A DNA stretch of 64,000 bases from Thermoplasmatales archaeon SW_10_69_26 (GTDB lineage Archaea; Thermoplasmatota; SW-10-69-26): contig PXUB01000001.1 of the NCBI GenBank assembly GCA_003009755.1, positions 32,001 through 96,000 of the forward strand, read 5' to 3'. Position 1 is the stretch's first letter, and every line of letters begins with the position of its first letter. Positions 1 to 64,000 of this stretch are shown piece after piece. Made by a program: the position numbers and the translations under genes. Under the pieces are notes generated by a model. The model worked only from the letters and a program-made list of their open reading frames with translations, was not told the DNA's origin and did no database searches.

Positions 1-53
1 CCGTCGCGCAGGATTCCGGCGAAGAGGATGTTCGTGTCGACCACGAGTCTCAT
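1..53 (-). CDS. PIN-domain (VapC-like) toxin, N-terminus only; runs off window edge
   Basis: Reverse translation MRLVVDTNILFAGILRD matches the PIN N-terminal VDTN motif; ATGA overlap with upstream antitoxin. Confidence 0.8.
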   Translation of the reverse strand, partial: MRLVVDTNILFAGILRD

Positions 54-274
54 GCAAGCTCGTACTCCTCGCCCATCCCCTGTTTGACGAGCGCGTCGAG
101 TTCCTCGATGTCCTCGTCGGTGAGTTCGCTCTTCTCGGCGACCGCGTCCGCGATCGCGAGCTTCCGCAGGTGCTCCTGGACGGCTTTCCGCATCACCGCG
201 CTCCAGTTCACCTCGTCGCGGCTGCGCATCTCCTCGCGCAAGTCCTCCGGGACGGAGACCGTCACGTTCGGCAT
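50..274 (-). CDS. Ribbon-helix-helix antitoxin
   Basis: 74 aa MPNVTVSVPEDLREEMR..VNWSAVMRKAV; AGGTGA SD-like motif upstream; coupled to PIN gene. Confidence 0.8.
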   Translation of the reverse strand: MPNVTVSVPEDLREEMRSRDEVNWSAVMRKAVQEHLRKLAIADAVAEKSELTDEDIEELDALVKQGMGEEYELA

Positions 275-325
275 GTGTTCACCTGTGTAAGCAATATTTC
301 TACTCCTTTGTAAATAAGCCTTCCT
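275..325 (-). promoter_or_regulatory. AT-rich promoter/operator of TA operon
   Basis: Minus strand TTATTTAC TATA-like box and imperfect dyad around AATATT in a GC-rich background. Confidence 0.5.
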
Positions 326-859
326 GTTGCCGAGAGTGCCCCGAAACCGCTCGGCCACAGCGCTTGAACAACTGGCAGCCGAGAACAAACACGAGCCTCG
401 CGGAGGACCCGCGTCGCTCGCCACCGTCCCGCGACCACGGAGCCGCTGGGAACGACGAGATCGGTCTAAGACCCCCAAGCGCAAGATCACCGAGCTCGAG
501 GACTCATCAAACGGATGATGACACACCCTAACACCTTGCCGCCGCGAGCGCGCCGGCGGGCGAGCGGAGACCCCGTCACCGGTCCGACAACCCGGCGCTG
601 TCGAGGTGGCGATCGGCGCTGGCGAGCAGCGGGCCGACCACCGTGCGCCCTGGACCAAGCCCCCGAGCACGACCGATCCCTGCCGTGCCCGCTGGGGGCG
701 TTCTCCCCACCTTGCATGGCGCCGTGACGCCAGCCCGCCGCTCGCCACGGGTTCCACCCGGACCGGCTCCGGTCGATTGAATCACCATCGAGCGCTTGCT
801 CCTGAGATTCCCGGGCGAGGCCTAGAACATTTTTCTCCGTGCTTCTTTGTGTAAATACA

Positions 860-1354
860 ATGTCTGCCTTACGAGTTCTTCTGGTTGCTGCCTGTCTTCT
901 CTTCCCTCTGGGTTCGGGCTGCCTGTCGGACAGCCCCTCTTCGCCCTCCGAGCCTCGACCTCAGGCCACCCAGCCATCGCTCGACTTCACGTGGCACAAC
1001 CGAACCTGGAACGGTACCTTGGGGCAAGCGAACGTGTCCGGGAACCACGTAACCGAGCCATTGCTGACGGAGAATCGGTCGATCTCGTTCGAGGTTACGC
1101 CTGCGGTGGAGCGGATGGAACTCGAGATATCGGGGGGAGTGAGCGAGTTGAACCTTCGCATCGCGCCTCCCGACTGCACCGTCGAGCGCGCCGACGAGTG
1201 CGGGTGGGTCGTGCCGACGGAGAACATCGAGGCTCGCTGGCAGCAAGCCAACGTCTCAGCGGGGGTCTGGAACGCTCAGGTGAACATCCAGTCCACGGAG
1301 TCCACGACCCAGTACGAGATCGTGAAGCGCGTGAGGGTTCCGGTCGCTCCCTGA
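860..1354 (+). CDS. Hypothetical lipoprotein
   Basis: Signal peptide with lipobox-like GSGC, Ser/Pro linker, beta-rich domain. Confidence 0.65.
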   Translation: MSALRVLLVAACLLFPLGSGCLSDSPSSPSEPRPQATQPSLDFTWHNRTWNGTLGQANVSGNHVTEPLLTENRSISFEVTPAVERMELEISGGVSELNLRIAPPDCTVERADECGWVVPTENIEARWQQANVSAGVWNAQVNIQSTESTTQYEIVKRVRVPVAP

Positions 1355-1383
1355 CGTGCTTCCGTGACGGGGGTGCGCGGGTG

Positions 1384-2751
1384 TCAGGGTCCCAGCTCGT
1401 CGGGCAGATCGCCCATGTCGAGCTGCTGCATCAACCGTTTCTGCATGCCGCGGTCGCCCGACAAGCCTTCGATCGCGCGCTGGCTCATCTCGTAGTACTT
1501 GAGCAGCTCTTTGACGTCCTCGGGCTCGCAGCCGCTGCCCGTCGCGATGCGGCGCAGGCGTGAGCCTTTGATCTCGTCGGGGTTGGACATCTCCCAGTCC
1601 GTCATGGAGTCCATGATGATCTGGAACTGCTCCATCTGCTCCTCGGATTGAGCCATCTGGTCCTTGGGGAGGTTCTGCTTCATGCCGCCGATGCCGGGGA
1701 TCATGTCCACGATCTTGTTCATCGGCCCCATGTTGGAGAGCATCTCCATCTGGTCCTTCAGCTCGTGGAGCGTGAAGTCGCCCTCGAGGATCTTCTCGGC
1801 CGTCTCCTCGGCCTTGTCCTCGTCCTCGACGGCGTGCTGGGCCTTCTCGAGCAGGGTCTGGATGTCCCCCATGCCCAGCAGGCGGGAGATGAAGCGCTCG
1901 GCGTCGAAGGTCTCGATGTCGGCCAAGTCCTCGCCGGTCCCGACGAACACGATCGGGGCGCCGGTCTCGGAGACGGCGGACAGCGCGCCGCCCCCCTTGG
2001 CCGACCCGTCGATCTTGGTGAGGATGACGCCGGAGACGTCGACGGCGTCGTTGAACGCCTCGGCCTGGGGACCGGCTTGTTGACCGACGGTCGCGTCGAT
2101 GACGAGGATCTTCTCGTCGGGGTCGGCGACCTCGAAGACATCCTCCATCTCCTGGATGAGGTCGTCCTCGAGGCTGTGGCGACCGCTGGTGTCGACGATC
2201 TGGATGTCGGTGCGGTCCCGGAGCTCGGCGAGGCCCTCGTCGACGATCTTGGCGGCGTCGTCGTCACCGGCTTCCTTGTCCCCGTAGAAGGGGGCGTCGA
2301 CCTGGTCGCTGATCTGCTGCAGCTGGTCGTAGGCCGCCGGTCGGTGCACGTCGGCGGCGACGAGGCCGACCTGGAGGCCGCGCTGCTGGAAGTACTGGGC
2401 CAGCTTGCCGGCCGTGGTGGTCTTCCCTTGCCCGTAGAGACCGACGAGCATGATCGTCTGCGGCTTGAGCTCGATCTCTCGGCTCTCGCCGAGCACCTGG
2501 ACGAGCTCGTCGTGGACGATGCGGATGACGTGTTCGCGGGGGCTGGCGCCGGCGGCCGGCTCCTCCTCGAGGGCGCGCTCCTTGATCGAGCGCGTCATCT
2601 GGAGCGCCAGCTTGACGTTGACGTCGGCCTGGAGGAGCGCCCGCTGGATCTCGCGGACGATCTCCTCGATCAGGTCCTCGTCGACGCGGTTGGCGTTGGC
2701 CACCTTGGCGAGGGTGTCCCGCAAGTTCTCGCTGAGCGAGTCGAGGACCAC
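1384..2751 (-). CDS. srp54: Signal recognition particle protein SRP54
   Basis: ALLQADVN, GLYGQGKTTT, DTSGRH, TKIDGSAKGGGALS, M-domain SMT..E and RIATGSG; GTG start inferred. Confidence 0.97.
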   Translation of the reverse strand: MVLDSLSENLRDTLAKVANANRVDEDLIEEIVREIQRALLQADVNVKLALQMTRSIKERALEEEPAAGASPREHVIRIVHDELVQVLGESREIELKPQTIMLVGLYGQGKTTTAGKLAQYFQQRGLQVGLVAADVHRPAAYDQLQQISDQVDAPFYGDKEAGDDDAAKIVDEGLAELRDRTDIQIVDTSGRHSLEDDLIQEMEDVFEVADPDEKILVIDATVGQQAGPQAEAFNDAVDVSGVILTKIDGSAKGGGALSAVSETGAPIVFVGTGEDLADIETFDAERFISRLLGMGDIQTLLEKAQHAVEDEDKAEETAEKILEGDFTLHELKDQMEMLSNMGPMNKIVDMIPGIGGMKQNLPKDQMAQSEEQMEQFQIIMDSMTDWEMSNPDEIKGSRLRRIATGSGCEPEDVKELLKYYEMSQRAIEGLSGDRGMQKRLMQQLDMGDLPDELGP

Positions 2752-2824
2752 GCTTGGAACGAGCTGGCGGCTCGTCATAAAGCTTCGGTGGACGGCCGGC
2801 GGTGACAGCCCGCTGGGCGGGCGT

Positions 2825-4060
2825 TCACCCGCTCGTGGCCCGCGGTCGGGGCCGGTCGGCCGCCAGACAGGCGCGCTCGGCGGCCTGCAGGCGGGGGGCG
2901 AGCCCGAGCGCGAGCGGGCGGGCGAGGTGGCGGCGGGCGCTGGGGTCGGCCTCGTGCCAGCGTGGGGGGCGCTTGCTGGTCTCGCCGGGCTGGCGCGTCC
3001 CGCAGCGGGGGCACCGGTAGCCGGCCTCGTGCCCGATCGAGCGCATGTGGCCCCCGCAGCCGGGACAGGCGGGCGCCTGGGTGCCCTCGGCGGGCACGTG
3101 GAACAGCTTCTCCAGGTTGACCTGGCGGCCGGCGTCCTTGAGCGATCCCAGCGCGAGCAGGCGGTCGCCGGGTTCCACGGCTCGCAAACCGGTCCGCAGG
3201 TCGCCGGTGGGCTCGAAGGCGAGCACGGTGCGCTCGGCCTCGCGGGGCGTGCGCGTGGCCAGGCGGACGTGGCCGCCCTCGAGCCGCTGGGGCTCGTCAG
3301 CGGCAACGAGCGGTTGCAGGCTGGCCGCCGCGAGGTGGTCGTCGCTGGCTTGGTTGGTGACGAAGGTATAGGCTTGCTCGATCGGTTCCTCGGCCAGGCG
3401 GGCCGCGCGGTCGGCGAGGTCGTCGGGCTCGCTGGCCCGCAGGCCGAGGAGGAGGGGGCCTGGGGTGCGGGGGGCGACGAGGGCATGGTCCTCGCGGGCG
3501 TCGTAGGCGTCGAAGACGGCCTCGTGGTGGGTGTCGAGTTCGCGGGCGTGGCGAGCGTTGATCGCTCGCGGCGTGCCCCGTGCCTTGGGGTGGCGGTAGG
3601 CGATCCGTGTGTAGGTGGCCGAGGGGCCGGGCCGCCAGGCGGCGGCGCACAGGCACCCGACCAGGCCGCGACCGGTGCCGGCGGTCCAGGTGGGCACGTC
3701 GGCGAGGGCCGAGCGGGCCTCGTCGAGGCCGACGCGTTCGCGTACGCCGCGCTCGTACCAGGCCGGGGCCGGCGGCTCGGAGAGGACGGCCAGGCCGGCG
3801 CCTTTGCCCTCGGCGATGCGGGCGTGGTCGTCGACGACGGCGGCCGCGGTCTCGAGCACCGTCTCGGGGTGGAGGTCCCTCGAGAGAGGGATCGCGACGG
3901 CGGCGTTGCCGCGCGTCTTCCAGGGGTTGTCGGGATCGAGGCGGACCAGACGCGGCCGGCCATCCAACGCGTCGGGGCCGAGCCGATCGGCGATGCAGGC
4001 GGCGGCGTAGGTGGTGCATCCCCCCTGGGGGCCGTCGGTGTCGTCCAGCGTCAACAGCAC
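2825..4060 (-). CDS. tiaS: tRNA(Ile2) 2-agmatinylcytidine synthetase
   Basis: LDDTD..GGCTTY, PRLVRL.P.NPWKTRGNAAV, TNQASDDH, FEPTG, C-terminal CPGC..CPRC Zn ribbon. Confidence 0.93.
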   Translation of the reverse strand: MLLTLDDTDGPQGGCTTYAAACIADRLGPDALDGRPRLVRLDPDNPWKTRGNAAVAIPLSRDLHPETVLETAAAVVDDHARIAEGKGAGLAVLSEPPAPAWYERGVRERVGLDEARSALADVPTWTAGTGRGLVGCLCAAAWRPGPSATYTRIAYRHPKARGTPRAINARHARELDTHHEAVFDAYDAREDHALVAPRTPGPLLLGLRASEPDDLADRAARLAEEPIEQAYTFVTNQASDDHLAAASLQPLVAADEPQRLEGGHVRLATRTPREAERTVLAFEPTGDLRTGLRAVEPGDRLLALGSLKDAGRQVNLEKLFHVPAEGTQAPACPGCGGHMRSIGHEAGYRCPRCGTRQPGETSKRPPRWHEADPSARRHLARPLALGLAPRLQAAERACLAADRPRPRATSG

Positions 4061-4064
4061 CGGA

Positions 4065-7000
4065 TCAGCCTCCGGCCACGCGGTCGACGGTGCGGGAGCC
4101 GCCGGGGTCCAGCTGGTCGAGGGCGTCGGCGAAGGCGCTTGCGTCGGGGTAGCGGTCCTCGGGGTCGCGGGCCAGGGCCTTGGCGAGGACCTCGTTGACG
4201 GCGGCGGGGACGCCGTCGATCGGGAGCCGGACGTCGCGTTCGATCAGCTCCTCGGGGGGAGGCGTGGTGTCGGTCTGCAGGCCGAGGTGGTGCTCGCCGG
4301 TGAGGAGGTTGTAGACGAGGGCGCCGGCGGCGTAGACGTCGGCTTGGGGACCGGGCGGGTCGCCGAGGAGTTGTTCGGGCGCCATGTAGCGCGGCGTGCC
4401 GACGAAGGCGTCCTCCTGTCCGGGCGGTTCGTCGCGGCGGACGGCGACGCCGAAGTCGGTGATCTTGGCGGTCCCGTCGGGGGTGAGCAGGATGTTGGAG
4501 GGCTTGAGGTCGCGGTGCACGATGCCGGCCTCGTGGAGGGCAGCCAAGCCGTCGAGCACCTCGGCGGCCATCGGCAGGGCCTGTTTGGTCTCCATCGCCT
4601 GGTCGGTGCGGTCGGCGAGCGTGCCGCCCTCGATGTACTCCATGACGAGCAGCAGCCGGCCTTCCTCCTCGATGACGTCGTGCACGACGACGACGTTGCG
4701 GTGCTGGAGGTTGGCGGCGGTCTTGGCCTCGTGCAACAGGAGCTCGCGGGCGTCGGCGCCGACGTTCTCGAGGTCCTTGAGGACGACGTCGCGCTCGAGC
4801 ACGCTGTCCTCGGCGAGGTAGGTCGTGCCGAACCCGCCCTCGCCGAGGACGCGTTCGACGCGGAAACGGTCCACCTTGCGTGGCATGAAGCCGTGGGCAA
4901 CGGTGGCGCTGCCGTCGTCGGCGGCGACCGGCGAGGCGCTGGCGGGGCTCGTGGAGAACTCGGTGGGTCCGGTCCCGGTCCCCGTCTCCTCGCGGCGGCG
5001 GTGGTACCAGATGCCACCGGCGGCGGCGAGCCCGAGCAGTACGGCCAAGCCGAGGCCGCCGGCGAGGTAGGGGTTGTCGCTGGCGGCGCGTGTGGCGAGC
5101 GTCAGGGGGCTGGGCTCGGAGATGTCGAAGGTGCGCTGGACCTCTTCGCCGCTGGCGGGCGAGACGAGCGCGCGGTCGGGGTCGGCGGTCTCGGCGACGA
5201 TGGTGCCCGTGAACGAGCGGGGGGCCTCCGGCACGAACGAGAGCATCACGGTCCGGTTGGCGGGTTCGCCGGCGCGGAGGTTGACGTCCTGGACAGCCAA
5301 GGCCTGCGAGCCCGAGCGCAACGAGAACCGCAGGGAGACGTCGCCGGGCGGGTCGTCGCCGGTGAGGGCCAACTCGATCGTGCTCGTCGTGCCGGCCTCG
5401 AGGTCGGTGTCGGTGACGGTCCACGTGACGTGGGCCGGGGCTGGTCGGACGTCCAAGGCGAGGGGGGTCGGGTCGGAGCCGACCGGCGCCATCAGGATAG
5501 CATCCGAGCGGTCCTGGTCGGCTTCGACGAACAGCTGGCCCTGTTCGCGCGGTTGGAGCACGATCTCCTCGGGGCCGCCCGGCACGACGGGGGCGTTGGG
5601 TTCGACCGTCATCGTGCGGCCGATGCCGTTGGCGACGGTGATCTCGGCCAGCGAGCCGCGCGTGAAGGACAGCTGGGCGGGCACGGTGCAGACGTCGGCG
5701 GGGCAGTCGCCGCTGAACGTGGCCACGGTCTCGTTCCGCCAGGCCTGCTCGCTGGGGGAGAGCACGGTGCGTTGGCGGGTGGCGTTCAGGTCGCCGTCGG
5801 AGACGTGCAGCGTGACGTTGTAGACGCGGGGGGCCTGGCCGGGCAGCGTAAGCCACGCGCCGGTCTGGCCGCTGTCGTCGTCGACGGACCACCAGTAGGT
5901 CAGGTCCTCGTCGTCGGGATCGCTGGTCTCGTTGGCGGTCAGGGCCAAGCGACCGTCCTCGGTGGCCCGTTGCGTGATGCTGGGTTGAGGGGGGAGGTTG
6001 ATCTCCATCGTCCGCGAGGCGGTGACCTGGGAGGAGCCGTCGTCGACGGTGAGGTGGATGGTGTGGTTGCCGGAGGTGGTGAAGCGGTGGGTGACGGTGG
6101 AGCCTCGCTTGACCGGGCCCTCGTCGAAGCGCCAGGTGTAGGTGAGCGGGGAGCGGTCCGGGTCCTGGGACCCGCGGGCGTCGAAGACGTGGCCTTCGCC
6201 CTGCTGCCACGCGACGGTGAACTGGGCTTCGGGGGGTCGGTCCTTGCCCAGCATGCGGAGCTCGCCGTCGGGGCCGGCCCAGAGGACGCCGCCACCGTCG
6301 GCGATCGCGATGCCGGTCGGGATCTGCGAGCAGCCGGAGGGGGTCAGCGTCTTCGTCCACCGGGAGTCCAGCAACCGACGGTCCTGGTGGGGGTGGCCGA
6401 CGAGGGAGCGGATGACGGCCACGCCGCGCTCGGCCGAGCAGACGTCGGCGAGGTAGATGTCGCCGTTGGCGTCGACGGCGGGTTGGCCGAGGAGGGGGCC
6501 GAACACGTTGCCCAGTGACTTGATGTGGGCGCCGCCGAGCGTGACGATGTGGATGGACCCGCCGGCGTCGACGATGAACACGGGCTGGCTGCCGTCGGCG
6601 CCCCATCCGACGGTCGGGGCCGCGTAGATCTGGCCGTCGAGCTCGGAGCCGGGCCGTTCGGCGTCGCCGGTGCGCCAGGCGACGTCCCCGCTGGCTCGGT
6701 CCACGGCGACGACCTCTTCGTCCCCCATGACGAGGGCGATCGACGAACCGGGAGCCAGGGAGACGCCGCGCGGCGTGCAGTTGCAGTCGATGCGATCCTC
6801 GACGCTGAGCGAGCCGGCGGAGAGCTCGACGATGCCGCCCTCCTGGATGGCGACGATCGTGTCGTCGTTGTCGACGGCGACCGGGGGGCCCGGCGTGGGG
6901 CCCGGCGTCGAGGAGAGGGGCGGATCGTAGTTCGTCGGCTCCTGGAGGCTGCGCTCGTCGACGATGTCCCCCTGGGTGGTGACGGCCAGCACCGTCCAGG

Positions 7001-7856
7001 GCTCCCGGACGGTGTAGATCCGGCCGTCGGGGTCGACGACGGGGCCGGAGAGCAGCTCGCGGTCGCCGTCGATCTCGGTCTGCCAGGCCTCGGCGCGTTC
7101 CGGGTTGACGCCGCGGAGCTCGCCGTCGCCGGTGGCGGCGATGACCAAGCCCTCGGGCGTCGAGGCGGGCGGGAACGGGACCGAGGATCCCAGACGCAGT
7201 GGGGGGTCCCACAGCGGGTCACCGTCGGAGGTGAACCGGTAGGCGAGCCCGCTCCAAGTGATGGCGGTCACGTTGCCGTCCTCGTCGACGATCGGGTCGT
7301 GGAACGGCTGGTCGTCGGAGGAGCGGGCCGACCATCGCACGAGGTCGACCTGCTGGGGGCCGATGTTGAGCGATCGGCCGGAGTGCTGGGCGTCGGCGCC
7401 GTGCTGGGGCCAGGCGGGGCCGAGGCCGCCGGCGACGGGCTCGTCGGCGTGGACGAAGAAGATCGTGGAGCTGGAGCCGGTGATCTCGAGCTCGGTCGCG
7501 TTGTTGCCGGTGTCGTTGCGCGCGCTGTCGACGCTCACCGAGTGCAGCCCGGGTTGGGTCTGGGAGGGCAACGGGACGTCGATCGTGCCGGTCACGAGCG
7601 AGGAGCGGTCGGAGACGAGCGTGCGCGAGATCGAGGAGGCTTGCCGGCGGTCGTCGGGGTTCTCGACGCCGACGGTCACGTTGAGCCGGTCGACCGTCGT
7701 GTTGATCGTGAGCTGGACCTCGATCGTGGCGTCGGAGGGCCCGACGACGAGGGGCGTGGCCTGCATCTCGACGACCGCGACCTCGTCGGAGGACTGGGCC
7801 GCGGCCGGAGCGGAGAACAGCGTTCCTGCGGCCAAGAGGGCGAGGACCAACGTCAA
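4065..7856 (-). CDS. Membrane-anchored Hanks-type Ser/Thr kinase with extracellular PQQ-like beta-propeller and PKD/Ig domains
   Basis: Signal peptide; WPQHGADAQHSG propeller start; PKD FDARGSQDPD..YTWRF; TM helix then RRR; kinase GEGGFG, HRDLKPSN, DFG, GTPRYMAPE; start uncertain. Confidence 0.92.
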   Translation of the reverse strand: MTLVLALLAAGTLFSAPAAAQSSDEVAVVEMQATPLVVGPSDATIEVQLTINTTVDRLNVTVGVENPDDRRQASSISRTLVSDRSSLVTGTIDVPLPSQTQPGLHSVSVDSARNDTGNNATELEITGSSSTIFFVHADEPVAGGLGPAWPQHGADAQHSGRSLNIGPQQVDLVRWSARSSDDQPFHDPIVDEDGNVTAITWSGLAYRFTSDGDPLWDPPLRLGSSVPFPPASTPEGLVIAATGDGELRGVNPERAEAWQTEIDGDRELLSGPVVDPDGRIYTVREPWTVLAVTTQGDIVDERSLQEPTNYDPPLSSTPGPTPGPPVAVDNDDTIVAIQEGGIVELSAGSLSVEDRIDCNCTPRGVSLAPGSSIALVMGDEEVVAVDRASGDVAWRTGDAERPGSELDGQIYAAPTVGWGADGSQPVFIVDAGGSIHIVTLGGAHIKSLGNVFGPLLGQPAVDANGDIYLADVCSAERGVAVIRSLVGHPHQDRRLLDSRWTKTLTPSGCSQIPTGIAIADGGGVLWAGPDGELRMLGKDRPPEAQFTVAWQQGEGHVFDARGSQDPDRSPLTYTWRFDEGPVKRGSTVTHRFTTSGNHTIHLTVDDGSSQVTASRTMEINLPPQPSITQRATEDGRLALTANETSDPDDEDLTYWWSVDDDSGQTGAWLTLPGQAPRVYNVTLHVSDGDLNATRQRTVLSPSEQAWRNETVATFSGDCPADVCTVPAQLSFTRGSLAEITVANGIGRTMTVEPNAPVVPGGPEEIVLQPREQGQLFVEADQDRSDAILMAPVGSDPTPLALDVRPAPAHVTWTVTDTDLEAGTTSTIELALTGDDPPGDVSLRFSLRSGSQALAVQDVNLRAGEPANRTVMLSFVPEAPRSFTGTIVAETADPDRALVSPASGEEVQRTFDISEPSPLTLATRAASDNPYLAGGLGLAVLLGLAAAGGIWYHRRREETGTGTGPTEFSTSPASASPVAADDGSATVAHGFMPRKVDRFRVERVLGEGGFGTTYLAEDSVLERDVVLKDLENVGADARELLLHEAKTAANLQHRNVVVVHDVIEEEGRLLLVMEYIEGGTLADRTDQAMETKQALPMAAEVLDGLAALHEAGIVHRDLKPSNILLTPDGTAKITDFGVAVRRDEPPGQEDAFVGTPRYMAPEQLLGDPPGPQADVYAAGALVYNLLTGEHHLGLQTDTTPPPEELIERDVRLPIDGVPAAVNEVLAKALARDPEDRYPDASAFADALDQLDPGGSRTVDRVAGG

Positions 7857-7995
7857 GGTCGCCGCGCCGTGGCGAGCTCGTGCGCGCGGGTGCAGGATGG
7901 CTGTGCCCCTCCCAAGCCCATTCCGACGGGGAGGACGTAACGTTTGCGGTCCCGGCCTCCGGCTCTCGGGGCCTCAGGGGGCCCGCAGGGGCTCA

Positions 7996-8312
7996 GCCGT
8001 GGGAGAGGGAAGGGATGACCCGGCCCCACGACGGGACCCGCTGCCGGCACCCAGGCGAGCGCGAGCTCCCCAGGCCCCGGCAGCGGGGGGATGCACACTG
8101 TGCGTATCGTCGATGGGATGTGGGATGGGACGGGTCGGGAGCCGGGTGGGCTTGGTGCCCACCGCCGCGATGGGCGTGTTGTATTTCAAAGCCGTGAAAG
8201 CTGACGAGAGGGAACGCCAACAGCCGGTTGCACGGTCTTCGGACGTTCAGATCGGACGTTTCCGTCGACACGGGAACCCCGTTCCAAGCGACGTCCTTCA
8301 CGACGTAGCCCC
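7996..8312. repeat. Intergenic tandem repeat copy 1 (promoter plus putative sRNA unit)
   Basis: Aligns with 8417-8678 (offset 367 over the core); copy 1 carries an extra ~50-bp hairpin at 8037-8088. Confidence 0.9.
8000..8160 (-). ncRNA. Putative structured small RNA 1
   Basis: TTTGAAAT at -30, AT at -11/-10, T/G start; 5' hairpin, 14-bp closing stem, C-rich loop, pyrimidine-rich 3' end; no conserved ORF. Confidence 0.5.
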
Positions 8313-8416
8313 CGACGACCGCGGGTCGATCGAGGGACGAGCTGCGACGCTGACGCCGGCGAGGAGCGGGAGCAAGCGCCTCCAGCTCCCCGACGAGAGG
8401 GGAACCTGCAAGCGTG

Positions 8417-8678
8417 GCCGTGAGAGGAGAAGGATGGCCCGGCCCCACGACGCGGAGGGATGCACTGTGCGTACCGTCGATGGGATGTGGGATGGGACGG
8501 GCCGGGAGCCGGGTGGGCTTGGTGCCCACCCCCGCGATGAGGGTGTTGTATTTCAAAGCCGTGAAAGCTGACAGCAGGATACGCCAACCGCCGGTTGCAA
8601 GGCTTGTCGACGTTCAGACGCGGCGTTTCCGCTGACAAGCGAACCCCGTTCCAGGCGGCCTCCTTGACGATGTAACCC
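8417..8678. repeat. Intergenic tandem repeat copy 2
   Basis: Near-identical core to 8089-8205, more diverged flanks. Confidence 0.9.
8421..8527 (-). ncRNA. Putative structured small RNA 2 (paralog)
   Basis: Same promoter spacing and predicted fold; A-U to G-U change keeps the stem. Confidence 0.5.
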
Positions 8679-8874
8679 GGCTCAGCGGTGGGCCCATCTT
8701 CCACTCCGAGCGGTGGATCGCAGCCCGGGCACCGCCGATGCAAGGCGAGGTGGTTGGGGTCGCAGCGGGCCACGAAGCGGGCGAGCCACGCCCGTGGTTG
8801 CCCGATGCAGCTGCTCGTGAGGCTAGGCTATCGTCCATCGCTTCCGGGGCCTCTCCCCAGCCGACGAGGGGCCC

Positions 8875-9639
8875 TCAGGGGTTCCGGAAGAGGAGCAACG
8901 AGCGCCCGACGCCGATCACGTCGCCGTGGGTGAGCTCGACCTCGTCGCCGCCGCGCAGCTCCTGGTCCCAGTTGACGATGGTGCCGTTGAGGCTCTCGGC
9001 GTCGCGCAGGCGGAACGTGCCGCCTTCGTGGGTGAGGACGGCGTGCTTGCGCGAGATGAACAGGTCGTACTCGAGGGGGACGTCGACCTCCTCGCCGCCC
9101 ACCTGGCGTTCGCGGCCGACCAGCCACTCCATCGGTTCGGCCTTGCTCCGCAACGGGAACACGCGGCCCTCGCGGATCCCGCGGATGAGGATGAGCTGGG
9201 CGAGCGCGTCCTCGGTCTCGGGGGTCTCGGGCTCGGATTGCTGGACGCGCGTGCGGTCGGGCACGCCGCCGGCGGCGGACTCCATGGCGAGGTTGCCCAG
9301 CGTGCGGACCTCCTCGAGCACCATGAACAGGTGGTCCTCGCGGGCGTAGTACTCCTTCGTGTGGCTGCCTTCGCCCTGGGCGACGCGGGTCTCGACGAGG
9401 TCGACCTCCTCGAGCTTGTCGATGTGGCTGAGGATCGCTTGACGGGTGAGGGGGATCTCGCGGGTGTCGCTCTCGGCGTCCTTGGACGTCTCCTCGCGGT
9501 AGGCCTCGATCTCGCCCACGTTCTTCGGTGTGGTGAGCTGGCGGAGGATGTCGAGGCGTTGGCGGTTGCCGAGCGCGGAGAGGACCAGGGACAGGCGCTC
9601 GGTGTCCACCTTGCCACCGGGGGATTGGGGATCCGGCAT
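8875..9639 (-). CDS. ArsR-like winged-HTH plus FHA domain regulator
   Basis: LSALGNRQRLDILRQL and RQAILSHIDKLEEVDLV HTH; FHA VGRE, ISRKHA, SLNGT. Confidence 0.9.
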   Translation of the reverse strand: MPDPQSPGGKVDTERLSLVLSALGNRQRLDILRQLTTPKNVGEIEAYREETSKDAESDTREIPLTRQAILSHIDKLEEVDLVETRVAQGEGSHTKEYYAREDHLFMVLEEVRTLGNLAMESAAGGVPDRTRVQQSEPETPETEDALAQLILIRGIREGRVFPLRSKAEPMEWLVGRERQVGGEEVDVPLEYDLFISRKHAVLTHEGGTFRLRDAESLNGTIVNWDQELRGGDEVELTHGDVIGVGRSLLLFRNP

Positions 9640-10111
9640 CGCGCTGGCAAGGGGACAGGGAGGGTTTCGGTGTTTCGGGTGGGTACGGGGTGGACCGAAC
9701 AGATGGCGGACCGCTCTCGGACCTGGGAACCGCCGGTCCCCGTGATGGTCTCTCCCGACGCAAGGGGGAGACTGACCGCGAGGGAGACATGCTAGATCTG
9801 CGGTGGGACCGACGAACGGCGAACGATGGAGACCGCCCGCGGGACCGCAACCGTCGGACGTTGACCGTGTGCGAGGCCTGCCTGGGCCAGCGCACCGCCA
9901 AGCGCTGGCACGCCGACGGCAGCAAGAGCTATCGGTGGGCCGAAGCTTCGACCGAGACACCGCACGCGCATCCGCAGGATCGCTACGCCTACCTGGCGGA
10001 CGCCGATGAAGTGAGCCTGGTCCGTCTCCAGCAGGCCTGGATCGACACGCACGCCGCCACGGCCTCGCGCCGGAACGAACGAGTTAACCGACCCCTTCCG
10101 TCTGGGCCGGC

Positions 10112-11155
10112 GTGGACGGCTCTCGCCGCTGGTGGTGGCCGGCCATGGCCCTGCTGGCGCTCGGGCTCGTGGCTGGGACCGTCACCGCTCACGTCGAGTA
10201 CGTGGCCTCCGAGGGCGACCCCGTCGGCCCCCTGGACCTGTGGGGAGCCGTGGCCTCGGACCCGCTGGGCCTCACCCTGATCGCCACCACGGTCGTCGCC
10301 GCCGCGGCGGCCGGGTTCGCGTGGCGCCGGTGGGGCGAGCGGATCCCCGACGTGGACGTGCTGCGCGAGGTGCTCGACGGCTACGAGGACCTCGTCCCCT
10401 GGATGATCCGCCTCAGCGTCGGCGTTCCCCTCGTCGGTGCGGGCTTCTCCGGGTACCTGTTGACGCCGGCGTTGCCCGTCGAGCTGCGCCTGCTGCAGGT
10501 CCTCGTCGGGTTCCTGCTGCTCCTGGGCCTGACCACGCGAGGCGCCGCCCTGCTGGGCCTGGTGGGCTGGTTGTCGGTCTTCGGCGTTTACGGTCCCACG
10601 CTGTTCTTGGCCGGCGAGTACACCGGCGCGTTCATCGCGTTGATCCTCGTCGGGCCCGGCCGGCCGAGCCTCGACCACATGCTCGAGCAGGTGGCCGAGG
10701 ACGAGGGCACCTGGTACCATCGGGTCGATCCCATCCACGAGGCCGGCGAGCGGTTCCGGGCCTTCGTCGCGCCGGCACGCCCGTGGGCGCCGGTGGCGGT
10801 CCGCTTGACGTTGGGTGCCACGCTGGCTTACCTCGGCATCTGGGAGAAGATCCTCGACCCGGGGCCCGCGATCGCGTTGGCCCGCGATCTGGGCCTGCCC
10901 GGCTCGATCTCGGCCGAGGCCTGGGTCGTGGGCGCCGGGCTCGTCGAGCTCGGCGTCGGCCTGCTGCTCGTGGCGGGGCTGTTCACGCGCGCCGCGAGCG
11001 CGGCCGCCTTCCTCGTGCTGACGGTCACCTTGTTCGCGTTGCCCAACGACCCCGTGCTGGCGCACGTTTCCCTGTTCGGGCTCGCCAGCGTCGTCTTCAC
11101 GTGGGGCGTCGGTCCCCTCAGCCTCGACCGGTCCATGCAGACGGGTGATGGCTGA
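10112..11155 (+). CDS. DoxX-family membrane protein (haloarchaeal double-DoxX type)
   Basis: WMIRLSVGVPLVGAGFSGY, GPGRPSLD, EKILDPG, DPVLAHVSLFGLAS; TTAA about 27 nt upstream. Confidence 0.8.
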   Translation: MDGSRRWWWPAMALLALGLVAGTVTAHVEYVASEGDPVGPLDLWGAVASDPLGLTLIATTVVAAAAAGFAWRRWGERIPDVDVLREVLDGYEDLVPWMIRLSVGVPLVGAGFSGYLLTPALPVELRLLQVLVGFLLLLGLTTRGAALLGLVGWLSVFGVYGPTLFLAGEYTGAFIALILVGPGRPSLDHMLEQVAEDEGTWYHRVDPIHEAGERFRAFVAPARPWAPVAVRLTLGATLAYLGIWEKILDPGPAIALARDLGLPGSISAEAWVVGAGLVELGVGLLLVAGLFTRAASAAAFLVLTVTLFALPNDPVLAHVSLFGLASVVFTWGVGPLSLDRSMQTGDG

Positions 11156-12296
11156 CATGGGGCGAGAGCTCGGCGAGACCCGCATCGCTGGCCTCCATCT
11201 GCCGGTGGCGTTGAGCCTGATCGCCGTCGGCGTGGGCCACCTCGTCGTGGACGGCCTGCAGCCCTTCACGGTGCTGCGGGCGGCCTTCCCGTTGGCGCTG
11301 GGCGGTTTCGTCGTGCTCGTGATCGGCACCAGCCGGATGCTTCTGTCGGGTCGAGCCAACGTGGCCGTCGCCGGTCGCTGGGCGTGGTGGGTGCCGGGTC
11401 TGGCGGCGACGTCGGGGAGCCTGGGCCTGTACGCAGCCTTCGGCGGTCGTGCGTGGCTGTTGTCGCCCGCGGCGCTCCTGTGGGGTGCGGGCCTGGGTCT
11501 GCACGTGGGCCTGCTCGGGTTCAGCCTCGCTCGGGCCCGCCAGGGTGCCTCCGTCGTGGATGGCTGGCCGGCGCTTTCGGCGACCGTGGCCGGGCTCGGC
11601 TACGGGTTGGCCGCGGCCGTGGCCATCCCGTCGGTCCCGTTGCTGGGCTTCGGGCTGCTGGCGGCCCTGCATCTGGTCCTCACGGGCTTCGTCGTCCTCG
11701 CGATCGCGGCCGTCGTGCTCGGGGTCCTGCCGGGCATCACCGGCCGAGCGATCGCGACCCCGGTCGCCGGGGTCCTGGCGGTCGGGTTGAGCCTGGGTCC
11801 GATGCTGCTGGCGGAGGGGTTGAACGGCTCGGCCCTCCAGCTGCGGCTCGGCGCGATCGTCGAAGGGATCGGCCTCGTCGGGCTGGGTGGCGTGCTCGTG
11901 TGGTCGACGATCACCAGCGAGCGCGAACGGGCCTCGTTCTGGCTGTACGGGGCAGCCGGCATCTCGGTCCTGCTGGGCGCGATGCTGGGCGCCGCCATCG
12001 TGATGGGCTGGACGACGCGGGGGCAAGCGCCCTGGCACGGAGCCGTGACCCTGCTCGGGTTCGTCGGGCTCGTCGTCCTTGGCGCGGTCATGGACCTGTT
12101 CGCGCCGGCGCTGGAACCCCGTGCCGACCCGCTCGAGCGGCACAATATCACGGTGGTGGGGTTGGCGCTCACCGGGATGGCGGGCCTGGTGGCGGTGCCC
12201 CTCGTGCCCGGCTGGACCCTGCGGGTGGCCTTGGTCGCCTACCTGGCCGCGGTCGGGCTGCACCTCGTCGGGTCGATCGCTCGGTTGGAGCGGTGA
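11148..12296 (+). CDS. Polytopic membrane protein of unknown function
   Basis: About 12 hydrophobic segments with His in several helices; overlaps DoxX stop. Confidence 0.7.
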   Translation: MADMGRELGETRIAGLHLPVALSLIAVGVGHLVVDGLQPFTVLRAAFPLALGGFVVLVIGTSRMLLSGRANVAVAGRWAWWVPGLAATSGSLGLYAAFGGRAWLLSPAALLWGAGLGLHVGLLGFSLARARQGASVVDGWPALSATVAGLGYGLAAAVAIPSVPLLGFGLLAALHLVLTGFVVLAIAAVVLGVLPGITGRAIATPVAGVLAVGLSLGPMLLAEGLNGSALQLRLGAIVEGIGLVGLGGVLVWSTITSERERASFWLYGAAGISVLLGAMLGAAIVMGWTTRGQAPWHGAVTLLGFVGLVVLGAVMDLFAPALEPRADPLERHNITVVGLALTGMAGLVAVPLVPGWTLRVALVAYLAAVGLHLVGSIARLER

Positions 12297-12344
12297 GAGG
12301 AGAAGAGGAAAGGCCCCCTCCCAGACAGGGGCTAGGCCGGAAGG

Positions 12345-12870
12345 TCAGCTCTCGTCGACGGGGTGGCAGACGTCGTGGTTGGCCTCACCGTCGACGGCGA
12401 TGTGGCCGACCAGGCCCTTGTTCATCCGGAAGGTCGAGTGGTCGACCGGGATGTAGGTGCCCGACACCTCGAACGTCATCTCCACGCCGACGGCACCGCC
12501 GGCGGGCACCAGCGTGCTTTGCACGTTCTCGTTGACGAGGGCGAAGCTGCCCTCGACGTACACGCGGTCGGAGATCTCGCCGATCATGTGGAAGCTGGAC
12601 ACCAGGTGGGCCCGTGTTGCCCATGTACAGGCGCGCGGTGTCGTTCACCGTCAGGTTCGTGTCGTAGGCCCCAGCGCGCGGTTGCCGGTGATGCTGTCGG
12701 GGCGGCCGTTCCAGTTTACGAACGTCGGCTCCTCGAGGTTGCCCTGGGCGGCATCGAAGTCGAGGTGGCCGCTGCCTTCGAGCGCGGCGAGGCTCTCGTC
12801 GCCCTTGGCTTCGGAGTAGTATGCGCTTTACATCTTGTATTACTCCTCGTCGACCGCGGGCAGGCCCTCG
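12345..12870 (-). pseudogene. nirK: Copper nitrite reductase, C-terminal fragment
   Basis: EGLPAVDEE*YKM*SAYY, ARLYMGNTGP, SSFHMIGEI.DRVY.EG, VQSTLVPAGG, VDHS..RMNKG; stops and frameshifts. Confidence 0.85.
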
Positions 12871-13096
12871 GTGGTTCTGGGTAGGTTGGAGTGGGCGGCG
12901 GGCTTGTCAGTCGGCTGTGAGATTCGGGCCGCGGACCCGATGCGGAGAACGCTTGATGGATTGGCCAAGGATCTCTGTGCTCGTGGGTTCGAAGTGCCGG
13001 GAGATCCTGAGTTCCAATCGAAACGAACAGCGCGGGCCTGGTGCAGATGGATCGCGTCCGATAAGCCTAATTGGTGTCACACGGTCGAGCACGTGC

Positions 13097-13786
13097 GTGC
13101 CAAACTCGGACGAGTGGATCCGTAAGGACGAGCCGCCAGAGGAGGTGTACCTCTGCCTCCTCGATGTTCTCGGATTCCGGAGCTTCGTACACGGGAAGCA
13201 TCTCAGGACCGTAGCCAAGGCGCTTGGTGATGCTAAGGCCAAAAGCTCGCAGGAGATCCCCGACGATGTGGACGACGAGCATGCGCCAGAATCGCTGATG
13301 TTCAGTGACTCGGTGCTATTTTGGGCTGACGGGGAGGACGCGTCCCACTTGGACGGACTGGCGCGAACGGCACAGTCCTTCTACGCGGCGCTGTTCCAGG
13401 ACGGTCTCTTGCTCCGCGGAGCGATCGTGAGAGGAGAGCTTTCGATCGCCAGTGAGGGCGAGGTAATCGTCGGGGAGGGATTGATTCGAGCCTACGAGCT
13501 CGAGCAGGGCCAGAAGTGGGGCGGGATCGTTCTTGACCCCCGTCTCAGCCGGGACGGGGTCGACGGACTCGACGATCTCCACGACCAGGGTGTCCTCGTT
13601 GAGCACGACGTGCCCTGGGCGTCGAACCCGAGCCCTCGGCCTCATACGGTGGTCTGCTGGCCCGAGAACTGCCAAGTCACTCGTGCGGAGCTTCGGGAGG
13701 CCTTTTACGACTCCTTCCCCAAGATGGCAGAGGACGGGCGGGCGAAGCTCGCCGCTACGCTCCAATTCTTCGATGAGTACGCCTAG
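13097..13786 (+). CDS. Class III nucleotidyl cyclase-like protein
   Basis: LLDVLGF, MFSDSV, LRGAIVRGE, GEGLIRAYELE; lower GC than flanks; GTG start inferred. Confidence 0.7.
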   Translation: MPNSDEWIRKDEPPEEVYLCLLDVLGFRSFVHGKHLRTVAKALGDAKAKSSQEIPDDVDDEHAPESLMFSDSVLFWADGEDASHLDGLARTAQSFYAALFQDGLLLRGAIVRGELSIASEGEVIVGEGLIRAYELEQGQKWGGIVLDPRLSRDGVDGLDDLHDQGVLVEHDVPWASNPSPRPHTVVCWPENCQVTRAELREAFYDSFPKMAEDGRAKLAATLQFFDEYA

Positions 13787-14133
13787 CTCCCTGACTCCGA
13801 GGGAAGAGGGAAACGATCCACAACAGACCCTGTAGGCGTCAGAAGCACGAGTTCAAGACGGTCTTCCTTCTGGACGGCTGCATGGACAACTCGGGGAATA
13901 TCCATCGAGATCTGTACTGGAGAGGGGTCCTGGTGCTCATCCGACCAGCGGAACTTCATCGTGTGCTGGGATTTGGACGCGGTGAGCACGATCTCCCCGC
14001 CTTCCCGCTGAACAGCTAGGTTGAAGCCCTTCTCTCCGGTAGCTTCATACTCTTTGGCGCCCTCTAGCCAGGAGTCAAGGCGCTCGAAGGCACGCCGTAG
14101 CGGGACATGCCCGAAGGTTGCAGAGGAGGGCAC
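13783..14133 (-). CDS. Hypothetical protein
   Basis: 116-aa ORF in the lower-GC insert with protein-like composition; stop overlaps the cyclase-like stop; start uncertain. Confidence 0.45.
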   Translation of the reverse strand: MPSSATFGHVPLRRAFERLDSWLEGAKEYEATGEKGFNLAVQREGGEIVLTASKSQHTMKFRWSDEHQDPSPVQISMDIPRVVHAAVQKEDRLELVLLTPTGSVVDRFPLPSESGS

Positions 14134-14189
14134 GATACGATAGTGTGTGCCAACCTATGTTAGGCTTTTGTGGTACGTCCGCAAGGAGG

Positions 14190-14550
14190 CAGCCTCCGGC
14201 GCGGTCGACACTGCCGGCGTCGTTCCCGTCCTCTCAACGGGCCCACTCGGTGTCGGCCGGCATGTCGGAGGGATGGCGGCTGATCTCGTCGATCGTGACC
14301 TCCTCGGGCTCGCCGAACGCGTGCTCGGAGCCGGCCTCGCCTTCGGCGTCGGCCGCCTGTCCCTCCTCGTGCACGATCACGGTGCCGACCATGCCCTGCA
14401 TCTGGCCCTCGTCGCCCTCGGTGGCGTGCGGGATGCAGTGGTAGCTGTACGTGCCGGTGGCCTGGAAGGCGTGCTCTCAGGACGTCTCGGCTGCCAGCCA
14501 GTCGTCGGGGTCCTCGCCGCTGCCTTCGACGCCCCACCGCACTTGGCGTC
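14190..14550 (-). pseudogene. Cupredoxin (halocyanin-like) domain plus NirK N-terminal fragment
   Basis: S*EHAFQATGTYSYHCIPH...GMVGTVIV type-1 Cu motif, then TIDEISRHPSDMP resembling the NirK start; internal stops. Confidence 0.75.
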
Positions 14551-14566
14551 CGAGGGAGAGCGGTGT

Positions 14567-15445
14567 TCAGCCCTCGTCGGACCCCGCGGGAGCCAGCGTC
14601 TGCTCACGCGCGGACCGATCGAGGGCGGCCTCGGCGATCGATCGGGCGTACAACCCGACGCGTTCGGTGTCCTCCAGCAGCGAGAAGTAGCCGCGGTACA
14701 GCCGGTCGTCGGGCAGTTGGTCGGGTCGGCGGGGGCCGCCGGCGAGCGAGATCGCGTCGCCTTCGACGTCCTGGGTCCAGTCCTCGATGTCGTCGATGAC
14801 GCCGTGGGCGAGCGTGGCGTCCGGTTCGGCGAGAGCGCGGTGGGCTCGGTCGACCAGGTCCATGGCTTCGCCGATCGCCGTCTCGATCCGGTCGGCGATG
14901 GCGCCGATGCGCTCTTGGGGCGTGAGCTCGGCCGCTCGGAGCGTGATCTCCTCGGCGTAGTCGGCGATGCGTTCCAGGCGGTCGGCGCCGCGCAGCAGGG
15001 CGTCGCCGGGACGTAGGCGGGCGTCGTCCTGGTTGGCGGTGCGCTGCAGCGCGAACAGCTGGCGGTCGCAGCGGCGCTCCTCCTCGGAGAGGCGGTCCAC
15101 GATCTCGGTGTCGGGGCGCTCCTCGATGCCGGTCTTGGCGATGGCGAGGGTGCGACGGGTCGCTTTGTGCAGCCGGCGCAGCCGCTCGTCCGGGTCCGGG
15201 CCCTGCGAGCGGGGGAACCCGACCCGGACCTCGTCGTCCGCGTCGAGGACGCGGGCGCCGGGCAGGCGGCTGAGTATCGCTTGCAGGTGCTCGCCGCCCT
15301 CGGACGGCCGGGGGAAGCGGACCCCGCGGGCGCCGGCGATGTAGTAGGCGATCAGGATGCGTTGCAGACGCGCGGGGTTGCGCGCCTCCTCGCCGAGGTC
15401 GGGAAGCTCGTCCTCTCGGGTCTCCGCGGGACCGGCATCGGTCAT
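14567..15445 (-). CDS. PhoU-family phosphate uptake regulator-like protein
   Basis: RILIAYYIAG, EERRCDR, LERIADYAEEI, ERVGLYARSIAE repeats. Confidence 0.7.
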   Translation of the reverse strand: MTDAGPAETREDELPDLGEEARNPARLQRILIAYYIAGARGVRFPRPSEGGEHLQAILSRLPGARVLDADDEVRVGFPRSQGPDPDERLRRLHKATRRTLAIAKTGIEERPDTEIVDRLSEEERRCDRQLFALQRTANQDDARLRPGDALLRGADRLERIADYAEEITLRAAELTPQERIGAIADRIETAIGEAMDLVDRAHRALAEPDATLAHGVIDDIEDWTQDVEGDAISLAGGPRRPDQLPDDRLYRGYFSLLEDTERVGLYARSIAEAALDRSAREQTLAPAGSDEG

Positions 15446-15680
15446 CGCAGACAAGGAGACCTCGAGGGGCATGAACGCTGCGGACCGCGAGGGCGGATCG
15501 GTGCGGTGAACCGAAAGCCCCTCGCCGATGGGCTCCGCCGAGGTTCGCACCAGCGCCGCTACGGGCGAGACCGAGGTAGGCCGAGCCGCCGTGGCGGGAG
15601 GCCCGCGCCTGCGGCAAGCACCGCCGCGCCGGCCCGCAGGCACCTCAGCCCCCGCCTTCCTCGACGGTCACGGTCGGCTC

Positions 15681-16910
15681 TCACCCCGTCAGGCCGCGGA
15701 CGAGGGCAGGCCCCAGCAGGGTGGCCATCAACAGCGAGCGGCGGGCGCCAGCGGCGTGCGCGGCGCGGGCGAGGGTCCACCCGGCCAGGCACACGAGGCC
15801 GCCGGCCCACCCGGTGAACAGGCCGATGCCGACGAGCCAGGGCACGACGAGGCCGCGAGCCAGGCCCGGCACGTGCGCGGCCAGCGCCTCGGCGTGGCGG
15901 CAGGCGAGCCCCAGCCCGGCGAGACCGACGAGGCCGCCGGTGGCCATCGCGGCGAGGTCGCCCACGAGGGCGTCCCACCCGGGGATCGGCCACGCCAGGG
16001 CCAGGCGGGCGGCGTGGACGCCCGTCCGGGTGCGCTGGAGGGCGTGGAGGACGCCGGTGGCGACGCAGACGCTGGCGGTGTTGACGGCGCCGACGGTCGC
16101 CATGAGCGAGGTCTCGCGCTGGTGGCCGATCTGGGCGGCGACGGCGGTGGCGGGGCCGGCGGTGAACCCGGAGAACACGCCGGAGACGAGACCCAGCAGC
16201 GAGCCCACGATCGGCCCGCGGCGGGCGGGGGTGGGCACGTGGCCGTCCTCGCCGGGCAACGGCTCGTGATCCGGCGGCGGGCTGCGGGCCGCGTGCACCA
16301 GCGCTGGCAGGCCGAAGAGCCCGATGAACAAGGGCAAAAGCGGGGTCGCGGGCCAGCCCAGCGGCGAGGTGACCGGGACCGCGAGGCCGACGTGGCCGAG
16401 CAGGCCGGCGGCGAGCGCGACGAGGGCGGCCGTCGGCGGGCCGGCGGGGTCGCTTGCGACGAGGACGAGCAACGCGATGCCGGCCACCCAGGGCGTCGCG
16501 GCTTGGACCGCCGAGCGGGCGCCGGGCGTGGTGAGGAGGTGGGCGATCGCGAGGGCGGCCGGCACGCCGAGCGCGAGCCCGGCGAGGCTGCCGGTGGCGC
16601 TGGCGGTGAGGGCCTCCTCGGCGTGGCCGCCGCGAGCCAGCCGCTGGCCGGGATGCAGGGCCGGGGCGAGCTCGCCCTCGGGGACTCCGAGCACGACGAG
16701 CGGGAGCGCGCTGGTGAACGTCCAGGCGCCCAGCGCGGCCATGAGGAACGCGATCGTGGGCAGCGCGGGCAGGCCCCAGCGGGCCTCGACGGCGAGGGCG
16801 CCGGCGGCCAGCGTGTTCGGGTGCAGCCCGGGCACGAGCCCGGCCAGGCCGCCGGTGAGGCCGCCGACGGTCGCGAGGGTCACGGCGAGGGGGGTGTCCA
16901 GCCTCGCCAC
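15681..16910 (-). CDS. Archaeal TctA-like (tripartite tricarboxylate transporter family) permease
   Basis: GLVPGLHPNT, LGVPE...LHPGQRL, LPLFIGLFGLP, RTRTG. Confidence 0.8.
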   Translation of the reverse strand: MARLDTPLAVTLATVGGLTGGLAGLVPGLHPNTLAAGALAVEARWGLPALPTIAFLMAALGAWTFTSALPLVVLGVPEGELAPALHPGQRLARGGHAEEALTASATGSLAGLALGVPAALAIAHLLTTPGARSAVQAATPWVAGIALLVLVASDPAGPPTAALVALAAGLLGHVGLAVPVTSPLGWPATPLLPLFIGLFGLPALVHAARSPPPDHEPLPGEDGHVPTPARRGPIVGSLLGLVSGVFSGFTAGPATAVAAQIGHQRETSLMATVGAVNTASVCVATGVLHALQRTRTGVHAARLALAWPIPGWDALVGDLAAMATGGLVGLAGLGLACRHAEALAAHVPGLARGLVVPWLVGIGLFTGWAGGLVCLAGWTLARAAHAAGARRSLLMATLLGPALVRGLTG

Positions 16911-17461
16911 CCCTGAGCCTCGAGCTCGTACCCGGCCCGGTCGGGCTCGTACACCAGCCGCCCCCAGACGACGACGGGCTCGGGCGGGGGCGCGATCCCG
17001 CTGGCGTCGACGGGGAGCCGGCCCTCCTCGTCCAGCAGCGCGGCACCGTCGTCGGCCCAGGTGCCGGTGACGGCGATCGGTTGCCCCCGCAGGCGGGGCG
17101 CGTTCTCGAGGACCTGGCCCAGCGGCCGGTGCTCGGGAGAGGCCTCGGTCTCGATGGCGCCCTCGGCCCACACGATGGGTCCGTGCTCGCCGGGGCTGGG
17201 TTGCCCGCGGACCGTGACCTGCTCGCCGAGGCTGGGGGCCGAGCCGCGGGTGAGCACGGTGGCCTGCCGGTTGCCCTCGGTCAGCTCGAACCGGAGGACG
17301 TCGCCGTGGGCGTCGATCGCCGTGACGCGGCCGTCGAGCTGCACGGTCTCGCCGTAGTGCTGGCTGAGCTCGTCGAGGGTGATGCTGGTCGGATCGACGA
17401 GCGGCGTGAGGGCGTGCAGCAGGGCGACGATCGCGAAGGCTTGCACGATGCGGGCCCGCAC
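16880..17461 (-). CDS. Membrane-anchored OB-fold protein
   Basis: N-terminal TM, then two OB-like units (GETVQLDGRV; GQPIAVTG); start uncertain. Confidence 0.6.
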   Translation of the reverse strand: MRARIVQAFAIVALLHALTPLVDPTSITLDELSQHYGETVQLDGRVTAIDAHGDVLRFELTEGNRQATVLTRGSAPSLGEQVTVRGQPSPGEHGPIVWAEGAIETEASPEHRPLGQVLENAPRLRGQPIAVTGTWADDGAALLDEEGRLPVDASGIAPPPEPVVVWGRLVYEPDRAGYELEAQGWRGWTPPSP

Positions 17462-17699
17462 AGGCAGGGACGCGAGCCGCGAGAGGGTGAACGTTGTCCT
17501 GGGGCAGTGTGGAGGTGGAGGGCGCGGAGGGGATGAAGGCGCCGACAACGACCAACCACCTCGCGAACGCGGGGGCCGGTTTGGGAGGCCTTCGCCACCA
17601 CCGTCCAAAGGGGAGGGCCGCGGGGACGCGGATCCCCCTGCTACAGCGGCTAGCGGCCGTCGTGGCAAGGGTTTTCCATGTTCAGATAACTCGAACCGC

Positions 17700-18200
17700 A
17701 TGGCCGGTCGGAGCGTCCTGGTGGTGTTCCTGACGACCCTCGTCCTCGGGTCGGCCGCGCCGGCGATTCAATCCTCCGGCGCCCCCGATCAGTACACCGT
17801 GGACCTGGAGCCCGCGGAAGCCCAAGCGGAACCCGGGGAGGAGGTCGCGTTCCGTACGGAGGTCGGGGGCCGCGATCCCGATCACTACCCCGGGGACGGG
17901 CACCTCAAGGTCTGGGTGGAGGCCCCGGACAACGTGACCGTGTCGAACGTCACGCCGAAGCGGATCTTCCTCGAGGAGAACGAGACCGAGGTGTGGACGT
18001 TCTCCGCCAACGCGGAGAGCCCGGGGACGTACGTCATCGAGGCTTGGATCGAGGACGACGGGGACAACTACCGGTTCCGTGAGGCAGACGACGCCGTCCT
18101 CCAGGCGGGAGGCTCCCGGACGATCCCAGTTCCGGGGTTGGTGCCGGTCGTGGCGGGGTCTCTGGCCGCGGCCGCCTGGCTCCAGAGGAAGCCACAGTGA
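17700..18200 (+). CDS. Secreted Ig-like protein with C-terminal anchor
   Basis: Signal peptide; IPVPG-hydrophobic-RK C-terminus. Confidence 0.7.
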   Translation: MAGRSVLVVFLTTLVLGSAAPAIQSSGAPDQYTVDLEPAEAQAEPGEEVAFRTEVGGRDPDHYPGDGHLKVWVEAPDNVTVSNVTPKRIFLEENETEVWTFSANAESPGTYVIEAWIEDDGDNYRFREADDAVLQAGGSRTIPVPGLVPVVAGSLAAAAWLQRKPQ

Positions 18201-18408
18201 AGCTCTCGCTCGTCACGACCATGGGGGGATCGGCGTCAGGGTTCGCTTGGAGGGCACTGGCGAGTCCGTGTTCGCCCGGCGGCCTCGTCGAGCCTCCCTT
18301 GGACGAGGATGGCGAGACCGAGACGATGGCGGAGGCCCCGAGGGGGATGCCGCCGGAGCTTCCCACGTGGAACGCGGGCGGACGCTCGGAGGTGGATTCC
18401 AGGGTCCT

Positions 18409-19494
18409 TTACAACGACAACGTCCGCAGCCCGCGATCCGCGTGCGTCAACCGCCGACACCCGTTGCTGGTGACGACGACGTCCTCCTCGATGCGGACGC
18501 CGGCCTCTCCGGGCACGTAGACGCCGGGTTCGACGGTGAACACCATGCCCTCCTCGATCGTGACCTCGCTGGAGGGCGACAGGCCGGGCCCGTCGTGGAC
18601 CTCGACGCCGAGCGCGTGGCCCAGCGAGTGGATGAACCGGCCCTCGAAGCGGGTGTCGTCGATGACCTGGCGGGCGACGTCGTGCACGTCGGCGGCCTCC
18701 ATGCCGGGCTGGATGGCGTCGAGCGCGGCTCGCTGGGCCTCGAGCACGACCTCGTGCATGCGGCGCAGCTGCTTGGAGGGCTCGCTGATCGCGTACGTGC
18801 GCGTGATGTCCGAGCAGTACCCGGCCAGCTGGGCGCCCATGTCGATCAACAGGGGCCCGTCGGTCAGCTCGGCGCGGCCGGGCGCGTAGTGGGGTTCGGC
18901 CGAGCCGGCGCCGTTGGCGACGATCGGGTCGAAGGAGAGCTTGGCGCCCTCGGTGAGGATCTCGTGCACGATGCCGGCCGCCAGCTCGGCCTCCTCGTCG
19001 GCCCGGTCGACGTAGGTCTGCATCTCCTCGGCGATGCGGTCGGTGATGCGGGCGGCCTCCTCGATGCGGTCGACCTCGGCGGGGTCCTTGACGAGGCGGG
19101 CCCGTTGGATCGCCTCGTCGGCGGGCTCGAGGTCGACGGGCAGCTCGTCGTCGAGCTTGCGGTGGCGGTCGACGCTGACCTGGGTGGCGTCGAAGCCGAC
19201 CCTCTCGCCGTCGGTGAACCGGTCGGCGAGCTCGTCCCAGAAGTCTTCGCGGTCGTCGTAGATGACGACGCGGTTGTCGGATCTGCGGGCGGTCGTCTCC
19301 TCGAGCGGCGAGGTGACGACGGTCACGGGCTCGTCGGGCCGCAGGATGGCGGCCGAGCCCTCGAACGTGCCGCCGTCGTGGAGGCCGGTGGCCCAGAAGA
19401 ACGTCGCGTCGGGCGGACCGTTGACGGTGACGACGGCGTCGAGGTCCTCGGCGTGCTCGAAGAGGCGGCGGACGCGGGCGGGCGGCTGGGTCAC
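18409..19494 (-). CDS. pepQ: Xaa-Pro peptidase (M24B)
   Basis: IDMGA..GYCSDITRT, HSLGHALGVEVHD, TVEPGVY, GVRIEEDVVVT. Confidence 0.92.
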   Translation of the reverse strand: MTQPPARVRRLFEHAEDLDAVVTVNGPPDATFFWATGLHDGGTFEGSAAILRPDEPVTVVTSPLEETTARRSDNRVVIYDDREDFWDELADRFTDGERVGFDATQVSVDRHRKLDDELPVDLEPADEAIQRARLVKDPAEVDRIEEAARITDRIAEEMQTYVDRADEEAELAAGIVHEILTEGAKLSFDPIVANGAGSAEPHYAPGRAELTDGPLLIDMGAQLAGYCSDITRTYAISEPSKQLRRMHEVVLEAQRAALDAIQPGMEAADVHDVARQVIDDTRFEGRFIHSLGHALGVEVHDGPGLSPSSEVTIEEGMVFTVEPGVYVPGEAGVRIEEDVVVTSNGCRRLTHADRGLRTLSL

Positions 19495-19715
19495 ACCGGC
19501 TGAAGGGCGGGCCTGGTTCTTCAACGGCGCGGTCGGCCGGCCCTCGCCAGCGCGGCGATCGCTGCCGCGAGGAGCGCGAACGCGGCGGCCGGCGCCGGTC
19601 CCGCCGGCGACCGACTCGATGCCAGGCCGACCAGCAGCGCTCGTCGCTTGCCGGCGACCATGCTCGACCCATCGCCGTCCCGTTTGCAGGGGGTGGGGGC
19701 CGTGGCGTTGACGGC

Positions 19716-21143
19716 CTAGGGTCGTCGGCGGGTTCGAGCCGGGGCGAGGGCGGCGAACACGGCGACGAGCAGCGCGAGCCCCGGGCCAGGCACGGACAGG
19801 AAGCCCCCGTCGTCGGTCTGGGTCTCGGTGGACGCGTTCAGGGGGGCGGGGAACGAGAGCGTCTTGACCTTCTGCTCGGGGTCGTCGCCGTCGATCGTGA
19901 CGCGCTCGTAGCCCAGCTCTTCGGTGCCCTCGGGCAGGTCGAGCGTGACCTCCTCGCCGGGGGCGATTTGGCGGTCGGGGGCGGGAACCGAGGTCTTGGC
20001 GGTCGCGTTGTCGCCCGTGCCGTTGTCGCTGGCGCCGGTGTCGGCGGTCCCCTCGTCGACGTTGGAGGCGGGCGTGGGGAGGGGCGTCAGGTTGTAGGCG
20101 GGGCCCCAGCCGTCGTTGAGCACGGTGACGCTGGTGCCGTTCACGTCCTCGAGGTGCAGGGCGCCGCCGAGGTGGTGGAGGTTGTCCCAGGTGAGCTCGT
20201 AGACGCCGAGCACCTCGTTGAGGCGGGCTTCGACCTCCTCGGTCGACGCGGGGGCGCTTTGCTCCTCGTCGACCTCGGGGAGCAGCGCCATCGCGGAGCG
20301 GTTGCCGTAGGCCCAGGCGTGGGCCTCGCCGGCGCCGCTGGGGTCGCGGTACTCGAGCCCGGTCTCGTTCTCGATGTTCGTGAGCCAGGTCTCGTAGGTG
20401 GGCCAGTCGGGGATCTCGCCGTCCTGGTCCTCGCTCCAGGGGAGCACGAGGTCGTAGGTGCCGGTGTGGCCGGTGAGGTAGGCGTAGAGGTTGAGGTCCC
20501 TCATCAGCTCCATGTTCGTCTGCGTCTCGGTCTCGCTGGCCGGCTCCTCGCCGCGGTAGTTGCCGGTGAACGGCTGGTCGCTGGTGCCGTACAGGCCCCA
20601 GTGGAAGGGGTAGTTGCGGTTGAGGTCGACGCCGTTCGTGTTCTCCCGCTGGTCGCGGGTGTACCCGTCCGGGTTCACGATCGGGTTGACGACCAGCCGC
20701 TTGTCCTCGAGGTACGAGGCGCCCTCCTCGGTGGCGTTCTCGAGGACGCGCGTGAGGAAGTAGTAGGCGGCCTCGGCGGAGAGGATCTCGTTGCCGTGGT
20801 GGGCGCCGTCGACGTACAGCGTCGGCAGCTGAGCCAGCTCCTCCTCGGAGCGGTCGGAGATGTTCGCGGCGACGTCGACGACGAAGATCTCCTGGTCGAG
20901 GGTGCTGGTGCCGACGCCGCGGAACTCGGCCGCGTCGTACTCCTCGGCCAGCGCCTGCATGTCCTGCTTCATCTCGTCGTAGGTGTGGTAGGCCTCGGGC
21001 TGGCCTTCGGTCACCTGAGCTTGGGCGCTGGGAGCCATCGCCATGCCGATCATGGCGAACTCGACCGTGAGCGCGAGAGCGAGCGCGACGCTGAGCGTAC
21101 GGCCTCCCCTGGTCATCGACGGTGCAGACGACGGGTCCGTCAT
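19716..21143 (-). CDS. Secreted M14 zinc carboxypeptidase with C-terminal sorting signal
   Basis: GAHHGNE, NPDG, RENTNGVDLNRNYP, SETET; VPGPG-TM-RRRP tail. Confidence 0.9.
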   Translation of the reverse strand: MTDPSSAPSMTRGGRTLSVALALALTVEFAMIGMAMAPSAQAQVTEGQPEAYHTYDEMKQDMQALAEEYDAAEFRGVGTSTLDQEIFVVDVAANISDRSEEELAQLPTLYVDGAHHGNEILSAEAAYYFLTRVLENATEEGASYLEDKRLVVNPIVNPDGYTRDQRENTNGVDLNRNYPFHWGLYGTSDQPFTGNYRGEEPASETETQTNMELMRDLNLYAYLTGHTGTYDLVLPWSEDQDGEIPDWPTYETWLTNIENETGLEYRDPSGAGEAHAWAYGNRSAMALLPEVDEEQSAPASTEEVEARLNEVLGVYELTWDNLHHLGGALHLEDVNGTSVTVLNDGWGPAYNLTPLPTPASNVDEGTADTGASDNGTGDNATAKTSVPAPDRQIAPGEEVTLDLPEGTEELGYERVTIDGDDPEQKVKTLSFPAPLNASTETQTDDGGFLSVPGPGLALLVAVFAALAPARTRRRP

Positions 21144-21165
21144 GAACCCTTGGGGGGCGCCCTCG

Positions 21166-21789
21166 TCAATCGGGGCGGGCCAAGGGGACGAAGGCGTCGT
21201 CGGCGAGGATCGCGTCGACGTTGTCCTCGGGGGATCGTGTCCCGTCGAGAACGAGGTGGGGACGGGTGCGGTCGCTGGGACGGGCCTGGCGGTCGCCCAG
21301 CGCCTCGAGGGCCTGCCGGGCGTCGGGGCCCATCCGGTCGGCGCGGTCGCCGAGCACGGTGTCGGGCGCGTGGACGAACGCGACGCGACCGGGAGCCTCG
21401 AACGCGTCGGCGATCGCGTAGGTGGCTTGCCGGTCGGATTTGCGGAGGTTCGTGGCGTCGTGGACGACGTGGAGGCCTCGCTCGAGGGCTTGCTCGACGA
21501 CGTGGCGGGCGGCCTCGTAGGTGGCGTGGTTCTCCTCGCCGTCGAAGGTCGACTGTTGGCGGCCCATCGCGTCGACGACGAGTCGGCGCAGCCGGTCGTT
21601 CTCGGCGTGGACGGCCTCGGTGGGGACGGCCCTCACGAGGTGCCGGGCCAGCGTGGTCTTGCCGACGAGCGGGACGCCGGCCATGAGCACGAGCGTGGGT
21701 TGGCTGGGACGGGGGCGAGGGTCGATCCCTGGGCGGACCTGGTCCCAGTAGCGTTCGGCGGCGACGCGGCTCGGTGTGGTCGTCCTCAG
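21166..21789 (-). CDS. AAA_33-like P-loop kinase
   Basis: MAGVPLVGKTT, HVVHDATN; start uncertain (possible CTG overlapping upstream TGA). Confidence 0.75.
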   Translation of the reverse strand: MRTTTPSRVAAERYWDQVRPGIDPRPRPSQPTLVLMAGVPLVGKTTLARHLVRAVPTEAVHAENDRLRRLVVDAMGRQQSTFDGEENHATYEAARHVVEQALERGLHVVHDATNLRKSDRQATYAIADAFEAPGRVAFVHAPDTVLGDRADRMGPDARQALEALGDRQARPSDRTRPHLVLDGTRSPEDNVDAILADDAFVPLARPD

Positions 21790-22541
21790 ATCGATTCCCC
21801 ACCGTCGGCGACGAAGACGGCGCCGGTCGTGTACGAGGTCTCCGGCGAGGCGAGGAACCGGACGAGCGGCGCGATCTCGTCGGGTTCGCCGAAGCGCCCC
21901 ATCGGGACCGTGGCCTCGAGCTGCGAGCGGATCTGCTCGTTGCCGCGGACGCCCTCGGTCATGTCGGTCTTCGTCCAGCCGGGCGCGACGGCGTTGACCC
22001 GGATCCCGTCGTCGGCCCACGCGGTCGCCAGATCGCGGGTGAGTTGGACGAGGCCGGCCTTGCTGACGGAGTAGGGCAGCATCCGCGCGGCGGCCTCCAT
22101 GCCGGCGATCGAGGCGACGTTCACGATCGCGCCGCCGTCGGCCAGCTCCTCGCGGGCAGCCTGCGCCAGGAAGAAGGGGGCCTCGAGGTTGACGTCGAGC
22201 AGCTGGTCCCACTCCGATCGGTCCAGATCCTCGGCGTCCTTCCACGGGGCCGGGAGGCCGGCGTTGTTGACGAGGACGTCGAGGCCGCCCAGCTCTTGGC
22301 AGGCCTCGTCGACGATGCGTTGGGGGGCCTCGGGCTCGGCGAGGTCGGCGGGGATGACGGTGGTCGAGCGGCCGCGCTCGGTGACCTGGGCGGCGGTCTC
22401 GCGCAGGTCCTTCTCGCTGCGCGCGGTCAAGGCCACGTCGGCACCGGCCTCGGCCAGCTCGTCGGCGATGGCTCGCCCGATGCCGCGTGAGGCGCCGGTG
22501 ACGAGCGCGCGCCGGTCGCGAAGGGGCGTGGCGTCGACCAT
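21786..22541 (-). CDS. SDR family NAD(P)-dependent oxidoreductase
   Basis: TGASRGIG, LVNNAG, YSVSK, NAVAPG. Confidence 0.93.
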   Translation of the reverse strand: MVDATPLRDRRALVTGASRGIGRAIADELAEAGADVALTARSEKDLRETAAQVTERGRSTTVIPADLAEPEAPQRIVDEACQELGGLDVLVNNAGLPAPWKDAEDLDRSEWDQLLDVNLEAPFFLAQAAREELADGGAIVNVASIAGMEAAARMLPYSVSKAGLVQLTRDLATAWADDGIRVNAVAPGWTKTDMTEGVRGNEQIRSQLEATVPMGRFGEPDEIAPLVRFLASPETSYTTGAVFVADGGESI

Positions 22542-22729
22542 CACCCCCGAATCGGCTCCCGGGTATAGAGGCCTTGGCGTCGGGTCGCCGAACGGTGACG
22601 CCGACGGCGGCGATCGGGGACCGAGACGGTCCCTCGCGCGCCGTCGCCCTCGGGTGTCTCCGGAGACGTGGGGAGTGATCCAGCGTCTCCCCGCAGCAAA
22701 CCTAACACTGGGCCCTCGGCTGGGTAACC

Positions 22730-23986
22730 ATGGACGTAGGACGCCTGGTTGGGATCGCCGTCGTCGGGATCGTGATCTTCTCCGCGGGGGCTCCCGGCAT
22801 CACGGCCGACCGGAACGTGGATCCCTCGGCCTTCGTCGGGCCGGAGGGCGAGCACCTGGCGGGAACGGAGCGCCTCGAGCCCTACCGAGGCGATATGCAC
22901 GCTCACACGGCCTTCTCGGACGGGGAGAGCCACCCGCGCGAGGCGTTCAACGACGCCAAGCAGGTCGAGTGGCTGGACTTCTGGACGCTCACCGACCACG
23001 CGAACCTGCTCACCAACCCGATCCCCGTCAACGACACCTGCCCGTCGACCAACCCCGACCAGGCCTCGGACGTCTGCTACATGTCCCCGGCGCCGGGTCG
23101 GACGGAATTCGCGGAGATGAAGCACCAGGCCCAGCGCTTCCAGGGCGAGGCCTTCGTCTCGCACGCCGGTTTCGAGTGGTCCAGCTTCATCGAGGGCCAC
23201 GTCAACGTCTACAACACGCAGGCGTGGACGGATGCCTTCCAGACCGGCCAGGCGCCGATGGATGGCCTGTACACGTGGCTGGAGGGCGAGAAGCTCGACG
23301 ACGACCGGTACGCGACCTTCAACCACCCCGGTCGCGAGCCCCTGACGTTCGACAACTTCAGCTACGAGCCGCGGATGGACGAGTTCTTCGTCAGCCTCGA
23401 GGCCTTCAACAAGGACGACGACTACACGGACACGTACCTCAAGGCGCTGGACAAGGGCTGGCACGTCGGCGCCCACGGTGTCTCCGACGGCCACGAGGAC
23501 GACGAGCGCGTGGACCCCGACCGGGGGCATAGCGTGTCCTTGATGACCGAGCTCAGCGAGCCCGCGCTGGATCGGTCTTTCCAGCAGCACCACACGGTGG
23601 GGATCCGCGGGATGGACCAGGATGCTCGCCTGTACGTCGACGACACCCTGATGGGCGAGGTCGTCCCGAACCCCGGCAGCACCGTCGAGGTCGAGGCCAC
23701 CGTGTACGATGCGGGGACCAACGGCCCGACGACGTTCGAGAAGCTCGAGCTGTTGGGCCCCCGAGGCTGGCACAAGACCCTCGACCTCGACGAGCACGAC
23801 CGCGGGTTCGAGCACGAGACCGTCGAGATCGACGTCGACGAGCTGGGGACGACCGATCTCGACGAGCGCTACATCACCCTGCGCGCCTACCAGGATTACG
23901 AGCAGGACGGCGACAGCGATCCGACCGTCATGACGAGCGCGGTCTGGCTGGGCAACCAGGGCGACAGCGGCCTTCCCGAACCCTGA
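22730..23986 (+). CDS. Secreted PHP-domain metallohydrolase (CehA/McbA-like)
   Basis: GDMHAHTAFSDG, TDH, GFEWS..GHVN, NHP, SDGH. Confidence 0.85.
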   Translation: MDVGRLVGIAVVGIVIFSAGAPGITADRNVDPSAFVGPEGEHLAGTERLEPYRGDMHAHTAFSDGESHPREAFNDAKQVEWLDFWTLTDHANLLTNPIPVNDTCPSTNPDQASDVCYMSPAPGRTEFAEMKHQAQRFQGEAFVSHAGFEWSSFIEGHVNVYNTQAWTDAFQTGQAPMDGLYTWLEGEKLDDDRYATFNHPGREPLTFDNFSYEPRMDEFFVSLEAFNKDDDYTDTYLKALDKGWHVGAHGVSDGHEDDERVDPDRGHSVSLMTELSEPALDRSFQQHHTVGIRGMDQDARLYVDDTLMGEVVPNPGSTVEVEATVYDAGTNGPTTFEKLELLGPRGWHKTLDLDEHDRGFEHETVEIDVDELGTTDLDERYITLRAYQDYEQDGDSDPTVMTSAVWLGNQGDSGLPEP

Positions 23987-24012
23987 ACAGATCCGAGCGG
24001 CGTGGACGGCCG

Positions 24013-24579
24013 ATGACCGGCCCCCTGGCTCGCGACCTGGCCGACCACGTACCGGCCGACGAGGTCGAGGCCGCCTCGCTCAAGCGCGTCCGCAACTACG
24101 TCGAGGACGCCGAAGCGCCGATGGACCGCGAGGACGCCTTCGGCCACGTCGTCGCCAGCGGGCTGGTCGCCTCGCCCGACCGCGAGCGGATCGTGTTGTT
24201 GCACCACCGCCAGTTGGGCATGTGGTTGCAGCCCGGCGGCCACGCCGAGCCCGGCGAGAGCCGGCCGCGGGCGGTCGCCGAGCGCGAGGCCCGCGAGGAG
24301 ACCGGGCTGGACCTCGAACCGCATCCCGATCGGCCGGGCCTGGTCGACGTGGACGCCCACCGCATCCCGGCCTCGGAGGCGATGCCCGAGCACTGGCACT
24401 TCGACCTGCGCTACGTGTTCCAGGCCGATCCCGGCGAGGAGCCGGTCGTGCCGGATGCGGAGGGCCACGAGGTGCGCTGGTTCACCGTGGACGAGGCGAT
24501 GGCCGAGCTGGAGCTGGACGAGGGGTTGCAGCGGTTGATCGGGAAGGTCGCTGAAGGCAGCCGATCGTCGCGGTCCTGA
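24013..24579 (+). CDS. NUDIX hydrolase
   Basis: WLQPGGHAEPGE...AEREAREETGL Nudix box; H.HFDLRY. Confidence 0.92.
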   Translation: MTGPLARDLADHVPADEVEAASLKRVRNYVEDAEAPMDREDAFGHVVASGLVASPDRERIVLLHHRQLGMWLQPGGHAEPGESRPRAVAEREAREETGLDLEPHPDRPGLVDVDAHRIPASEAMPEHWHFDLRYVFQADPGEEPVVPDAEGHEVRWFTVDEAMAELELDEGLQRLIGKVAEGSRSSRS

Positions 24580-24691
24580 GGCTCGGCCGACCAGGAAGCC
24601 TGAGGCGGGACGTTCGGTTGGGCAGGACAACGTCGCGTTCCCCGGCAATCTTTATGCATGCGCGGAGCGGTCCGGCCGCCGACACCGCCCG

Positions 24692-25699
24692 ATGCGCTGG
24701 ACCGCACCCCTCATCGCCTTGTTGCTGCTGACCACCACGTTCCCTGGCTTCACTCAGGCTGCCGGGGCCTCCGACGACTGCGGTCGCGTCGACGCGAGCG
24801 TCGAGGACGATACCTGCGGCAGCCTACTCAGCGCCAGCGTCGATGGAGACGCCGACGGTCGAGATTGCAACGGGGCGGCCGCCTGCATCACCGTCAGTGG
24901 CACGGGGAACGCCTCCAGCGAGGCAGGTGACGAAGCTTGCGAATCCGGCGACGTCGGGGAGGTATCGGCTGGCTGCATCACCGTGAGCGGAACCGGCGAT
25001 GCGAGCAACACCGGTCAGGACCGTTCCTGCGGTGCGGGGTTCCTCACCGTGGCAGCGGGCTGCATCGCGATCAGCGGCACTGGGAACGCGAGCAACGAGG
25101 CCGGCGACCGGTCCTGCGGCTCGGGAGTAGGCGTCCACGCGGGGTGCATCGCGGTCAGCGGTGCCGGGAACGCCTCCAACGGAGGCGATGATAGGTCCTG
25201 CGGGATCGGGGTCGTCGTGCCGAGCATCGGCTGCGTCGCCATCAGCGGCACCGGCGACGCAAGCAACGAAGCGGAGCGGGGTGCCTGCGGTCTCGGAGGC
25301 CAAGGAGCAGGGATCGGCTGCATCGCGATCAGCGGCACCGGCGACGCCGAGAACCGCGGCGACCGCGACTCCTGCGGCGTCGCCGTTGTGGTCGGGGCCG
25401 GGGTCGGATGCGTCGCGATCAGCGCAACCGGCAACGCATCGAACGAAGCGGGGGACTACGCGTGCGGCTACAGCCGGGGCGCCGTGGCGGCCGGATGCGT
25501 CGCGATCAGCGCAACCGGTAATGCATCGAACGCGGCAGGCCACACGTCGTGCGGGCACGCGGATCCGTACTACTCCGTTCCGTTCCGCATCGCTGCGGTC
25601 GGCTGCTCGGCGGCACCGGGCCCGGACCCGACCCCAGAAGCGATGGGCCCGCTCGGGGTCACCCTCGACGATCTTCTCTCGACGTCTCTCGAGGGCTGA
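24692..25699 (+). CDS. Secreted Cys-rich tandem repeat protein
   Basis: Signal peptide; 8 repeats of GC[IV][AT][IV]S[GA][TA]G[ND]A..x6C at 28-30 aa period. Confidence 0.8.
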   Translation: MRWTAPLIALLLLTTTFPGFTQAAGASDDCGRVDASVEDDTCGSLLSASVDGDADGRDCNGAAACITVSGTGNASSEAGDEACESGDVGEVSAGCITVSGTGDASNTGQDRSCGAGFLTVAAGCIAISGTGNASNEAGDRSCGSGVGVHAGCIAVSGAGNASNGGDDRSCGIGVVVPSIGCVAISGTGDASNEAERGACGLGGQGAGIGCIAISGTGDAENRGDRDSCGVAVVVGAGVGCVAISATGNASNEAGDYACGYSRGAVAAGCVAISATGNASNAAGHTSCGHADPYYSVPFRIAAVGCSAAPGPDPTPEAMGPLGVTLDDLLSTSLEG

Positions 25700-25728
25700 C
25701 AAAGGGATCCGCCGGCTGCTTCGACGCC

Positions 25729-26703
25729 TCACACCCGCGCCAGCAGCACGCGGATCGCCTCGTCGACGTCCTCGTCCTCCTCGGTGACCTGGTAGACGGC
25801 CTGCGTGAGCGCCAGGTCCAGGCCCTCGTCCTCGGCGGCACGGTGGAAGGCCTGGGCCGCGGGCACGCCCTCGACGACCTTGCCGCCCAGGGATTCGATC
25901 GCCTCGTCGACGGTCGTGCCCTCGCCGACGCGGCGGCCGAAGGTGCGGTTGCGGGAGTGGTCGCTGCCGGCGGTCGCGATCAGGTCGCCGACGCCGGCGA
26001 GCCCGTAGGCGGTGCGGCGTTCGCCGCCGAGCTCGGGCAACAGGCGGGCCATCTCGTTGAGGCCGAGCGTGATGAGGGCCGAGGTGGTGTTGTCGCCGTA
26101 GCCGAGCCCCTTGCTCATGCCGGTCCCGATCGCGATGACGTTCTTGTAGGCGCCGCACAGCTCGACGCCGGTGCGGTCGGTGTGGGCGTAGGCCTTGAAC
26201 GTGGGCGTCGAGATCGCGGTGACGACCTTGCGGGCCAGCGCCTCGTCGGGATGGGCCACGATCGTGCCGGTCGGCTGGTCGCGGGAGACCTCCTCGGCGT
26301 GGTTGGGGCCGGAGAGCGCGACGGTGTCGTGGCCGGTCTCCTCCTCGATGACCGCGGCCATCGTCTGGTGGGTCTCGTAGGCCAGGCCCTTGGTGGCGGA
26401 GACGATCGTGGCGTCGTCGGCGAGCAGGTCGGCGTAGCGGGCCGCCAGCTCGCGCGTGGCGTGCGAGGGGACGGCGTGGATGACGATCTCGGCGTCCTCA
26501 AGGCACGTGGCGAGGTCGTTGGTGACCTCGAGCGCTCGGGGTAGCACGACGCCGGGCAGGTACTTCTCGTTCTCGCGGTCGGTCTGGATGCGCTGGGCGC
26601 GCTCCTTGCCGCGAACCCACAGGTGGGTGTCGACGCCGCGCAGCGAGGTGACGCGGGCCAGCGTGGTGCCCCAGGCACCGGCGCCGACGACGCCGACCTT
26701 CAT
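25729..26703 (-). CDS. gpsA: NAD(P)H-dependent glycerol-3-phosphate dehydrogenase
   Basis: GAGAWG, ATKGL, LSGPNHAEE, CGAYKNVIAI, GLAGVGDLIAT..S..SRN, VEGV. Confidence 0.93.
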   Translation of the reverse strand: MKVGVVGAGAWGTTLARVTSLRGVDTHLWVRGKERAQRIQTDRENEKYLPGVVLPRALEVTNDLATCLEDAEIVIHAVPSHATRELAARYADLLADDATIVSATKGLAYETHQTMAAVIEEETGHDTVALSGPNHAEEVSRDQPTGTIVAHPDEALARKVVTAISTPTFKAYAHTDRTGVELCGAYKNVIAIGTGMSKGLGYGDNTTSALITLGLNEMARLLPELGGERRTAYGLAGVGDLIATAGSDHSRNRTFGRRVGEGTTVDEAIESLGGKVVEGVPAAQAFHRAAEDEGLDLALTQAVYQVTEEDEDVDEAIRVLLARV

Positions 26704-27392
26704 GCGGTCGCCTCCTCGTCGTCGCGGTGCTCGGCGGGCACGTAGTCGGGGTTGCGCTGGTACTCGTGGACGTACTCCTGCCCGCTGAGGGCCTGGATGG
26801 CCTCCATGATCTCGTCGGTGACCTCGCGGCAGGTGTCGTAGTCGTCCTGTTGGCCGTGGCGGTCCTCGAAGGTGAGCGGCTCGCCGAAGGCCACCTCCAC
26901 GTCGGGGAAGCGGGGCAGCTTTTGGCCTTTCGGCATGGCCTCGTAGGTGCCCTCGACGCCGACCGGGACGACGGGCACGCCGACACCGAGCGCGAGCCGT
27001 GCGACGCCCGTGTGGCCTTTGTGCAGGCGGCCGTCGAGCGAGCGGGTGCCCTCGGGGTAGATGCAGAACAGCTTGCCGTCCTCGAGGACTTGGACGGCGC
27101 GGTCGAGGGCCTCGTCGTCGCCCTTGCCGCGTTCGATCGGGATCACGCCCCACTGCTCGAACAGCCACGCCTTCAGGGGAGCCTCGAAGTGCTCGACCTT
27201 CGAGATGAAGGACACCGGTCGGTCGATGACCGCCGGCTTGACGAAGTGATCCAGGAACGAGAGGTGGTTGCTCGCGAGGATCGCGGCGCCCTCGCCGGGG
27301 ATGTGCTCGCGCCCGGAGGCCTCGATGCTCCAGGCGCCGCGGATGAGGGGGCCGAGGGTGGCGTGGCTGAGCTTGTAGAAGCGCTCGCCCAT
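26700..27392 (-). CDS. plsC: 1-acyl-sn-glycerol-3-phosphate acyltransferase family
   Basis: SNHLSFLD (HX4D), YPEGTRS, VVPVGV; ATGA overlap with gpsA. Confidence 0.88.
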   Translation of the reverse strand: MGERFYKLSHATLGPLIRGAWSIEASGREHIPGEGAAILASNHLSFLDHFVKPAVIDRPVSFISKVEHFEAPLKAWLFEQWGVIPIERGKGDDEALDRAVQVLEDGKLFCIYPEGTRSLDGRLHKGHTGVARLALGVGVPVVPVGVEGTYEAMPKGQKLPRFPDVEVAFGEPLTFEDRHGQQDDYDTCREVTDEIMEAIQALSGQEYVHEYQRNPDYVPAEHRDDEEATA

Positions 27393-27540
27393 GCGTGGCC
27401 CAAGCAAGCACCGAGGGAGCTTAAAACCCGCTGGCGGGAACCGCCTTTTCGGCCGCCGCGAGGGGTCGGCTCGGGCCGCGGGCGGCCTTTCGAAGGCGAA
27501 AAGGCTTTCGTGGCCAGGAACGTCGTTGGTTCCGGTACCC

Positions 27541-27774
27541 ATGGCCATCGGCTTCGTCCTCATCAGCACCGAGCCCGGGCACGAGAAGGAGGTCTACAAC
27601 GCGCTCCTCCGACTCAACCAGGTTCAGGAGCTGCACCCCCTGTTCGGCGAGTACGATCTCATCGTCAAGCTGGAAGCCCAGGACTTCGACTCCCTGGGCC
27701 ACCTCGTCGTCGAGAAGGTCCGTTCGATCGACGGCGTCAAGGAGACCAAGACCCTGACGGGGACGAAGTTCTAG
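27541..27774 (+). CDS. Stand-alone Lrp/AsnC ligand-binding domain protein
   Basis: FVLIST.PG.E, LFGEYDLIVK, VRSIDGV..TKTL. Confidence 0.88.
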   Translation: MAIGFVLISTEPGHEKEVYNALLRLNQVQELHPLFGEYDLIVKLEAQDFDSLGHLVVEKVRSIDGVKETKTLTGTKF

Positions 27775-27795
27775 CCCGGCGAGGTCGTCGACCCC

Positions 27796-27975
27796 CGAGG
27801 GGCCTGCTCCAGGGGCTGTCGCGAGCACAGCTGGGTCGTGGACGATCACCTCGTCCACGCCGGGCTCCCGTTCGGAGTGGGCGCCTTCGGCCTGGGCCGC
27901 ATCCTCGGCCTCGACCGCCGCCGGAAGGAGAGAGCTCGTCGACAGCAACCCTGGCGTCGCTACCTGCGCGGGTGA
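27796..27975 (+). pseudogene. C-terminal remnant of a haloarchaeal-type DoxX protein
   Basis: WVVDDHLVHAGLPFGVGAFGLGRILGLD...PWRRYLRG*; no start codon. Confidence 0.55.
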
Positions 27976-28121
27976 CCGCCCGGGCGACCGCGACAGCGAC
28001 CTCGGTCTCGGCCCGAAGGTCGAGGGACGCGGGTCTGCCCGGCAACCTTCGCTGGTCCCGTCACGTGCTCGGTGAGCAGCCAGCCCTGGCTGCGTACCTG
28101 TTGGGGTGAGCCAAGCGAGCC

Positions 28122-28454
28122 TCAGCGGGCCTCGGTGTCGCCGTCGCGGGTGCCGTCCCCACCGGGGATCTCGTCGTCCTCGACGAGGTCGATCTCCTCG
28201 AGGTCGACGACCTGGAACAGGTCGCAGATCAGGCAACCGGACGTGACGAGGGCGACCGGGACGTCGGCGTCGCCGCGCTCGATCACGTCGATCGTCGGAT
28301 GCCCGCACGTCGAGCAGGATCCAGCAGCCTCCACCTCGAACTCGTCCCCGATCTGGGGCCACTCGGCCGTGGACAGCAGCGCCCGGGCCCGGTCGGGGTT
28401 GCGGTTCATTCGGTCGATCGTGGCCCGGGCCCAACCCGGGATCTCGTCAGCCAT
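28122..28454 (-). CDS. Hypothetical protein with CxxC..CxxC motifs
   Basis: CSTC and CLIC; acidic tail. Confidence 0.6.
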   Translation of the reverse strand: MADEIPGWARATIDRMNRNPDRARALLSTAEWPQIGDEFEVEAAGSCSTCGHPTIDVIERGDADVPVALVTSGCLICDLFQVVDLEEIDLVEDDEIPGGDGTRDGDTEAR

Positions 28455-28482
28455 CGCAACCCGGCCATGGCGAGGGGTGTAC

Positions 28483-29511
28483 CTAACTCTGGGGGGTCGC
28501 CGGATCGAACGCTTCGGCCAGCCGGGCCTTGAGCGCGTCGATCACGGAGACCGGTTCGGGATCGGTGCCCTCGCGGCGCGCCAGGTGCAGACTGACGAGG
28601 TCACCGAGGAGGATCGCCTCGAGCGCGGCCCCGATGTCCGACCCCTCGACGCGGGCCTCGACGACGGGGGCGCCGGCGTCGCTGGCGCGTTCGGCGAAGA
28701 AGCGGGTGCGGGCGCGCTCGAGCGGCTCCTCGTCCTCGCGGCCGACGACGACGAGCGTCGCGTCGCCGGGGTCGCCGTCCCAGCCGACGATCTGGTTGTG
28801 GGCGGCCTCGGGCAGGGTGGCGTGGAAGCCCAGGCGTTTGCCGTTCTCGGCGACCTCGCCGGCCCAGCGGCGGGCGACGACGCCGAACACGTCGTGGCCG
28901 ACGACGCCGACGGGGCCGTCGCCGAGCTGGCCGGCGATCTCGTCGGCGCGGCCGCCCTCGCGCGCAAGCTCGTCGACCTTGTCGCTCAGGCGCTGGGCGG
29001 TCGAGCGCACCCGATCGAGGTCGTCGACGCCCAGGATGCGCGACAGCGCGGCGTGGTTGGCGCCCCACAGCCAGCCGACGGCGGCGCGGGGCTGGTAGCC
29101 GGCGGGCACAGAGACCGTGGCCGCGCCCACCTCGTCGGCGACGTCGCCGAGCTCGCCGCCGGTCGTGATCGCGACGAGGTCGGCACCGCGGTCGGCGCAG
29201 GCGCGGGCGGCGTCGACGGTCTCGGCGGTGTCGCCGGAGTAGGAGGTGGCGACGACGAGCGTGTCCTCGTCGACGAAGCCCGGCGGCTCGTGGTCGCGGA
29301 GGACGTGGATCGGGACGTCCACGCGGTCCTCCAGGAGGGCGGCGGCCAGGGCCCCGCCGAACGACGATCCACCCATCCCGCAGACGACGACCGACGTGTG
29401 GGGACCGGTGGGCAGATCGGCCGCTTCGGCGGCCGAAACGGCCGCCTCCACGTGGTCGGGCATCTCGCGGGTGGCCGTCATCATCGCATCCAGCGCCATG
29501 AGCGCGCCCAT
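28483..29511 (-). CDS. Bifunctional phosphoglucose/phosphomannose isomerase (SIS)
   Basis: CGMGGS, SYSGDTAET, TTGG, QPRAA, ENGK, PEAAHN. Confidence 0.88.
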   Translation of the reverse strand: MGALMALDAMMTATREMPDHVEAAVSAAEAADLPTGPHTSVVVCGMGGSSFGGALAAALLEDRVDVPIHVLRDHEPPGFVDEDTLVVATSYSGDTAETVDAARACADRGADLVAITTGGELGDVADEVGAATVSVPAGYQPRAAVGWLWGANHAALSRILGVDDLDRVRSTAQRLSDKVDELAREGGRADEIAGQLGDGPVGVVGHDVFGVVARRWAGEVAENGKRLGFHATLPEAAHNQIVGWDGDPGDATLVVVGREDEEPLERARTRFFAERASDAGAPVVEARVEGSDIGAALEAILLGDLVSLHLARREGTDPEPVSVIDALKARLAEAFDPATPQS

Positions 29512-29546
29512 GGAGCCCCCCGCCCTTAGGATGCTCGGCCAACATG

Positions 29547-30743
29547 CTAGCTGTGCGAGGGGCCCCGGGTCCGGCCGGCGAGGACGAGGGCGAGGGCGCC
29601 GAGCACGACGGCCAAGCCTCCAGAGATCCACAGCAGGATCCGGCGGCCGAGGACGGGGGTCAGGCCGGCGTAGAGCGGTGGCCCGATCGTCTGGCCCAGG
29701 CGGACCATGCTCGTGCGGAGGCTCATCGCGCCGCCGCGGAAGCGGTCGGGGACGAGCTGGCTGACCTCGGTATCCAGGGAGGGCATCGAGAGGCCCATGC
29801 CGGCGCCGAAAGGTAGGATGCCGATCGCGGCGAGCGTGGGCGTGGGCGCCCAGGCGACGCCGGCGAGGCCGAGGCCGAGCGCGAGGACGCCGGCGGCGAT
29901 GATCGGCGGGTTCGAGAACCGGCGAGCCAGGCGGCCGTTGAGGCTGGAGGAGACGGCGGTGGCGGCCGAGGAGGCGGTCAAGACCACGCCGATGGCGACG
30001 GCCGACAACCCCAGGTCCTGGTCGAGCAGGAACGGCATCGTGGTGAGGACGCCGCCGTAGAGGAGGACGAAGATCCCGAGCGCGGTCGCGTACAGGAGGG
30101 CGGATTCGATGCCGCGCAGCGCTCGCAGGGCGCCGGTGATGTAGGACAGCCCGCCGACGGGGTCCTCGATCACCGGCTCCTCGAGGATCTCGAGGGCGAG
30201 CAGGCCGACGGGCACGCCGACGAGGTACAGGGCGAAGGGCGCCCGCCAGTCGATCTCGGACAGCAGGCCGCCGACGAGCGGGTAGATGCCGGTCCCGATG
30301 GAGAGCACGGCGCCGTTGAGGCCCATGATCGCGTTGCGTTGGCTGCCCTCGAAGGTGTCGCCGATGAGCGTGATCGCGAGCGTGATCAGCCCGGCAGCGG
30401 CCGCCCCCTGCACGACGCGCAGCGCGACGACCGTCCACAGGCCCGGGGCCAGCAGGACCGCACCGCCGGCGACCCCGTAGACGACGAGGGACGGGATCAG
30501 GACCGGGCGGCGGCCGTAGCGGTCGGCCAGGATGCCCACGACCGGCCCCATGAGGATGCCGGGCAGCGTGAACGCGGACAGGATCAGGCTGGCTTCGGCT
30601 TCCGTGATGCCCAGGCTGTTGCGGATGGCCGGCAGAGCCGGGCTGATGAGCGAGACCCCCATGACGCCCATCAGCGTGCTGGCCAGGATGACCTGGACGG
30701 TGGGCATGCGGACGGAGCCGAGCGTGCCCTCGTCGTTGGCCAC
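29547..30743 (-). CDS. MFS transporter
   Basis: 12 TM pattern; GILADRYGRR motif A. Confidence 0.92.
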   Translation of the reverse strand: MANDEGTLGSVRMPTVQVILASTLMGVMGVSLISPALPAIRNSLGITEAEASLILSAFTLPGILMGPVVGILADRYGRRPVLIPSLVVYGVAGGAVLLAPGLWTVVALRVVQGAAAAGLITLAITLIGDTFEGSQRNAIMGLNGAVLSIGTGIYPLVGGLLSEIDWRAPFALYLVGVPVGLLALEILEEPVIEDPVGGLSYITGALRALRGIESALLYATALGIFVLLYGGVLTTMPFLLDQDLGLSAVAIGVVLTASSAATAVSSSLNGRLARRFSNPPIIAAGVLALGLGLAGVAWAPTPTLAAIGILPFGAGMGLSMPSLDTEVSQLVPDRFRGGAMSLRTSMVRLGQTIGPPLYAGLTPVLGRRILLWISGGLAVVLGALALVLAGRTRGPSHS

Positions 30744-30852
30744 GGCGCGGGGACAGCGGAGGTCCGGGAAAGGGGTTGTGCCCGGCCTCGGCAGGCGCGA
30801 GCGTCAGCTGCTCTGTCCCACGTTCGCCTATCGTCCCGGCAGACGCGACGAC

Positions 30853-30910
30853 GCGAGGGAGGTCGGCGACCGAAGGGTCAGCCGAGCTTCGGAGACCGCC
30901 CATGTCCACC
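30853..30910. repeat. Direct repeat of 31106-31160 (27 bp identical)
   Basis: gcgagggaggtcggcgaccgaagggtc at 30853-30879 and 31106-31132. Confidence 0.8.
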
Positions 30911-31105
30911 CGTCTCCGGATCTGCACGCCCTCGGCTATGCCCGCGGTCGGGCGTGCGCTCGGCAGAGCCCCCTCACTCCTCACCGCGAGCCCCATGACG
31001 GCCTGCCTCTGCCAATCGAACCGAGGTAGGATGGCCGCCTCACTGTGAAGACAGGACTGTCACTGCCATCGTGCCCCCAGGAAGCCCGGTCCTATCCGCG
31101 GAGAA

Positions 31106-31296
31106 GCGAGGGAGGTCGGCGACCGAAGGGTCGGACCGAGGCAGGACGCCCGCGTCCACCATGGAACCTGAGCTGCCGCTGACAAGGAGCTCGAAGCAGG
31201 CATCCCGGCGGGATGCCGATGCAGAGCGACGCCGTCAGCGTGGCCTGCTCAGGGCAGCCTGCCGACGGGAGACCCTGAGGGAGCCGACCTTCCCCG
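31106..31296. mobile_element. MITE-like fold-back element
   Basis: Imperfect ~45-bp terminal inverted repeats and nested internal hairpins (ggcatccc/gggatgcc). Confidence 0.45.
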
Positions 31297-31298
31297 AG

Positions 31299-31595
31299 CT
31301 AGTACTGCCGCCACTTGTTCCCGCATTCGGCGCAGGTGAGGATGATGGTGGTGGGCTCGTCGGCTGCCCGCGTCTGTTCGGTCCGGTAGTAGGCGTCGCG
31401 CTCGCCGCACTCCTCGCATTCGTACTCGTCGGTCTTGGGGAGGGCGTGCGCGTGCTCGTCCTCGTCGACCATCGTGATCTCCTCGCCTTCCGAGGACTGG
31501 GAGACCTTCTGGCCCTCACCCTCGGTGCCGCAGTCGTCGCAGATGGGGCCCTCGGGTGACGGCTGCATCATGCTCCCGCATTCCGGACAAAGCAT
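31299..31595 (-). CDS. tfs: Transcription factor S
   Basis: Two Zn ribbons; QTRAADEP acidic hairpin; C..CG.KWRQY. Confidence 0.92.
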   Translation of the reverse strand: MLCPECGSMMQPSPEGPICDDCGTEGEGQKVSQSSEGEEITMVDEDEHAHALPKTDEYECEECGERDAYYRTEQTRAADEPTTIILTCAECGNKWRQY

Positions 31596-31659
31596 CGGCC
31601 CCGCGGTAGCAGCCGGTGCGATGTAAGCCTTTTGCCGGGAGAGCTCGTCCGCGAGCCCG

Positions 31660-32511
31660 GTGCTCGTCGAGGCGTTGCGAGGCTCGATCCGCGTCCTCTA
31701 CCACGTGCTCGATGGCCGACCCTTCGAGCACGCGAGGGACACGGCCACGGTGCGCGGGTTCGTCTTCGAGCCGGACGCCGAGGCCGAGCGGACGGTCGCG
31801 TTCGTGCACGGGCTCGGGGACGCCTCGACGACGTGGCTGCGTCAGGTGCGAGGCCTGCGCCAGGATGCGCGGTTGGTGCTGGTGGACCTGCCGCCGTTCG
31901 GGCGCTCCAAGCTGGCGGACGGTTACGCGCTGGGCCCCGACGAGCACGCCCGGCTGTTGGCGCCGATCGTCGCCGAGCACGCCGTGGGTCCGACGACCGT
32001 CGTCGGGCAGAGCATGGGCGGCTGGGTCACGCAGTGGTTGTTGCACGAGCGTCCGGACCTGGCCGACGCGGCGCTTTTGGTGGCCCCGGCCGGCACCCGC
32101 CTGGAGGGCTCCTACGACGCGGTCGGCCTCATGACGCCCCACGATGCGGAGGGCGCGCGGCGCTATCTGGAGGCGGTCTGGCACGAGGTCCCGCTGGCGG
32201 CGCCGGCGGTGCTGGACCACATGTTGGAGCGGATGCACGACCCGGTCGTGCGCGGTTTCCTCGCCGAGACCGAGCACCGCCACACCGTGCCCGAGGAGGC
32301 GCTGGCCGCCATCGACGTGCCGACGTTGGCTCTGTGGGGCAGCGACGACGGGCTGCTGGATGGCCGCACGCCGGCCTACCTCGCCCGGCAGTGGGGCGGG
32401 CCCTTCGAGCGCACCTACCTGGCTCGCGCCGGCCACATGATCCACCAGGAGCGACCCCAGGCGGTCGAGGCCGCGGTCCGCCGCATGATGCGGGTCGCCG
32501 AGCAGGTGTGA
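31660..32511 (+). CDS. Alpha/beta fold hydrolase
   Basis: FVHGLG, DLPPFGRS, GQSMGG, WGSDD, AGH. Confidence 0.88.
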   Translation: MLVEALRGSIRVLYHVLDGRPFEHARDTATVRGFVFEPDAEAERTVAFVHGLGDASTTWLRQVRGLRQDARLVLVDLPPFGRSKLADGYALGPDEHARLLAPIVAEHAVGPTTVVGQSMGGWVTQWLLHERPDLADAALLVAPAGTRLEGSYDAVGLMTPHDAEGARRYLEAVWHEVPLAAPAVLDHMLERMHDPVVRGFLAETEHRHTVPEEALAAIDVPTLALWGSDDGLLDGRTPAYLARQWGGPFERTYLARAGHMIHQERPQAVEAAVRRMMRVAEQV

Positions 32512-32596
32512 GAGCCCTGTCAGCCTGCCGGCGTTCCAGGTGCAACGCGGCCCCTTCCTTTTTCAAGGGAAGCTTCGATGGGTCTCGCGAACAGCC

Positions 32597-33334
32597 ATGT
32601 CCTTCAGGGCGGTATGCAAGGCCGACGTGGTCAAGTCGGTGATCGACAGCCTGTCCACACTCGTGGATGAGGCCAAGTTCCAGGTGGCGCCCGAAGGTCT
32701 CGAGGTCCTCGCTGTGGACGCGGCGCACGTCGCGATGATCGACCTCAGCCTCTCGAAGGCCGCGTTCAAGAACTTCGAGGCCGACGAGATGGAGCTGGGG
32801 ATCGACATCGACAAGCTCTCCGACGCGGTCCGGCTGGCCGGCGCCGACGACGAGGTCGAGATCGTGCTCGAGGACGAGGGCCTGCTGCGGCTCGAGATCG
32901 GGAACCTGACCCGCCGCATGAGCCTCGTCGACACCAGCGGCATGACGGACCCCAAGATCCCCGACCTCGAGCTGCCCGCGATGATCAAGATGCCCGGCGC
33001 CGAGCTCGATCGCGGCATCAAGGCGGCCGAGGGCATCAGCGACCACGTGGCCCTGCACGCCACCGCCGGCGGCTTCGAGCTCTCCGCCGAGGGGGACATG
33101 GACTCCGTGAACCTGAACCTCGAGAAGGACACCCTCCTGGAGCACCGCGCCAGCGAGGAGGTTCGCTCCCTGTTCTCGCTGGATTACTTCTCGAACATGG
33201 TCAAGGTCGCCAAGGACGCGGGCACGGTGCAGCTCCGCCTCGGCAACGACTACCCGGTCCGGCTGGGCTTCGAGTTCGCCGACGGCGAAGGCGAGGTCAC
33301 CTACCTGCTTGCCCCGCGCATCGAGAGCGCCTAG
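32597..33334 (+). CDS. pcn: DNA polymerase sliding clamp PCNA
   Basis: LVDEAKF, AVDAAHVAMI, SLFSLDY, YLLAPRIE. Confidence 0.96.
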   Translation: MSFRAVCKADVVKSVIDSLSTLVDEAKFQVAPEGLEVLAVDAAHVAMIDLSLSKAAFKNFEADEMELGIDIDKLSDAVRLAGADDEVEIVLEDEGLLRLEIGNLTRRMSLVDTSGMTDPKIPDLELPAMIKMPGAELDRGIKAAEGISDHVALHATAGGFELSAEGDMDSVNLNLEKDTLLEHRASEEVRSLFSLDYFSNMVKVAKDAGTVQLRLGNDYPVRLGFEFADGEGEVTYLLAPRIESA

Positions 33335-33379
33335 ACCGCCGGACTCACCGGGCCTACCATCTCGCGGCCCTCTGAGCGT

Positions 33380-33530
33380 GTCGAGATCGAGGAGGCCGAA
33401 GCAGGAAACTCCCTGCGGGTTGTCGATGGACACTGCCCGAAGCAGAGATTCGGGCGTGCCTGCGATCGCCCGGACGGGCGAGATCTCACAGGCCGACGAC
33501 GGCCGAGCACCGGTCGGCAACGCAGACCGG
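33380..33530 (+). repeat. Dispersed ~150-bp repeat, homologous to 46600-46756 (minus)
   Basis: Shared blocks cgggttgtcga.ggacac.gccc, gatcgcccgg.cgggcgagatctcac, cgac.acggccgagca.cggtc. Confidence 0.75.
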
Positions 33531-33596
33531 CCCCGACGACTCGTGAGGCCGGAAGGCTCTTGAGGAAGCCGTCGCCTCTCCGTGTGAGGCTGTTCC

Positions 33597-35618
33597 ATGG
33601 TGAGGCGAGCTGCCGTCATCCTCTGCGCGCTGCTGACGATCGTTCCCTCGTTTGCCACCGTCCCTGGGAGTGCCCAGGCCGTCGAGGACCCGCCGGTCGG
33701 CGACGTCTTCGAGGCCGGTGCGGGCGAGGCCGAGATCACGCCCCCGATCGGGACGTCGATGTGGGGGTACACGGCTCGCGAGGGTCTGGTCTCCATCGGG
33801 GGCGACCTCTCCGAAAGCGAGTACCCGCGCTTCGTCGACCAGCGCGACGACGGCGCCGATCTCGACCTGTACGGGAAGACGTTCCTGAAGAGCGAGGGCG
33901 TGCACTCGCGCCTGTACAGCAAGGCGCACGTCTTCGACGACGGGGACACCCAGCTGGCGACCGCGTTCGTCGACCTCGGCGGCGTGCCCGGCGAGCTGCA
34001 CCAGGCCGTCGCCGACCGGCTGGCCGATCGAGGCATCCCCATCGATCGCTCCGAGCTTTTGATCAGCGCCTCGCACACCCACGGCGGACCCGGCGAGATC
34101 TTCCCCTACCAGGGGTACGCGCTGCTGGGGGGCGGCGAGCTCGATCCGCGCGTCTTCGGGCTCGTGGCCGACCAGATCACCGCCTCGGTCGTCGAGGCCT
34201 GGGAGGACAAGCAGCCCGCCGAGATCGCCGTCGGGCAGGTCGAGCTCGAGGACGCTACCACGAACCGCGCAGAGGCGGCCCACACCGAGGTCCACGACGA
34301 TCACGCCGGCGAGCCCCACGTCGACGAGACGGCGCGTGTGATCCGCGTGGACGCCAAGAGCGGCGAGCCGATCGGGATCGTCACCCAGTTCGCCGCCCAC
34401 GGGACCGTGGTCGGGGCCGACGACCTGTTCTTCACCGCCGACAACCAGGGCGTGGCCTACCGGCTGATCGAGCGCGGCGTGGCTGCACTCTCGCCGAGCG
34501 TGGACTCGACCGACGACGTGGTCGTCAGCTACCTCAACGGAGCCGAGGGCGACATCAGTCCCAACGGGAACGGCGACACGTTCTTCGCGCAGGTCGAGGA
34601 CGCCGGGCAGCGCCAGGCGGGCCCGATCCTGCAGGAGTGGCTGAGCCTCGACGGCGAGCTGACGAGCGACGTGGACCTCGACACGAGATCCACGTTCACC
34701 TGCTTTTGCGGGCAACAGGTCGACTACCGGGACGGCAGCGAGCGGTTGAGCCCGATCCCGATCCTCGGCGCCGGCGGCACCACGCCCGATCCGGTCCACG
34801 TCCCCGGGCACGGCAACAAGACGCCGCTGCTCGGCGGGCCGGGCCTGGTGCCCAACCTCGTGCGCCTGCAGGTGGTCGAGGTCTCGGCCGGCGAGGAAGA
34901 CCACCTGTTCGCCACGATGCCGGGCGAGCCCACGATGGCCGCCGGGCTCGCCATCGAGGAGGCCATCGCCAACCTCGACTCGGCCAGCGACGTCGACACG
35001 GTGGACGTCGTCGGCCTCGCCAACGACTACGTGTCGTACATGACGCGCGTGCCGGAGTACGAGGTCCAGGCCTACGAGGGCACGTTCACGCTGTACGGGC
35101 GGATGACGAACCCGATGTTCCGCCACACGCTCGTCGACGTGGCCGACAAGCTGTTGCGCGACGAGCCGGTGGACCCGGGATACGCGGGCCTCGTCGAGCA
35201 CCCGAACCTGCCCCTGACGTCCGTCGACCCGCTGTGTGAGCAGGCGGCCGACTCGCAGTGCGTGCCCACGGGTCAACCGCCGGCCCGAGTGCTGGCCCAG
35301 CCGGCCGACACCGCCACCGCGGGCGAGGTCGTCGAGTTTGCCTGGCTGGGCGGTCGGCCCGGCGTCGACCATCCGCTCGGCGAGCCGATGGTCGAGGTCG
35401 TCGACGACGAGGGCAACGTGCTCGTCGACGACGAGGGCTTCACGCTGCGTGTCTTCTACGACAAGGTCGAGGACGAGCACCGCTGGCGCGTCGAGTGGCC
35501 CGTCGACGAGACCACGCCCGAGGACACCTACACGATCCGGGTGGACGGCCAGTACGTCGACACGCCCGGCCACGTGGCCGCGTACAGCCACACCAGCCAG
35601 CCGGTCACCGTCTCGTAG
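33597..35618 (+). CDS. Secreted neutral/alkaline ceramidase family protein
   Basis: GVHSRLYSKA, SASHTHGGPG, FAAHGT, ADNQG, GAEGDISPN, PGEPT, GLANDY..Y....EY..Q.YEG..TLYG. Confidence 0.85.
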   Translation: MVRRAAVILCALLTIVPSFATVPGSAQAVEDPPVGDVFEAGAGEAEITPPIGTSMWGYTAREGLVSIGGDLSESEYPRFVDQRDDGADLDLYGKTFLKSEGVHSRLYSKAHVFDDGDTQLATAFVDLGGVPGELHQAVADRLADRGIPIDRSELLISASHTHGGPGEIFPYQGYALLGGGELDPRVFGLVADQITASVVEAWEDKQPAEIAVGQVELEDATTNRAEAAHTEVHDDHAGEPHVDETARVIRVDAKSGEPIGIVTQFAAHGTVVGADDLFFTADNQGVAYRLIERGVAALSPSVDSTDDVVVSYLNGAEGDISPNGNGDTFFAQVEDAGQRQAGPILQEWLSLDGELTSDVDLDTRSTFTCFCGQQVDYRDGSERLSPIPILGAGGTTPDPVHVPGHGNKTPLLGGPGLVPNLVRLQVVEVSAGEEDHLFATMPGEPTMAAGLAIEEAIANLDSASDVDTVDVVGLANDYVSYMTRVPEYEVQAYEGTFTLYGRMTNPMFRHTLVDVADKLLRDEPVDPGYAGLVEHPNLPLTSVDPLCEQAADSQCVPTGQPPARVLAQPADTATAGEVVEFAWLGGRPGVDHPLGEPMVEVVDDEGNVLVDDEGFTLRVFYDKVEDEHRWRVEWPVDETTPEDTYTIRVDGQYVDTPGHVAAYSHTSQPVTVS

Positions 35619-36788
35619 GTGGAGCCCGTGCGCGAGACGCTGCTCGCCGTCCTCGTCGCCTCGCTCGTGGTCGTCTCGGCCACGCCCGCGGCCAGCCTAC
35701 CGACCGACGGGGCCGACGATCGGACCTGGCTGGCCGGCGACTGGCACGTGCACACCAACGCCAGCCACGACGCCTGCGCAGCCCACAACGTGCCGCGTCT
35801 GCTGTCGGACCCCAGCGACGGGTGCGGGGACGGCCCGCACACCCTCTCGGCCGACGGCGCCACCCGCATGCGCCAGGCCGAGGCCCGCGGGTTGGACTAC
35901 CTGAGGATCACCGACCACAACACACTGGGCGGCCCCCTCCACGCGCAGGCCAACTACGAGGGCCCGGTCACGCTCGTGCCGGGCTACGAGCACTCGCTGC
36001 CGGACGCCCACGCCGGCGTCTCGTCGCTGAACCTCCTCGACCGCGGCATCTTCGAGGACCCCAGCGAGGCGAGCGCGATCGACCCCTGGATCGACGCGGT
36101 GCAAGGCGAGCCCGGCGGCCACGTCACCGCCAACCACCCGTTCAGCGGTGGATCCAGCGCCTGGACCGAGGGCCACAGCGATCCGGCCGCGTGGGACGCG
36201 ATCGAGATCTGGAACATCCACTGGCTGTGGCGCGACGAGGTCACCAACGGCTTCACCGACGCCAGCAACAACGAAGAGACGCTGGACTTCTGGACCCATC
36301 TCTTGAACCAGGGCCACGAGCTGCCGATCGTGGGCGCCTCGGACAACCACTGGCTAGCCACGACCGCCGTCCAGGGACCCGGCCAACCGACGACCTGGGT
36401 CAAGGCCACCGAGGACACCCCAACCGCGATCCTCGAGGCCGCCCGCGAGGGCCGCACGTACGTCACGTGGGACCCCGTCGGGCCGCGGGTCGCGCTCACC
36501 GCCGAGGGCCCCTCGGGCGAGGCGATCGTCGGCGACCACGTCCCGACCGGTGAGGAGATTACCTTCCGCGCCGAGGTGACGGCCGGCGCCGGCGAGCGCA
36601 TCCGCTTCGTCTCCTGCAACGGCCTCGAGCACGAGAGCCCGCCTGGGGCTCCCGTCGCCGAGGTCACGCTCACATTCGCGGAGGATTGCTGGATGCGCGT
36701 GGATCTCGTGACGGTGGACGATCTCGGCGGCAGCGGGCCCGACGACCTCGTCTATCGGGCGATCACGAGCCCGGTGTACGTGGGGTAG
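35619..36788 (+). CDS. Secreted PHP-domain metallohydrolase (CehA/McbA-like)
   Basis: GDWHVHT, ITDHN, GYE, ANHP, IEIWN, GASDNH. Confidence 0.85.
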   Translation: MEPVRETLLAVLVASLVVVSATPAASLPTDGADDRTWLAGDWHVHTNASHDACAAHNVPRLLSDPSDGCGDGPHTLSADGATRMRQAEARGLDYLRITDHNTLGGPLHAQANYEGPVTLVPGYEHSLPDAHAGVSSLNLLDRGIFEDPSEASAIDPWIDAVQGEPGGHVTANHPFSGGSSAWTEGHSDPAAWDAIEIWNIHWLWRDEVTNGFTDASNNEETLDFWTHLLNQGHELPIVGASDNHWLATTAVQGPGQPTTWVKATEDTPTAILEAAREGRTYVTWDPVGPRVALTAEGPSGEAIVGDHVPTGEEITFRAEVTAGAGERIRFVSCNGLEHESPPGAPVAEVTLTFAEDCWMRVDLVTVDDLGGSGPDDLVYRAITSPVYVG

Positions 36789-36922
36789 GCGAGCGCGGTT
36801 GCCGACGAACCGGGTGGACGAGGTCGAGCACAAGCCGGCTCGGTCACCGCCGGGCAGAGCAAGAACAAAAAGGAGAGGGGCCGGCGGGGGTGCCGCTGCG
36901 GAGCCAGGTACCTCAGCGCCGC

Positions 36923-38053
36923 TCAGCCGCGGCGCACGCGAAGCGCCCCGACAGCGCCCACGCTACCGAGGGCCGCCATCGCGACCAGCGCCGGACTACC
37001 GAAGAACGGGATCGCCGTCACCTCAGCCGTCGGACAGTCCTCGGCCTCGCCGGCCTCGTTGGCCGCCGTGACCTCGTACGTGTACGTGGTCTCGGCCTCC
37101 GTCTCCGTGTCCGTGTAGCTGGTGGCGTTGACCTCGGCCACGTGCTGCATGTCGCCGTCCTCGGTGGCGCGGTAGACGTGGTAGCTGTCCGCGTCCGCGG
37201 AGGCGTTCCACGCGAGGGTCACGTCCTCGTTGCCGTGGGCTTGGGCGCGGAGGTTCTCCGGGCAGGCGGGAGTGTCGTCTTCCTGCTCCTCGACGAAGAC
37301 GGTCGCGTGGTCACAGGGGTAGCCGTAGTTGCGCGGTCCTTCGTTGAGCTGGGTCACGAAGTAGTGGTAGCCCTGGCCTTCCTCGACGGTTGTGTCGCGG
37401 TAGGAGGAGGCGTTCGGGTCCGGCCGCGCGATCTCCTGGAAGTCGCGCGTGCCCTCGGGGGCGCGCTCGACGATGTGCGTGTACTGGTGCTCGTCCTCGG
37501 AAGGCTCGCCGCTCCACTCGACGACGACGGTGCCGTTGTCCACGTGGGCCTCGACGGTGGACGGCGCCCGGCAGGCGTGCGGGTCGTCGCCCGGCAGCCA
37601 CCACTGGAAGTCCTCGCAGTGACTGTAGTCGACCTCGTGGATCTCGGTGCGGTGGTCCCCTTCCATGTAGGCTCGGAACCACTGCTCGCTCTCGCTGCCC
37701 GAGTGGTGGTGCCACTCGAAGGGCCCGGCCTCGAAGTCGTAGGTCCCGTTCTCGTTCTGGGTCCCGTTGACCTCGGTGAGCGTCATCCCGTGGATGTCAC
37801 GTCCGCCGGTGTCGTGGGTAATCCGGATGGTCGCATTCTCGTGGCTCATCCCGTGACCCTTCACCCAGAACTCGCATTGGAGATCGTCGGTGGGTGGCCC
37901 GTCCTCGCTGTCGTGGAACGTCACCTCCCCGTGTTCGTCGCTGGCGTGGGCGGCCCCGGTGTCGGCGATCGCGACCAGGCCTGCCAGGGCGGCGAGCGCG
38001 ATCAGGGTGAAGCCGGTGCCGCGGCGCAGCGTGCCGTTGTTTCGAGCGTTCAT
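36923..38053 (-). CDS. Fibronectin type III surface protein with C-terminal sorting signal
   Basis: Signal peptide; two FN3 units (VTLAWNAS..YHVYR..YTYEVTAAN..GE); IPFFG-TM-RVRRG. Confidence 0.85.
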   Translation of the reverse strand: MNARNNGTLRRGTGFTLIALAALAGLVAIADTGAAHASDEHGEVTFHDSEDGPPTDDLQCEFWVKGHGMSHENATIRITHDTGGRDIHGMTLTEVNGTQNENGTYDFEAGPFEWHHHSGSESEQWFRAYMEGDHRTEIHEVDYSHCEDFQWWLPGDDPHACRAPSTVEAHVDNGTVVVEWSGEPSEDEHQYTHIVERAPEGTRDFQEIARPDPNASSYRDTTVEEGQGYHYFVTQLNEGPRNYGYPCDHATVFVEEQEDDTPACPENLRAQAHGNEDVTLAWNASADADSYHVYRATEDGDMQHVAEVNATSYTDTETEAETTYTYEVTAANEAGEAEDCPTAEVTAIPFFGSPALVAMAALGSVGAVGALRVRRG

Positions 38054-38239
38054 CGTTTTCACCTGCACTTGAATCGTCCTTCGGCAGGTGGGATAAGGGA
38101 GCTGAGGGACACGACTCGGTGGGGCTTGCACGATGTTGAGAAGAAGGGGAAGATGGGACCCGGAGACGCCCTCAGGTGGGTGACCGTCATCGGACGGCCG
38201 GATCAAGCAGCCCAGAGAGAGGAGGGCTGGTTAAGGTGG

Positions 38240-38386
38240 TCAGTTCCACAGAGATGCGACGTCGACGTGGAGATTCCGGTCGTCTCCGTCCACGACGGCG
38301 TCGTTCGTGTAGCGGATCTCGAGGTTGTGATCTCCGCCAGATAGATCCACGGGCGTGGTGTAGGTTTGCCAGGTGTCGGTGAAGTG
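38240..38386 (-). pseudogene. Truncated C-terminal carbohydrate-binding-module-like fragment
   Basis: HFTDTWQTYTTPVDLSGGDHNLEIRYTNDAVVDGDDRNLHVD..*; no start; ends where a repeat begins. Confidence 0.55.
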
Positions 38387-38427
38387 CTCAGCGCGGACCG
38401 GGACGAGCGGGTGGATCCGTCGATCCC
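38384..38427. repeat. 44-bp direct repeat with 40920-40963
   Basis: gtgc..agcgcgga.cgggacgagcgggtggatccgtcgatccc. Confidence 0.8.
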
Positions 38428-38443
38428 GACCCCGGAGGGGAGC

Positions 38444-38653
38444 CGGTTGGCCGGGACGGCGGGGTTGCCGTCGACGACCAGAACCGAGGCCAGTGGTTCG
38501 AGAAGGTTTAACACCTCGCGGCTGCCTGCGGCGCTCGGAGGCGGGAGGCCATGCGAACGCAGTCCACGCTCGTCGTCGTGCTCGTTGCCGTGATCACCAC
38601 CACCGGGTTCGTGCCCGTGGGCAGTGCGATGGGCATGCACGATGCCGAGCCAA
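38444..38653. repeat. Duplicated promoter plus signal-peptide region (second copy 44988-45197)
   Basis: Near-identical at offset 6544, including AAGGTTTAAC TATA-like box. Confidence 0.9.
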
Positions 38654-39699
38654 GCACCGGCGAGACCGTCCAGGCCGTCGAAGAGGAACCGTGCGTCCCC
38701 CACCCACCGATCCACATCGAGGGCAACGAGGACTTCCTCTCACCGGGAAGCGGCGTCATCGCGGGTGCAGGAACCGAACAAGCCCCTTACATCATCGCAG
38801 GCTGGTGCATCGACGGCGACGACGAGACCTGGGATGATGTTGATTTCGGAGCCGACCAACAAAGCGGCATCGTCATCGAGAACACCGATGCCCACGTCCT
38901 AATCGTCAGCAACACCATCACGAACCATGATTACCACGGTGTCCGGCTCAAGGGAGTCGAGAACGCTGAGCTTCGCAACAACACCATCACCAACAACGGC
39001 GACGACGGCGTGTACCTGTTCGAGTCCAGCGACAACAACGTGGTCGAGAACAACACCATCACCAACAACTACGACCACGGCGTGTTCCTGTCGGGGTCCA
39101 GCGACAACGTGGTGCGGGACAACACCATCACCGACAACCGCTACGACGGCGTGGACCTGAAGGGGTCCAGCGACAACAACGTGGTGGAGAACAACACCAT
39201 CACCGACAACCGCCTCGGCGTGTTCCTGGTGGGGTCCAGCGACAACGTGGTGCGGGACAACACCATCACCGACAACGACTACGACGGCGTGGAGCTGTTC
39301 AGGTCCGGCGACAACGTGGTGCGGGACAACGCCATCACCGACAACGACCGGTACGGGGTGGACCTGTTCGGGTCCAGCGACAACGTGGTGGAGGCCAACG
39401 TCCTCCAAGGCAACACCGTAGGCATCACGGTCACAGCGTTCTTCGGGGCCGCGCTGACCGGGACGATCGTCCACGACAACAACATCCACGACAACGACGA
39501 CTTCGGCCTCGAGGTCTCCGCCGGCGTCACCGTCCACGCCGAGAACAACTGGTGGGGCGCCGCCAACGGCCCATCTGGCGGCACCACCGACGCCTGCACC
39601 AGCACCACCGCCGACGGCAACGGCGACGCGATCTCGGGTGGCGACGTCTGCTTCGACCCGTGGCGAACCAGCCCGAACCCCGACGCCGGTGCCGGGTGA
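38551..39699 (+). CDS. Secreted right-handed parallel beta-helix (NosD-like) protein, paralog A
   Basis: Repeats NNTIT.N..GV.L..SSDN; ENNWWG; signal peptide. Confidence 0.88.
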   Translation: MRTQSTLVVVLVAVITTTGFVPVGSAMGMHDAEPSTGETVQAVEEEPCVPHPPIHIEGNEDFLSPGSGVIAGAGTEQAPYIIAGWCIDGDDETWDDVDFGADQQSGIVIENTDAHVLIVSNTITNHDYHGVRLKGVENAELRNNTITNNGDDGVYLFESSDNNVVENNTITNNYDHGVFLSGSSDNVVRDNTITDNRYDGVDLKGSSDNNVVENNTITDNRLGVFLVGSSDNVVRDNTITDNDYDGVELFRSGDNVVRDNAITDNDRYGVDLFGSSDNVVEANVLQGNTVGITVTAFFGAALTGTIVHDNNIHDNDDFGLEVSAGVTVHAENNWWGAANGPSGGTTDACTSTTADGNGDAISGGDVCFDPWRTSPNPDAGAG

Positions 39700-39788
39700 C
39701 GCCGCGCCGCGGGGCTGAACGCGACGCCCAGCTCTCGGCGACGGCACGGGGCGTGGCCTTTGTATGCCGGTGTGCCCTACTCTCCCCC

Positions 39789-40205
39789 TTGCAGCCCGAG
39801 AGGCTGAGCCGCTACGCGGACAAGCTCGACCGCGCCCGCCAGCGATTGGGAGCCTTCGAGGCGTGGAAGCCAACCCCCGAGGGTCCGCTCAAGGATCGGC
39901 TGGCCGGCTACAAGGCTCTGCAGGAGGCCTCCCAGGCCCTGCTGGACACCGCCAGCATGCTGGCCAAGGACCTGGGGACCCCGCCGAAGGACAACCACGC
40001 GAACATCTCGATGCTCGAGGAGCACAACATCCTCTCCGAGGCCCCGGCCAGAGCGCTCCACGAGGTGGCCGGACTCCGCAACAGGCTCGTCCACGAGGAC
40101 AACGGACGCGACGACGAGATCGCGATCGACTCCGCGCGGCGGCTGGCTCCCGACCTCCGAAAGGCGTGCGAGGAGGTGCGATCGTGGCTCTCGAGGAACG
40201 GCTGA
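39789..40205 (+). CDS. HepT-like (DUF86/HEPN) RNase toxin
   Basis: GLRNRLVH (RX4H); YKALQE..QALLD; TTG start inferred. Confidence 0.82.
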   Translation: MQPERLSRYADKLDRARQRLGAFEAWKPTPEGPLKDRLAGYKALQEASQALLDTASMLAKDLGTPPKDNHANISMLEEHNILSEAPARALHEVAGLRNRLVHEDNGRDDEIAIDSARRLAPDLRKACEEVRSWLSRNG

Positions 40206-40603
40206 CCCGGCGCTTTGCACCGATGCGTGACGACGTGCTCGGCGTGATGCTGTGGGGATCGGCTGCCAGGGGCGAGGACGCGTTGACCCCCCAATCCGAC
40301 GTCGACGTGTGCCTCGTGGCAGGCCCCGACGCGGACCCTGTCGAGACGCTCAGACGGGCCTGGCGCACGGTCGACCTCGACGGGTTCGACCACCGCGTCG
40401 ACCTGCACGTCTTCGAGGAGCTGCCCCGCCACTTGCAGGGTGCCGTGATCGACGCCGACCACGTGCTCGTCACCCGGGACGAGCCCGCGCTGTACGAGTA
40501 CCTGTACCCCTACCGCAAGATGTGGGACGACCAGCGCCACCGCCACGAACTGACCCACGACGAGGCACTGGAGATCCTGCGCCGCGGGGGCGGTGAGGCC
40601 TGA
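40184..40603 (+). CDS. MntA-like minimal nucleotidyltransferase antitoxin
   Basis: LWGSAARGE....QSDVDVC; DLHVFEELP. Confidence 0.85.
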   Translation: MALEERLTRRFAPMRDDVLGVMLWGSAARGEDALTPQSDVDVCLVAGPDADPVETLRRAWRTVDLDGFDHRVDLHVFEELPRHLQGAVIDADHVLVTRDEPALYEYLYPYRKMWDDQRHRHELTHDEALEILRRGGGEA

Positions 40604-40649
40604 CCCGCTCGCGGTGACGCCAGCACCGAGCGAGATCGATCCGGCCCGC

Positions 40650-40802
40650 GAGGTCGAGGGGCCTCTGCCCGCACGATCGTCGCAGCGATCACCCGCCCTC
40701 GTCGTCGGACCTCGTCGATCCGGTCCTCGACCGCCGAGGACAGCCGCTCGCTGCCGACGACGTACCACACCAGCAGATGGTCGCGTATCCAGCACTTCCA
40801 TC
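40650..40802 (-). pseudogene. Frameshifted PIN (VapC) remnant
   Basis: MEVLDT then frameshift to HLLVWYVVGSERLSSAVEDRIDE...IAATIVRAE. Confidence 0.5.
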
Positions 40803-41366
40803 TGGTCGAGCGCCGCGAGGAGGCCGACGAGCACGCATCCAGCAAGCCCGAGGACGTCTTCGCCGCGACGGGCCTGGCGGTTGACCCAGGCACGCACGGA
40901 GCCGCAGAAACCGATGGACGTGCCGAGCGCGGAGCGGGACGAGCGGGTGGATCCGTCGATCCCGGACGCGCCGACCGGTGGGCTGGGCGCCGGGCGTCCG
41001 GCGAGCCTGCGGTGAGCCCTCGGCTGGCTCGACCGGGGTGCACGCGGTTTCCGGACAACGCGTTCGCCCCGCGGGATGGCCGATCCCCCACGACGGCACC
41101 AAGGACACGCGCACGAATCCTTTCACCGAGGGAACCGACCTCGCCACCGATGCCGACGACCCCAACAAGCGGTGCCCCAGCTCGCCCGCAAACGACCCTG
41201 GTTGACCCGTCGCGGAGTAATTTGACCCCGCCCTGCACCTGTCGCTTACACGGGCGCGGTCGGCATCTCCTCGGTGATGCTGGACACCGCGCACGCGCGG
41301 TCGGAAACCTCGCCCGGTGACGTCACCCGGGCTCGCCCGGTCGACCCCTCGCGCGCAAACCGCGAG

Positions 41367-42062
41367 ATGGCGCCCCGCCTGTCGTTCTCGGACGACGATA
41401 TGATCGACCCGATCCCGGTGCCCGAGGGCGAGGTCACGCTGGTCGAAGGGGTCTGCGGCACCGAACCGATGCGGCACCGCCTGGTCGTCGAGCAGGCCCG
41501 CGCGGGCCAGGCCACGATGCACGTGCTCGGCGGAGACCGATTGGACACAACCGGGCTGGCCCGGCGGGCGCAAGCCGACAACCTGGACCCAGGCTACGTG
41601 TTGCGGTCGAGCATCGTAGCGCGCGCGTTCACCGCCTACCAGTTGAGTGTGCTCGTCGAGGAGCGGCTGCCCCAAGCGTTGGCCCGCGTGGACCGGTTGT
41701 CGGTGGCGCTGGTCGTGGACCCGTTGCGGTTGTACACGGACGAGGACGTGCGCCGGGCCGAGGCCAAGCGCCTGGCCTCGCGCGCATTCGACGAGATCGC
41801 AACGACCGCCGAAACCAACAAACTGCCGGTCGTGCTCGTGCAACCGCCCCGCGCCGAGCGCCCCGAGCTGTTGGCGCAGGCGCGCGAGCTGGCGACAAAG
41901 CACGTGCTCGTGCAAGCCCAGGGCGAGGGCTCGGTGCAAAGCGGGCAACGCCGCCCCGAACTCGTGGTCACGTTGCCCGGCGAGGACCAGCGCCACCGCG
42001 TGCAGGATCCGCGACGACGCCAGGCGCGCTTGAACCGGTTCACAAGCGGGGGGACCGCGTAG
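41367..42062 (+). CDS. Degenerate RecA/RadA-superfamily protein (PolB2-associated)
   Basis: GEVTLVEG without GKT; VARAFTAYQL; LVVDP..LY.DEDV. Confidence 0.75.
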   Translation: MAPRLSFSDDDMIDPIPVPEGEVTLVEGVCGTEPMRHRLVVEQARAGQATMHVLGGDRLDTTGLARRAQADNLDPGYVLRSSIVARAFTAYQLSVLVEERLPQALARVDRLSVALVVDPLRLYTDEDVRRAEAKRLASRAFDEIATTAETNKLPVVLVQPPRAERPELLAQARELATKHVLVQAQGEGSVQSGQRRPELVVTLPGEDQRHRVQDPRRRQARLNRFTSGGTA

Positions 42063-42313
42063 TGGGGCGCACGTTGCCCACGTTCCGGGCGCTGCTGGAC
42101 CGGTTGGAGCGCGAGTGGTCGGACTACCGGCGCGTGCTGTCCGACGAGGAAAAGCGGCGCTGGGACGTACTGTGGCAGCAGGCCCGCCGGCACGCGAGCG
42201 CGAGCACGAACGCGGCGCCGCTGAACCCGATGGAGGCGGCCCTGCTGTCGATGCTGCTCGAGCAGGAGAAACGGCTGCAGGAACTGGAACGCGAGCTGGA
42301 TGCCAGGGACTGA
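42062..42313 (+). CDS. Small helical PolB2-associated protein (arCOG07300-like)
   Basis: MGRTLPTFR...EWSDYRR.L...ARRHA.A...LLSMLLEQEK. Confidence 0.8.
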   Translation: MGRTLPTFRALLDRLEREWSDYRRVLSDEEKRRWDVLWQQARRHASASTNAAPLNPMEAALLSMLLEQEKRLQELERELDARD

Positions 42314-42545
42314 GGCTCCGGGCCTCGACGGGCGCGAGTGGGCCCCATGGCGAGGTGTCCGGCGCTTGGTTCCCGGACGCGGTTGTCGGGCGTGCCCGCG
42401 GACGCGCTCGCAGCGCCCGCCCAGCGTCTGTTGCGCCGGGCCGGCTCCGGCACCGATGCGCCCGGCGAGGCGGCGTGACCCGGCCCGCGCGTAGTTTCGC
42501 CCATCTCTGACCGGCTGGTTTTCCCGGGACCGTGTCCAACGGGGG

Positions 42546-44897
42546 GTGCGATCCCGCGTGGACGCGTTCGTGCTCGACTGCCACCCGGACCCGGTCGCCA
42601 ACGAGATGGTGCTCTGGTTGAAAACCCGCGACACCGGGCAGGCGTTCTCGCGCCGCTACGACATGGCGGCCACGTTTTACGCGGCCCCGCGCGACGACGA
42701 GCAGGGGCTGGCGGACCTGGAGGCGATGCTGGACGAGGTGCCCCAGGTCACGCACGAGCGCGTCGAGCGCTTGCGATCGCTGGACACCAAGCCCAGCACG
42801 GTGCTCCAGGCGCGCGTTCATACCCTGGACACGTTTCACTCGCTGGCGCGCGCGGTGGACCGGTTGGGCGAGCACCGGGCCTACGATGTGTACGACGTGG
42901 ACTTGGGGCTCTCCCATCAGTTCCTGCTCGAGCACGAGCTGTTCCCGTTCGCGAACGTGCGCGTGGGCGACACCGTGGACGCGGTGGACGGGCAGTGGGA
43001 TTTATCCTACGAGCCGCCCGCGTTGTCGCGGGCCGAGCTCACCGCAACGACGAGCGCGCCCAGCGGCCGCGTGGACCGGCACGCGGACCCGATCGCTAAG
43101 GTGCGCCTGAGCACCGCAAGCGACGAGCGCGTGTTCGACGGACCCGAGAGCCGGATCCTGGCCGAGTTGAACGAGGCGTTGGCCACCGTGGACCCGGACG
43201 TGTTGCTCACCGAGCGCGGCGACCGGTTCCTGGTGCGCTACTTGCACCGCCGGGCGCGCGAGGCCGGCGTGGACCTGCAGTTGGGGCGGGCCCGCGACCC
43301 GGACGAGCCGTTGCGCTCGGGGTCCTCGTACTCCTCGTACGGGCAGATCAAGTACCAACCCCGGGTCGAGGTGCTGCACGGCCGGTTGCACGTGGACAAG
43401 CGCGACTCGTTCTTCTACGACGAGGCGGGCTTTTGGGGGTTGGTGGACCTGTCCCGGATCACGAGCACCCCGCTCCAGGAGCTGGCGCGCGTGGGCGCGG
43501 GCACGGCGGTGACGGCGATCCAGATCGACCGCGCCAAGCGTGAGGGCCGCCTGGTGCCCTGGAAGAAGAACTTCCCCGAGGAGCCGAAGACCGAGCACAC
43601 GCTGGTCAAGGCCGACCGAGGCGGGTTCATCTTCGACCCCGACGTGGGCGTGTTCGAGAACGTGGTCGAGCTGGACTTCGCGTCGATGTACCCGAACATC
43701 ATGGTCACGCGCAACGTGAGCCCGGAGACGATCCTGTGCGATTGCTGCGACCCCGACGACGAGGGGGTTCAACGGGTGCCCCAGGTCGGGTACCACACGT
43801 GCAAGGACAGCGGGTTCATCGGGCGCGCGCTCGAGCCGTTGATCGACCGGCGCGAGCGGTTCAAGCGGCTCCGCGGCGAGCACCCCGAGGAGAGGGACCG
43901 CTACCAGGCCGCCGTGGACGCGATCAAGTGGCTGGCCGTGTGCTCGTTCGGGTATCAAGGCTACAAGAACGCGCGTTTCGGCCGCATCGAGTGCCACGAG
44001 GCGATCTGCGCGTGGGGTCGCGAGATCCTGCTCACCTGCTCGGAGATCGCCCGCGAGGAGGGCTTCGAGATCGTGCACGGGATCGTGGACAGCGTCTGGG
44101 TGCAACCCGTGGAGGACTGGGCGGACCCCCAGCGCTTGGCCCGCCGGGTCACCGAGGCCCTCGACATCGAGCTCGAGGTCGAGGGCACCTACGATTGGAT
44201 CGTGTTCTTGCCCACGCGCTCCTACGCGTTGGGCCTGGAGCCGGAGGCCGAGGACGAGGTCGAGGCCGCCGGCGCCCTCAACCGTTTCTACGGGTGCTTC
44301 GCGACGCCGCCGGACGCGCCCTCGCGCAGCCAAGCCGGGCAAGAGGCGGACTATATCGAGCAGGGCCGGGTCAAGGTGCGCGGTGTCGAGTTGCGGCAGC
44401 GTTCGTGTCCGGGCGTGGTGCAGCGCGCCCAAGAGGTGGTGTTGCGCGAGCTGGCGCGGGCCCGCGACCGCGAGGGCTTCCGCGAGCGGTTGCCGCACGC
44501 CCTGGACCGCGTGGAACCCATGCTCGACGATCTCCGTGCCGGCCGCGTGGGCTCGGAGGACCTGACGATCACGAAGCGCGTCTCGCGCCGCGCGGAGGAC
44601 TACCGGTCCCGCACGGACACGTGGGCCGCGCTCTCCCAGCTCGAGCAAGCCGGCGTGGACGTGCCCCCGGGCGATTTCGTGCGGTTCGTGGTCACCGACG
44701 ACGACGCCACCGCGCCCGAGCACCGGCTCGTGGAGACCCGATGCATGGATGGCGAGCCCGACTACGATCACGACCACTACGAGACGCTGATCCTGCGCGG
44801 GCTCGAGTCCCTGTTGTTGCCGCTGGGCTGGGATCAAGAACGCCTGGGGGACCGGTTCGCGCGCGTCGACGAGCCCACACTGTGGCGGTTCGCGTGA
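42546..44897 (+). CDS. polB2: Family B DNA polymerase, PolB2/Dpo2 group
   Basis: DRGGFIFDP, ELDFASMYPNIM..NVSPET, KWLAVCSFGY, HGIVDS, KVRGVE; exonuclease motifs eroded. Confidence 0.9.
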   Translation: MRSRVDAFVLDCHPDPVANEMVLWLKTRDTGQAFSRRYDMAATFYAAPRDDEQGLADLEAMLDEVPQVTHERVERLRSLDTKPSTVLQARVHTLDTFHSLARAVDRLGEHRAYDVYDVDLGLSHQFLLEHELFPFANVRVGDTVDAVDGQWDLSYEPPALSRAELTATTSAPSGRVDRHADPIAKVRLSTASDERVFDGPESRILAELNEALATVDPDVLLTERGDRFLVRYLHRRAREAGVDLQLGRARDPDEPLRSGSSYSSYGQIKYQPRVEVLHGRLHVDKRDSFFYDEAGFWGLVDLSRITSTPLQELARVGAGTAVTAIQIDRAKREGRLVPWKKNFPEEPKTEHTLVKADRGGFIFDPDVGVFENVVELDFASMYPNIMVTRNVSPETILCDCCDPDDEGVQRVPQVGYHTCKDSGFIGRALEPLIDRRERFKRLRGEHPEERDRYQAAVDAIKWLAVCSFGYQGYKNARFGRIECHEAICAWGREILLTCSEIAREEGFEIVHGIVDSVWVQPVEDWADPQRLARRVTEALDIELEVEGTYDWIVFLPTRSYALGLEPEAEDEVEAAGALNRFYGCFATPPDAPSRSQAGQEADYIEQGRVKVRGVELRQRSCPGVVQRAQEVVLRELARARDREGFRERLPHALDRVEPMLDDLRAGRVGSEDLTITKRVSRRAEDYRSRTDTWAALSQLEQAGVDVPPGDFVRFVVTDDDATAPEHRLVETRCMDGEPDYDHDHYETLILRGLESLLLPLGWDQERLGDRFARVDEPTLWRFA

Positions 44898-45094
44898 TGG
44901 GGCGGCTGGCGCTTGGGGCGTGGCATCGGGTTGGGATCGGTTCCGACGGGTTGTGCAGGTCGTGGACCTCGGAGACGTGCCGTGGCACGGTTCGCGGGGC
45001 CGGCGGGGTCGCCATCGACGACCGGAACCGAGGCCAGTGGTCCGAGAAGGTTTAACATCTCGTGGCTGCCTGCGGCGCTCGGAGGAGGGAGGCC

Positions 45095-46216
45095 ATGCGA
45101 CCACAGTCCACGCTCGTCGTCGCGCTCGTCGCCGTGATCACCACCACCGGGTTCGTGCCCGTGGGCAGTGCGATGGGCATGCACGATGCCGAGCCAACCA
45201 GCGACGAGCGCCACGAGGTCCTGGACCCGGCACCGGTCTCTACTGTCGAAGCGGCGGATTGCGTCCCCCACCCACCGATCCGGATCACCGAGAACCAGGG
45301 CCCCGACGGGTTCATCCTCGGCCACGAACCGGCCACCGGCGAACCCATCTATCGACCCGGTAGCGGCGTCACGGCCGGCGAGGGCACCGAGGAGGACCCC
45401 TACGTGATCTCGGGTTGGTGCATCGAGGACTCCCCCATCAGCGAGGTCACCAACCGCCTCTTGGGGATCGAGATCCGTGGAACGAGCGCGCACGTTGTCA
45501 TCCAAGACAACGTCATCACAGGACACGATCGCGGTGGGATGAAGCTGGATGGAGCCGAGACCGTAACCATCCACAACAACACCATCACCGACAACGGCCG
45601 GGGCGGCCTGATCCTGTCGGGGTCCAGCCCCTACGTGGTGCAGGACAACACCCTCACCGACAACGACCGGTACGGCGTGGTCCTGTACGGGACCAGCGAC
45701 AGCGTGGTGCAGGACAACACCCTCACCGAGAACGACGACGCCGTGGTCCTGTTCAGGTCCAGCCACAGCGTGGTGCAGGACAACACCCTCACCGAGAACG
45801 ACGACGGCGTCGTCCTGTCGGGGTCCAACGACAACGCGGTGCGGGACAACACCATCACCGACAACGCCGACGGCGTGGAGCTGTTCAGGTCCAGCAACAA
45901 CGCGGTGCGCGCCAACACCGTCACCGACAACGGCGACGACGGCGTGGTCCTGTTCGAGCTTAGCGACAACAACGTGGTGGAGAACAACAACATCCACGAC
46001 AACACCGGCGCCGGCCTCCTCGCCGAGGACCTCTCCGAGCCCGTGGACGCCACCGACAACTGGTGGGGCCACGACACCGGCCCCAGCGGCGGCGAAACCG
46101 ACGCCTGCACCGACACCACCGCCGACGGGCAAGGCGACGCGATCACGACAAGCAACGCCGAGGTGTGCTTTGCCCCGTGGCGAACCAGCCCGAACCCCGA
46201 CGCGGGCGCGGGCTGA
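45095..46216 (+). CDS. Secreted right-handed parallel beta-helix (NosD-like) protein, paralog B
   Basis: Same N- and C-termini as 38551-39699; repeat core differs. Confidence 0.88.
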   Translation: MRPQSTLVVALVAVITTTGFVPVGSAMGMHDAEPTSDERHEVLDPAPVSTVEAADCVPHPPIRITENQGPDGFILGHEPATGEPIYRPGSGVTAGEGTEEDPYVISGWCIEDSPISEVTNRLLGIEIRGTSAHVVIQDNVITGHDRGGMKLDGAETVTIHNNTITDNGRGGLILSGSSPYVVQDNTLTDNDRYGVVLYGTSDSVVQDNTLTENDDAVVLFRSSHSVVQDNTLTENDDGVVLSGSNDNAVRDNTITDNADGVELFRSSNNAVRANTVTDNGDDGVVLFELSDNNVVENNNIHDNTGAGLLAEDLSEPVDATDNWWGHDTGPSGGETDACTDTTADGQGDAITTSNAEVCFAPWRTSPNPDAGAG

Positions 46217-46448
46217 GTGCGCCCACAAGCGTGTCCCCCGCGCGTTCGATTCCAACCCGCCCTACCGTGACAGGTGGCCAGCGCGGGGTGCCGACGCTGG
46301 TTTTCGGGGGTCGCGCAGCCGCGAGCCCTAGACTGCCGGCTGTGCTTGGGTTAAGCTCTCGCTCGGCCTCAGGCGGTGAAAGCGCGGAGCCGAGACGAAG
46401 GAGTAGCCGGAGGCTACTTCGATGTCCGCCGCCTGAGGGCGGCCCCGC

Positions 46449-46780
46449 CGTGAGGGGGGTCACGGAGACCGCTCCCCCTCGATTTGGTGAACATTTCCTG
46501 GCCACCCGCTCGGATGGGGAAACCGTGAGACCGGAAATGTTCTGGTGCGCCGGTCTGCGGCGGGCAATCTTGCTGTACGAATCGAAGATGCGCAGCCGAG
46601 ATCGGTCCGGACGGCGGACCGATGCTCGGCCGTTGTCGCCCCCGTGAGATCTCGCCCGCCCGGGCGATCTTAGCCGCGACCGGATCCCTGATCCGGGCCG
46701 TGTCCGTCGACAACCCGACTGAGGGGGGTCGCAGCCACCGCTCCCCCTCGATTTGATGAAAATTTCCTCTCCGACCGCGG
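46449..46780. repeat. Degenerate intergenic repeats
   Basis: tgaggggggtc...accgctccccctcgatttg.tgaa.atttcct at ~46450-46499 and ~46720-46768; includes the copy of the 33380-33530 element. Confidence 0.75.
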
Positions 46781-46836
46781 GCCTGCAACCACCGGAGGCG
46801 GCAGTCTAGCTCGGTACGTCTCGCCCCGAGGCCCCT

Positions 46837-47157
46837 TCACCGGTCGGTCCCGCGGCCGAAGAACTGCCCCAGCAGCTCGGCCTGGTCGTCCTCGTAGGGA
46901 TCGCGGACGAGCCGGACCTCGGTCCCCTCCGAGACGGGGTGCCGCACGCGGACCTCGGCCTCCTGCCCCTCGTCGGCCGACTCGACCGGTTCGCGGTTCT
47001 GCCGCAGGGCGGTGACCGCCTCCTCGAAGTCGGCGTCCGTCCCCTGGAAGTGGACGACGTCACCCAGCTCGAGGTGGCCCTTGTCCACACGCACGTTCGC
47101 CATCTGCGTCTCCGGCGAGTAGGATCGCACCGTGCCGACGTGCTCCTCAGGTTGCAT
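46837..47157 (-). CDS. Translation-factor-like beta-barrel small protein
   Basis: VGTVRSY..VRVDKGHLELGDVVHFQG..DFEEAV..PVESADEGQEA. Confidence 0.7.
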   Translation of the reverse strand: MQPEEHVGTVRSYSPETQMANVRVDKGHLELGDVVHFQGTDADFEEAVTALRQNREPVESADEGQEAEVRVRHPVSEGTEVRLVRDPYEDDQAELLGQFFGRGTDR

Positions 47158-47267
47158 ACCCCGCCCTTTCATGCCAACCCCTGTCAAGGGTTCCTCAGCG
47201 GGTCCTTGCCGGTCCCAGGGCCGCCTTGAACGACAGGCTTTTGTCCACCCGATCCGCCTCGTGGGCG

Positions 47268-48332
47268 ATGGCGTCGCTGGGCGAACGGCTCGCCGAGGCC
47301 CGCAAGGCCGGACATCAACTGGCGCGGGCGCCCGAGCGTCGCAAGGTGGCCGTGGCCGCCTTCGTGGACGAGCTGGCCCCCGCGGACCGGCCCTCACTGT
47401 TCCCGGACGCGCGCTCGGTCGCCGCCTTCGAGGACCCCATCGGCACGATCACCGCCACCCGCGAGACCGCCCCTGGCCGGCAGACGGTGGACGTGCGGGT
47501 GCCGGCGGGGCTCGTGCTCGCCGATGCGCCAGCCGTGGATCTGATCGCGGCCGCGATCGCCGCCGGCGACGCCCTCGCCCTGACCGGCGCCGACGACCGC
47601 CTGGCGTTGGCCCGCCAGGCCCTGGAGACCGCCGGCCTCCCAGTGCAGGCCTTGCTCGCCCTCGAGACGGGCGAGGGCGAGGAGGCCGGCGCCCACGCCG
47701 ATCGGGTGATCGGCGGGCCCTCGCCCTCCAGAGATCGGACCGGCGCCTGCCACGTGTTCGTGGACGGAGCCGCCGACGTCGACGAGGCGCTGGCCGTGTG
47801 CCGGGAGGCCCTCACCGGCGAACCGCAGGCCGTGCAGGCGGACACCGTGCTGGTTCACGAAGCCCTGGAAGGGGCGTTGTTGCCTGCGCTGGGCGAGGCG
47901 TTGGCCGAGACGGGGATCGAGCCCGTGGCCGGCGAGGTGGCTCGCCGACGGCTCTCCCGTGCCCGCCCCGCCGAGCGAGCCACCTGGTTGGGCCGGTCGG
48001 GATCGAGGGCTGTCGGTGTCCGGGTCGTGGGCTCGGTGACCGAGGCGCTGGCGCACGTTCACGCTCACGGCTCGGGCCGTTCGGAGGCGATCGTCACCGC
48101 CGAACCGAGCGCAGCCGAGTCCTTCCTCTTGGGCGCCGAGGCCGAGCACGCGGTCCTCAACGGGCCGACGACGCTGGGCGCCCAACCGCGGCCGCCGAGG
48201 GACACCGTGGAGCCGGATGCGGTGGACGTGGAGGCGCTCACCGCGACCCGGAGCCTCCACCTGCCGGCGCCCGAGGAGGCCCCGGCGGCGACGCTGGCCG
48301 AGCGACTCGATCGAGCGCTGAGGCCGCGGTGA
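47268..48332 (+). CDS. Divergent gamma-glutamyl phosphate reductase (ProA)-like protein
   Basis: GACHVFVD.AAD, DTVLVH, EALAHV..HGSGRSEAIVT; catalytic CNA motif absent. Confidence 0.7.
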   Translation: MASLGERLAEARKAGHQLARAPERRKVAVAAFVDELAPADRPSLFPDARSVAAFEDPIGTITATRETAPGRQTVDVRVPAGLVLADAPAVDLIAAAIAAGDALALTGADDRLALARQALETAGLPVQALLALETGEGEEAGAHADRVIGGPSPSRDRTGACHVFVDGAADVDEALAVCREALTGEPQAVQADTVLVHEALEGALLPALGEALAETGIEPVAGEVARRRLSRARPAERATWLGRSGSRAVGVRVVGSVTEALAHVHAHGSGRSEAIVTAEPSAAESFLLGAEAEHAVLNGPTTLGAQPRPPRDTVEPDAVDVEALTATRSLHLPAPEEAPAATLAERLDRALRPR

Positions 48333-48752
48333 TCACCGGGGATCGATGCCGAGGCTCTCGAGGGCCTCCTCGGCGAGCTGTTCGCCCTCGTCGACGGGGG
48401 CGCTCATCGGTTCCCCGCCCGCTCGGGCCTCGAGATCCGGTTCCCGCATGACGCCAGCCCGCCCCTGGACGACGAGCCCGAAGGCCGGCCACCGCAACCG
48501 GGCCCCCTGGGAGTGGGCGTCCACGTCTGGGTCGGCCGGCACGGTCTCGGCGAAGGCCTGCAACCCCCGAGCCATGCGCCAGGCGCTGTGCAGGGCGAAC
48601 GCGACCAGCGTGAGAGCTACGACGAGGCCCAGCTGGAAGGCCAGCGTCATGCCCGTGATGCGCGCCCCGGCGACGATCGGCACCCCGAAGGCTGCCGCCA
48701 GGCCGAGACCTCGCAGGCTGCTGCGCGCCGCCAGGGACCAAGCGCTGGGCAC
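48333..48752 (-). CDS. Hypothetical membrane protein
   Basis: Two TM segments then a soluble domain; start uncertain. Confidence 0.5.
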   Translation of the reverse strand: MPSAWSLAARSSLRGLGLAAAFGVPIVAGARITGMTLAFQLGLVVALTLVAFALHSAWRMARGLQAFAETVPADPDVDAHSQGARLRWPAFGLVVQGRAGVMREPDLEARAGGEPMSAPVDEGEQLAEEALESLGIDPR

Positions 48753-48898
48753 GCGACGGGATGGCTCCCCGGTCAGCAAAAGCGTTGCGGCCGACCGGGG
48801 AAACAGGGCAACACTCACGAGCCCCGGTCGGGTAAGCCTGTGCCCGTGAGTATGCCTGCCTGTCACCGGCTTGGGGCCCACGGGAGGTCCCGGCGTTG

Positions 48899-49603
48899 GT
48901 GAGCGATCGCCTCCTGTTCGCGTTGGCGGTGGGGCTGGGCTCGTTCCTGGGCCCGATCCTGTTCGCCGCGTGGGTCCGCAACCAGGAACGCTACCACCGG
49001 GAACCCTGGACGCGGGTTGGCTTGGCCTTCGCCTGGGGAGCCACCGGGGCCGTCGTGATGGCGATCGTGTTGAGCCTGCTGGTCACCGCCAGCGCCGTGC
49101 CCCAACCGATCGGCGTCTCCTCGGCGCTGTTCGGCGCCGTGATCGTGGCCCCGATCGTCGAGGAGGCGACCAAGGGCCTGGGTCTGCGATGGGTGAAAGA
49201 CGAGCACGTGGAGCTGGAGGACGGGCTCGTGTACGGGGCCGCCGCCGGCCTGGGGTTCTCGGCGACCGAGAACATCGTGTACGGCGTCAGCGCCTACCTG
49301 CAGGGCGGCCTGCCCTCGGTGTTGTGGACGGTCGGGTTGCGCACGTTCACCTCCTCGCTGTTGCACGCCTCCGCCTCGGCCCTGATCGGGTACGCGTTGT
49401 GGCGTCGCCGCGCCGGCGCCGGCGGGGTCGGGCTCGGCGTCGCCGGGTTCTACGGCGCCGCCGTCCTGCTCCATAGCATGTTCAACGTCGCGGCCAGCGC
49501 GCAGCTCGTGATCACGTTCGTGGCCGGGCTGGCGCTCGCGATCGGCGGCTTCTCGTGGGTCCGCCGACGGGTGCGCGAGCTCGACCGCTCGCCGCCCTTC
49601 TGA
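48899..49603 (+). CDS. PrsW-family intramembrane protease
   Basis: APIVEEATK, GLGFSATEN, LLHA, LHSMFN. Confidence 0.88.
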   Translation: MSDRLLFALAVGLGSFLGPILFAAWVRNQERYHREPWTRVGLAFAWGATGAVVMAIVLSLLVTASAVPQPIGVSSALFGAVIVAPIVEEATKGLGLRWVKDEHVELEDGLVYGAAAGLGFSATENIVYGVSAYLQGGLPSVLWTVGLRTFTSSLLHASASALIGYALWRRRAGAGGVGLGVAGFYGAAVLLHSMFNVAASAQLVITFVAGLALAIGGFSWVRRRVRELDRSPPF

Positions 49604-49610
49604 CGTCGGC

Positions 49611-50978
49611 TCACCCTTGGGCTGGGTCGACCTGGCCGTACCAGATCGTGGGCACGTCGGTCGTCGTGTCGGTCCACGTCACGTGGGAGACGCCATCGGC
49701 GTCCACGTCGACCTCGAAGAAGTCCAGCAGCCGACGCTCGTCGCTTCGGCCCTCGAGCACGCAGCCCAGCCCGCCCACGCAGATCGGGCCCTCGTGGTTG
49801 GGCTCGTCGGTGATGCGCGTGACCTCGGCCTGCTCCAGCGTCGAGCCGTTGACCTCGAACTGGAAGCTGGCGTGCATCGGGTACCACTCGCCATCCTGCT
49901 CGCCGGGGGCCGCCTTGCCGCGGGCTTCGTACCAGACGACGGACACGGTCCCGTCCTCGTTGGCGCTCGTCCACGGGAACACCGCCGTGCTGTTCGTCGA
50001 CGACAACGTCACGGGTTCGCTCCAGGTTTCCCCGCCGTCGGTGGTGGTCATCGCCTCGACGCGGGCGGTCCCGTCGAGGGCCTCGCTGTAGACGAACGTC
50101 CACTGGCCCTCGCCGGCGGTGGACAGGCTGGGGAACACGTTGGCCGCGGGCCCGTCGGCGTCGGGCGCGTCGGTCCGCGTCCAATCCATCGCCTCGCCGG
50201 TCGGCGAGGTGAGCACGCTCAGGTTCGCGCCGTCCTCGCCACCGATGCAGGGGATGACCAGCTCGTCGCCGGGATCCAGGGCCGGGTCGGCCTGGCTGCA
50301 GCTCGGGATCGAGACGTCCTGGAGGAACGTCTGGCCGCCGTCGACGCTGCGGGCGACGCGGTAGCCGGTGCTCGTCTGCAGGTACTTGACGTACACCTCG
50401 TCCTCCCCGGCACCGGTGATCCACGGGCGATCGGTGCCGGGAAGGCCGGCCGCGCTCTGGGCGGCCAGCCACGTCTCGCCGCCGTCGTCGCTGGCGGAGA
50501 CGCCGTTGGAGGCCAGCATCGAGAGGTCGACGAAGTAGGCGCGCCCGCCCTCGTCCTGCGAGAGGTCGCCCTCGACGCCGGGCACGGCGTTCCGGTAGGG
50601 CGTGTACTCGTCACTGGGACCGGGCGTGTCGATGTCGACCAGATCCCAGCGTTCCCCGTCGTCGGTGGATCGCCAGATGTAGGATTGACCGAAGTGGCCG
50701 GGCGCGTCGGTGGGATCCTCGATGTAGCGCGAGAACCCGCCGGCGCCGGTGATCAACAGCGTGCCGTCGTCGAGCGCGAGGATCGAGGGCTCACCCGACC
50801 AGCGATCCTCGACCTGGACGACCCGCTCCACGGTCTCGGACACGTTCGGCAGGCCCGCCCGCTCCTCGACGTCCTCGGCGGACTGGGCGTCGAGATCCTC
50901 CCCATCCCCGCCGGTGCCAAGGCACCCGGCGAGCACGGCCAACAGCGCCACTCCCAAGATCGACCAGCGACGGTGCAC
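49611..50978 (-). CDS. Sialidase-like/BNR-repeat lipoprotein
   Basis: LAGC lipobox; Asp-box repeats STDDGERW, SDDGGETW, SVDGGQTF, TTDGGETW. Confidence 0.82.
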   Translation of the reverse strand: MHRRWSILGVALLAVLAGCLGTGGDGEDLDAQSAEDVEERAGLPNVSETVERVVQVEDRWSGEPSILALDDGTLLITGAGGFSRYIEDPTDAPGHFGQSYIWRSTDDGERWDLVDIDTPGPSDEYTPYRNAVPGVEGDLSQDEGGRAYFVDLSMLASNGVSASDDGGETWLAAQSAAGLPGTDRPWITGAGEDEVYVKYLQTSTGYRVARSVDGGQTFLQDVSIPSCSQADPALDPGDELVIPCIGGEDGANLSVLTSPTGEAMDWTRTDAPDADGPAANVFPSLSTAGEGQWTFVYSEALDGTARVEAMTTTDGGETWSEPVTLSSTNSTAVFPWTSANEDGTVSVVWYEARGKAAPGEQDGEWYPMHASFQFEVNGSTLEQAEVTRITDEPNHEGPICVGGLGCVLEGRSDERRLLDFFEVDVDADGVSHVTWTDTTTDVPTIWYGQVDPAQG

Positions 50979-51095
50979 GGGCCCCGAGGCGATCTGGCAC
51001 GGCAAAACCGTTGGGGTGCCACGGGCGAGGGCGGCCCCGCGGGACGAGATGCGAAGGCCCAAGATCCAGGCCGTTACTCGTCGGGCTGGCTCAGG

Positions 51096-52817
51096 ATGTC
51101 GGCGCCAGGAAGCGACGAGGCGGACGTCCACGAACGGCTCGACCGCATGGAGCAGCGCATCGACCGGCTCGAGCGGGCGATCCGGCAGCTCGCCGAGCAC
51201 CAACGCAGCGAGCCCTCCGCCGACGACGAGGAGGACGAGGCTCGCACGTTCTCGCCGACCGAGGACCCCTCCGCCAGCCCGGCCAGCCCCGAACCCAGCC
51301 CCGCCGGCAACCGCTCGGCCGGGCTCGAGCAACGCATCGGCGCCGACCTGCTCGCCAAGGCCGGCGTGCTCGTCCTCGTGCTCGGGTTGGCCTTCTTCGT
51401 CGCCTGGGCGATCGAGTCCGGCCTGATCGGGCTGAAGACGCGCATCGTGCTCGGCGTCCTCGGCGGCCTGGGCGTCGCCGGCGCCGCCTACCCCTTCCAC
51501 GACTCGGCCCGCTACGGCCGGTTGGCCCAGGTGCTCGCCGGCGGCGGCTTCGGGCTGGCCTACTTCAGCCTCTTCGCCGCCCACCACTTCCCCGACTACC
51601 AGGCCGCCATCGGCATCGGCTTCTGGACCGACACCATCCTGTTGACGATCGTCGCCGCCGCGGCCGCCGGCTACGGGCTCAAGATCGCCTCGCCGGCCTT
51701 CCTGCTCGAGGCGCTCGCGCTCGGCGTCACCACCTCGTTCCTCGCGCTCGACCTCACCGCGTTCACGCTCGCCTACGCCACCGCGATCGGGCTCGGCGTC
51801 GCCCTCGCCGCCGCGCGCCTGCGCGCCCCGCGCGTCGCGGCCCTGTCCCTCACCACGATCTACGGGCACGGCCTCGTCACGCACCTCGCCGGCGAATCCC
51901 CCCGCCTCGTGCTCGGCGCGCTCGCCGTCGACGCCGCCCTCGTCGGCCTCTTCGCCCTGCTCGTCCCCGAGGACCTCTCGATCGAGCCGGGCCCCGACCT
52001 CGCCGACCCGGCCGTCCTGTACGCCGCGAACGCCGCCGCCTTGATCGTCGTCGGCACGATCGTCGCCGAGACCGGCGACGTGCTCGCCGACGGCGTCTTC
52101 CCCCTGCTGGCCGGCGTCGCGCTCGGGCTCGCTGGCCTACCGGCTCGGCTGCGATCCCCGCGCCTGACCGCCGTCTCGCTGGTCGCCGGCCTCGCCAGCC
52201 TGCTGACCGGCGCCTGGTTCGCCTTGACGCCCGTCACCGTGCTCTACGCCTGGGCCGGCACCCTGCTGGCGCTGGCGCTGCTCGCCGGCCTCGTCGACCA
52301 CGAGCTGCTCGACCGCGTCGTGCACGCGATGGGCATCCTCGTCGCCCTCGGCACGTGGAACGGCTTCCCAGCGATCGAGGCGGGCGGCGAACGCGTCGCC
52401 GTGCTCGGGCTCCTCACGCTGGCCTTCGCCGTCGCCTTCCTCGCGCTGAAGACCGCTCGCGACACCGAGCCGACCCCGACACCCACGCGGCTGCACCTCG
52501 CCGCCGCCACGGCCGCGCTCGGCGCCCTGCTCCTGGTCGAGCTCGACGCCTGGCGGTCGACCGTCGCACTCGGCGGCGCCGGCATCCTCGCCCTGCTGGC
52601 CGGCTTCCTCGTCGACTGGGCCGAGCCGCGGTGGGCCGGCCTGGGCCTGTTCGGGCTCGGCCTGCTGAAGGCCTTCGCCGTCGACGTCTGGGACCTCGAT
52701 CCCGCCCTCCGCGTCGTCGCGTTCGTCGGGCTCGGCCTCGCCCTCGTGGCCGGCGCCTTCGCCTACGCCCGCTTCCTCGACCCGAGCCCTCCCGACGGGC
52801 CCGAGGGATCGGCTTAG
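51096..52817 (+). CDS. DUF2339-like membrane protein
   Basis: Coiled N-terminus, LEQRIG..LL.KAG, many TMs, KAFAVDVW...RVVAFVGLG. Confidence 0.8.
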   Translation: MSAPGSDEADVHERLDRMEQRIDRLERAIRQLAEHQRSEPSADDEEDEARTFSPTEDPSASPASPEPSPAGNRSAGLEQRIGADLLAKAGVLVLVLGLAFFVAWAIESGLIGLKTRIVLGVLGGLGVAGAAYPFHDSARYGRLAQVLAGGGFGLAYFSLFAAHHFPDYQAAIGIGFWTDTILLTIVAAAAAGYGLKIASPAFLLEALALGVTTSFLALDLTAFTLAYATAIGLGVALAAARLRAPRVAALSLTTIYGHGLVTHLAGESPRLVLGALAVDAALVGLFALLVPEDLSIEPGPDLADPAVLYAANAAALIVVGTIVAETGDVLADGVFPLLAGVALGLAGLPARLRSPRLTAVSLVAGLASLLTGAWFALTPVTVLYAWAGTLLALALLAGLVDHELLDRVVHAMGILVALGTWNGFPAIEAGGERVAVLGLLTLAFAVAFLALKTARDTEPTPTPTRLHLAAATAALGALLLVELDAWRSTVALGGAGILALLAGFLVDWAEPRWAGLGLFGLGLLKAFAVDVWDLDPALRVVAFVGLGLALVAGAFAYARFLDPSPPDGPEGSA

Positions 52818-53044
52818 GTCCCTCCTCGGGCTGTCTCGTTAAGCAGGGGCCGCGAAGGGCACGAAGGATCGCCAAGGCCACGAAGGGCCTGTGGCTCGCC
52901 GGCCGGGCGGCGTTGTCACGGCAGCTGCTCCCCGTTGTGCCCTGGCGTCCCCTCGCGTCCTTGGTGGTCCCCCCGTTTCTTATCCTTACAGCGCGGCCCC
53001 TCCTCCAGGGTAACCCTTTCAAATAGGGGCGCGTTCCCGCAACC

Positions 53045-54298
53045 ATGCCCGAGGAGCCCTCCTTCGACCGCGTCGAGGTGCCTGCCGGTTCGCGGATCAC
53101 TTACGAGGACGGCGAGCTCGACGTCCCCGAGGACCCGATCATCCCCGTCATCTACGGCGACGGGATCGGCAAAGACGTCGCGCCCGCCATGCGCAAGGTG
53201 CTGGACGAAGCCGCGCAGGCCACCGGCCGCGAGATCAACTGGATGCGGCTGTACGCCGGCGAGAGCGCCCGCGAGGCCTACGACGAGAACCTGCCCCAGG
53301 AGACCGTCGACGCGATCCGACACTTCCGCGTCGCGATCAAGGGCCCGCTCACGACGCCCGTCGGCGCCGGGTTCCGCTCCTTGAACGTCGCGCTGCGCAA
53401 GAAGCTCGACCTGTACGCGAACGTGCGCCCGACCTACCACCTCGAGGGCATCCCCTCGCCGATGAAGAACCCCGAGCAGATGGACATGATCACGTTCCGG
53501 GAGAACACCGAGGACGTGTACGCCGGCATCGAGTGGGAAGCCGGCAGCGACGAGGTCGACGAGGTGAAGCGGTTCCTCGTCGAGGAGATGGACGTCGGGG
53601 ACTCCATCCACGATGGGCCCGTCGGCATCGGCGTCAAGCCGATCACCGAGTTCGGCACCAAGCGGCTGGTCCGCCAGGCGATCGACTACGCCCTCGAGAA
53701 CGACCGCGACACGGTCACGCTCGTCCACAAGGGCAACATCATGAAGTTCACCGAGGGCGCCTTCCGCGACTGGGGCTACGAGGTCGCCAACGAGGAGTAC
53801 GGCGACGAGGTCATCACCGAGGACACGCTGTGGGAGGAGCGCGACGGCGAGCTGCCGGAGGACGCCGTCGTCGTCAACGACCGCATCGCCGACAACATGC
53901 TCCAGCAGTTGCTCACCCGCACCGACCAGTACGACGTGCTGGCGATGCCCAACCTCAACGGCGATTACCTGTCCGACTCCGCCGGCGGCCAGATCGGCGG
54001 CCTCGGCATCGCGCCCGGCGCCAACCTCGGCGACGGCCGCGTGCTCGCCGAGCCCGTCCACGGCTCCGCGCCCAAGTACGAGGGCCAGGACAAGGTCAAC
54101 CCGAGCGCGTTGATGCTCTCCGGCGTCCTCATGCTCGAGCAGATCGGTTGGGACGACGCCGCCAAGCTGGTGCGCGACGCCGTCGAGGCCCAGATCAGCT
54201 CGGGCCGGGTCACCTACGACATCCACCGCAACATCGAGGGCGGCACCAAGCTCGCCACGAGCGAGTTCGCCGACGAGGTCGCCAAGCGGATCTCGTAG
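53045..54298 (+). CDS. icd: Isocitrate dehydrogenase (NADP+)
   Basis: GDGIG, KGPLTTPVGAGFRSLNV, FRENTED, HKGNIMKFTEG, NLNGDYLSD, HGSAPKY. Confidence 0.97.
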   Translation: MPEEPSFDRVEVPAGSRITYEDGELDVPEDPIIPVIYGDGIGKDVAPAMRKVLDEAAQATGREINWMRLYAGESAREAYDENLPQETVDAIRHFRVAIKGPLTTPVGAGFRSLNVALRKKLDLYANVRPTYHLEGIPSPMKNPEQMDMITFRENTEDVYAGIEWEAGSDEVDEVKRFLVEEMDVGDSIHDGPVGIGVKPITEFGTKRLVRQAIDYALENDRDTVTLVHKGNIMKFTEGAFRDWGYEVANEEYGDEVITEDTLWEERDGELPEDAVVVNDRIADNMLQQLLTRTDQYDVLAMPNLNGDYLSDSAGGQIGGLGIAPGANLGDGRVLAEPVHGSAPKYEGQDKVNPSALMLSGVLMLEQIGWDDAAKLVRDAVEAQISSGRVTYDIHRNIEGGTKLATSEFADEVAKRIS

Positions 54299-54438
54299 AG
54301 CACGCATCGACGGGCCTGGGGGATCGGCTATCCGCGGGCCGTCCAGGCTGGCCCGAAAAGAGGCCCCCTGGGCCCCGCTCGTCGACCGCGTCTGCTGTCG
54401 GGGAAGGCGTTTAGGACCACCGTCGGCCTGCGAGGCTC

Positions 54439-55074
54439 ATGCCCACGTTCCACGGCGACGGGCCCCTCTCCGTCGTCGGCATCCCCGGCAGCCTGCGCGA
54501 CCCCAGCTACACCCGCTTCACCGTTCGCTTGGCCCTCGCCGGCGCCGAGGAGGCCGGCGCCCGGACCCACCTGGCCGACCTGCGCGAGTACGAGCTCCCC
54601 TACTGCGACGGCTCCCAAGAGCAGGGCGAGGTCGGTGACGTCGCCAAGTTGCGTGAGGAGGTGCGCGAGGCCGAGGGCATCGTGCTCGGCACGCCCGAAT
54701 ACCATGGCGGCTACTCCGGCGTGCTGAAGAACGCGCTCGACCTGATGGGCTTCGACGAGTTCGAGGGCAAGATGATCGGCCTCGTCGGCGTCAGCGGCGG
54801 CCGGATGGGCGGCTTCGGCGCCATGAACGCGCTGCGCGAGGTCGGCCGCGCCCTGCACGCCTGGGTCGTCCCCACGCAGACCTCGATCCCGAAGGCGTGG
54901 AGCGTCTACGACGACGAGACCGGCGAGATCGACGACGAGGAACTCGGCCAGCGCGTGCGCGAGGTCGGCGAGGAGGTCGTCCGCTACGCGAACCTCCACG
55001 AGGCCGAGGACAAGCTCGACTTCCTGCGCACGTGGGAGTGCGCCACCGAGAACCCCGGCGCCGAGGCGCGCTGA
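54439..55074 (+). CDS. NADPH-dependent FMN reductase
   Basis: GSLR..SYT, TPEYHGGYSGVLKNALD. Confidence 0.9.
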   Translation: MPTFHGDGPLSVVGIPGSLRDPSYTRFTVRLALAGAEEAGARTHLADLREYELPYCDGSQEQGEVGDVAKLREEVREAEGIVLGTPEYHGGYSGVLKNALDLMGFDEFEGKMIGLVGVSGGRMGGFGAMNALREVGRALHAWVVPTQTSIPKAWSVYDDETGEIDDEELGQRVREVGEEVVRYANLHEAEDKLDFLRTWECATENPGAEAR

Positions 55075-55287
55075 GCGCTCGCCCGGCCGACGAGCGAGGT
55101 CCCCGGGCGGGCTCGCGCCGGACCGAAGGCGCTTTGGGCCCCCCACCCACGGTGAGGGTCGAGTGGACCTCCCCGACCTCGTCTCCGACCTCAGCAGCGA
55201 CGAGGAGGCGGGCAGGGCTGCCGCCTGGAAGGAGGAACGATTCGACGAGATCGTCGCGGAGAACCTCGAGATCGCGGCAGCGGTCCC

Positions 55288-55524
55288 TGATCCGTCCCCC
55301 TCTCCCGCGGATCACGCACGGCTCGTGCCGCATCAGACCCAGCCGTCCTAATCCGGGAGAGGGGACAGCTGACGCTATTCCCCTGTCAGGATCTTGGATC
55401 AGTCCCCTCTCCCAGGGATCACGGACGACCGTGCTGCGGTGTCTGCGGTCGTCCTAATCCGGGAGAGGGGACAGCTGACGCTACTCCCCTGTCAGGATCT
55501 TGGATCAGTCCCCTCTCCCGGATT
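55288..55524. repeat. tRNA-Tyr-linked tandem repeats (106-bp period) containing direct and inverted copies of the tRNA 3' end
   Basis: 55344-55413 matches 55450-55519 with 1 mismatch; partial third unit near 55288. Confidence 0.88.
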
Positions 55525-55623
55525 CGAACCGGGGACATCCTGCTCTCTGCAGCGCCTGTCGGGTGCTCACCCGAGAGTGTTCTTCTACAGGCAGGCGCTC
55601 CGGCCAGTCTGAGCTAAGAGGGG
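55509..55623 (-). tRNA. tRNA-Tyr(GTA) with 40-nt intron at 37/38 (55545-55584); CCA not encoded
   Basis: CCCCTCT/AGAGGGG-A acceptor, GCTC/GAGC D arm, CCTGC-CTGTAG|A-GCAGG anticodon arm, TTCGAAT T loop. Confidence 0.95.
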
Positions 55624-55785
55624 AGCGCCAGGCGATTCCAGAACCTGTACTTCAGCGTTCCGGCCCCGGCCGGGAGCGGACGTCGCGAACACCTGCCCCG
55701 AGCCCGGCAACTACAAGGTAGGCGAGGTTTTCATCGCCGCCGCGGTCGGCGCAGCGTTCCGCGGACCGCGTGCGGAGGACGACGC

Positions 55786-56163
55786 TTGCCCGACGACACC
55801 GTCACCGAGCCCGAGGAGCCCATCGTCGACGAGGACAAGGTCCAGGACCTGCGTTCCCTGCTCGGCGACGGCCCCGAAGGTGTCGACGGTCTGATCGACA
55901 CGTTCGTCGACCGCATCCCCGAGGTCATCGAGGACCTCGAACAGGCCGCCAGCAACGGCGACCTCGAGGAGGTCGGCAACCTCGCCCACAAGGTGAAGGG
56001 CGAATCCGCCACGCTGGGCGCCAAGCGGCTCTCGGAGCTGGCCAAGCGCATCGAGGGGCAGGCCCGCAACGACGAGCTGGCGGACCCCGAAGCGGCGGTC
56101 CAACTGCTGATCGACGCCTACGCGGAGACCGAGGACGCCTACGCGGCGCGGCGCAAGGATTAG
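55786..56163 (+). CDS. Hpt domain protein
   Basis: LAHKVKGESATLGA..LSELA..IE. Confidence 0.88.
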   Translation: MPDDTVTEPEEPIVDEDKVQDLRSLLGDGPEGVDGLIDTFVDRIPEVIEDLEQAASNGDLEEVGNLAHKVKGESATLGAKRLSELAKRIEGQARNDELADPEAAVQLLIDAYAETEDAYAARRKD

Positions 56164-56562
56164 CTACTTGATCCGGCCCGAGCTGCCCTCCTCTCGCCGG
56201 AGCAAGCGGATCAGCTCCTCGACGTCCGAGGAGTGGATCGGCTTCTGCAGGAAGTCGAAAGCCCCCTTCATGATCATCTCGCGCACACGGGGATCGTCCT
56301 CCATCAGGCCCGTGATGACGACGACGCGCGTGTCGGGGTCCTCGTTGAACATGACCTGAGCCGTCTGATCGCCGTCCACGTCGGGCAGCATGATATCCAG
56401 CAGGACGATGTCGGGTTTCTCCGCTCGGAAGACCTCGAGCGCCTCCTCCGAGCTCTCCGCCGTCAGGATCCGCTCATCCCGGTCCGTGAACCGCCGAAGC
56501 ATCTTCTCCAACGTCTGGCGGATGACGGACGAGTTGTCGACGATCAGGTACGTGCGGCTCAT
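56164..56562 (-). CDS. Single-domain response regulator (CheY-like)
   Basis: LIVDNS, PDIVLLDIMLP..DG, VITG, GAFDFLQKP. Confidence 0.9.
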   Translation of the reverse strand: MSRTYLIVDNSSVIRQTLEKMLRRFTDRDERILTAESSEEALEVFRAEKPDIVLLDIMLPDVDGDQTAQVMFNEDPDTRVVVITGLMEDDPRVREMIMKGAFDFLQKPIHSSDVEELIRLLRREEGSSGRIK

Positions 56563-56652
56563 CGTTGGCGCTCGCGAGCGGTCCCCCCAGACCCATCTCG
56601 GTCCTCAACGTATAAGTTCCTGGCGTTTCCCCCTGCCGCGAAGGTCAGCCTC

Positions 56653-58110
56653 TCAGAACAGCGTCTCCTGCTTGCGGTGCTCCTCGCCGGGGATATCGAC
56701 CGGATACCGACCGGTGAGGCATCCGGTGCAAAGGCTGCCCTCGGGCTTCCCGATCGCTCGCTTGAGACCCGGGATCGAGACGTAGGCGAGGGAGTCGGCA
56801 CCGATCGTGTCGCGGATCTCCTCGACGGACTTGTCGGCCGCGATGAGCTCCTCGCGCGTCTTCATGTCGATGCCGAGGTAACAGGGCGCCTGGATCGGCG
56901 GGCACCCGATACGGACGTGGACCTCCTCGGCGCCGGCCTCGCGCAGCATGTCGGTGAGCTGGCCCATCGTCGTGCCGCGCACGATCGAGTCGTCGACGAG
57001 CACGACCCGGTTGCCCTCGACGACGCTCTGGACCGGGTTGAGCTTGATGTTGACGCCGCTGGCGCGCTCCTCCTGGCTGGGCATGATGAACGTGCGGTGC
57101 ACGTAGCGGTTCTTCATCAGGCCCTCCGCCATCGGGAGATCGAGCTGCCGGGCGAACCCGAGCGCGTGCGATCGACCGCTGTCCGGCACGGGCACGACGA
57201 TGTCGGCGTCCACCGGGCTCTCGTTGGCCAGCTGCTCGCCGATGCCGACGCGCACGTCGTAGACCTCGCGGTCGTCGATGCGGCTGTCGGCGCGCGAGAA
57301 GTACACGTACTCGAACTGGCAGTGCGCCAGGTCGGCGCTTTGCGCGTTCGTCATGTGGCCCTCGTAGCCGCCGGGCGTGATCTCGACGATCTCCCCCGGC
57401 TTCACGTCGCGGATCGGCTCGCCGCCCAGGGCCTCGATGGCGACGGTCTCGCTGGCGACGGCGTAGCCGCCGACCTCGCTCTCGGAGCCGTTCTGACCGC
57501 CGTAGGCGGCCGGCAGCTTGCCAAGCGCCAACGGCTTGATGCCGCGCGGGTCACGGACCGCGAGGATCCGTTCGCCGACGACGAGCACGAGGCTGTAGGC
57601 GCCCACGATCTGCCGCATGACGCGACGCATCGCGCGCACCGGGGACTTCGCGTCGGAGAGCTCGTTGGCGAACAGGCGGACGATGACCTCGCTGTCGTTG
57701 TCCGTGATGAACGCCCAGCCGCTCTCCTGGAGATCCTCGCGGATCCCGTCGGCGTTCACGATCTCGCCGTTGTGGCCGAGCGCGATCGAGCCCTCGGCGC
57801 TGGAGACGCACACCGGGTGCGCGTTCTCGAGCCGCGAGGTGCCGGCCGTCGAGTAGCGGGTGTGGCCGAGCCCGACGCGGCCCGTCAGCTGCTCGAGCTC
57901 CTTGGCCTGGAAGATGTTCTCGACGAGGCCCATGCCTTTGATCGTCTGCAGACCGTCGTCGAAGGTCGCGATCCCGGCCGACTCCTGTCCACGGTGCTGG
58001 ATCGCGCGCATCGCCTGGTAGAGGGCGGGCGCAACGTCCCGCTCCGCGGCGATGCCAGCGACCCCGCACTTGTCCTGCGCGAGCCCGGAGCGGTCCGGGA
58101 GACCATCCAT
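56653..58110 (-). CDS. purF: Amidophosphoribosyltransferase
   Basis: KCGV, QHRGQESAG, GHTRYSTAG, HNG, CQFEYVYF, PVPDSG, VDDSIVRGTT, CTGCLTG.YP. Confidence 0.96.
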   Translation of the reverse strand: MDGLPDRSGLAQDKCGVAGIAAERDVAPALYQAMRAIQHRGQESAGIATFDDGLQTIKGMGLVENIFQAKELEQLTGRVGLGHTRYSTAGTSRLENAHPVCVSSAEGSIALGHNGEIVNADGIREDLQESGWAFITDNDSEVIVRLFANELSDAKSPVRAMRRVMRQIVGAYSLVLVVGERILAVRDPRGIKPLALGKLPAAYGGQNGSESEVGGYAVASETVAIEALGGEPIRDVKPGEIVEITPGGYEGHMTNAQSADLAHCQFEYVYFSRADSRIDDREVYDVRVGIGEQLANESPVDADIVVPVPDSGRSHALGFARQLDLPMAEGLMKNRYVHRTFIMPSQEERASGVNIKLNPVQSVVEGNRVVLVDDSIVRGTTMGQLTDMLREAGAEEVHVRIGCPPIQAPCYLGIDMKTREELIAADKSVEEIRDTIGADSLAYVSIPGLKRAIGKPEGSLCTGCLTGRYPVDIPGEEHRKQETLF

Positions 58111-58231
58111 GACGGGCGAGTCATGGGTCGCTGCGGTACTTCAACGTTTGCTTCCGCACCGTCGAGCACCGGACAGGGGATCTCCAGCCGGCGCCCTGGG
58201 ACCGGTCGGCGAACCCCCTCGCGATCGAGCC

Positions 58232-58621
58232 TCACACGGTGGATTGGTCGAGGACCCGGCGGGCCTCGGCGTTGTCGTCGGTGATCAACACGAAGTTGCC
58301 TTGCTTCCCGTACGTCGTGCCGAAGCAGCTCTCGATGTTGATGCCCGCCTTCGCCAAGCGTCGACAGACGTCGGCGAAAGCGTGTCGGTCGTTCGACAGC
58401 GTCATCACGTGCACGTCCTCGCGCGTGCCCGCGAAGCCGGCCTCCTCGAGCACCTCGAGGCATCGGTCGCCGTCGCTGACGAGGAACTGCGCCTCGCCCT
58501 CGCGGCCTTTGGGGACCACGTTGACGCCCTCCACCTGCACCCCGCGCTCGGCCAAGATGCCCGTCAGCTTGGCCATCGCCCCCGGCTCGTCGGGGATCAC
58601 GGATCGGATCACGTCCGCCAT
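58232..58621 (-). CDS. Tandem ACT-domain protein
   Basis: PDEPGAMAKLTGILAERGVQV and LAKAGINIE. Confidence 0.8.
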   Translation of the reverse strand: MADVIRSVIPDEPGAMAKLTGILAERGVQVEGVNVVPKGREGEAQFLVSDGDRCLEVLEEAGFAGTREDVHVMTLSNDRHAFADVCRRLAKAGINIESCFGTTYGKQGNFVLITDDNAEARRVLDQSTV

Positions 58622-58697
58622 CGGGTTGCTCAGATGTTCGGCCGACCGCATAAGGACTAGGGAAGGGCCGGGGATCGCTGCCGCCTGACCGACCCCC

Positions 58698-58999
58698 CGG
58701 TCGGCCGTCCGATCGAAGACGTCGTCGTGCTACATCGACTCCAACGCTCGGTCGAGGTCCGTCGTGAGATCGACTGGAACCCCCACCCCGAGCATCGGCT
58801 CCCCACGGTGGGCCCCGCAGCAACGATGCTCGGGATCCGGCCGAAGCAGAGCTTAGGCCTCCCGCTGGCGTCGGCCCTGCGGGCAGCGACGCCAGCGACA
58901 CGGACGGCCTCGACGGTGGGCACGGTCGGCCGTCCTATCGAAGACGTCGTCGTGCTACATCGACTCCAACGCTTGGTCGAGGTCCGTCTCGAGATCGAC
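58698..58999. repeat. 77-bp direct repeat duplicating the 3' end of the trans-sulfuration gene, flanking a hairpin-rich 148-bp spacer
   Basis: 58698-58774 versus 58923-58999, about 5 mismatches. Confidence 0.88.
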
Positions 59000-60130
59000 G
59001 ACGTCTTCGATCCCGACGCTCAACCGGATCAAGCCGTCGGCGATGCCGGCCTCGCGGCGTTCCTCGTCGGAGAGCGGCGCGTGCGTCATGCTGGCCGGGT
59101 GCTGGATGAGGGTCTCGACGCCGCCCAGGGACACGCCCAGGGTGGCGACCTCGGTCGATTCGAGGGCGCGGCGGCCGGCCTCGACGCCGCCGTCGACCTC
59201 GAAGGACACGATCGCGCCGAAGCCGTCCATCTGGCGGGCGGCCACGTCGTGGCCGGGGTGGGTCTCGAGGCTGGGGTGGTAGACCTCGGTGACGAGCGGA
59301 TGGTCGTCGAGGAAGGCGGCCAGCTGGCGTGCGGTCTCGTTCTGGCGTTGCACGCGCAGCTCGAGGGTCTTCATGCCGCGGTGGGCGAGGAAGGCGTCGT
59401 TGGGCGCCAGCGATGGGCCCAGCATCTTGTACGTCGTCCACATCGACTCGATCGTGTCCCGATCGGCGACGATGGCGCCGGCGGTCACGTCGCTGTGGCC
59501 GGCGAGGAACTTCGTGCCGGAGTGGAGGACGACGTCGGCGCCCAGCTCGAGCGGGCGCTGGTTGACGGGGCTGGCGAACGTGTTGTCGACGAACACCGGC
59601 ACGTCCCTCTCGTGCGCGATGTCGCTGATCGCCTCGACGTCGGCGACCTGCAGCAAGGGGTTGGAGGGGGTCTCGAGGTAGACGAGGGAGGTGTCCTCGG
59701 TGATCTCGTCGGCGAACCGGTCGACGTCGGTGCCGGGCAGGAACGTCGTCTCGACCCCGTAGTCCGGCAGCAGGCGGGCCATCATCTCTTGCGTGGCGCT
59801 GTAGAGGCTGTTCTGCGCCACGATGCGCTCGCCCTCGCGCGCCTGGTCGATCAAGGCGGTCGCGATGGCGCCCATGCCGGAGCTGGCGGCCAGCGCGGCT
59901 TCGCCGCTCTCGACGTCGGCCAGGGCCTCCTCGAAGCGGGCCACGGTCGGGTTACCCCATCGCGCGTAGAACTCCTCGGGGCGCTTGGCTTGGGCGAACG
60001 CGGCGCCCTGTTCGGCGCTCTCGAGGCTCCAGGTGGCCGATTGCTCGATCGAGAGGCCAAGCCCGTCGTGATCTTCCTCGGAGGCGGTGGCTTCGAGGAA
60101 CGCGGTGGCGCGTTGCCGGTCCCCGCTCAC
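58955..60130 (-). CDS. PLP-dependent trans-sulfuration enzyme (cystathionine gamma-synthase/lyase or methionine gamma-lyase)
   Basis: YARWGNPT, SSGMGAI, ETPSNP, VDNTFASP, HSGTKFLAGHSD, SLGGVETL..HPASMTH. Confidence 0.92.
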   Translation of the reverse strand: MSGDRQRATAFLEATASEEDHDGLGLSIEQSATWSLESAEQGAAFAQAKRPEEFYARWGNPTVARFEEALADVESGEAALAASSGMGAIATALIDQAREGERIVAQNSLYSATQEMMARLLPDYGVETTFLPGTDVDRFADEITEDTSLVYLETPSNPLLQVADVEAISDIAHERDVPVFVDNTFASPVNQRPLELGADVVLHSGTKFLAGHSDVTAGAIVADRDTIESMWTTYKMLGPSLAPNDAFLAHRGMKTLELRVQRQNETARQLAAFLDDHPLVTEVYHPSLETHPGHDVAARQMDGFGAIVSFEVDGGVEAGRRALESTEVATLGVSLGGVETLIQHPASMTHAPLSDEERREAGIADGLIRLSVGIEDVVDLETDLDQALESM

Positions 60131-60894
60131 GGGCGATCCCTCCGGGGGCCGGTCTCGTGGCGGTCGAGCACGGCGTCCACCTGCTCGTGCAGGATCTCCG
60201 GGTCGGGCACGTCGACGTCGTCGAAGCCGGCCGAGCGCTCGGGTTGGCCATCCAGGTCCGGATGGCCGGGCACGAGGTCCCCGCCGGTCGGCGGCGCCGG
60301 GCCGGGCGCCCTCACGGTGGGGCGCACGCGGTGGCGAGGGTCGTCGTCGGTCTCCGTCGAGGGCGCAGGGCGAGCGGGCACGCGGCGACCCGCGTCGGTC
60401 CCTCGCGGCGGGCGGTCCCTGGTCTCGGCGGGTCGGCCGGTCTCGGCGGACACGGGCGCCGGCTGCGGCGCGGGCTCGGCCGGCTCGTCCGCGTCGATCG
60501 CCGGCTCGAGCTCGTCGGTCGCCACCTCGTCGGCCCCCTCGGTCTCGTCGAGGCTCTCCGGTTGGGGGTTCTCGGTCTCGTCGGCATCGTCGTCGCCGAG
60601 CCCGATGCGGCGCCGGAGCCGAGCCAGCAAGCCATCGTCGGCCTCGTCGACCTCCTCGGCGTTCTCGGCCGTGGCGGGGCTCTCGTCGGCGTCGGGGGCT
60701 TGCCCGGGGTCGAAGCGGTCGACGAGCTCGTCCACCACGCTTCCGCCGGACGAGCCGGTCGCCGATCCCGAGCGGCCCCGGGTGGGGACCATCGGGGTCG
60801 GCGGCGGAGCCGTCCGTGGGCCGGCGTCTGGTGTGCTCGTCGGCTGAGCCTGGCTGTCGTCGACCGTCGGCCGCGAGGCCGCATCCTCGACCAT
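60127..60894 (-). CDS. Acidic low-complexity hypothetical protein
   Basis: Host-like codon usage; GTGA overlap with downstream gene. Confidence 0.6.
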   Translation of the reverse strand: MVEDAASRPTVDDSQAQPTSTPDAGPRTAPPPTPMVPTRGRSGSATGSSGGSVVDELVDRFDPGQAPDADESPATAENAEEVDEADDGLLARLRRRIGLGDDDADETENPQPESLDETEGADEVATDELEPAIDADEPAEPAPQPAPVSAETGRPAETRDRPPRGTDAGRRVPARPAPSTETDDDPRHRVRPTVRAPGPAPPTGGDLVPGHPDLDGQPERSAGFDDVDVPDPEILHEQVDAVLDRHETGPRRDRP

Positions 60895-60943
60895 CGGCCG
60901 GCCAACCGCGTCCCGCCAGGTAAAGGCTTCCGGGCGCGGCAGG

Positions 60944-61756
60944 TCAGCCGTCGGTCAACAGCTTGCGGGCCTCGCGCCAGTCGCCCTTGCGCGGCTCGGT
61001 GCGGTCCTGGTCGGCGTAGAAGGCCTCGACGAGGACGCGATCGACGTCGGCCTCGCGCGTGGCTTCCAGGATCGCGTCGAGGTCGGCCTCGCCGGCGCCC
61101 GGCATCAGGTGATCGCGGATGCCGGCCTCGGTCTCGACGAGGTCCATGACGTGGGTGAGCTGCCAGGGATCGCCCAGCGCGTGGCCCCAGGTGTCCAGGT
61201 CCCAGCGGTTGCCGTCGCGGTGGGCCTGGATGGCCGCGTGGCCGGGGTCCAGGCAGAAGCCGACCTCGGTGAGCGGGTCGAGGAACGCGGCGACCTCTTG
61301 GGGGGTGCCCATCGGGGAGCCGGTGTTCTCGACGATGACGTCGACCTCGTCGCCGGCGCTGCGCGCCAGCGCTTGCAAGCTGGCGTGGGCGGTCTGCAGG
61401 CCCTCCTCGAGCACCTCGCGGCGCGGGTAGCCGCGGAAGTCGGGGGCCTCGACGTGGAACACGATGTAGCTGGCCTCGGCGGTGCGGGCGATCGCCAGGC
61501 AATCCTGGGCGATCTCGCGAGCGGCCCGCGCCAGCGGCTCGCGGGGATGAGCCAAGGCCTGGGTCCGCCAGGGGGCGTGGATGCCCAGCCCGACACCCAG
61601 CTCGTCGCAGGTGTCGGCCAGGTCCGTCGGGTCGAGCCCGTCCGGCCAGGGTGCATCGAGGGAGAGTTCGACGAAGTCGTAGCCCGTCTCGGCCGCCAGC
61701 TCGAGCCCCTGGCGGGGCTGGCCGGCACCGATCCACCACGGCAAACCGAGCTGCAC
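60944..61756 (-). CDS. Sugar phosphate isomerase/epimerase (AP endonuclease 2 TIM barrel)
   Basis: GYDFVEL, HAPW, VENT, CLDPGHA, HVMD, DHL.PG.G. Confidence 0.82.
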   Translation of the reverse strand: MQLGLPWWIGAGQPRQGLELAAETGYDFVELSLDAPWPDGLDPTDLADTCDELGVGLGIHAPWRTQALAHPREPLARAAREIAQDCLAIARTAEASYIVFHVEAPDFRGYPRREVLEEGLQTAHASLQALARSAGDEVDVIVENTGSPMGTPQEVAAFLDPLTEVGFCLDPGHAAIQAHRDGNRWDLDTWGHALGDPWQLTHVMDLVETEAGIRDHLMPGAGEADLDAILEATREADVDRVLVEAFYADQDRTEPRKGDWREARKLLTDG

Positions 61757-61902
61757 ACCTCACGAACGCGGACGTGCGTGAAAAGCCAACGGGTGGGGAG
61801 GGGGGCCATAGGGAAGCTCAGCGCTTCGCCCGTCAATCATCCACAACGCGGATGTGAATCTTCTCGAAGGGACGCTTTTACCTCTGTATGTTCTAGATTC
61901 GA

Positions 61903-62097
61903 ATGGGAAAACGAACGGTGGATCGGAGAGTTACTTTCGGGACCCTACTGGGTTTGGCGCTGATCGTGGCCGCTCTTCCCGCCGGCCTGGCAGACGCACT
62001 GACGTGCTCGACCAGCATGCCAGGATGCGAAATGGATCTCCTTCCATCCACAGGCACCGTAGAATCGGAGGTTCGCGTAGACCGGTATCGGGATTGA
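61903..62097 (+). CDS. Small secreted peptide (putative)
   Basis: Basic N-terminus, hydrophobic helix, A-x-A site, 2 Cys; AT-rich upstream region. Confidence 0.45.
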   Translation: MGKRTVDRRVTFGTLLGLALIVAALPAGLADALTCSTSMPGCEMDLLPSTGTVESEVRVDRYRD

Positions 62098-62180
62098 CCG
62101 GCGAAACAGACTGACGTAAGAGGGGGCGGGCCCCCCACTTAGACCCTCCAAAGATAGCCCACATCACTGGAAGACGGATC

Positions 62181-63443
62181 ATGTCATCGCCGCGAACTGT
62201 CGTGTTCCTGGCCGTATTCAGCCTCACCCTGGGTTCGATCATCCCCACCGCGATCGCGGTGAACCCGACGGACGACGATGCCGGATCTGGAGGCGATGCA
62301 GGCGATCGACCTGAGGCCGCGACCCGCATCCAGCCTGGCGTCTACGAGGGGGAGACGAGCCCACCGATGGACGAGTACGATTGGTACGAGTTCCACGCCG
62401 AACGAGGGGAGGGGCTGACGATCCAAGCCTCGAACTTGGCGAGCAGTCAACGATTGTCTCTCTACGATCCCAGCGGAACTGAGAGGGTTGAGCTCTCCAG
62501 GTTCGACAGCACCCGGACGATCACCGTCCACGAGGCGGGCGTCTGGCAGGTCGAGATCCGTCAGAGCCGGTACAGCCTCAGCCCTCCGAGCGAGTACGCG
62601 TTCTCGGTCCGCTTGGAACCGCAGGAGGCCTTCGCGGTCGGGGAGGAGCTTCCCGGCGGTAGCGTCGTGGAAGCCTCGGTGGATCGACCGGCCTCGATGA
62701 ACCTGCAGGCGTTCGCGTGCGCTCGGCAAGGCCCAGGCGTCGGCCCCGAGAGCGCCGGCTACCAGTTCTCCGTGAACGCCACTGTCGACGGACAAACAGG
62801 CACCCTCATGCTCATCGGGTTCATCGGTTCGTCTGGCACAGACGAGGCGGTGTTCGTGGACGGTCCCCTCGCAGGGAGCATAGAGCTCCCTCTCGAGGTT
62901 GATCTGGACCGCTTCGGCCACTGCATCGGGGTCATATTCAGCGGGGATGTGGATCGCGCTCTCGTGCGGGGAGGGGTCTTCGCTCTCCACGCCGACACCG
63001 ACTCGATCCTCTCCTTCGGCACCAACCGGACCGCCGAAACCCGGTCGTTCGCGACCGACGAGGTCGTCCGCTGGGACGGAGCCTCCAACAGCACCCGGGT
63101 CCGCGGCCCTGGCGTGAACGTAGCCGACGACCGTTCCACCGAGCGAGCTCTCCCGGAGGGCTTCTTCGGTCGCTTCTCCACCTACGGCTCGGGGGGTTGG
63201 GTCGAGACACCCGACGGTTCACGGATCCAGATCGATGAAGGGGAAGGCGGGATCGCGTTGGCTTCGCAGCCGTCGGGGGAATGGCGGTTCCACGTCGATC
63301 GGTCCGTCTCGGTCGTTGCTGCCGACCGCTCCTACCTGATCGGTGCCCGATTGCCAGCACTGGGTCTTGCCGAGCCTGTCACCGTCCTCACCGAGCCAGA
63401 CCCCTGCCCCAGCGCCGAATGCCGGTTGACGATAGGGATCTGA
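62181..63443 (+). CDS. Secreted protein with PPC-like domain
   Basis: Signal peptide; DDAGSGGDAGD, DEYDWYEF, LYDPSG. Confidence 0.75.
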   Translation: MSSPRTVVFLAVFSLTLGSIIPTAIAVNPTDDDAGSGGDAGDRPEAATRIQPGVYEGETSPPMDEYDWYEFHAERGEGLTIQASNLASSQRLSLYDPSGTERVELSRFDSTRTITVHEAGVWQVEIRQSRYSLSPPSEYAFSVRLEPQEAFAVGEELPGGSVVEASVDRPASMNLQAFACARQGPGVGPESAGYQFSVNATVDGQTGTLMLIGFIGSSGTDEAVFVDGPLAGSIELPLEVDLDRFGHCIGVIFSGDVDRALVRGGVFALHADTDSILSFGTNRTAETRSFATDEVVRWDGASNSTRVRGPGVNVADDRSTERALPEGFFGRFSTYGSGGWVETPDGSRIQIDEGEGGIALASQPSGEWRFHVDRSVSVVAADRSYLIGARLPALGLAEPVTVLTEPDPCPSAECRLTIGI

Positions 63444-63473
63444 GTCGGGCTCGTTCGCCGGGCAGTCGGCCCG

Positions 63474-64000
63474 CTATTCCTCGTCGACCTCGACGGGGAC
63501 GCCTTGCACCTTGGCGCCGGCGGGCACGTGGCCGTCTTTCGGGACGACGCTGCCGGCCCCGACGACGGCGCCCTCGCCGATGTGGGCGCCGGGGAACACG
63601 ATGGCGCCCTCGCCGATCGCAGCGCCGTCCTCGATCACGACCTCGTCGATGTAGAGGTCGTTGCCTTGACCGGCGTGGGCCATGACGACGGCGCTGCCGC
63701 CGATCACGACGCCGTCACCGATGGTGAGCAGATTGAGGTCGTACACCTGGGGCGTGTTGATGACGACGCCCTTGCCGACCTCGGCCCCCATCGCTCGATA
63801 GAACAGGATGTTGAACCGCGTGGTGCGGGTGAAGGGCAAGAACAGGTAGCGGGCGATCATCACGAGCAGGTTGTAGATGAAGAACTTCGTGACGGCCCAC
63901 GAGCGCAGGTCCCTCTCGCCCTCGGGGACCGAGATCCGGAAGACGTTGCGGACGAGCGCGATCGTCGTCAACAGGACAAGGCCCCACGCGATGAAGGTGA
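63474..64000 (-). CDS. Hexapeptide-repeat acyltransferase, 5' end beyond window
   Basis: MGAEVGKGV, IGDGVVIG, IGEGAIVFPG, VGAGSVV, GVP. Confidence 0.85.
   Translation of the reverse strand, partial: TFIAWGLVLLTTIALVRNVFRISVPEGERDLRSWAVTKFFIYNLLVMIARYLFLPFTRTTRFNILFYRAMGAEVGKGVVINTPQVYDLNLLTIGDGVVIGGSAVVMAHAGQGNDLYIDEVVIEDGAAIGEGAIVFPGAHIGEGAVVGAGSVVPKDGHVPAGAKVQGVPVEVDEE

Follow-up and report, generated by a model that had tools for sequence, protein, structure and literature searches.

What do two tandem, C-rich repeat units do between the gene of a winged-helix-FHA (wHTH-FHA) regulator and that of a receptor-type Hanks kinase, and do all of these belong to one signalling pathway? The window, i.e., the whole 64-kb stretch of DNA analysed here, comes from an uncultured salt-loving archaeon whose lineage is known from halite and salt lakes. 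A sequence-only reading of this DNA had described four co-oriented minus-strand units, in the order HTH-FHA gene, repeat unit 2, repeat unit 1 and kinase, and the open reading frames (ORFs), together with a comparison of the repeats, bear this order out:

4065..7856, minus strand: Hanks Ser/Thr kinase of putative receptor type, 1,263 aa (ORF, Pfam, motifs, GC3, orthologues)
7938..7946, minus strand: promoter-like motif CAAACGTTA, putative BRE/TATA of the kinase gene (CAAA[CG]GTTA count, conservation)
~7963..8696, minus strand: tandem duplication of two ~367-nt units, each with upstream region, predicted promoter and predicted RNA (repeat comparison, bridging contig)
8001..8161, minus strand: predicted RNA copy 1, kinase-proximal (covariance-model match, 112.8 bits)
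8181..8193, minus strand: TATA-like box GGCTTTGAAATAC of RNA copy 1 (CYTTSAWATA pattern count)
8420..8528, minus strand: predicted RNA copy 2, FHA-proximal (covariance-model match, 80.7 bits; fold)
8548..8560, minus strand: TATA-like box GGCTTTGAAATAC of RNA copy 2 (CYTTSAWATA pattern count, sequence)
8875..9639, minus strand: wHTH-FHA regulator, 254 aa (Pfam, NCBIfam, PDB profile search, AF2, Foldseek)

We propose, with a probability of roughly one half, that the locus combines a kinase-regulator pair of the PknH/EmbR kind with a kinase-linked gene for a structured small RNA, which is tandemly duplicated here. The gene pairing, the domains, the promoter-like motifs, the conserved fold, the non-coding nature and the linkage to the kinase were all computed in this work.

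The kinase and its wHTH-FHA neighbour

The kinase domain lies at the C-terminus (Pkinase PF00069, aa 999-1235, 164.1 bits versus a cut-off of 31.7) and contains GEGGFG, VVLK, HRDLKPSN, DFG and APE, which we take to be the Gly-rich loop, the VAIK Lys, and the HRD, DFG and APE motifs of Hanks kinases; all are invariant in four orthologues. In the ectodomain, Pfam recognises PQQ_2 (aa 175-396) and two PKD stretches (~aa 543-619), the rest being unassigned. These domains are flanked by an N-terminal signal-like segment, MTLVLALLAAGTLFSAPAAAQ, and a hydrophobic helix, LAGGLGLAVLLGLAAAGGIWY (~aa 931-951), followed by HRRRE, both segments having been read from the translation alone. Pfam matches and translation thereby agree with the initial description of a kinase with propeller/PKD domains, a TM helix and catalytic motifs, and make the protein a putative receptor kinase. 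The GC3 of the gene is 0.95, full-length orthologues with 40-42% identity are found in the related genomes G001, G003 and G002, and a juxtamembrane motif, TVAxxFMPRK, carries an invariant Thr.

The regulator comprises a putative ArsR-like winged helix (~aa 13-100), a long helix (101-122), a disordered linker (118-142) and an FHA domain (~aa 145-252; PF00498, 50.2 bits versus a cut-off of 20.7). At its N-terminus, the HTH_20 match of Pfam (19.4 bits) and the ArsR/SmtB match of NCBIfam (23 bits) stay under their cut-offs of 27 and 55, respectively, a PDB profile search matched PH1932 (E 0.0086), and the AF2 model (mean pLDDT 80) displays helices H13-23, H26-34 and H66-78 and a strand pair at 82-99. 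Several members of the regulator family have a precomputed PF12840 match, and JGI calls some of them ArsR family. The G-R, SxxH and NG residues, claimed earlier to be intact in the FHA domain, are present as G175-R176, S196-x-x-H199 and N218-G219. Among 30 members of the wHTH-FHA family G175, R176, S196, N218, G219 and T220 are invariant; H199 is kept in the orthologues and replaced by N in most paralogues. A Foldseek search with the AF2 model retrieved the FHA domains of GarA/OdhI (E 7e-9) and, at ranks 20 and 35, that of EmbR. Judged from sequence and model, the phosphothreonine-binding residues of the regulator are intact and its FHA fold is like that of kinase substrates.

Assignment to two described families was considered and rejected. 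The regulator is no member of the EmbR/SARP family, as the OmpR-type and BTA domains are missing (neither Trans_reg_C nor BTAD was found by Pfam at E <= 0.01) and the FHA part alone aligns. It is not ArnA either: the N-terminal domain has no Cys/His cluster, and the PDB match to ArnA (E 0.1) covers the FHA part only. By analogy, the regulator may work like EmbR, yet it stands outside the EmbR family.

The suggestion that kinase and HTH-FHA genes form a conserved pair was upheld by a synteny check in relatives. In the host genome, all five kinases above the Pkinase cut-off (5/5) adjoin a paralogous wHTH-FHA gene. Across the 21 genomes of the class, 156 kinase matches were found; among the 150 listed, 92 have an HTH-FHA gene within 4 kb and 59 within 500 nt, and 92 of the 139 HTH-FHA matches have a kinase within 4 kb. 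The family is present in 21/21 genomes of the class versus 2/180 other sampled genomes of the phylum. The kinase/wHTH-FHA pairing is thus the rule in this small class of Thermoplasmatota, and the literature searched, for the most part outside subscription journals, held no work on winged-helix-FHA regulators or their pairing with kinases in Thermoplasmatota. The host genome also encodes ordinary two-component systems (16 response regulators), so the kinase/FHA cassettes are not its sole sensors.

The biochemical steps, as we infer them, would run as follows. The locus would be one of several paralogous cassettes, each consisting of a receptor-type Hanks kinase and a cognate ArsR-like wHTH-FHA regulator. 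A ligand would bind the extracellular propeller/PKD part of the kinase, and the cytoplasmic domain would autophosphorylate on Thr, the invariant Thr of TVAxxFMPRK being a candidate. The FHA domain of the regulator would then dock on this phosphothreonine, the regulator would be phosphorylated, and its DNA binding would change, as in PknH/EmbR and ST1565/ST0829 (ArnA). A complex prediction for the cytoplasmic part of the kinase and the FHA domain gave a score of 0.00 in both runs, which had no controls.

The repeat units, their predicted promoters and the predicted RNA

The core of the repeat (8096-8311 versus 8463-8678) is 216 nt long and 86% identical, with a start-to-start distance of 367 nt, and an additional block is common to both units (8003-8033/8422-8452). 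BLAST and the covariance model found only two copies in the 2.8-Mb genome, both at the locus. A contig from another study (X3, record 12) covers 8176-8504, that is, unit 1, spacer and unit 2; as it bridges both units, the tandem arrangement is no assembly artefact of the MAG. Rfam gave no match at the gathering score in the 64-kb window, and at E <= 10 over 7800-8950 it yielded nothing but a chance-level miRNA match (15 bits). Identity of the units with tRNA or tmRNA was rejected, the search for these having given no match.

The promoter consensus of the host was built from crude ORF calls, and the derived PWM proved too weak for scoring sites, so word enrichment and exact-pattern counts were used. 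In the host, the sequence before ORFs favours A at -35/-34 and T/A at -30 to -25, and the words enriched there include TTCAA, TCAAA, TTCAT, GTTAA and CAAAC. The pattern CYTTSAWATA, which describes the boxes of the repeat units, occurs at five sites in 2.8 Mb with both strands counted; two are those of the units, and two others lie 19-22 nt before the start codons of 417- and 646-aa ORFs. The spacing from the box to a conserved GGGC is 21-22 nt in 7/7 copies of the element (six genomes, see below), with a variable spacer sequence, and at this distance a C-rich stretch of ~110-160 nt begins in each unit. The units are therefore predicted to possess their own lineage-typical promoter at the proper distance. 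A different motif, CAAA[CG]GTTA, precedes the kinase gene. It has 10 genomic sites (both strands), and seven of the nine others lie ~27-105 nt upstream of the start of a coding-like ORF; before the kinase, all relatives retain it in the form C(A/G)CAAAGGTTAGG or CGCAAGGTTAA, and CAAACGTTA at 7938..7946 is probably the kinase gene's own BRE/TATA. The upstream dyads reported earlier are present as inverted repeats, but they measure merely 6-7 nt, are unlike between the two units and are partly conserved in relatives, which makes this part of the earlier observation weak.

The predicted fold of RNA copy 1 (MFE -88 kcal/mol; z -3.95 and -4.48 in two computations) consists of a 5' hairpin, P1 (8160-8147), a closing stem, P2 (5' strand 8147-8134, 3' strand 8032-8018), an exposed C-rich loop (8130-8112), an extra long hairpin (~8090-8040) and a pyrimidine tail (8017-8001). 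Copy 2 (z -2.34) shares P1, P2 and the C-rich loop, and is devoid of the long inner hairpin. When the copies were folded singly, P2, with 14 bp around the exposed AUCCCAUCCCA loop, formed in 7/7 copies (six genomes) and P1 in 5/7, from three genera, P1 being absent from the G003 and G005 folds; the inner hairpins vary in sequence and length. As no oligo-U terminator follows, the 3' end given for the RNA is conjectural. Judged from the TATA-like box, its fixed spacing to the conserved fold and the strand-specific stability described below, the repeats would be non-coding transcription units, just as the sequence-only reading had it. A search of public sequencing runs listed no RNA run that contains the sequence. 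Each would be a small gene in which a strong TATA-like promoter starts, ~21 nt downstream, a C-rich RNA of ~110-160 nt with the 5' hairpin, the stem around the C-rich loop, variable inner hairpins and the pyrimidine tail.

Such an RNA would most likely base-pair through its C-rich loop with G-rich ribosome-binding or start regions, and the kinase's own 5' region is a candidate target. The host genome contains no perfect complement of AUCCCAUCCCA; 35 sites lie within one mismatch, two of them being the units themselves and a handful overlapping start codons. Pairing of the loop with the 5' region of the kinase reaches -30.3 kcal/mol versus a mean of -20.4 kcal/mol, which places it at rank 25 among 1,124 start regions. 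Neither result is strong enough for claiming a target.

Linkage to the kinase gene and competing explanations

The element is found in synteny in 6/6 genomes of the family, across four genera. 'Twin' RNAs, as the two units had been called, hold for the locus studied here, with its two copies; the relatives have one copy each. Wherever the contig extends far enough, the orthologous kinase gene follows the element immediately and in the same orientation. The order FHA gene, element, kinase is found in G001, G003 and G004, and in G005 the FHA gene is followed by the element before the contig stops short of any kinase. In G002, the element is just upstream of the orthologous kinase and the FHA orthologue resides on another contig beside a different gene, so the element is tied to the kinase. 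The idea of the sequence-only reading that the HTH-FHA protein controls the two units received no support from these data. The RNA gene would act in the same pathway as its genetic partner. Outside the family the covariance model R2 detected no convincing copy (best E 0.13 to 0.77), the best matches beyond the known copies being second sites in G003/G005 (two) and single sites in G008 and G018. A metagenome scan with the FHA profile confirmed 0/253 pattern stretches as further copies, a degenerate DNA pattern retrieved no further copy, and a scan of genome contigs returned only three already known relatives. A one-mismatch pattern match in G002 (C121) lies inside a coding ORF and was judged to be due to chance.

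The linkage would also arise if the unit formed the kinase mRNA's 5' leader and worked in cis as a regulatory element or attenuator, leader and promoter having been duplicated together. Transcription would start at the strong box, and the folded leader with its pyrimidine tract would gate transcription or translation into the kinase gene. This is a possible explanation, which we hold to be rather unlikely. It would explain why the element remains beside the kinase even where the FHA gene is elsewhere; a stem with a pyrimidine-rich tract behind it is reminiscent of a terminator or attenuator, and the loop is able to base-pair with G-rich sequence immediately before the kinase start, with the energy given above. 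However, in all genomes the CAAA[CG]GTTA promoter-type motif separates the element from the kinase start, and this second conserved motif argues for a separate kinase transcript. Moreover, the stretch from the element to the kinase start shows little conservation and ranges in length from ~100 to 300 nt, and copy 2 is followed by another promoter and RNA rather than by a gene.

It is less probable still that conservation operates at the DNA level only, the region comprising operators and the promoter of the kinase gene, with complementary blocks and a C-rich/G-rich run that serve protein binding or a plus-strand G-quadruplex, and no functional RNA. The plus strand of the conserved block has eight GGG tracts with short loops, and ~100 nt upstream of the box is also partly conserved among relatives. 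Compensatory double changes were found in 0/18 pairs (7 copies, 6 genomes), as expected if the sequence itself is read; with stems this close to invariant, conservation of the DNA as such is an equally good explanation. The pair counts come from an alignment fitted to the structure, with 7 copies of 6 related genomes: of its 119 pair cells, 97.5% are paired, versus 33-52% once the partner column is slid. The one-sided changes point to RNA: 4/4 keep pairing via G-U, including the sole P2 difference between the host's two copies, and this is workable on the sense RNA only. Folding beyond that of shuffled sequences is strand-specific as well. The sense strand reaches z -2.2 to -4.5 in 7/7 copies, and the antisense strand is no better than shuffles in 6/7, with the sense strand better in 6/7; in G003 the antisense folds as well as the sense (z -3.35). 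The inner hairpins differ, yet each folds inside the fixed closing stem, and the conserved part starts at the fixed 21-22 nt from the TATA-like box, where a transcript would begin.

A small leaderless protein, translated from a GTG beside the predicted start (MGTKPTRLPTRPIPHP...), is very improbable. Both copies have GTG at the predicted transcription start, like the leaderless genes of the host, and ATG-GGC-AAG stands at the same place in G003 and G005. However, G004 has TAG at codon 4, a 2-nt indel separates the genera within the most conserved block of the unit and a 4-nt indel separates the G003 and G005 units, both within the frame, and the downstream peptides are unrelated. Within the first 30 codons the two copies differ at five places, four of which alter the residue, GC3 over the units is 0.63-0.74 versus 0.92-0.95 in genes, and a Pfam search of the unit ORFs gave no match. 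On these sequence grounds, the unit is probably non-coding. Mobile-element remnants or a functionless chance duplication, which a direct tandem repeat in an intergenic region might suggest, are equally improbable, since no terminal inverted repeats were found around the units, the only two genomic copies sit at the locus without any MITE-like dispersal, and the element is syntenic throughout the family.

Significance and relation to known systems

To our knowledge, archaeal Hanks-kinase signalling is known almost only from Sulfolobales, where the FHA protein ArnA works with kinases whose genes lie elsewhere. Here, a whole archaeal class has receptor kinases and winged-helix-FHA regulators that are inherited as adjacent, multiplied pairs, so kinase-regulator specificity can be tested pair by pair, much as has been done with two-component systems. 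With the kinase gene as its clear genetic partner, the conserved RNA may represent a new RNA family, and it gives studies of small RNAs in this uncultured halite and salt-lake lineage a concrete place to start. If the RNA is a third component of the cassette, as tentatively suggested below, the kinase/FHA-regulator/sRNA circuit would be the first of its kind to be described for archaea; if the RNA is a leader or a DNA operator only, what is left is the strong conservation of the sequence before a single kinase gene.

The claim that no archaeal system with this layout has been described does not stand as worded: FHA regulators served by Hanks kinases are represented in Sulfolobales by ST0829/ArnA, according to the available text of PMC5007285, and a precedent for the layout outside archaea is PknH/EmbR of Mycobacterium, according to that of PMC4601284. 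In PknH/EmbR, as far as that account goes, the FHA domain is required for phosphorylation of the regulator by the kinase, and phosphorylation alters promoter binding (PMC4601284). The likeness is that of a membrane receptor Hanks kinase serving a transcription factor with a winged helix and a C-terminal FHA domain, seen here in the genes alone, and the FHA domain of EmbR aligns structurally with the modelled one (Foldseek). Where EmbR combines an OmpR-type winged helix with BTA, the present regulator lacks BTA and has a long helix after an ArsR-like winged helix. Compared with PknH, the predicted topology of the kinase is reversed (sensor at the N-terminus, kinase domain at the C-terminus), and the pair recurs in each genome as many paralogous cassettes. 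The RNA gene has no counterpart in the EmbR system as described in the text available (PMC4601284).

In Sulfolobales, ST1565/ST0829 and ArnC, ArnD/ArnA-ArnB link a Hanks kinase to an FHA protein with phosphorylation-dependent promoter binding or repression, in so far as the accounts cover it (PMC5007285, PMC6509490, PMC10470591). Common to these and the locus studied here are an archaeal Hanks kinase and an FHA-domain protein, which there binds promoters (PMC5007285, available text). ArnA/ST0829, in these accounts, has a zinc finger and a vWA partner protein, ArnB, in contrast to the winged helix of the present regulator. The available part of PMC5007285 does not describe the Sulfolobales FHA genes as neighbours of the kinase genes; here the genes are adjacent.

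The predicted RNA resembles small RNAs with C-rich loops in being short and structured, with its own predicted promoter and invariant C-rich single-stranded motifs. Trans-acting RNAs of this type pair with G-rich ribosome-binding sites through their exposed C-rich loops. The present RNA differs from them in having no sequence or Rfam relation, an archaeal host and a fixed linkage to a kinase gene.

With two-component systems the locus shares a membrane sensor kinase gene beside the gene of a DNA-binding partner, multiplied as paralogous pairs; it differs in Ser/Thr phosphorylation read by an FHA domain and in the protein families employed. Tentatively, the cassettes may be viewed as a Ser/Thr counterpart of two-component signalling, one of them with a dedicated sRNA as a third, kinase-linked component. 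The RNA would then be a direct output of the cassette or a feedback on kinase synthesis, and its duplication would double the dose.

Kinase and regulator genes and their pairing in the class

The sequence-only reading had placed an HTH-FHA gene, two repeats and a kinase gene in this order on the minus strand, and ORF, repeat and Pfam analyses of the source MAG (G+C about 70%) found the same arrangement:

8875-9639, minus strand: wHTH-FHA gene (ORF and Pfam)
between the wHTH-FHA and kinase genes, in minus-strand order: intergenic region of 1,018 nt with two direct repeats
4065-7856, minus strand: kinase gene, 1,263 aa (ORF and Pfam)
about 4893-4925, minus strand: juxtamembrane motif TVAxxFMPRK(V/I)(D/E)RF, kinase aa 978-988 (alignment of four orthologues)
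2825-4060, minus strand: TiaS gene with three Pfam TiaS domains, beginning 4 nt past the kinase stop

DNA of the window was detected in halite metagenome runs of three studies, none of them RNA runs. The TiaS gene is followed by an ORF (1384 to about 2800) whose C-terminal part we take to be SRP54-like from its motifs, and the kinase gene may head a longer transcription unit. The plus-strand ORF at 9690-10280, divergent from the HTH-FHA gene, contains CEACLGQ, has a GC3 of only 0.76 and is probably not a gene. Apart from this ORF, the 470 nt upstream of the HTH-FHA start have no assigned feature.

Pfam matched a C-terminal Pkinase domain in the kinase (164 bits), along with a PQQ-like propeller and two PKD stretches. 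In its translation the catalytic motifs are intact, the N-terminus is signal-like, and a single hydrophobic helix, a candidate for the TM helix described earlier, sits ahead of the kinase domain. The propeller and PKD domains and catalytic motifs described earlier were borne out, and the translation predicts an N-terminal sensor outside and a kinase domain inside the cell, the cytoplasmic part covering about aa 952-1263. In all four orthologous kinases the juxtamembrane motif, which contains an invariant Thr, lies immediately N-terminal of the kinase domain.

The FHA domain of the regulator was recognised by Pfam (50 bits) and by Foldseek, which matched it to the GarA/OdhI FHA domains (E 7e-9), the EmbR FHA domain ranking 20th. 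The residues reported as intact (G-R, S-x-x-H and N-G) are all present; G-R, S and N-G-T are invariant across six orthologues and 24 paralogues, and S-R-K-H is kept in the orthologues, most paralogues having S-x-E-N (the column of H199). An ArsR-type winged helix is weakly recognised in the N-terminal half, all profile scores being under the cut-offs. The AF2 model (mean pLDDT 80) contains the expected helices and strand pair there, and relatives of the protein have HTH_20 matches or are named 'ArsR family regulator' by JGI.

Regulator profile searches detected 1-16 wHTH-FHA paralogues per genome in all 21 species genomes of the class in the collection searched, with seven in this genome. Each genome of the family contributes one of the six best matches (E 7e-165 to 2e-134; next best 3e-38), which clearly make up an orthologous group. 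Database proteins include still closer FHA orthologues, with examples at 78-93% identity. Five Pkinase genes of this genome exceed the cut-off, and each is adjoined by an HTH-FHA paralogue:

window locus: kinase and HTH-FHA genes co-oriented, 1-kb spacer
contig 13: kinase-domain and HTH-FHA matches 6 nt apart
contigs 19 and 43: kinase and HTH-FHA genes convergent
contig 12: kinase and HTH-FHA genes divergent

The contig 13 matches (5521-6956) share a strand and are separated by a single TGA, which makes this pair nearly a fusion. In the other four kinases of the genome, too, the kinase domain is C-terminal; the 380-550 residues ahead of it match no Pfam family.

For the class-wide comparison, 150 of the 156 kinase matches (E <= 1e-10) were set against 139 HTH-FHA matches. 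Among the kinase matches listed, 92 of 150 have an HTH-FHA match on the same contig no more than 4 kb away, 59 of them within 500 nt, and 92 of the 139 regulators have one of these 150 kinases within 4 kb; such counts are lower bounds because many contigs are short, and they come from related and hence not independent genomes. The 92 pairs among the matches listed comprise 44 convergent, 21 kinase-first, 19 regulator-first and 8 divergent arrangements. Distances were measured between matched stretches, which puts the window-locus pair (4,016 nt) just beyond the threshold. The pairing of kinase and wHTH-FHA genes in the class is solid and testable, a rule and not a coincidence. Beyond the class, a sample of 180 genomes of the phylum contained the wHTH-FHA family in two; G078 and G190, outside the class and about 2.9 Mb each, have 5-8 members. 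This genome also encodes 16 response regulators and about 20 HATPase_c proteins above the cut-off, therefore the kinase/HTH-FHA cassettes supplement the classical two-component system rather than replace it.

A repeated element linked to the kinase gene

The repeat core spans 216 nt with 86% identity between the units and a period of 367 nt, and a second common block sits 3' of each core. Genome-wide sequence and covariance-model searches found no third copy in the rest of the genome. A contig from another study's sample covers 8176-8504, bridging unit 1 (kinase-proximal), the spacer and unit 2 (FHA-proximal), so the duplication is real. Every relative carrying the element has one copy; judged from these sequences, the duplication is particular to the lineage of this genome, and the 'twin' arrangement noted earlier applies here and not to the relatives. 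In another halite sample a contig ends at 8214 in a diverged promoter-proximal part of the unit, a sign that a related strain may have a copy of its own.

The first covariance model, built from three copies, retrieved both local copies and one each in the family relatives G001, G002, G003 and G004; the G005 copy was matched with it in a small search (E 0.0037). The rebuilt model recovers all seven copies and no convincing further ones, its weak matches (E 0.13-0.77) being an additional site in both G003 and G005 and, among the 15 genomes of other families, a single site in G008 and another in G018. The order FHA gene, element, kinase gene recurs in G001, G003 and G004, and the G005 contig ends after the element. 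The synteny expected from the sequence-only reading breaks in G002, where the FHA orthologue is on contig 42 with another gene directly after it. The G002 element is on contig 11, where it immediately precedes the gene of a 1,259-aa kinase orthologue (42% identity over 1,215 residues). Its box (a TATA-like promoter motif), fold and CACAAAGGTTAGG motif are all retained. As it stays with the kinase gene, apart from the FHA gene, the element belongs with the former.

Predicted promoters, coding potential and fold of the element

To derive the promoter signal of the genome, 1,124 ORF starts were used whose position was limited by codon-position G+C and an in-frame stop close by. They show an excess of A at -35/-34 and of T, then A, at -30 to -25, as leaderless archaeal genes do; TTCAA, TCAAA, TTCAT, GTTAA and CAAAC are among the top enriched words. 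Each unit contains a box, GGCTTTGAAATAC, that agrees with this signal. Its pattern, CYTTSAWATA, has five sites on both strands of the genome: two are the units, one has no ORF, and two are 19-22 nt ahead of the start codons of 417- and 646-aa ORFs. In all seven copies 21-22 nt of variable sequence separate the box from a conserved GGGC, at which predicted minus-strand transcripts, of about 160 and 110 nt, would start near 8161 and 8528. The upstream dyads of the earlier reading are weak, being inverted repeats of just 6-7 nt that are unlike in the two units and partly conserved in relatives.

The predicted RNA may be free-standing or may form the 5' portion of a longer transcript of the kinase gene. 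A second promoter-type motif, CAAACGTTA, occupies 7946-7938, after unit 1 and ahead of the kinase start, and all relatives conserve it. Its pattern has nine other sites in the genome (ten in all), and a coding-like ORF begins about 27-105 nt beyond seven of them. The kinase gene is therefore probably transcribed from a separate predicted promoter. The first in-frame start codon of its predicted ORF is the TTG at 7856. An ATG at 7919-7921, 16 nt past the motif, is out of frame here, with a stop after 22 codons; the homologous ATG is in frame with the kinase in G001, and the G002 kinase has no canonical start codon ahead of its signal-like segment. The kinase may truly begin elsewhere than at the TTG, or the assembly may contain a frameshift.

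ORFs over the repeats have a GC3 of 0.63-0.74, compared with 0.92-0.95 in the flanking genes, and no Pfam match. A GTG at the predicted start opens the frame MGTKPTRLPTRP...; a small protein starting there was rejected, given a TAG at codon 4 in G004, indels and unrelated downstream peptides. A 2-nt indel separates the genera within the most conserved block of the element, and a 4-nt indel separates G003 from G005, the peptides downstream being unrelated.

Folded singly, every copy is predicted to form the same long stem. A 5' hairpin (GGGC, loop, GCCC) is missing in G003 and G005. In the 14-bp stem, ACCCGGCUCCCGAC pairs with GUCG(U/C)GGGGCCGGGU, enclosing an unpaired (C)AUCCCAUCCCA, a GUGCA motif and inner hairpins of variable sequence, length and number. 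Beyond the stem comes a pyrimidine tail, with an additional GC hairpin ahead of it in G003 and G005. Sense-strand folding beats dinucleotide shuffles in all seven copies (z -2.2 to -4.5; 0-2 of 150 shuffles equal), whereas antisense strands do no better than shuffles except in G003. In the model-fitted alignment, standard pairs fill 97.5% of 119 pair cells versus 33-52% with slid partners, with no two-sided (compensatory) changes; four pairs vary, all through G-U, one of them the sole difference in the 14-bp stem between the two local copies. The predicted fold is thus conserved and strand-specific, yet not proven by covariation. No Rfam family matched the RNA. The complement of the conserved C-rich block (8111-8160, plus strand) contains eight GGG tracts separated by 1-4-nt loops, a putative G-quadruplex-type run on the template strand. 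As a conserved element the RNA is well supported; as a transcript it is predicted and unproven. Of the proposal that the repeats are non-coding transcription units, the predicted box, fold and non-coding features stand, transcription itself being a prediction.

Proposed mechanism and comparison with known systems

PknH/EmbR and the archaeal ST1565/ST0829-ArnA system offer analogues for FHA docking and regulator phosphorylation, as described in PMC4601284 and PMC5007285, respectively. By analogy, the FHA domain would dock on a phosphothreonine of the activated kinase, the regulator would become phosphorylated, and its DNA binding would then alter. The invariant juxtamembrane Thr is a candidate docking site. 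The circuit proposed earlier, in which the HTH-FHA protein controls the repeat units, is a hypothesis. An RNA with an invariant, predicted-exposed C-rich loop would most simply be a base-pairing regulator of G-rich sites. Pairing of the loop with the kinase 5' region (duplex energy -30.3 kcal/mol, rank 25 of 1,124 start regions) and near-complements overlapping a few start codons in the genome are too weak to claim as targets.

The literature searched held no description of winged-helix-FHA regulators or their kinase pairing in Thermoplasmatota, and databases name these proteins by automatic annotation alone. The proposed working principle, that of a kinase and an FHA regulator, is shared with PknH/EmbR and with the Sulfolobus Arn kinases and ArnA. 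Unlike EmbR, the regulator lacks a BTA domain and an OmpR-type domain, and unlike ArnA it lacks a zinc finger, so it is a member of neither family. The earlier view that no archaeal system of this layout had been described must be narrowed accordingly: coupling a kinase to an FHA regulator is a known principle, as Arn/ArnA illustrates, whereas the ArsR-type fusion, its class-wide multiplication as adjacent pairs with kinases and the kinase-linked candidate RNA are new.

Follow-up and report, generated by a model that had tools for sequence, protein, structure and literature searches.

What is encoded by two paralogous, apparently structured elements that lie in tandem between the gene of a receptor-type protein kinase and that of a probable transcription regulator? 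The question arises from a 64,000-nucleotide stretch of DNA (the window) belonging to a Thermoplasmata-type archaeon of halite habitats, whose 2.8-Mb genome has a GC content of 69% and is 95% complete. The same stretch is also present in halite metagenomes at the DNA level. An original prediction, made from the letters of the window, proposed two structured small RNAs (sRNAs), each with four CAUCC motifs, that would act as a protein sponge or as antisense RNAs. To our knowledge, archaeal sRNAs for which a family, an anatomy, and a genomic logic have been defined are very few in number, and we know of no sRNA described for Thermoplasmata-type archaea of hypersaline habitats; in the main text of the halite sRNA study, the string "Thermoplasm" has no occurrences.

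The analysis presented here indicates, largely in line with the original prediction, that the two elements are likely sibling genes, each independently transcribed into a structured sRNA. They probably represent a new archaeal sRNA family, whose predicted mode of action is C-rich base pairing or protein titration. With predicted ends, a predicted fold, a countable motif, and a fixed genomic place, this family offers a testable hypothesis of how archaeal eukaryote-like kinase signaling may be connected to gene expression.

A tandem duplication beside a kinase gene

The twin elements occupy the minus strand between the kinase gene and the probable regulator gene, in the following arrangement.

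4065..7898, minus strand: downstream gene, receptor-type Ser/Thr protein kinase (domain search)
7938..7949, minus strand: motif CCGCAAACGTTA, located between copy B and the kinase gene and conserved (6/6 genomes)
7998..8160, minus strand: copy B, predicted sRNA, downstream sibling, ~155–163 nt (CM R1 match 8160-7999, 76.4 bits; fold)
8191..8311, minus strand: region duplicated ahead of copy B, containing GGAACGGGGTTCC (8285-8273; repeat alignment; homologue blocks)
8420..8527, minus strand: copy A, predicted sRNA, upstream sibling, ~100–108 nt (CM R1 match 8527-8418, 108.6 bits; fold)
8558..8678, minus strand: region duplicated ahead of copy A, within the 216-nt repeat (blocks kept across seven homologues)
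8875..9639, minus strand: upstream gene, probable winged-HTH (wHTH) and FHA-domain regulator, 254 aa, ATG at 9639 (domain search; start codon checked)

The kinase combines a signal-peptide-like N-terminus with PQQ-like and PKD domains and a C-terminal Pkinase domain. In the upstream protein the FHA domain is recognized with an E value of 5.7e-13; the two helix-turn-helix matches (HTH_20, E 2.7e-4; ArsR/SmtB model, E 5.2e-5) both fall under the curated cut-offs, and the HTH assignment of this protein (8875..9639) is weak. It is likely the partner of the kinase. The CCGCAAACGTTA motif stands at a fixed 44–48 nt from a conserved in-frame ATC in all six genomes that carry the RNA, and is the probable BRE/TATA element of the kinase gene itself.

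The paralogy of the two elements reflects a genuine duplication, which is larger than originally described. A unit of 367 nt is duplicated in tandem: alignment reveals a direct repeat of 216 nt with 86% identity (8096-8311 vs. 8463-8678, spacing 367) and a tail repeat of 31 nt with 87% identity (8003-8033 vs. 8422-8452). The duplicated unit begins ~150 nt upstream of the proposed RNA starts, at 8678 and 8311, and therefore comprises a conserved upstream region in addition to the RNA; the original prediction had omitted this ~150 nt of repeated upstream DNA, as well as the archaeal nature of the host and the position of the locus within a kinase/FHA-regulator module. Among the contigs of four DNA runs, which include strain variants as well as bridging contigs, two from a different study span the tandem arrangement (X2 record 4, 8176-8504; X4 record 14, 8369-8653). 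Since contigs from a different study bridge the copies, the arrangement is no artefact of a single assembly.

Putative promoters and 3′ ends

Each copy is preceded by the same putative promoter element.

8548..8557, minus strand: TTTGAAATAC, TATA box of copy A, with the predicted start 20 nt further on (sequence; rare in the genome)
8181..8190, minus strand: TATA box of copy B, TTTGAAATAC (same basis as for copy A)

Because the host is archaeal, TTTGAAATAC is read as an archaeal TATA box, and for the same reason bacterial promoters of the sigma-54 or ECF type were discarded as readings of the upstream region. Its predicted placement 30 nt upstream of the start holds exactly, the first T lying 30 nt before G8527 and G8160, the predicted starts of copies A and B. 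An AT at -11/-10 is likewise found in both window copies as predicted, and, read by eye, in only four of the seven homologues known (the two window copies and five from other genomes). More general is TT[GC]A[AT]ATAC, which stands 20–21 nt before GGGC in 7/7 homologues across a spacer of diverging sequence; conservation among the homologues starts at the predicted RNA start. The locus presents the BRE/TATA box near -26, at a fixed spacing to a purine start, by which an archaeal sRNA gene can be recognized. TT[GC]AAATAC occurs only seven times in the 2.8-Mb genome, two of these at the twin RNAs, and similar TATA-type boxes are located ~25 nt upstream of the host tRNA genes. Farther upstream, copy A contains the inverted repeats GGAACGGGGTTC (8652-8641) and CAACCG-G-CGGTTG (8597-8585). 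The upstream inverted repeats are candidate transcription-factor binding sites, to which a regulator might bind.

The pyrimidine-rich end noted earlier in both copies takes on a more specific form, as the tail carries a TTCTC-type motif. In the host, TTCT[CT] stands immediately behind 15 of the 51 predicted tRNAs, where 0.06 would be expected, and it may terminate transcription. Among the homologues it follows the last stem in five of seven RNAs, and the remaining two have the closely similar TTCCC or TTCCT; the motif is inexact in copy B, whose tail reads CAUCCCUUCCCUCUCCC, and in homologue G001. For copy A, the predicted 3′ end falls inside or past TTCTCC (8431-8426). The twin units match the promoter and terminator grammar of their host. 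This grammar, in which the TATA box is of the TTSAAATAC type and stems are followed by UUCUC, is usable for an uncultured lineage.

Predicted RNA fold

Folding of the minus strand yields an architecture that is largely common to both copies.

8515..8527 (copy A) and 8148-8160 (copy B), minus strand: P1, 5′ hairpin GGGC-ACCAA-GCCC (predicted fold)
8501..8513, minus strand: 5′ strand of P2 in copy A, CCCGGCUCCCGGC, pairing with 8438-8451 (predicted fold)
8134-8146, minus strand: P2 of copy B, pairing with 8019-8032 (predicted fold)
8037..8087, minus strand: variable hairpin, copy B only (-47.6 kcal/mol, z -5.1)
8479..8497 (copy A) and 8112-8130 (copy B), minus strand: C-rich unpaired stretch UCCCAUCCCACAUCCCAUC with two CAUCC (predicted fold)

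The structural elements of the original prediction, namely the 5′ hairpin, a stem with one bulge, and an extra self-contained hairpin in the downstream copy, are all recovered by folding. The P1 stem is kept with different loops in five of the seven homologues and is absent in both genomes of genus g4. P2 proves to be a 13-bp stem with one bulge, in which the A-to-G change between the copies yields a G-U pair and pairing is kept. All 13 pairs are retained, with 100% of cells paired across the seven sequences; four of them vary on one side only without loss of pairing, and the bulge is filled by a GU insertion in G002. Overall, 99.1% of 110 cells are paired, compared with 34–55% when partners are slid, and every wobble pair is a G-U on the minus strand.

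The interior of P2 is more variable. A hairpin of unrelated sequence occupies the same part as the variable hairpin of copy B in 5/5 other homologues; a GUGCA motif follows it in G002, G003, and G005, and precedes it in G001 and G004. Copy B folds at -88.2 kcal/mol with a z-score of -3.85, as opposed to -0.67 for the opposite strand; the z-scores of copy A (-0.92) and G002 (-0.66) are weak, and that of the minus strand is the more negative in 6/6 comparisons. None of 17 pairs changes on both sides among the seven similar sequences from four genera, a sample too small and too alike to decide on compensatory covariation and for which the shuffle control was uninformative. Support for the predicted structure comes from the maintained pairing, from G-U pairs specific to this strand, and from hairpins particular to each lineage.

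Four CAUCC motifs per RNA

The prediction of four motifs per copy is borne out by the distribution of GGATG on the plus strand, which occurs at 8013, 8089, 8116, 8123, 8432, 8458, 8483, and 8490 and nowhere else in 7950-8600. Composition-matched shuffles give 0.18–0.29 expected CAUCC per RNA, and at most 2 of 5000 reach four; across the genome, each strand holds the motif 1.11 times per kb. Exactly four are present in each of the seven RNAs, and none in any of the 150-nt stretches directly upstream. Their positions shift among the loop, the GUGCAUCC site, and the tail, in the combinations 2+1+1, 3+0+1, 2+2+0, and 3+1+0, and genera g2 and g4 have a tandem (CAUCC)3 with a 5-nt period. In the predicted fold the sites fall in junction and tail single strands. 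Within the C-rich stretch, originally described as invariant between the two copies, UCCCAUCCCA is in fact unchanged in 7/7 homologues.

Homologues and synteny

The seven homologues, that is, the two window copies and five single copies, come from six genomes of one family (f1) spanning four genera, all of them metagenome-assembled genomes (MAGs). The RNA is present in 6/6 genomes of the family, as a single copy in the five others. A model search with default filters found no homologue in 15 other genomes of the class; the same filtered search also missed the two g4 genomes, whose copies were found by an unfiltered search of syntenic loci, and the absence from the other 15 is consequently weak. 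Pattern scans extended the survey to further contigs: the scan of genome contigs matched only two that were already known, and two scans of metagenome contigs returned no matches. Two matches in viral contigs were set aside as chance by model and inspection, one being a bacterial-type terminator after a gene and the other lying inside a probable coding stretch. No Rfam 15 family reaches its gathering threshold anywhere in the window; with E values up to 10, the interval 7850-8900 gives only two chance-level matches, which score 16.4 and 15.4 bits where the cut-off is 70.

The genomic setting is conserved as well. The RNA lies directly upstream of the kinase orthologue, on the same strand, in all six genomes, and downstream of the FHA orthologue in five of them (4/5 others). 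The orthologue of the kinase ectodomain has the same distribution across the class, 6 of 21 genomes.

A proposed mode of action

The anatomy described above suggests how the twin RNAs might operate. Each copy would be its own transcription unit, initiated at a G 20 nt after the TTTGAAATAC TATA box and probably ended in a UUCUCC-type pyrimidine tract after the last stem, with expected products of ~105 nt (copy A) and ~160 nt (copy B). The RNA would fold into a 5′ hairpin and a closing stem of 12–14 bp. Four unpaired CAUCC(C) motifs, the invariant UCCCAUCCCA among them, would be exposed in the region enclosed by the stem and in the 3′ tail. Its gene would form part of a family-specific module with the wHTH-FHA regulator upstream and the receptor Ser/Thr kinase downstream, a pair that may control the RNA promoter via the conserved upstream inverted repeats. 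The RNA would then act in trans: its single-stranded, C-rich segments would pair with mRNA sites rich in G, of the GGGAUGG or GGGUG type, presumably located in Shine-Dalgarno or start-codon regions. This complete account, including base pairing of C-rich strands with mRNAs, is offered as a tentative proposal whose chance of being right we place slightly under even.

One possible target is close at hand. Cofolding with the 5′ region of the cognate kinase, carried out for all seven homologues, outperforms random genomic windows only in G003 and G005 (1 and 0 of 80 controls as good, respectively); with pairing above controls in only 2/7, a conserved interaction between the RNA and the kinase mRNA is not supported. 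Pairing of CAUCC with the 3′ region of 16S rRNA (GGAUGGAUCACCUCCU) was also considered and dropped, given a match of only 5–7 nt, part of which presumably falls in helix 45.

Alternative explanations

The same independently transcribed sRNA could instead serve as a multivalent decoy, in which an RNA-binding protein, perhaps as two dimers or one tetramer, is bound and titrated by the four CAUCC(C) motifs, with the logic of CsrB/RsmZ applied to another motif and a different archaeal protein. This reading is a serious minority option. It draws on a motif number that is fixed at four in 7/7 homologues despite shifting positions, a pattern that multivalent protein binding explains no less well than a fixed seed does, on the tandem (CAUCC)3 of g2 and g4, and on the lack of conserved pairing with the neighboring mRNA in cofolding of the seven homologues. 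However, no candidate partner is at hand, CsrA (PF02599) has no match in the 95% complete genome in a search to which control genomes responded, and the motifs are not in separate hairpin loops as they are in CsrB/RsmZ. We are also not aware of any archaeal sRNA described as titrating a protein. A fuller version, which we consider rather unlikely, holds that a CsrB-like titrating RNA sequesters a C-rich-binding protein by means of its four CAUCC motifs, and that its synthesis is switched by the Hanks-type receptor kinase through the FHA-wHTH factor. If true, it would be the first archaeal protein-titrating RNA with CsrB-like logic, and archaeal Ser/Thr phosphorylation signaling would be wired to a post-transcriptional regulon via an sRNA.

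Other explanations dispense with a separate sRNA gene altogether. A leader or attenuator acting in cis on the kinase gene, in which transcription stops at P2 and the pyrimidine tract or reads through in response to a signal, would account for the invariable position of the RNA on the same strand directly upstream of the kinase orthologue in 6/6 genomes, for the terminator-like appearance of P2 with UUCUCC, and for the complementarity of the third motif CCAUCCUG to the kinase start region CAGGAUGG in G003 and G005. It is nonetheless improbable, as a separate BRE/TATA-like motif intervenes between RNA and kinase at a fixed distance to the in-frame codon in 6/6 genomes, the distance from RNA to kinase varies from roughly 75 to 200 nt, a conserved junction resembling a ligand pocket is not evident, and the window contains two full units in tandem that each possess a TATA box and a tail. 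More improbable still is an element that works as DNA, with GGATG and the inverted repeats forming an operator array for the wHTH-FHA regulator, or the plus strand a G-quadruplex, and the RNA being incidental. The plus strand does hold at least four GGG tracts with short spacers, GGATGG occurs once in the upstream region of 4/7 homologues, and the upstream inverted repeats are conserved; yet in a DNA cruciform, or on the opposite strand, the G-U pairs through which P2 keeps its pairing would become A-C mismatches, the minus-strand fold is the stronger in 6/6 comparisons, and a binding-site array leaves the lineage-specific hairpin insertions and the promoter/terminator frame unexplained. We regard it as very doubtful that the copies are two small protein-coding genes. 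The frame GY[IV]VK..WNGV..SFHGFEIQH..HRRYAQ, the only one open in both copies, runs across the 216-nt repeat with 14 third-position differences vs. 8 and 9 elsewhere, but it has no Pfam match, no start codon in its conserved part, and 7 synonymous vs. 15 non-synonymous codon changes. Furthermore, the frame holds TTT GAA ATA CAA, ~24 of its 72 codons end in A or T (GC3 ~0.67 vs. 0.81–0.94 in nearby genes), the constant-length spacer lacks common residues at the protein level, and the most conserved block has a 2-nt CA indel between the window copies and 5/5 others, the other indels likewise not being multiples of three. A mobile, MITE-like repeat or a functionless, neutral local duplication, to which the tandem duplication in the host genome might point, merits equally little credence. 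Genome-wide dispersal of a MITE family had been named in the original prediction as a counter-case; the 2.8-Mb genome holds only two copies, both at this locus, and the five other genomes have single, syntenic ones. Neither terminal inverted repeats nor target duplications were seen, and true homologues are absent from the viral contigs scanned.

Comparison with known systems

As predicted, independently transcribed sRNAs, the twin RNAs invite comparison with several characterized families. The C-rich sRNAs RoxS and RsaE of Firmicutes, like the units predicted here, have their own promoter and terminator, the latter Rho-independent, and several unpaired C-rich motifs, of the UCCC/CCCC type. 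These motifs are reported to pair with G-rich ribosome-binding regions (PMC5419742). The twin RNAs differ in being archaeal, in their CAUCC(C) motif, and in a fold with a long closing stem. In CsrB, RsmY, and RsmZ, whose logic the original prediction invoked, a short motif is similarly repeated within one sRNA, with positions that turn over between homologues; there, however, GGA is presented in hairpin loops to the partner CsrA, whereas CAUCC occupies single strands of the junction and tail. The twin RNAs do not show the several loop-borne GGA motifs that mark the CsrB/RsmZ group, and with CsrA not found in the genome the analogy would be one of logic only. The 6C RNA of Actinobacteria (which we take to be RF01066) shares a high-GC host and C-rich unpaired stretches, but has two hairpins with C-rich loops and a host of another domain, and it gives no Rfam match here up to E 10.

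In genomic organization, parallels come from sRNAs that are duplicated or encoded beside regulators. OmrA/OmrB and PrrF1/PrrF2 are tandem sibling sRNAs, and OxyS-oxyR and Qrr-luxO exemplify sRNAs located beside a regulator. The twin RNAs resemble the former as tandem paralogues with putative promoters of their own, and the latter in that the RNA gene adjoins a probable transcription regulator and a sensor kinase. Those systems employ bacterial two-component or LysR regulators, as opposed to a Hanks-type kinase and an FHA-wHTH protein, which here may regulate the RNA. Archaeal control of promoters by a kinase through an FHA protein has precedent: STK_15650/ST0829 of S. tokodaii and ArnA/ArnB of S. 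acidocaldarius each involve a Ser/Thr kinase and a promoter-acting FHA protein (PMC5007285, PMC6509490). The FHA proteins of the STK_15650/ArnA systems contain a zinc finger, in contrast to the wHTH found here, and have archaellum genes as their output. We know of no sRNA in the kinase-FHA modules of these two species. Within the genome analyzed here, other kinase/FHA-wHTH gene pairs also exist, with gaps of ~20–110 nt in three of them and a larger one in a divergent fourth.

The region between a kinase gene and a probable regulator gene has the anatomy of an independent small RNA gene, duplicated here into two siblings. Genomic grammar and conservation lend good support to the original prediction of paired sRNA genes; covariation does not.

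Features of the predicted RNA locus
8875–9639, minus strand: upstream gene, a probable wHTH-FHA regulator
8420–8527, minus strand: copy A, the upstream sibling, with predicted start G8527
7998–8160, minus strand: copy B, the downstream sibling, with predicted start G8160
4065–7898, minus strand: downstream gene, a receptor-type Ser/Thr kinase
8431–8427: TTCT[CT] motif after the last stem of copy A

Duplication and distribution

The two proposed paralogous copies are indeed part of a direct repeat of 216 nt with 86% identity (8096–8311 vs. 8463–8678, spacing 367; minus-strand reading and repeat search), next to which lies a second repeated piece of 31 nt with 87% identity (8003–8033 vs. 8422–8452; repeat search). 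The duplicated unit nevertheless extends ~150 nt upstream of the proposed starts, and thus comprises the upstream region plus the RNA, not the RNA alone. The tandem is not an artefact of a single assembly, since contigs from another study link the two copies. The same stretch of DNA occurs in halite metagenomes, where one contig represents a strain variant: a copy-A-like upstream segment (10 differences) is joined to the spacer that precedes copy B (window 8312–8377, 8582–8678). A separate contig set shows an insertion behind 8311. The hybrid join suggests exchange or gene conversion between the copies, or a differing copy number in some strains.

A genome search located the element in its two local copies only, so there are no dispersed copies in the host genome (2.8 Mb, 49 contigs, 69.3% GC), and an Rfam scan returned no family match for the proposed RNA. 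BLAST across 41 genomes gave convincing matches in G001 and G004 only, two of the five relatives in the same family (f1), while R1, a covariance model of the element, recovered from the 21 genomes of the class both window copies and one copy each in G001, G004, and G002. An unfiltered model search limited to loci adjoining FHA orthologues added one diverged copy each from G003 (E 0.0013) and G005 (E 0.0072), which places the element in all six genomes of family f1. The default R1 search did not find it in the 15 other genomes of the class, a weak negative given that this search missed G003 and G005 too. As far as searched, the RNA is confined to a single family of uncultured Thermoplasmata-type halophiles. 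The halite sRNA study nowhere uses "Thermoplasm" in its main text, and literature searches, which were not aimed at the RNA specifically and leave its absence unproven, did not find it; we file it as a new RNA family of a known type, the archaeal intergenic sRNA.

The RNA lies directly upstream of the kinase-gene orthologue in every family f1 genome (6/6) and downstream of the FHA-gene orthologue in five, the FHA orthologue of G002 being on another contig. The kinase combines PQQ-like, PKD, and Pkinase domains, and orthologues of its ectodomain occur in exactly the same six of the 21 class genomes as the RNA. The upstream product is an FHA-domain protein (E 5.7e-13). Its N-terminal part is similar to a winged helix-turn-helix of ArsR type, with two matches (E 2.7e-4 and 5.2e-5) that both fall short of the curated cut-offs. 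The host genome holds seven wHTH-FHA and five kinase-domain paralogues, with five adjacent kinase/FHA pairs (contigs C8, C12, C13, C19, C25, C43), and the pairing pattern is repeated in relatives; the family seems to have expanded a paired signalling module, of which only the window's pair encloses the RNA.

One reading frame is open across the repeat in both copies and contains TTT GAA ATA CAA. A protein-coding reading was rejected: codon differences between the copies are 7 synonymous vs. 15 non-synonymous, the frame has no Pfam match, its GC3 is ~0.67 by count vs. 0.81–0.94 in real genes nearby, and the most conserved block contains a 2-nt insertion (CA) in all five other homologues, which also show more indels that are not multiples of three.

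Promoter and 3′ end

The predicted boxes stand where they had been placed, TTTGAAATAC at 8557–8548 and 8190–8181, with the first T 30 nt before G8527 and G8160. As the host is an archaeon, the promoter is to be read as archaeal. TT[GC]A[AT]ATAC precedes GGGC in all seven homologues (A, B, and five single copies), by 20 nt in five sequences and 21 nt in G003 and G005, across a poorly conserved spacer. TT[GC]AAATAC occurs only seven times genome-wide, and the other five sites are promoter-like too, for example 25–45 nt before ATG or GTG; tRNA genes of the host have like boxes (..CCAAATAC, ..CTAAATAC, ..CTTTTATCC) ~25 nt before the mature 5′ end. Haloarchaeal promoters have a WW element at −11/−10, and AT occupies these positions in 4/7 homologues. 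Conservation is moderate over the next ~110 nt upstream. The inverted repeats in this segment, TTCC-N3-4-GGAA in G001, G004, G003, and G005 and both GGAAC-GGG-GTTCC and CAACCG-G-CGGTTG in the window, are candidate transcription-factor sites.

Of 51 predicted tRNA genes of the host, 15 are followed immediately by TTCT[CT] vs. 0.06 expected; the motif is probably a transcription-termination or trailer signal of this high-GC lineage, in place of a long T run. It follows the last stem within 25 nt in 5/7 RNAs, with TTCCC or TTCCT in copy B and G001; G003 and G005 have an additional GC-rich hairpin before it. The motif predicts RNA lengths of ~105 nt for copy A and ~160 nt for copy B, the same sizes as first proposed.

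RNA structure and the CAUCC motif

All parts of the anatomy originally described were found: the 5′ hairpin, the long stem with its single bulge, the G-U pair that results from the A-to-G change, and the extra hairpin of the downstream copy. The seven sequences share a predicted fold of P1 (the 5′ hairpin, GGGC-ACCAA-GCCC in the window and absent in G003 and G005), a closing stem P2 of 12–14 bp, and a pyrimidine tail; within P2 lie unpaired C-rich stretches, a GUGCA motif, and a hairpin that varies. In the alignment guided by the model, 99.1% of 110 cells are paired vs. 34–55% with partners slid. None of 17 pairs changes on both sides and four change on one side only (RNAalifold gave an identical count; the shuffle control was non-discriminating), so there is no statistical covariation. 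Softer support favours structure. Wobble pairs are all G-U on the RNA strand, where the complement would have A-C; in G002, GU replaces C plus a bulge, and pairs; each lineage has a P2-interior hairpin of unrelated sequence (z −5.1 to −0.2), which in G005 gains one pair over G003 through insertions on both sides; and folding z-scores are lower on the RNA strand than on the opposite one in 6/6 comparisons (−3.85/−0.67, −0.92/−0.06, −2.74/−0.51, −3.06/−0.59, −0.66/+1.75, −3.84/−2.87).

All eight reported GGATG positions, CAUCC in the RNA, are exact, with no more between 7950 and 8600. Four in one RNA greatly exceeds chance: the mean in composition-matched shuffles is 0.18–0.29, and at most 2 of 5000 reach four. 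Across the genome the motif occurs at 1.11 per kb per strand. The count is exactly four in 7/7 homologues, none occurs in the 150 nt upstream of any of them, and placement varies between lineages. UCCCAUCCCA is invariant among homologues.

Placement of CAUCC motifs in the homologues
Copies A and B: C-rich stretch 2; GUGCAUCC site 1; tail 1
G001, G004: C-rich stretch 3; GUGCAUCC site 0; tail 1
G002: C-rich stretch 2; GUGCAUCC site 2; tail 0
G003, G005: C-rich stretch 3; GUGCAUCC site 1; tail 0

Possible mode of action

The RNA has a fixed place between both genes, and the inverted repeats upstream of it are conserved; both features suggest that the kinase and the probable FHA-wHTH regulator may control its transcription. 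Archaeal precedents for a path from kinase through FHA protein to promoter control appear in PMC5007285. As to what the RNA does, we favour base pairing between its unpaired C-rich stretches and G-rich sites, for example GGGAUGG or GGGUG, the mode by which C-rich sRNAs of Firmicutes act (PMC5419742). Multivalent protein binding through the CAUCC motifs fits almost as well, as their number is constant while their positions shift, but CsrA was not found in the host genome. Cofolding does not support a conserved interaction between the RNA and the kinase mRNA: predicted pairing with the kinase 5′ region beats random windows in only 2/7 RNAs.

The third CAUCC of G003 and G005 (CCAUCCUG) is an exact complement of CAGGAUGG, which surrounds the kinase ATG, and cofolding of the RNA with the kinase 5′ region outperforms 79 or 80 of 80 random windows; this complementarity was not seen in the other four genomes of the family.

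Third CAUCC and its complement at the kinase ATG
L025 (a relative's locus): 2724–2741 with 3005–3014
L024 (a relative's locus): equivalent

Kinase start and other genes in the window

Between RNA and kinase gene, 6/6 genomes have a second conserved motif (CGCAAAGGTTA type), fixed at 44–48 nt from a conserved in-frame ATC in all six kinase orthologues, so the kinase gene probably has its own promoter. This ATC (window 7896–7898, minus strand, and matching places in L003, L004, L019, L025, and L024) is preceded by a G-rich Shine-Dalgarno-like stretch and may be a non-canonical start codon, or else a conserved 5′ element; the first canonical start of the window's kinase gene is TTG 7856, 14 codons past it.

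The SRP54 domains occupy residues 410–829 of an 859-aa open frame (1384–3963, minus strand), and the long part N-terminal to them either reflects over-calling of the ORF in GC-rich DNA or is an unusual extension. A DoxX-family membrane protein gene (10112–11155, plus strand) is divergent from the FHA-wHTH gene and shares an intergenic region with it.
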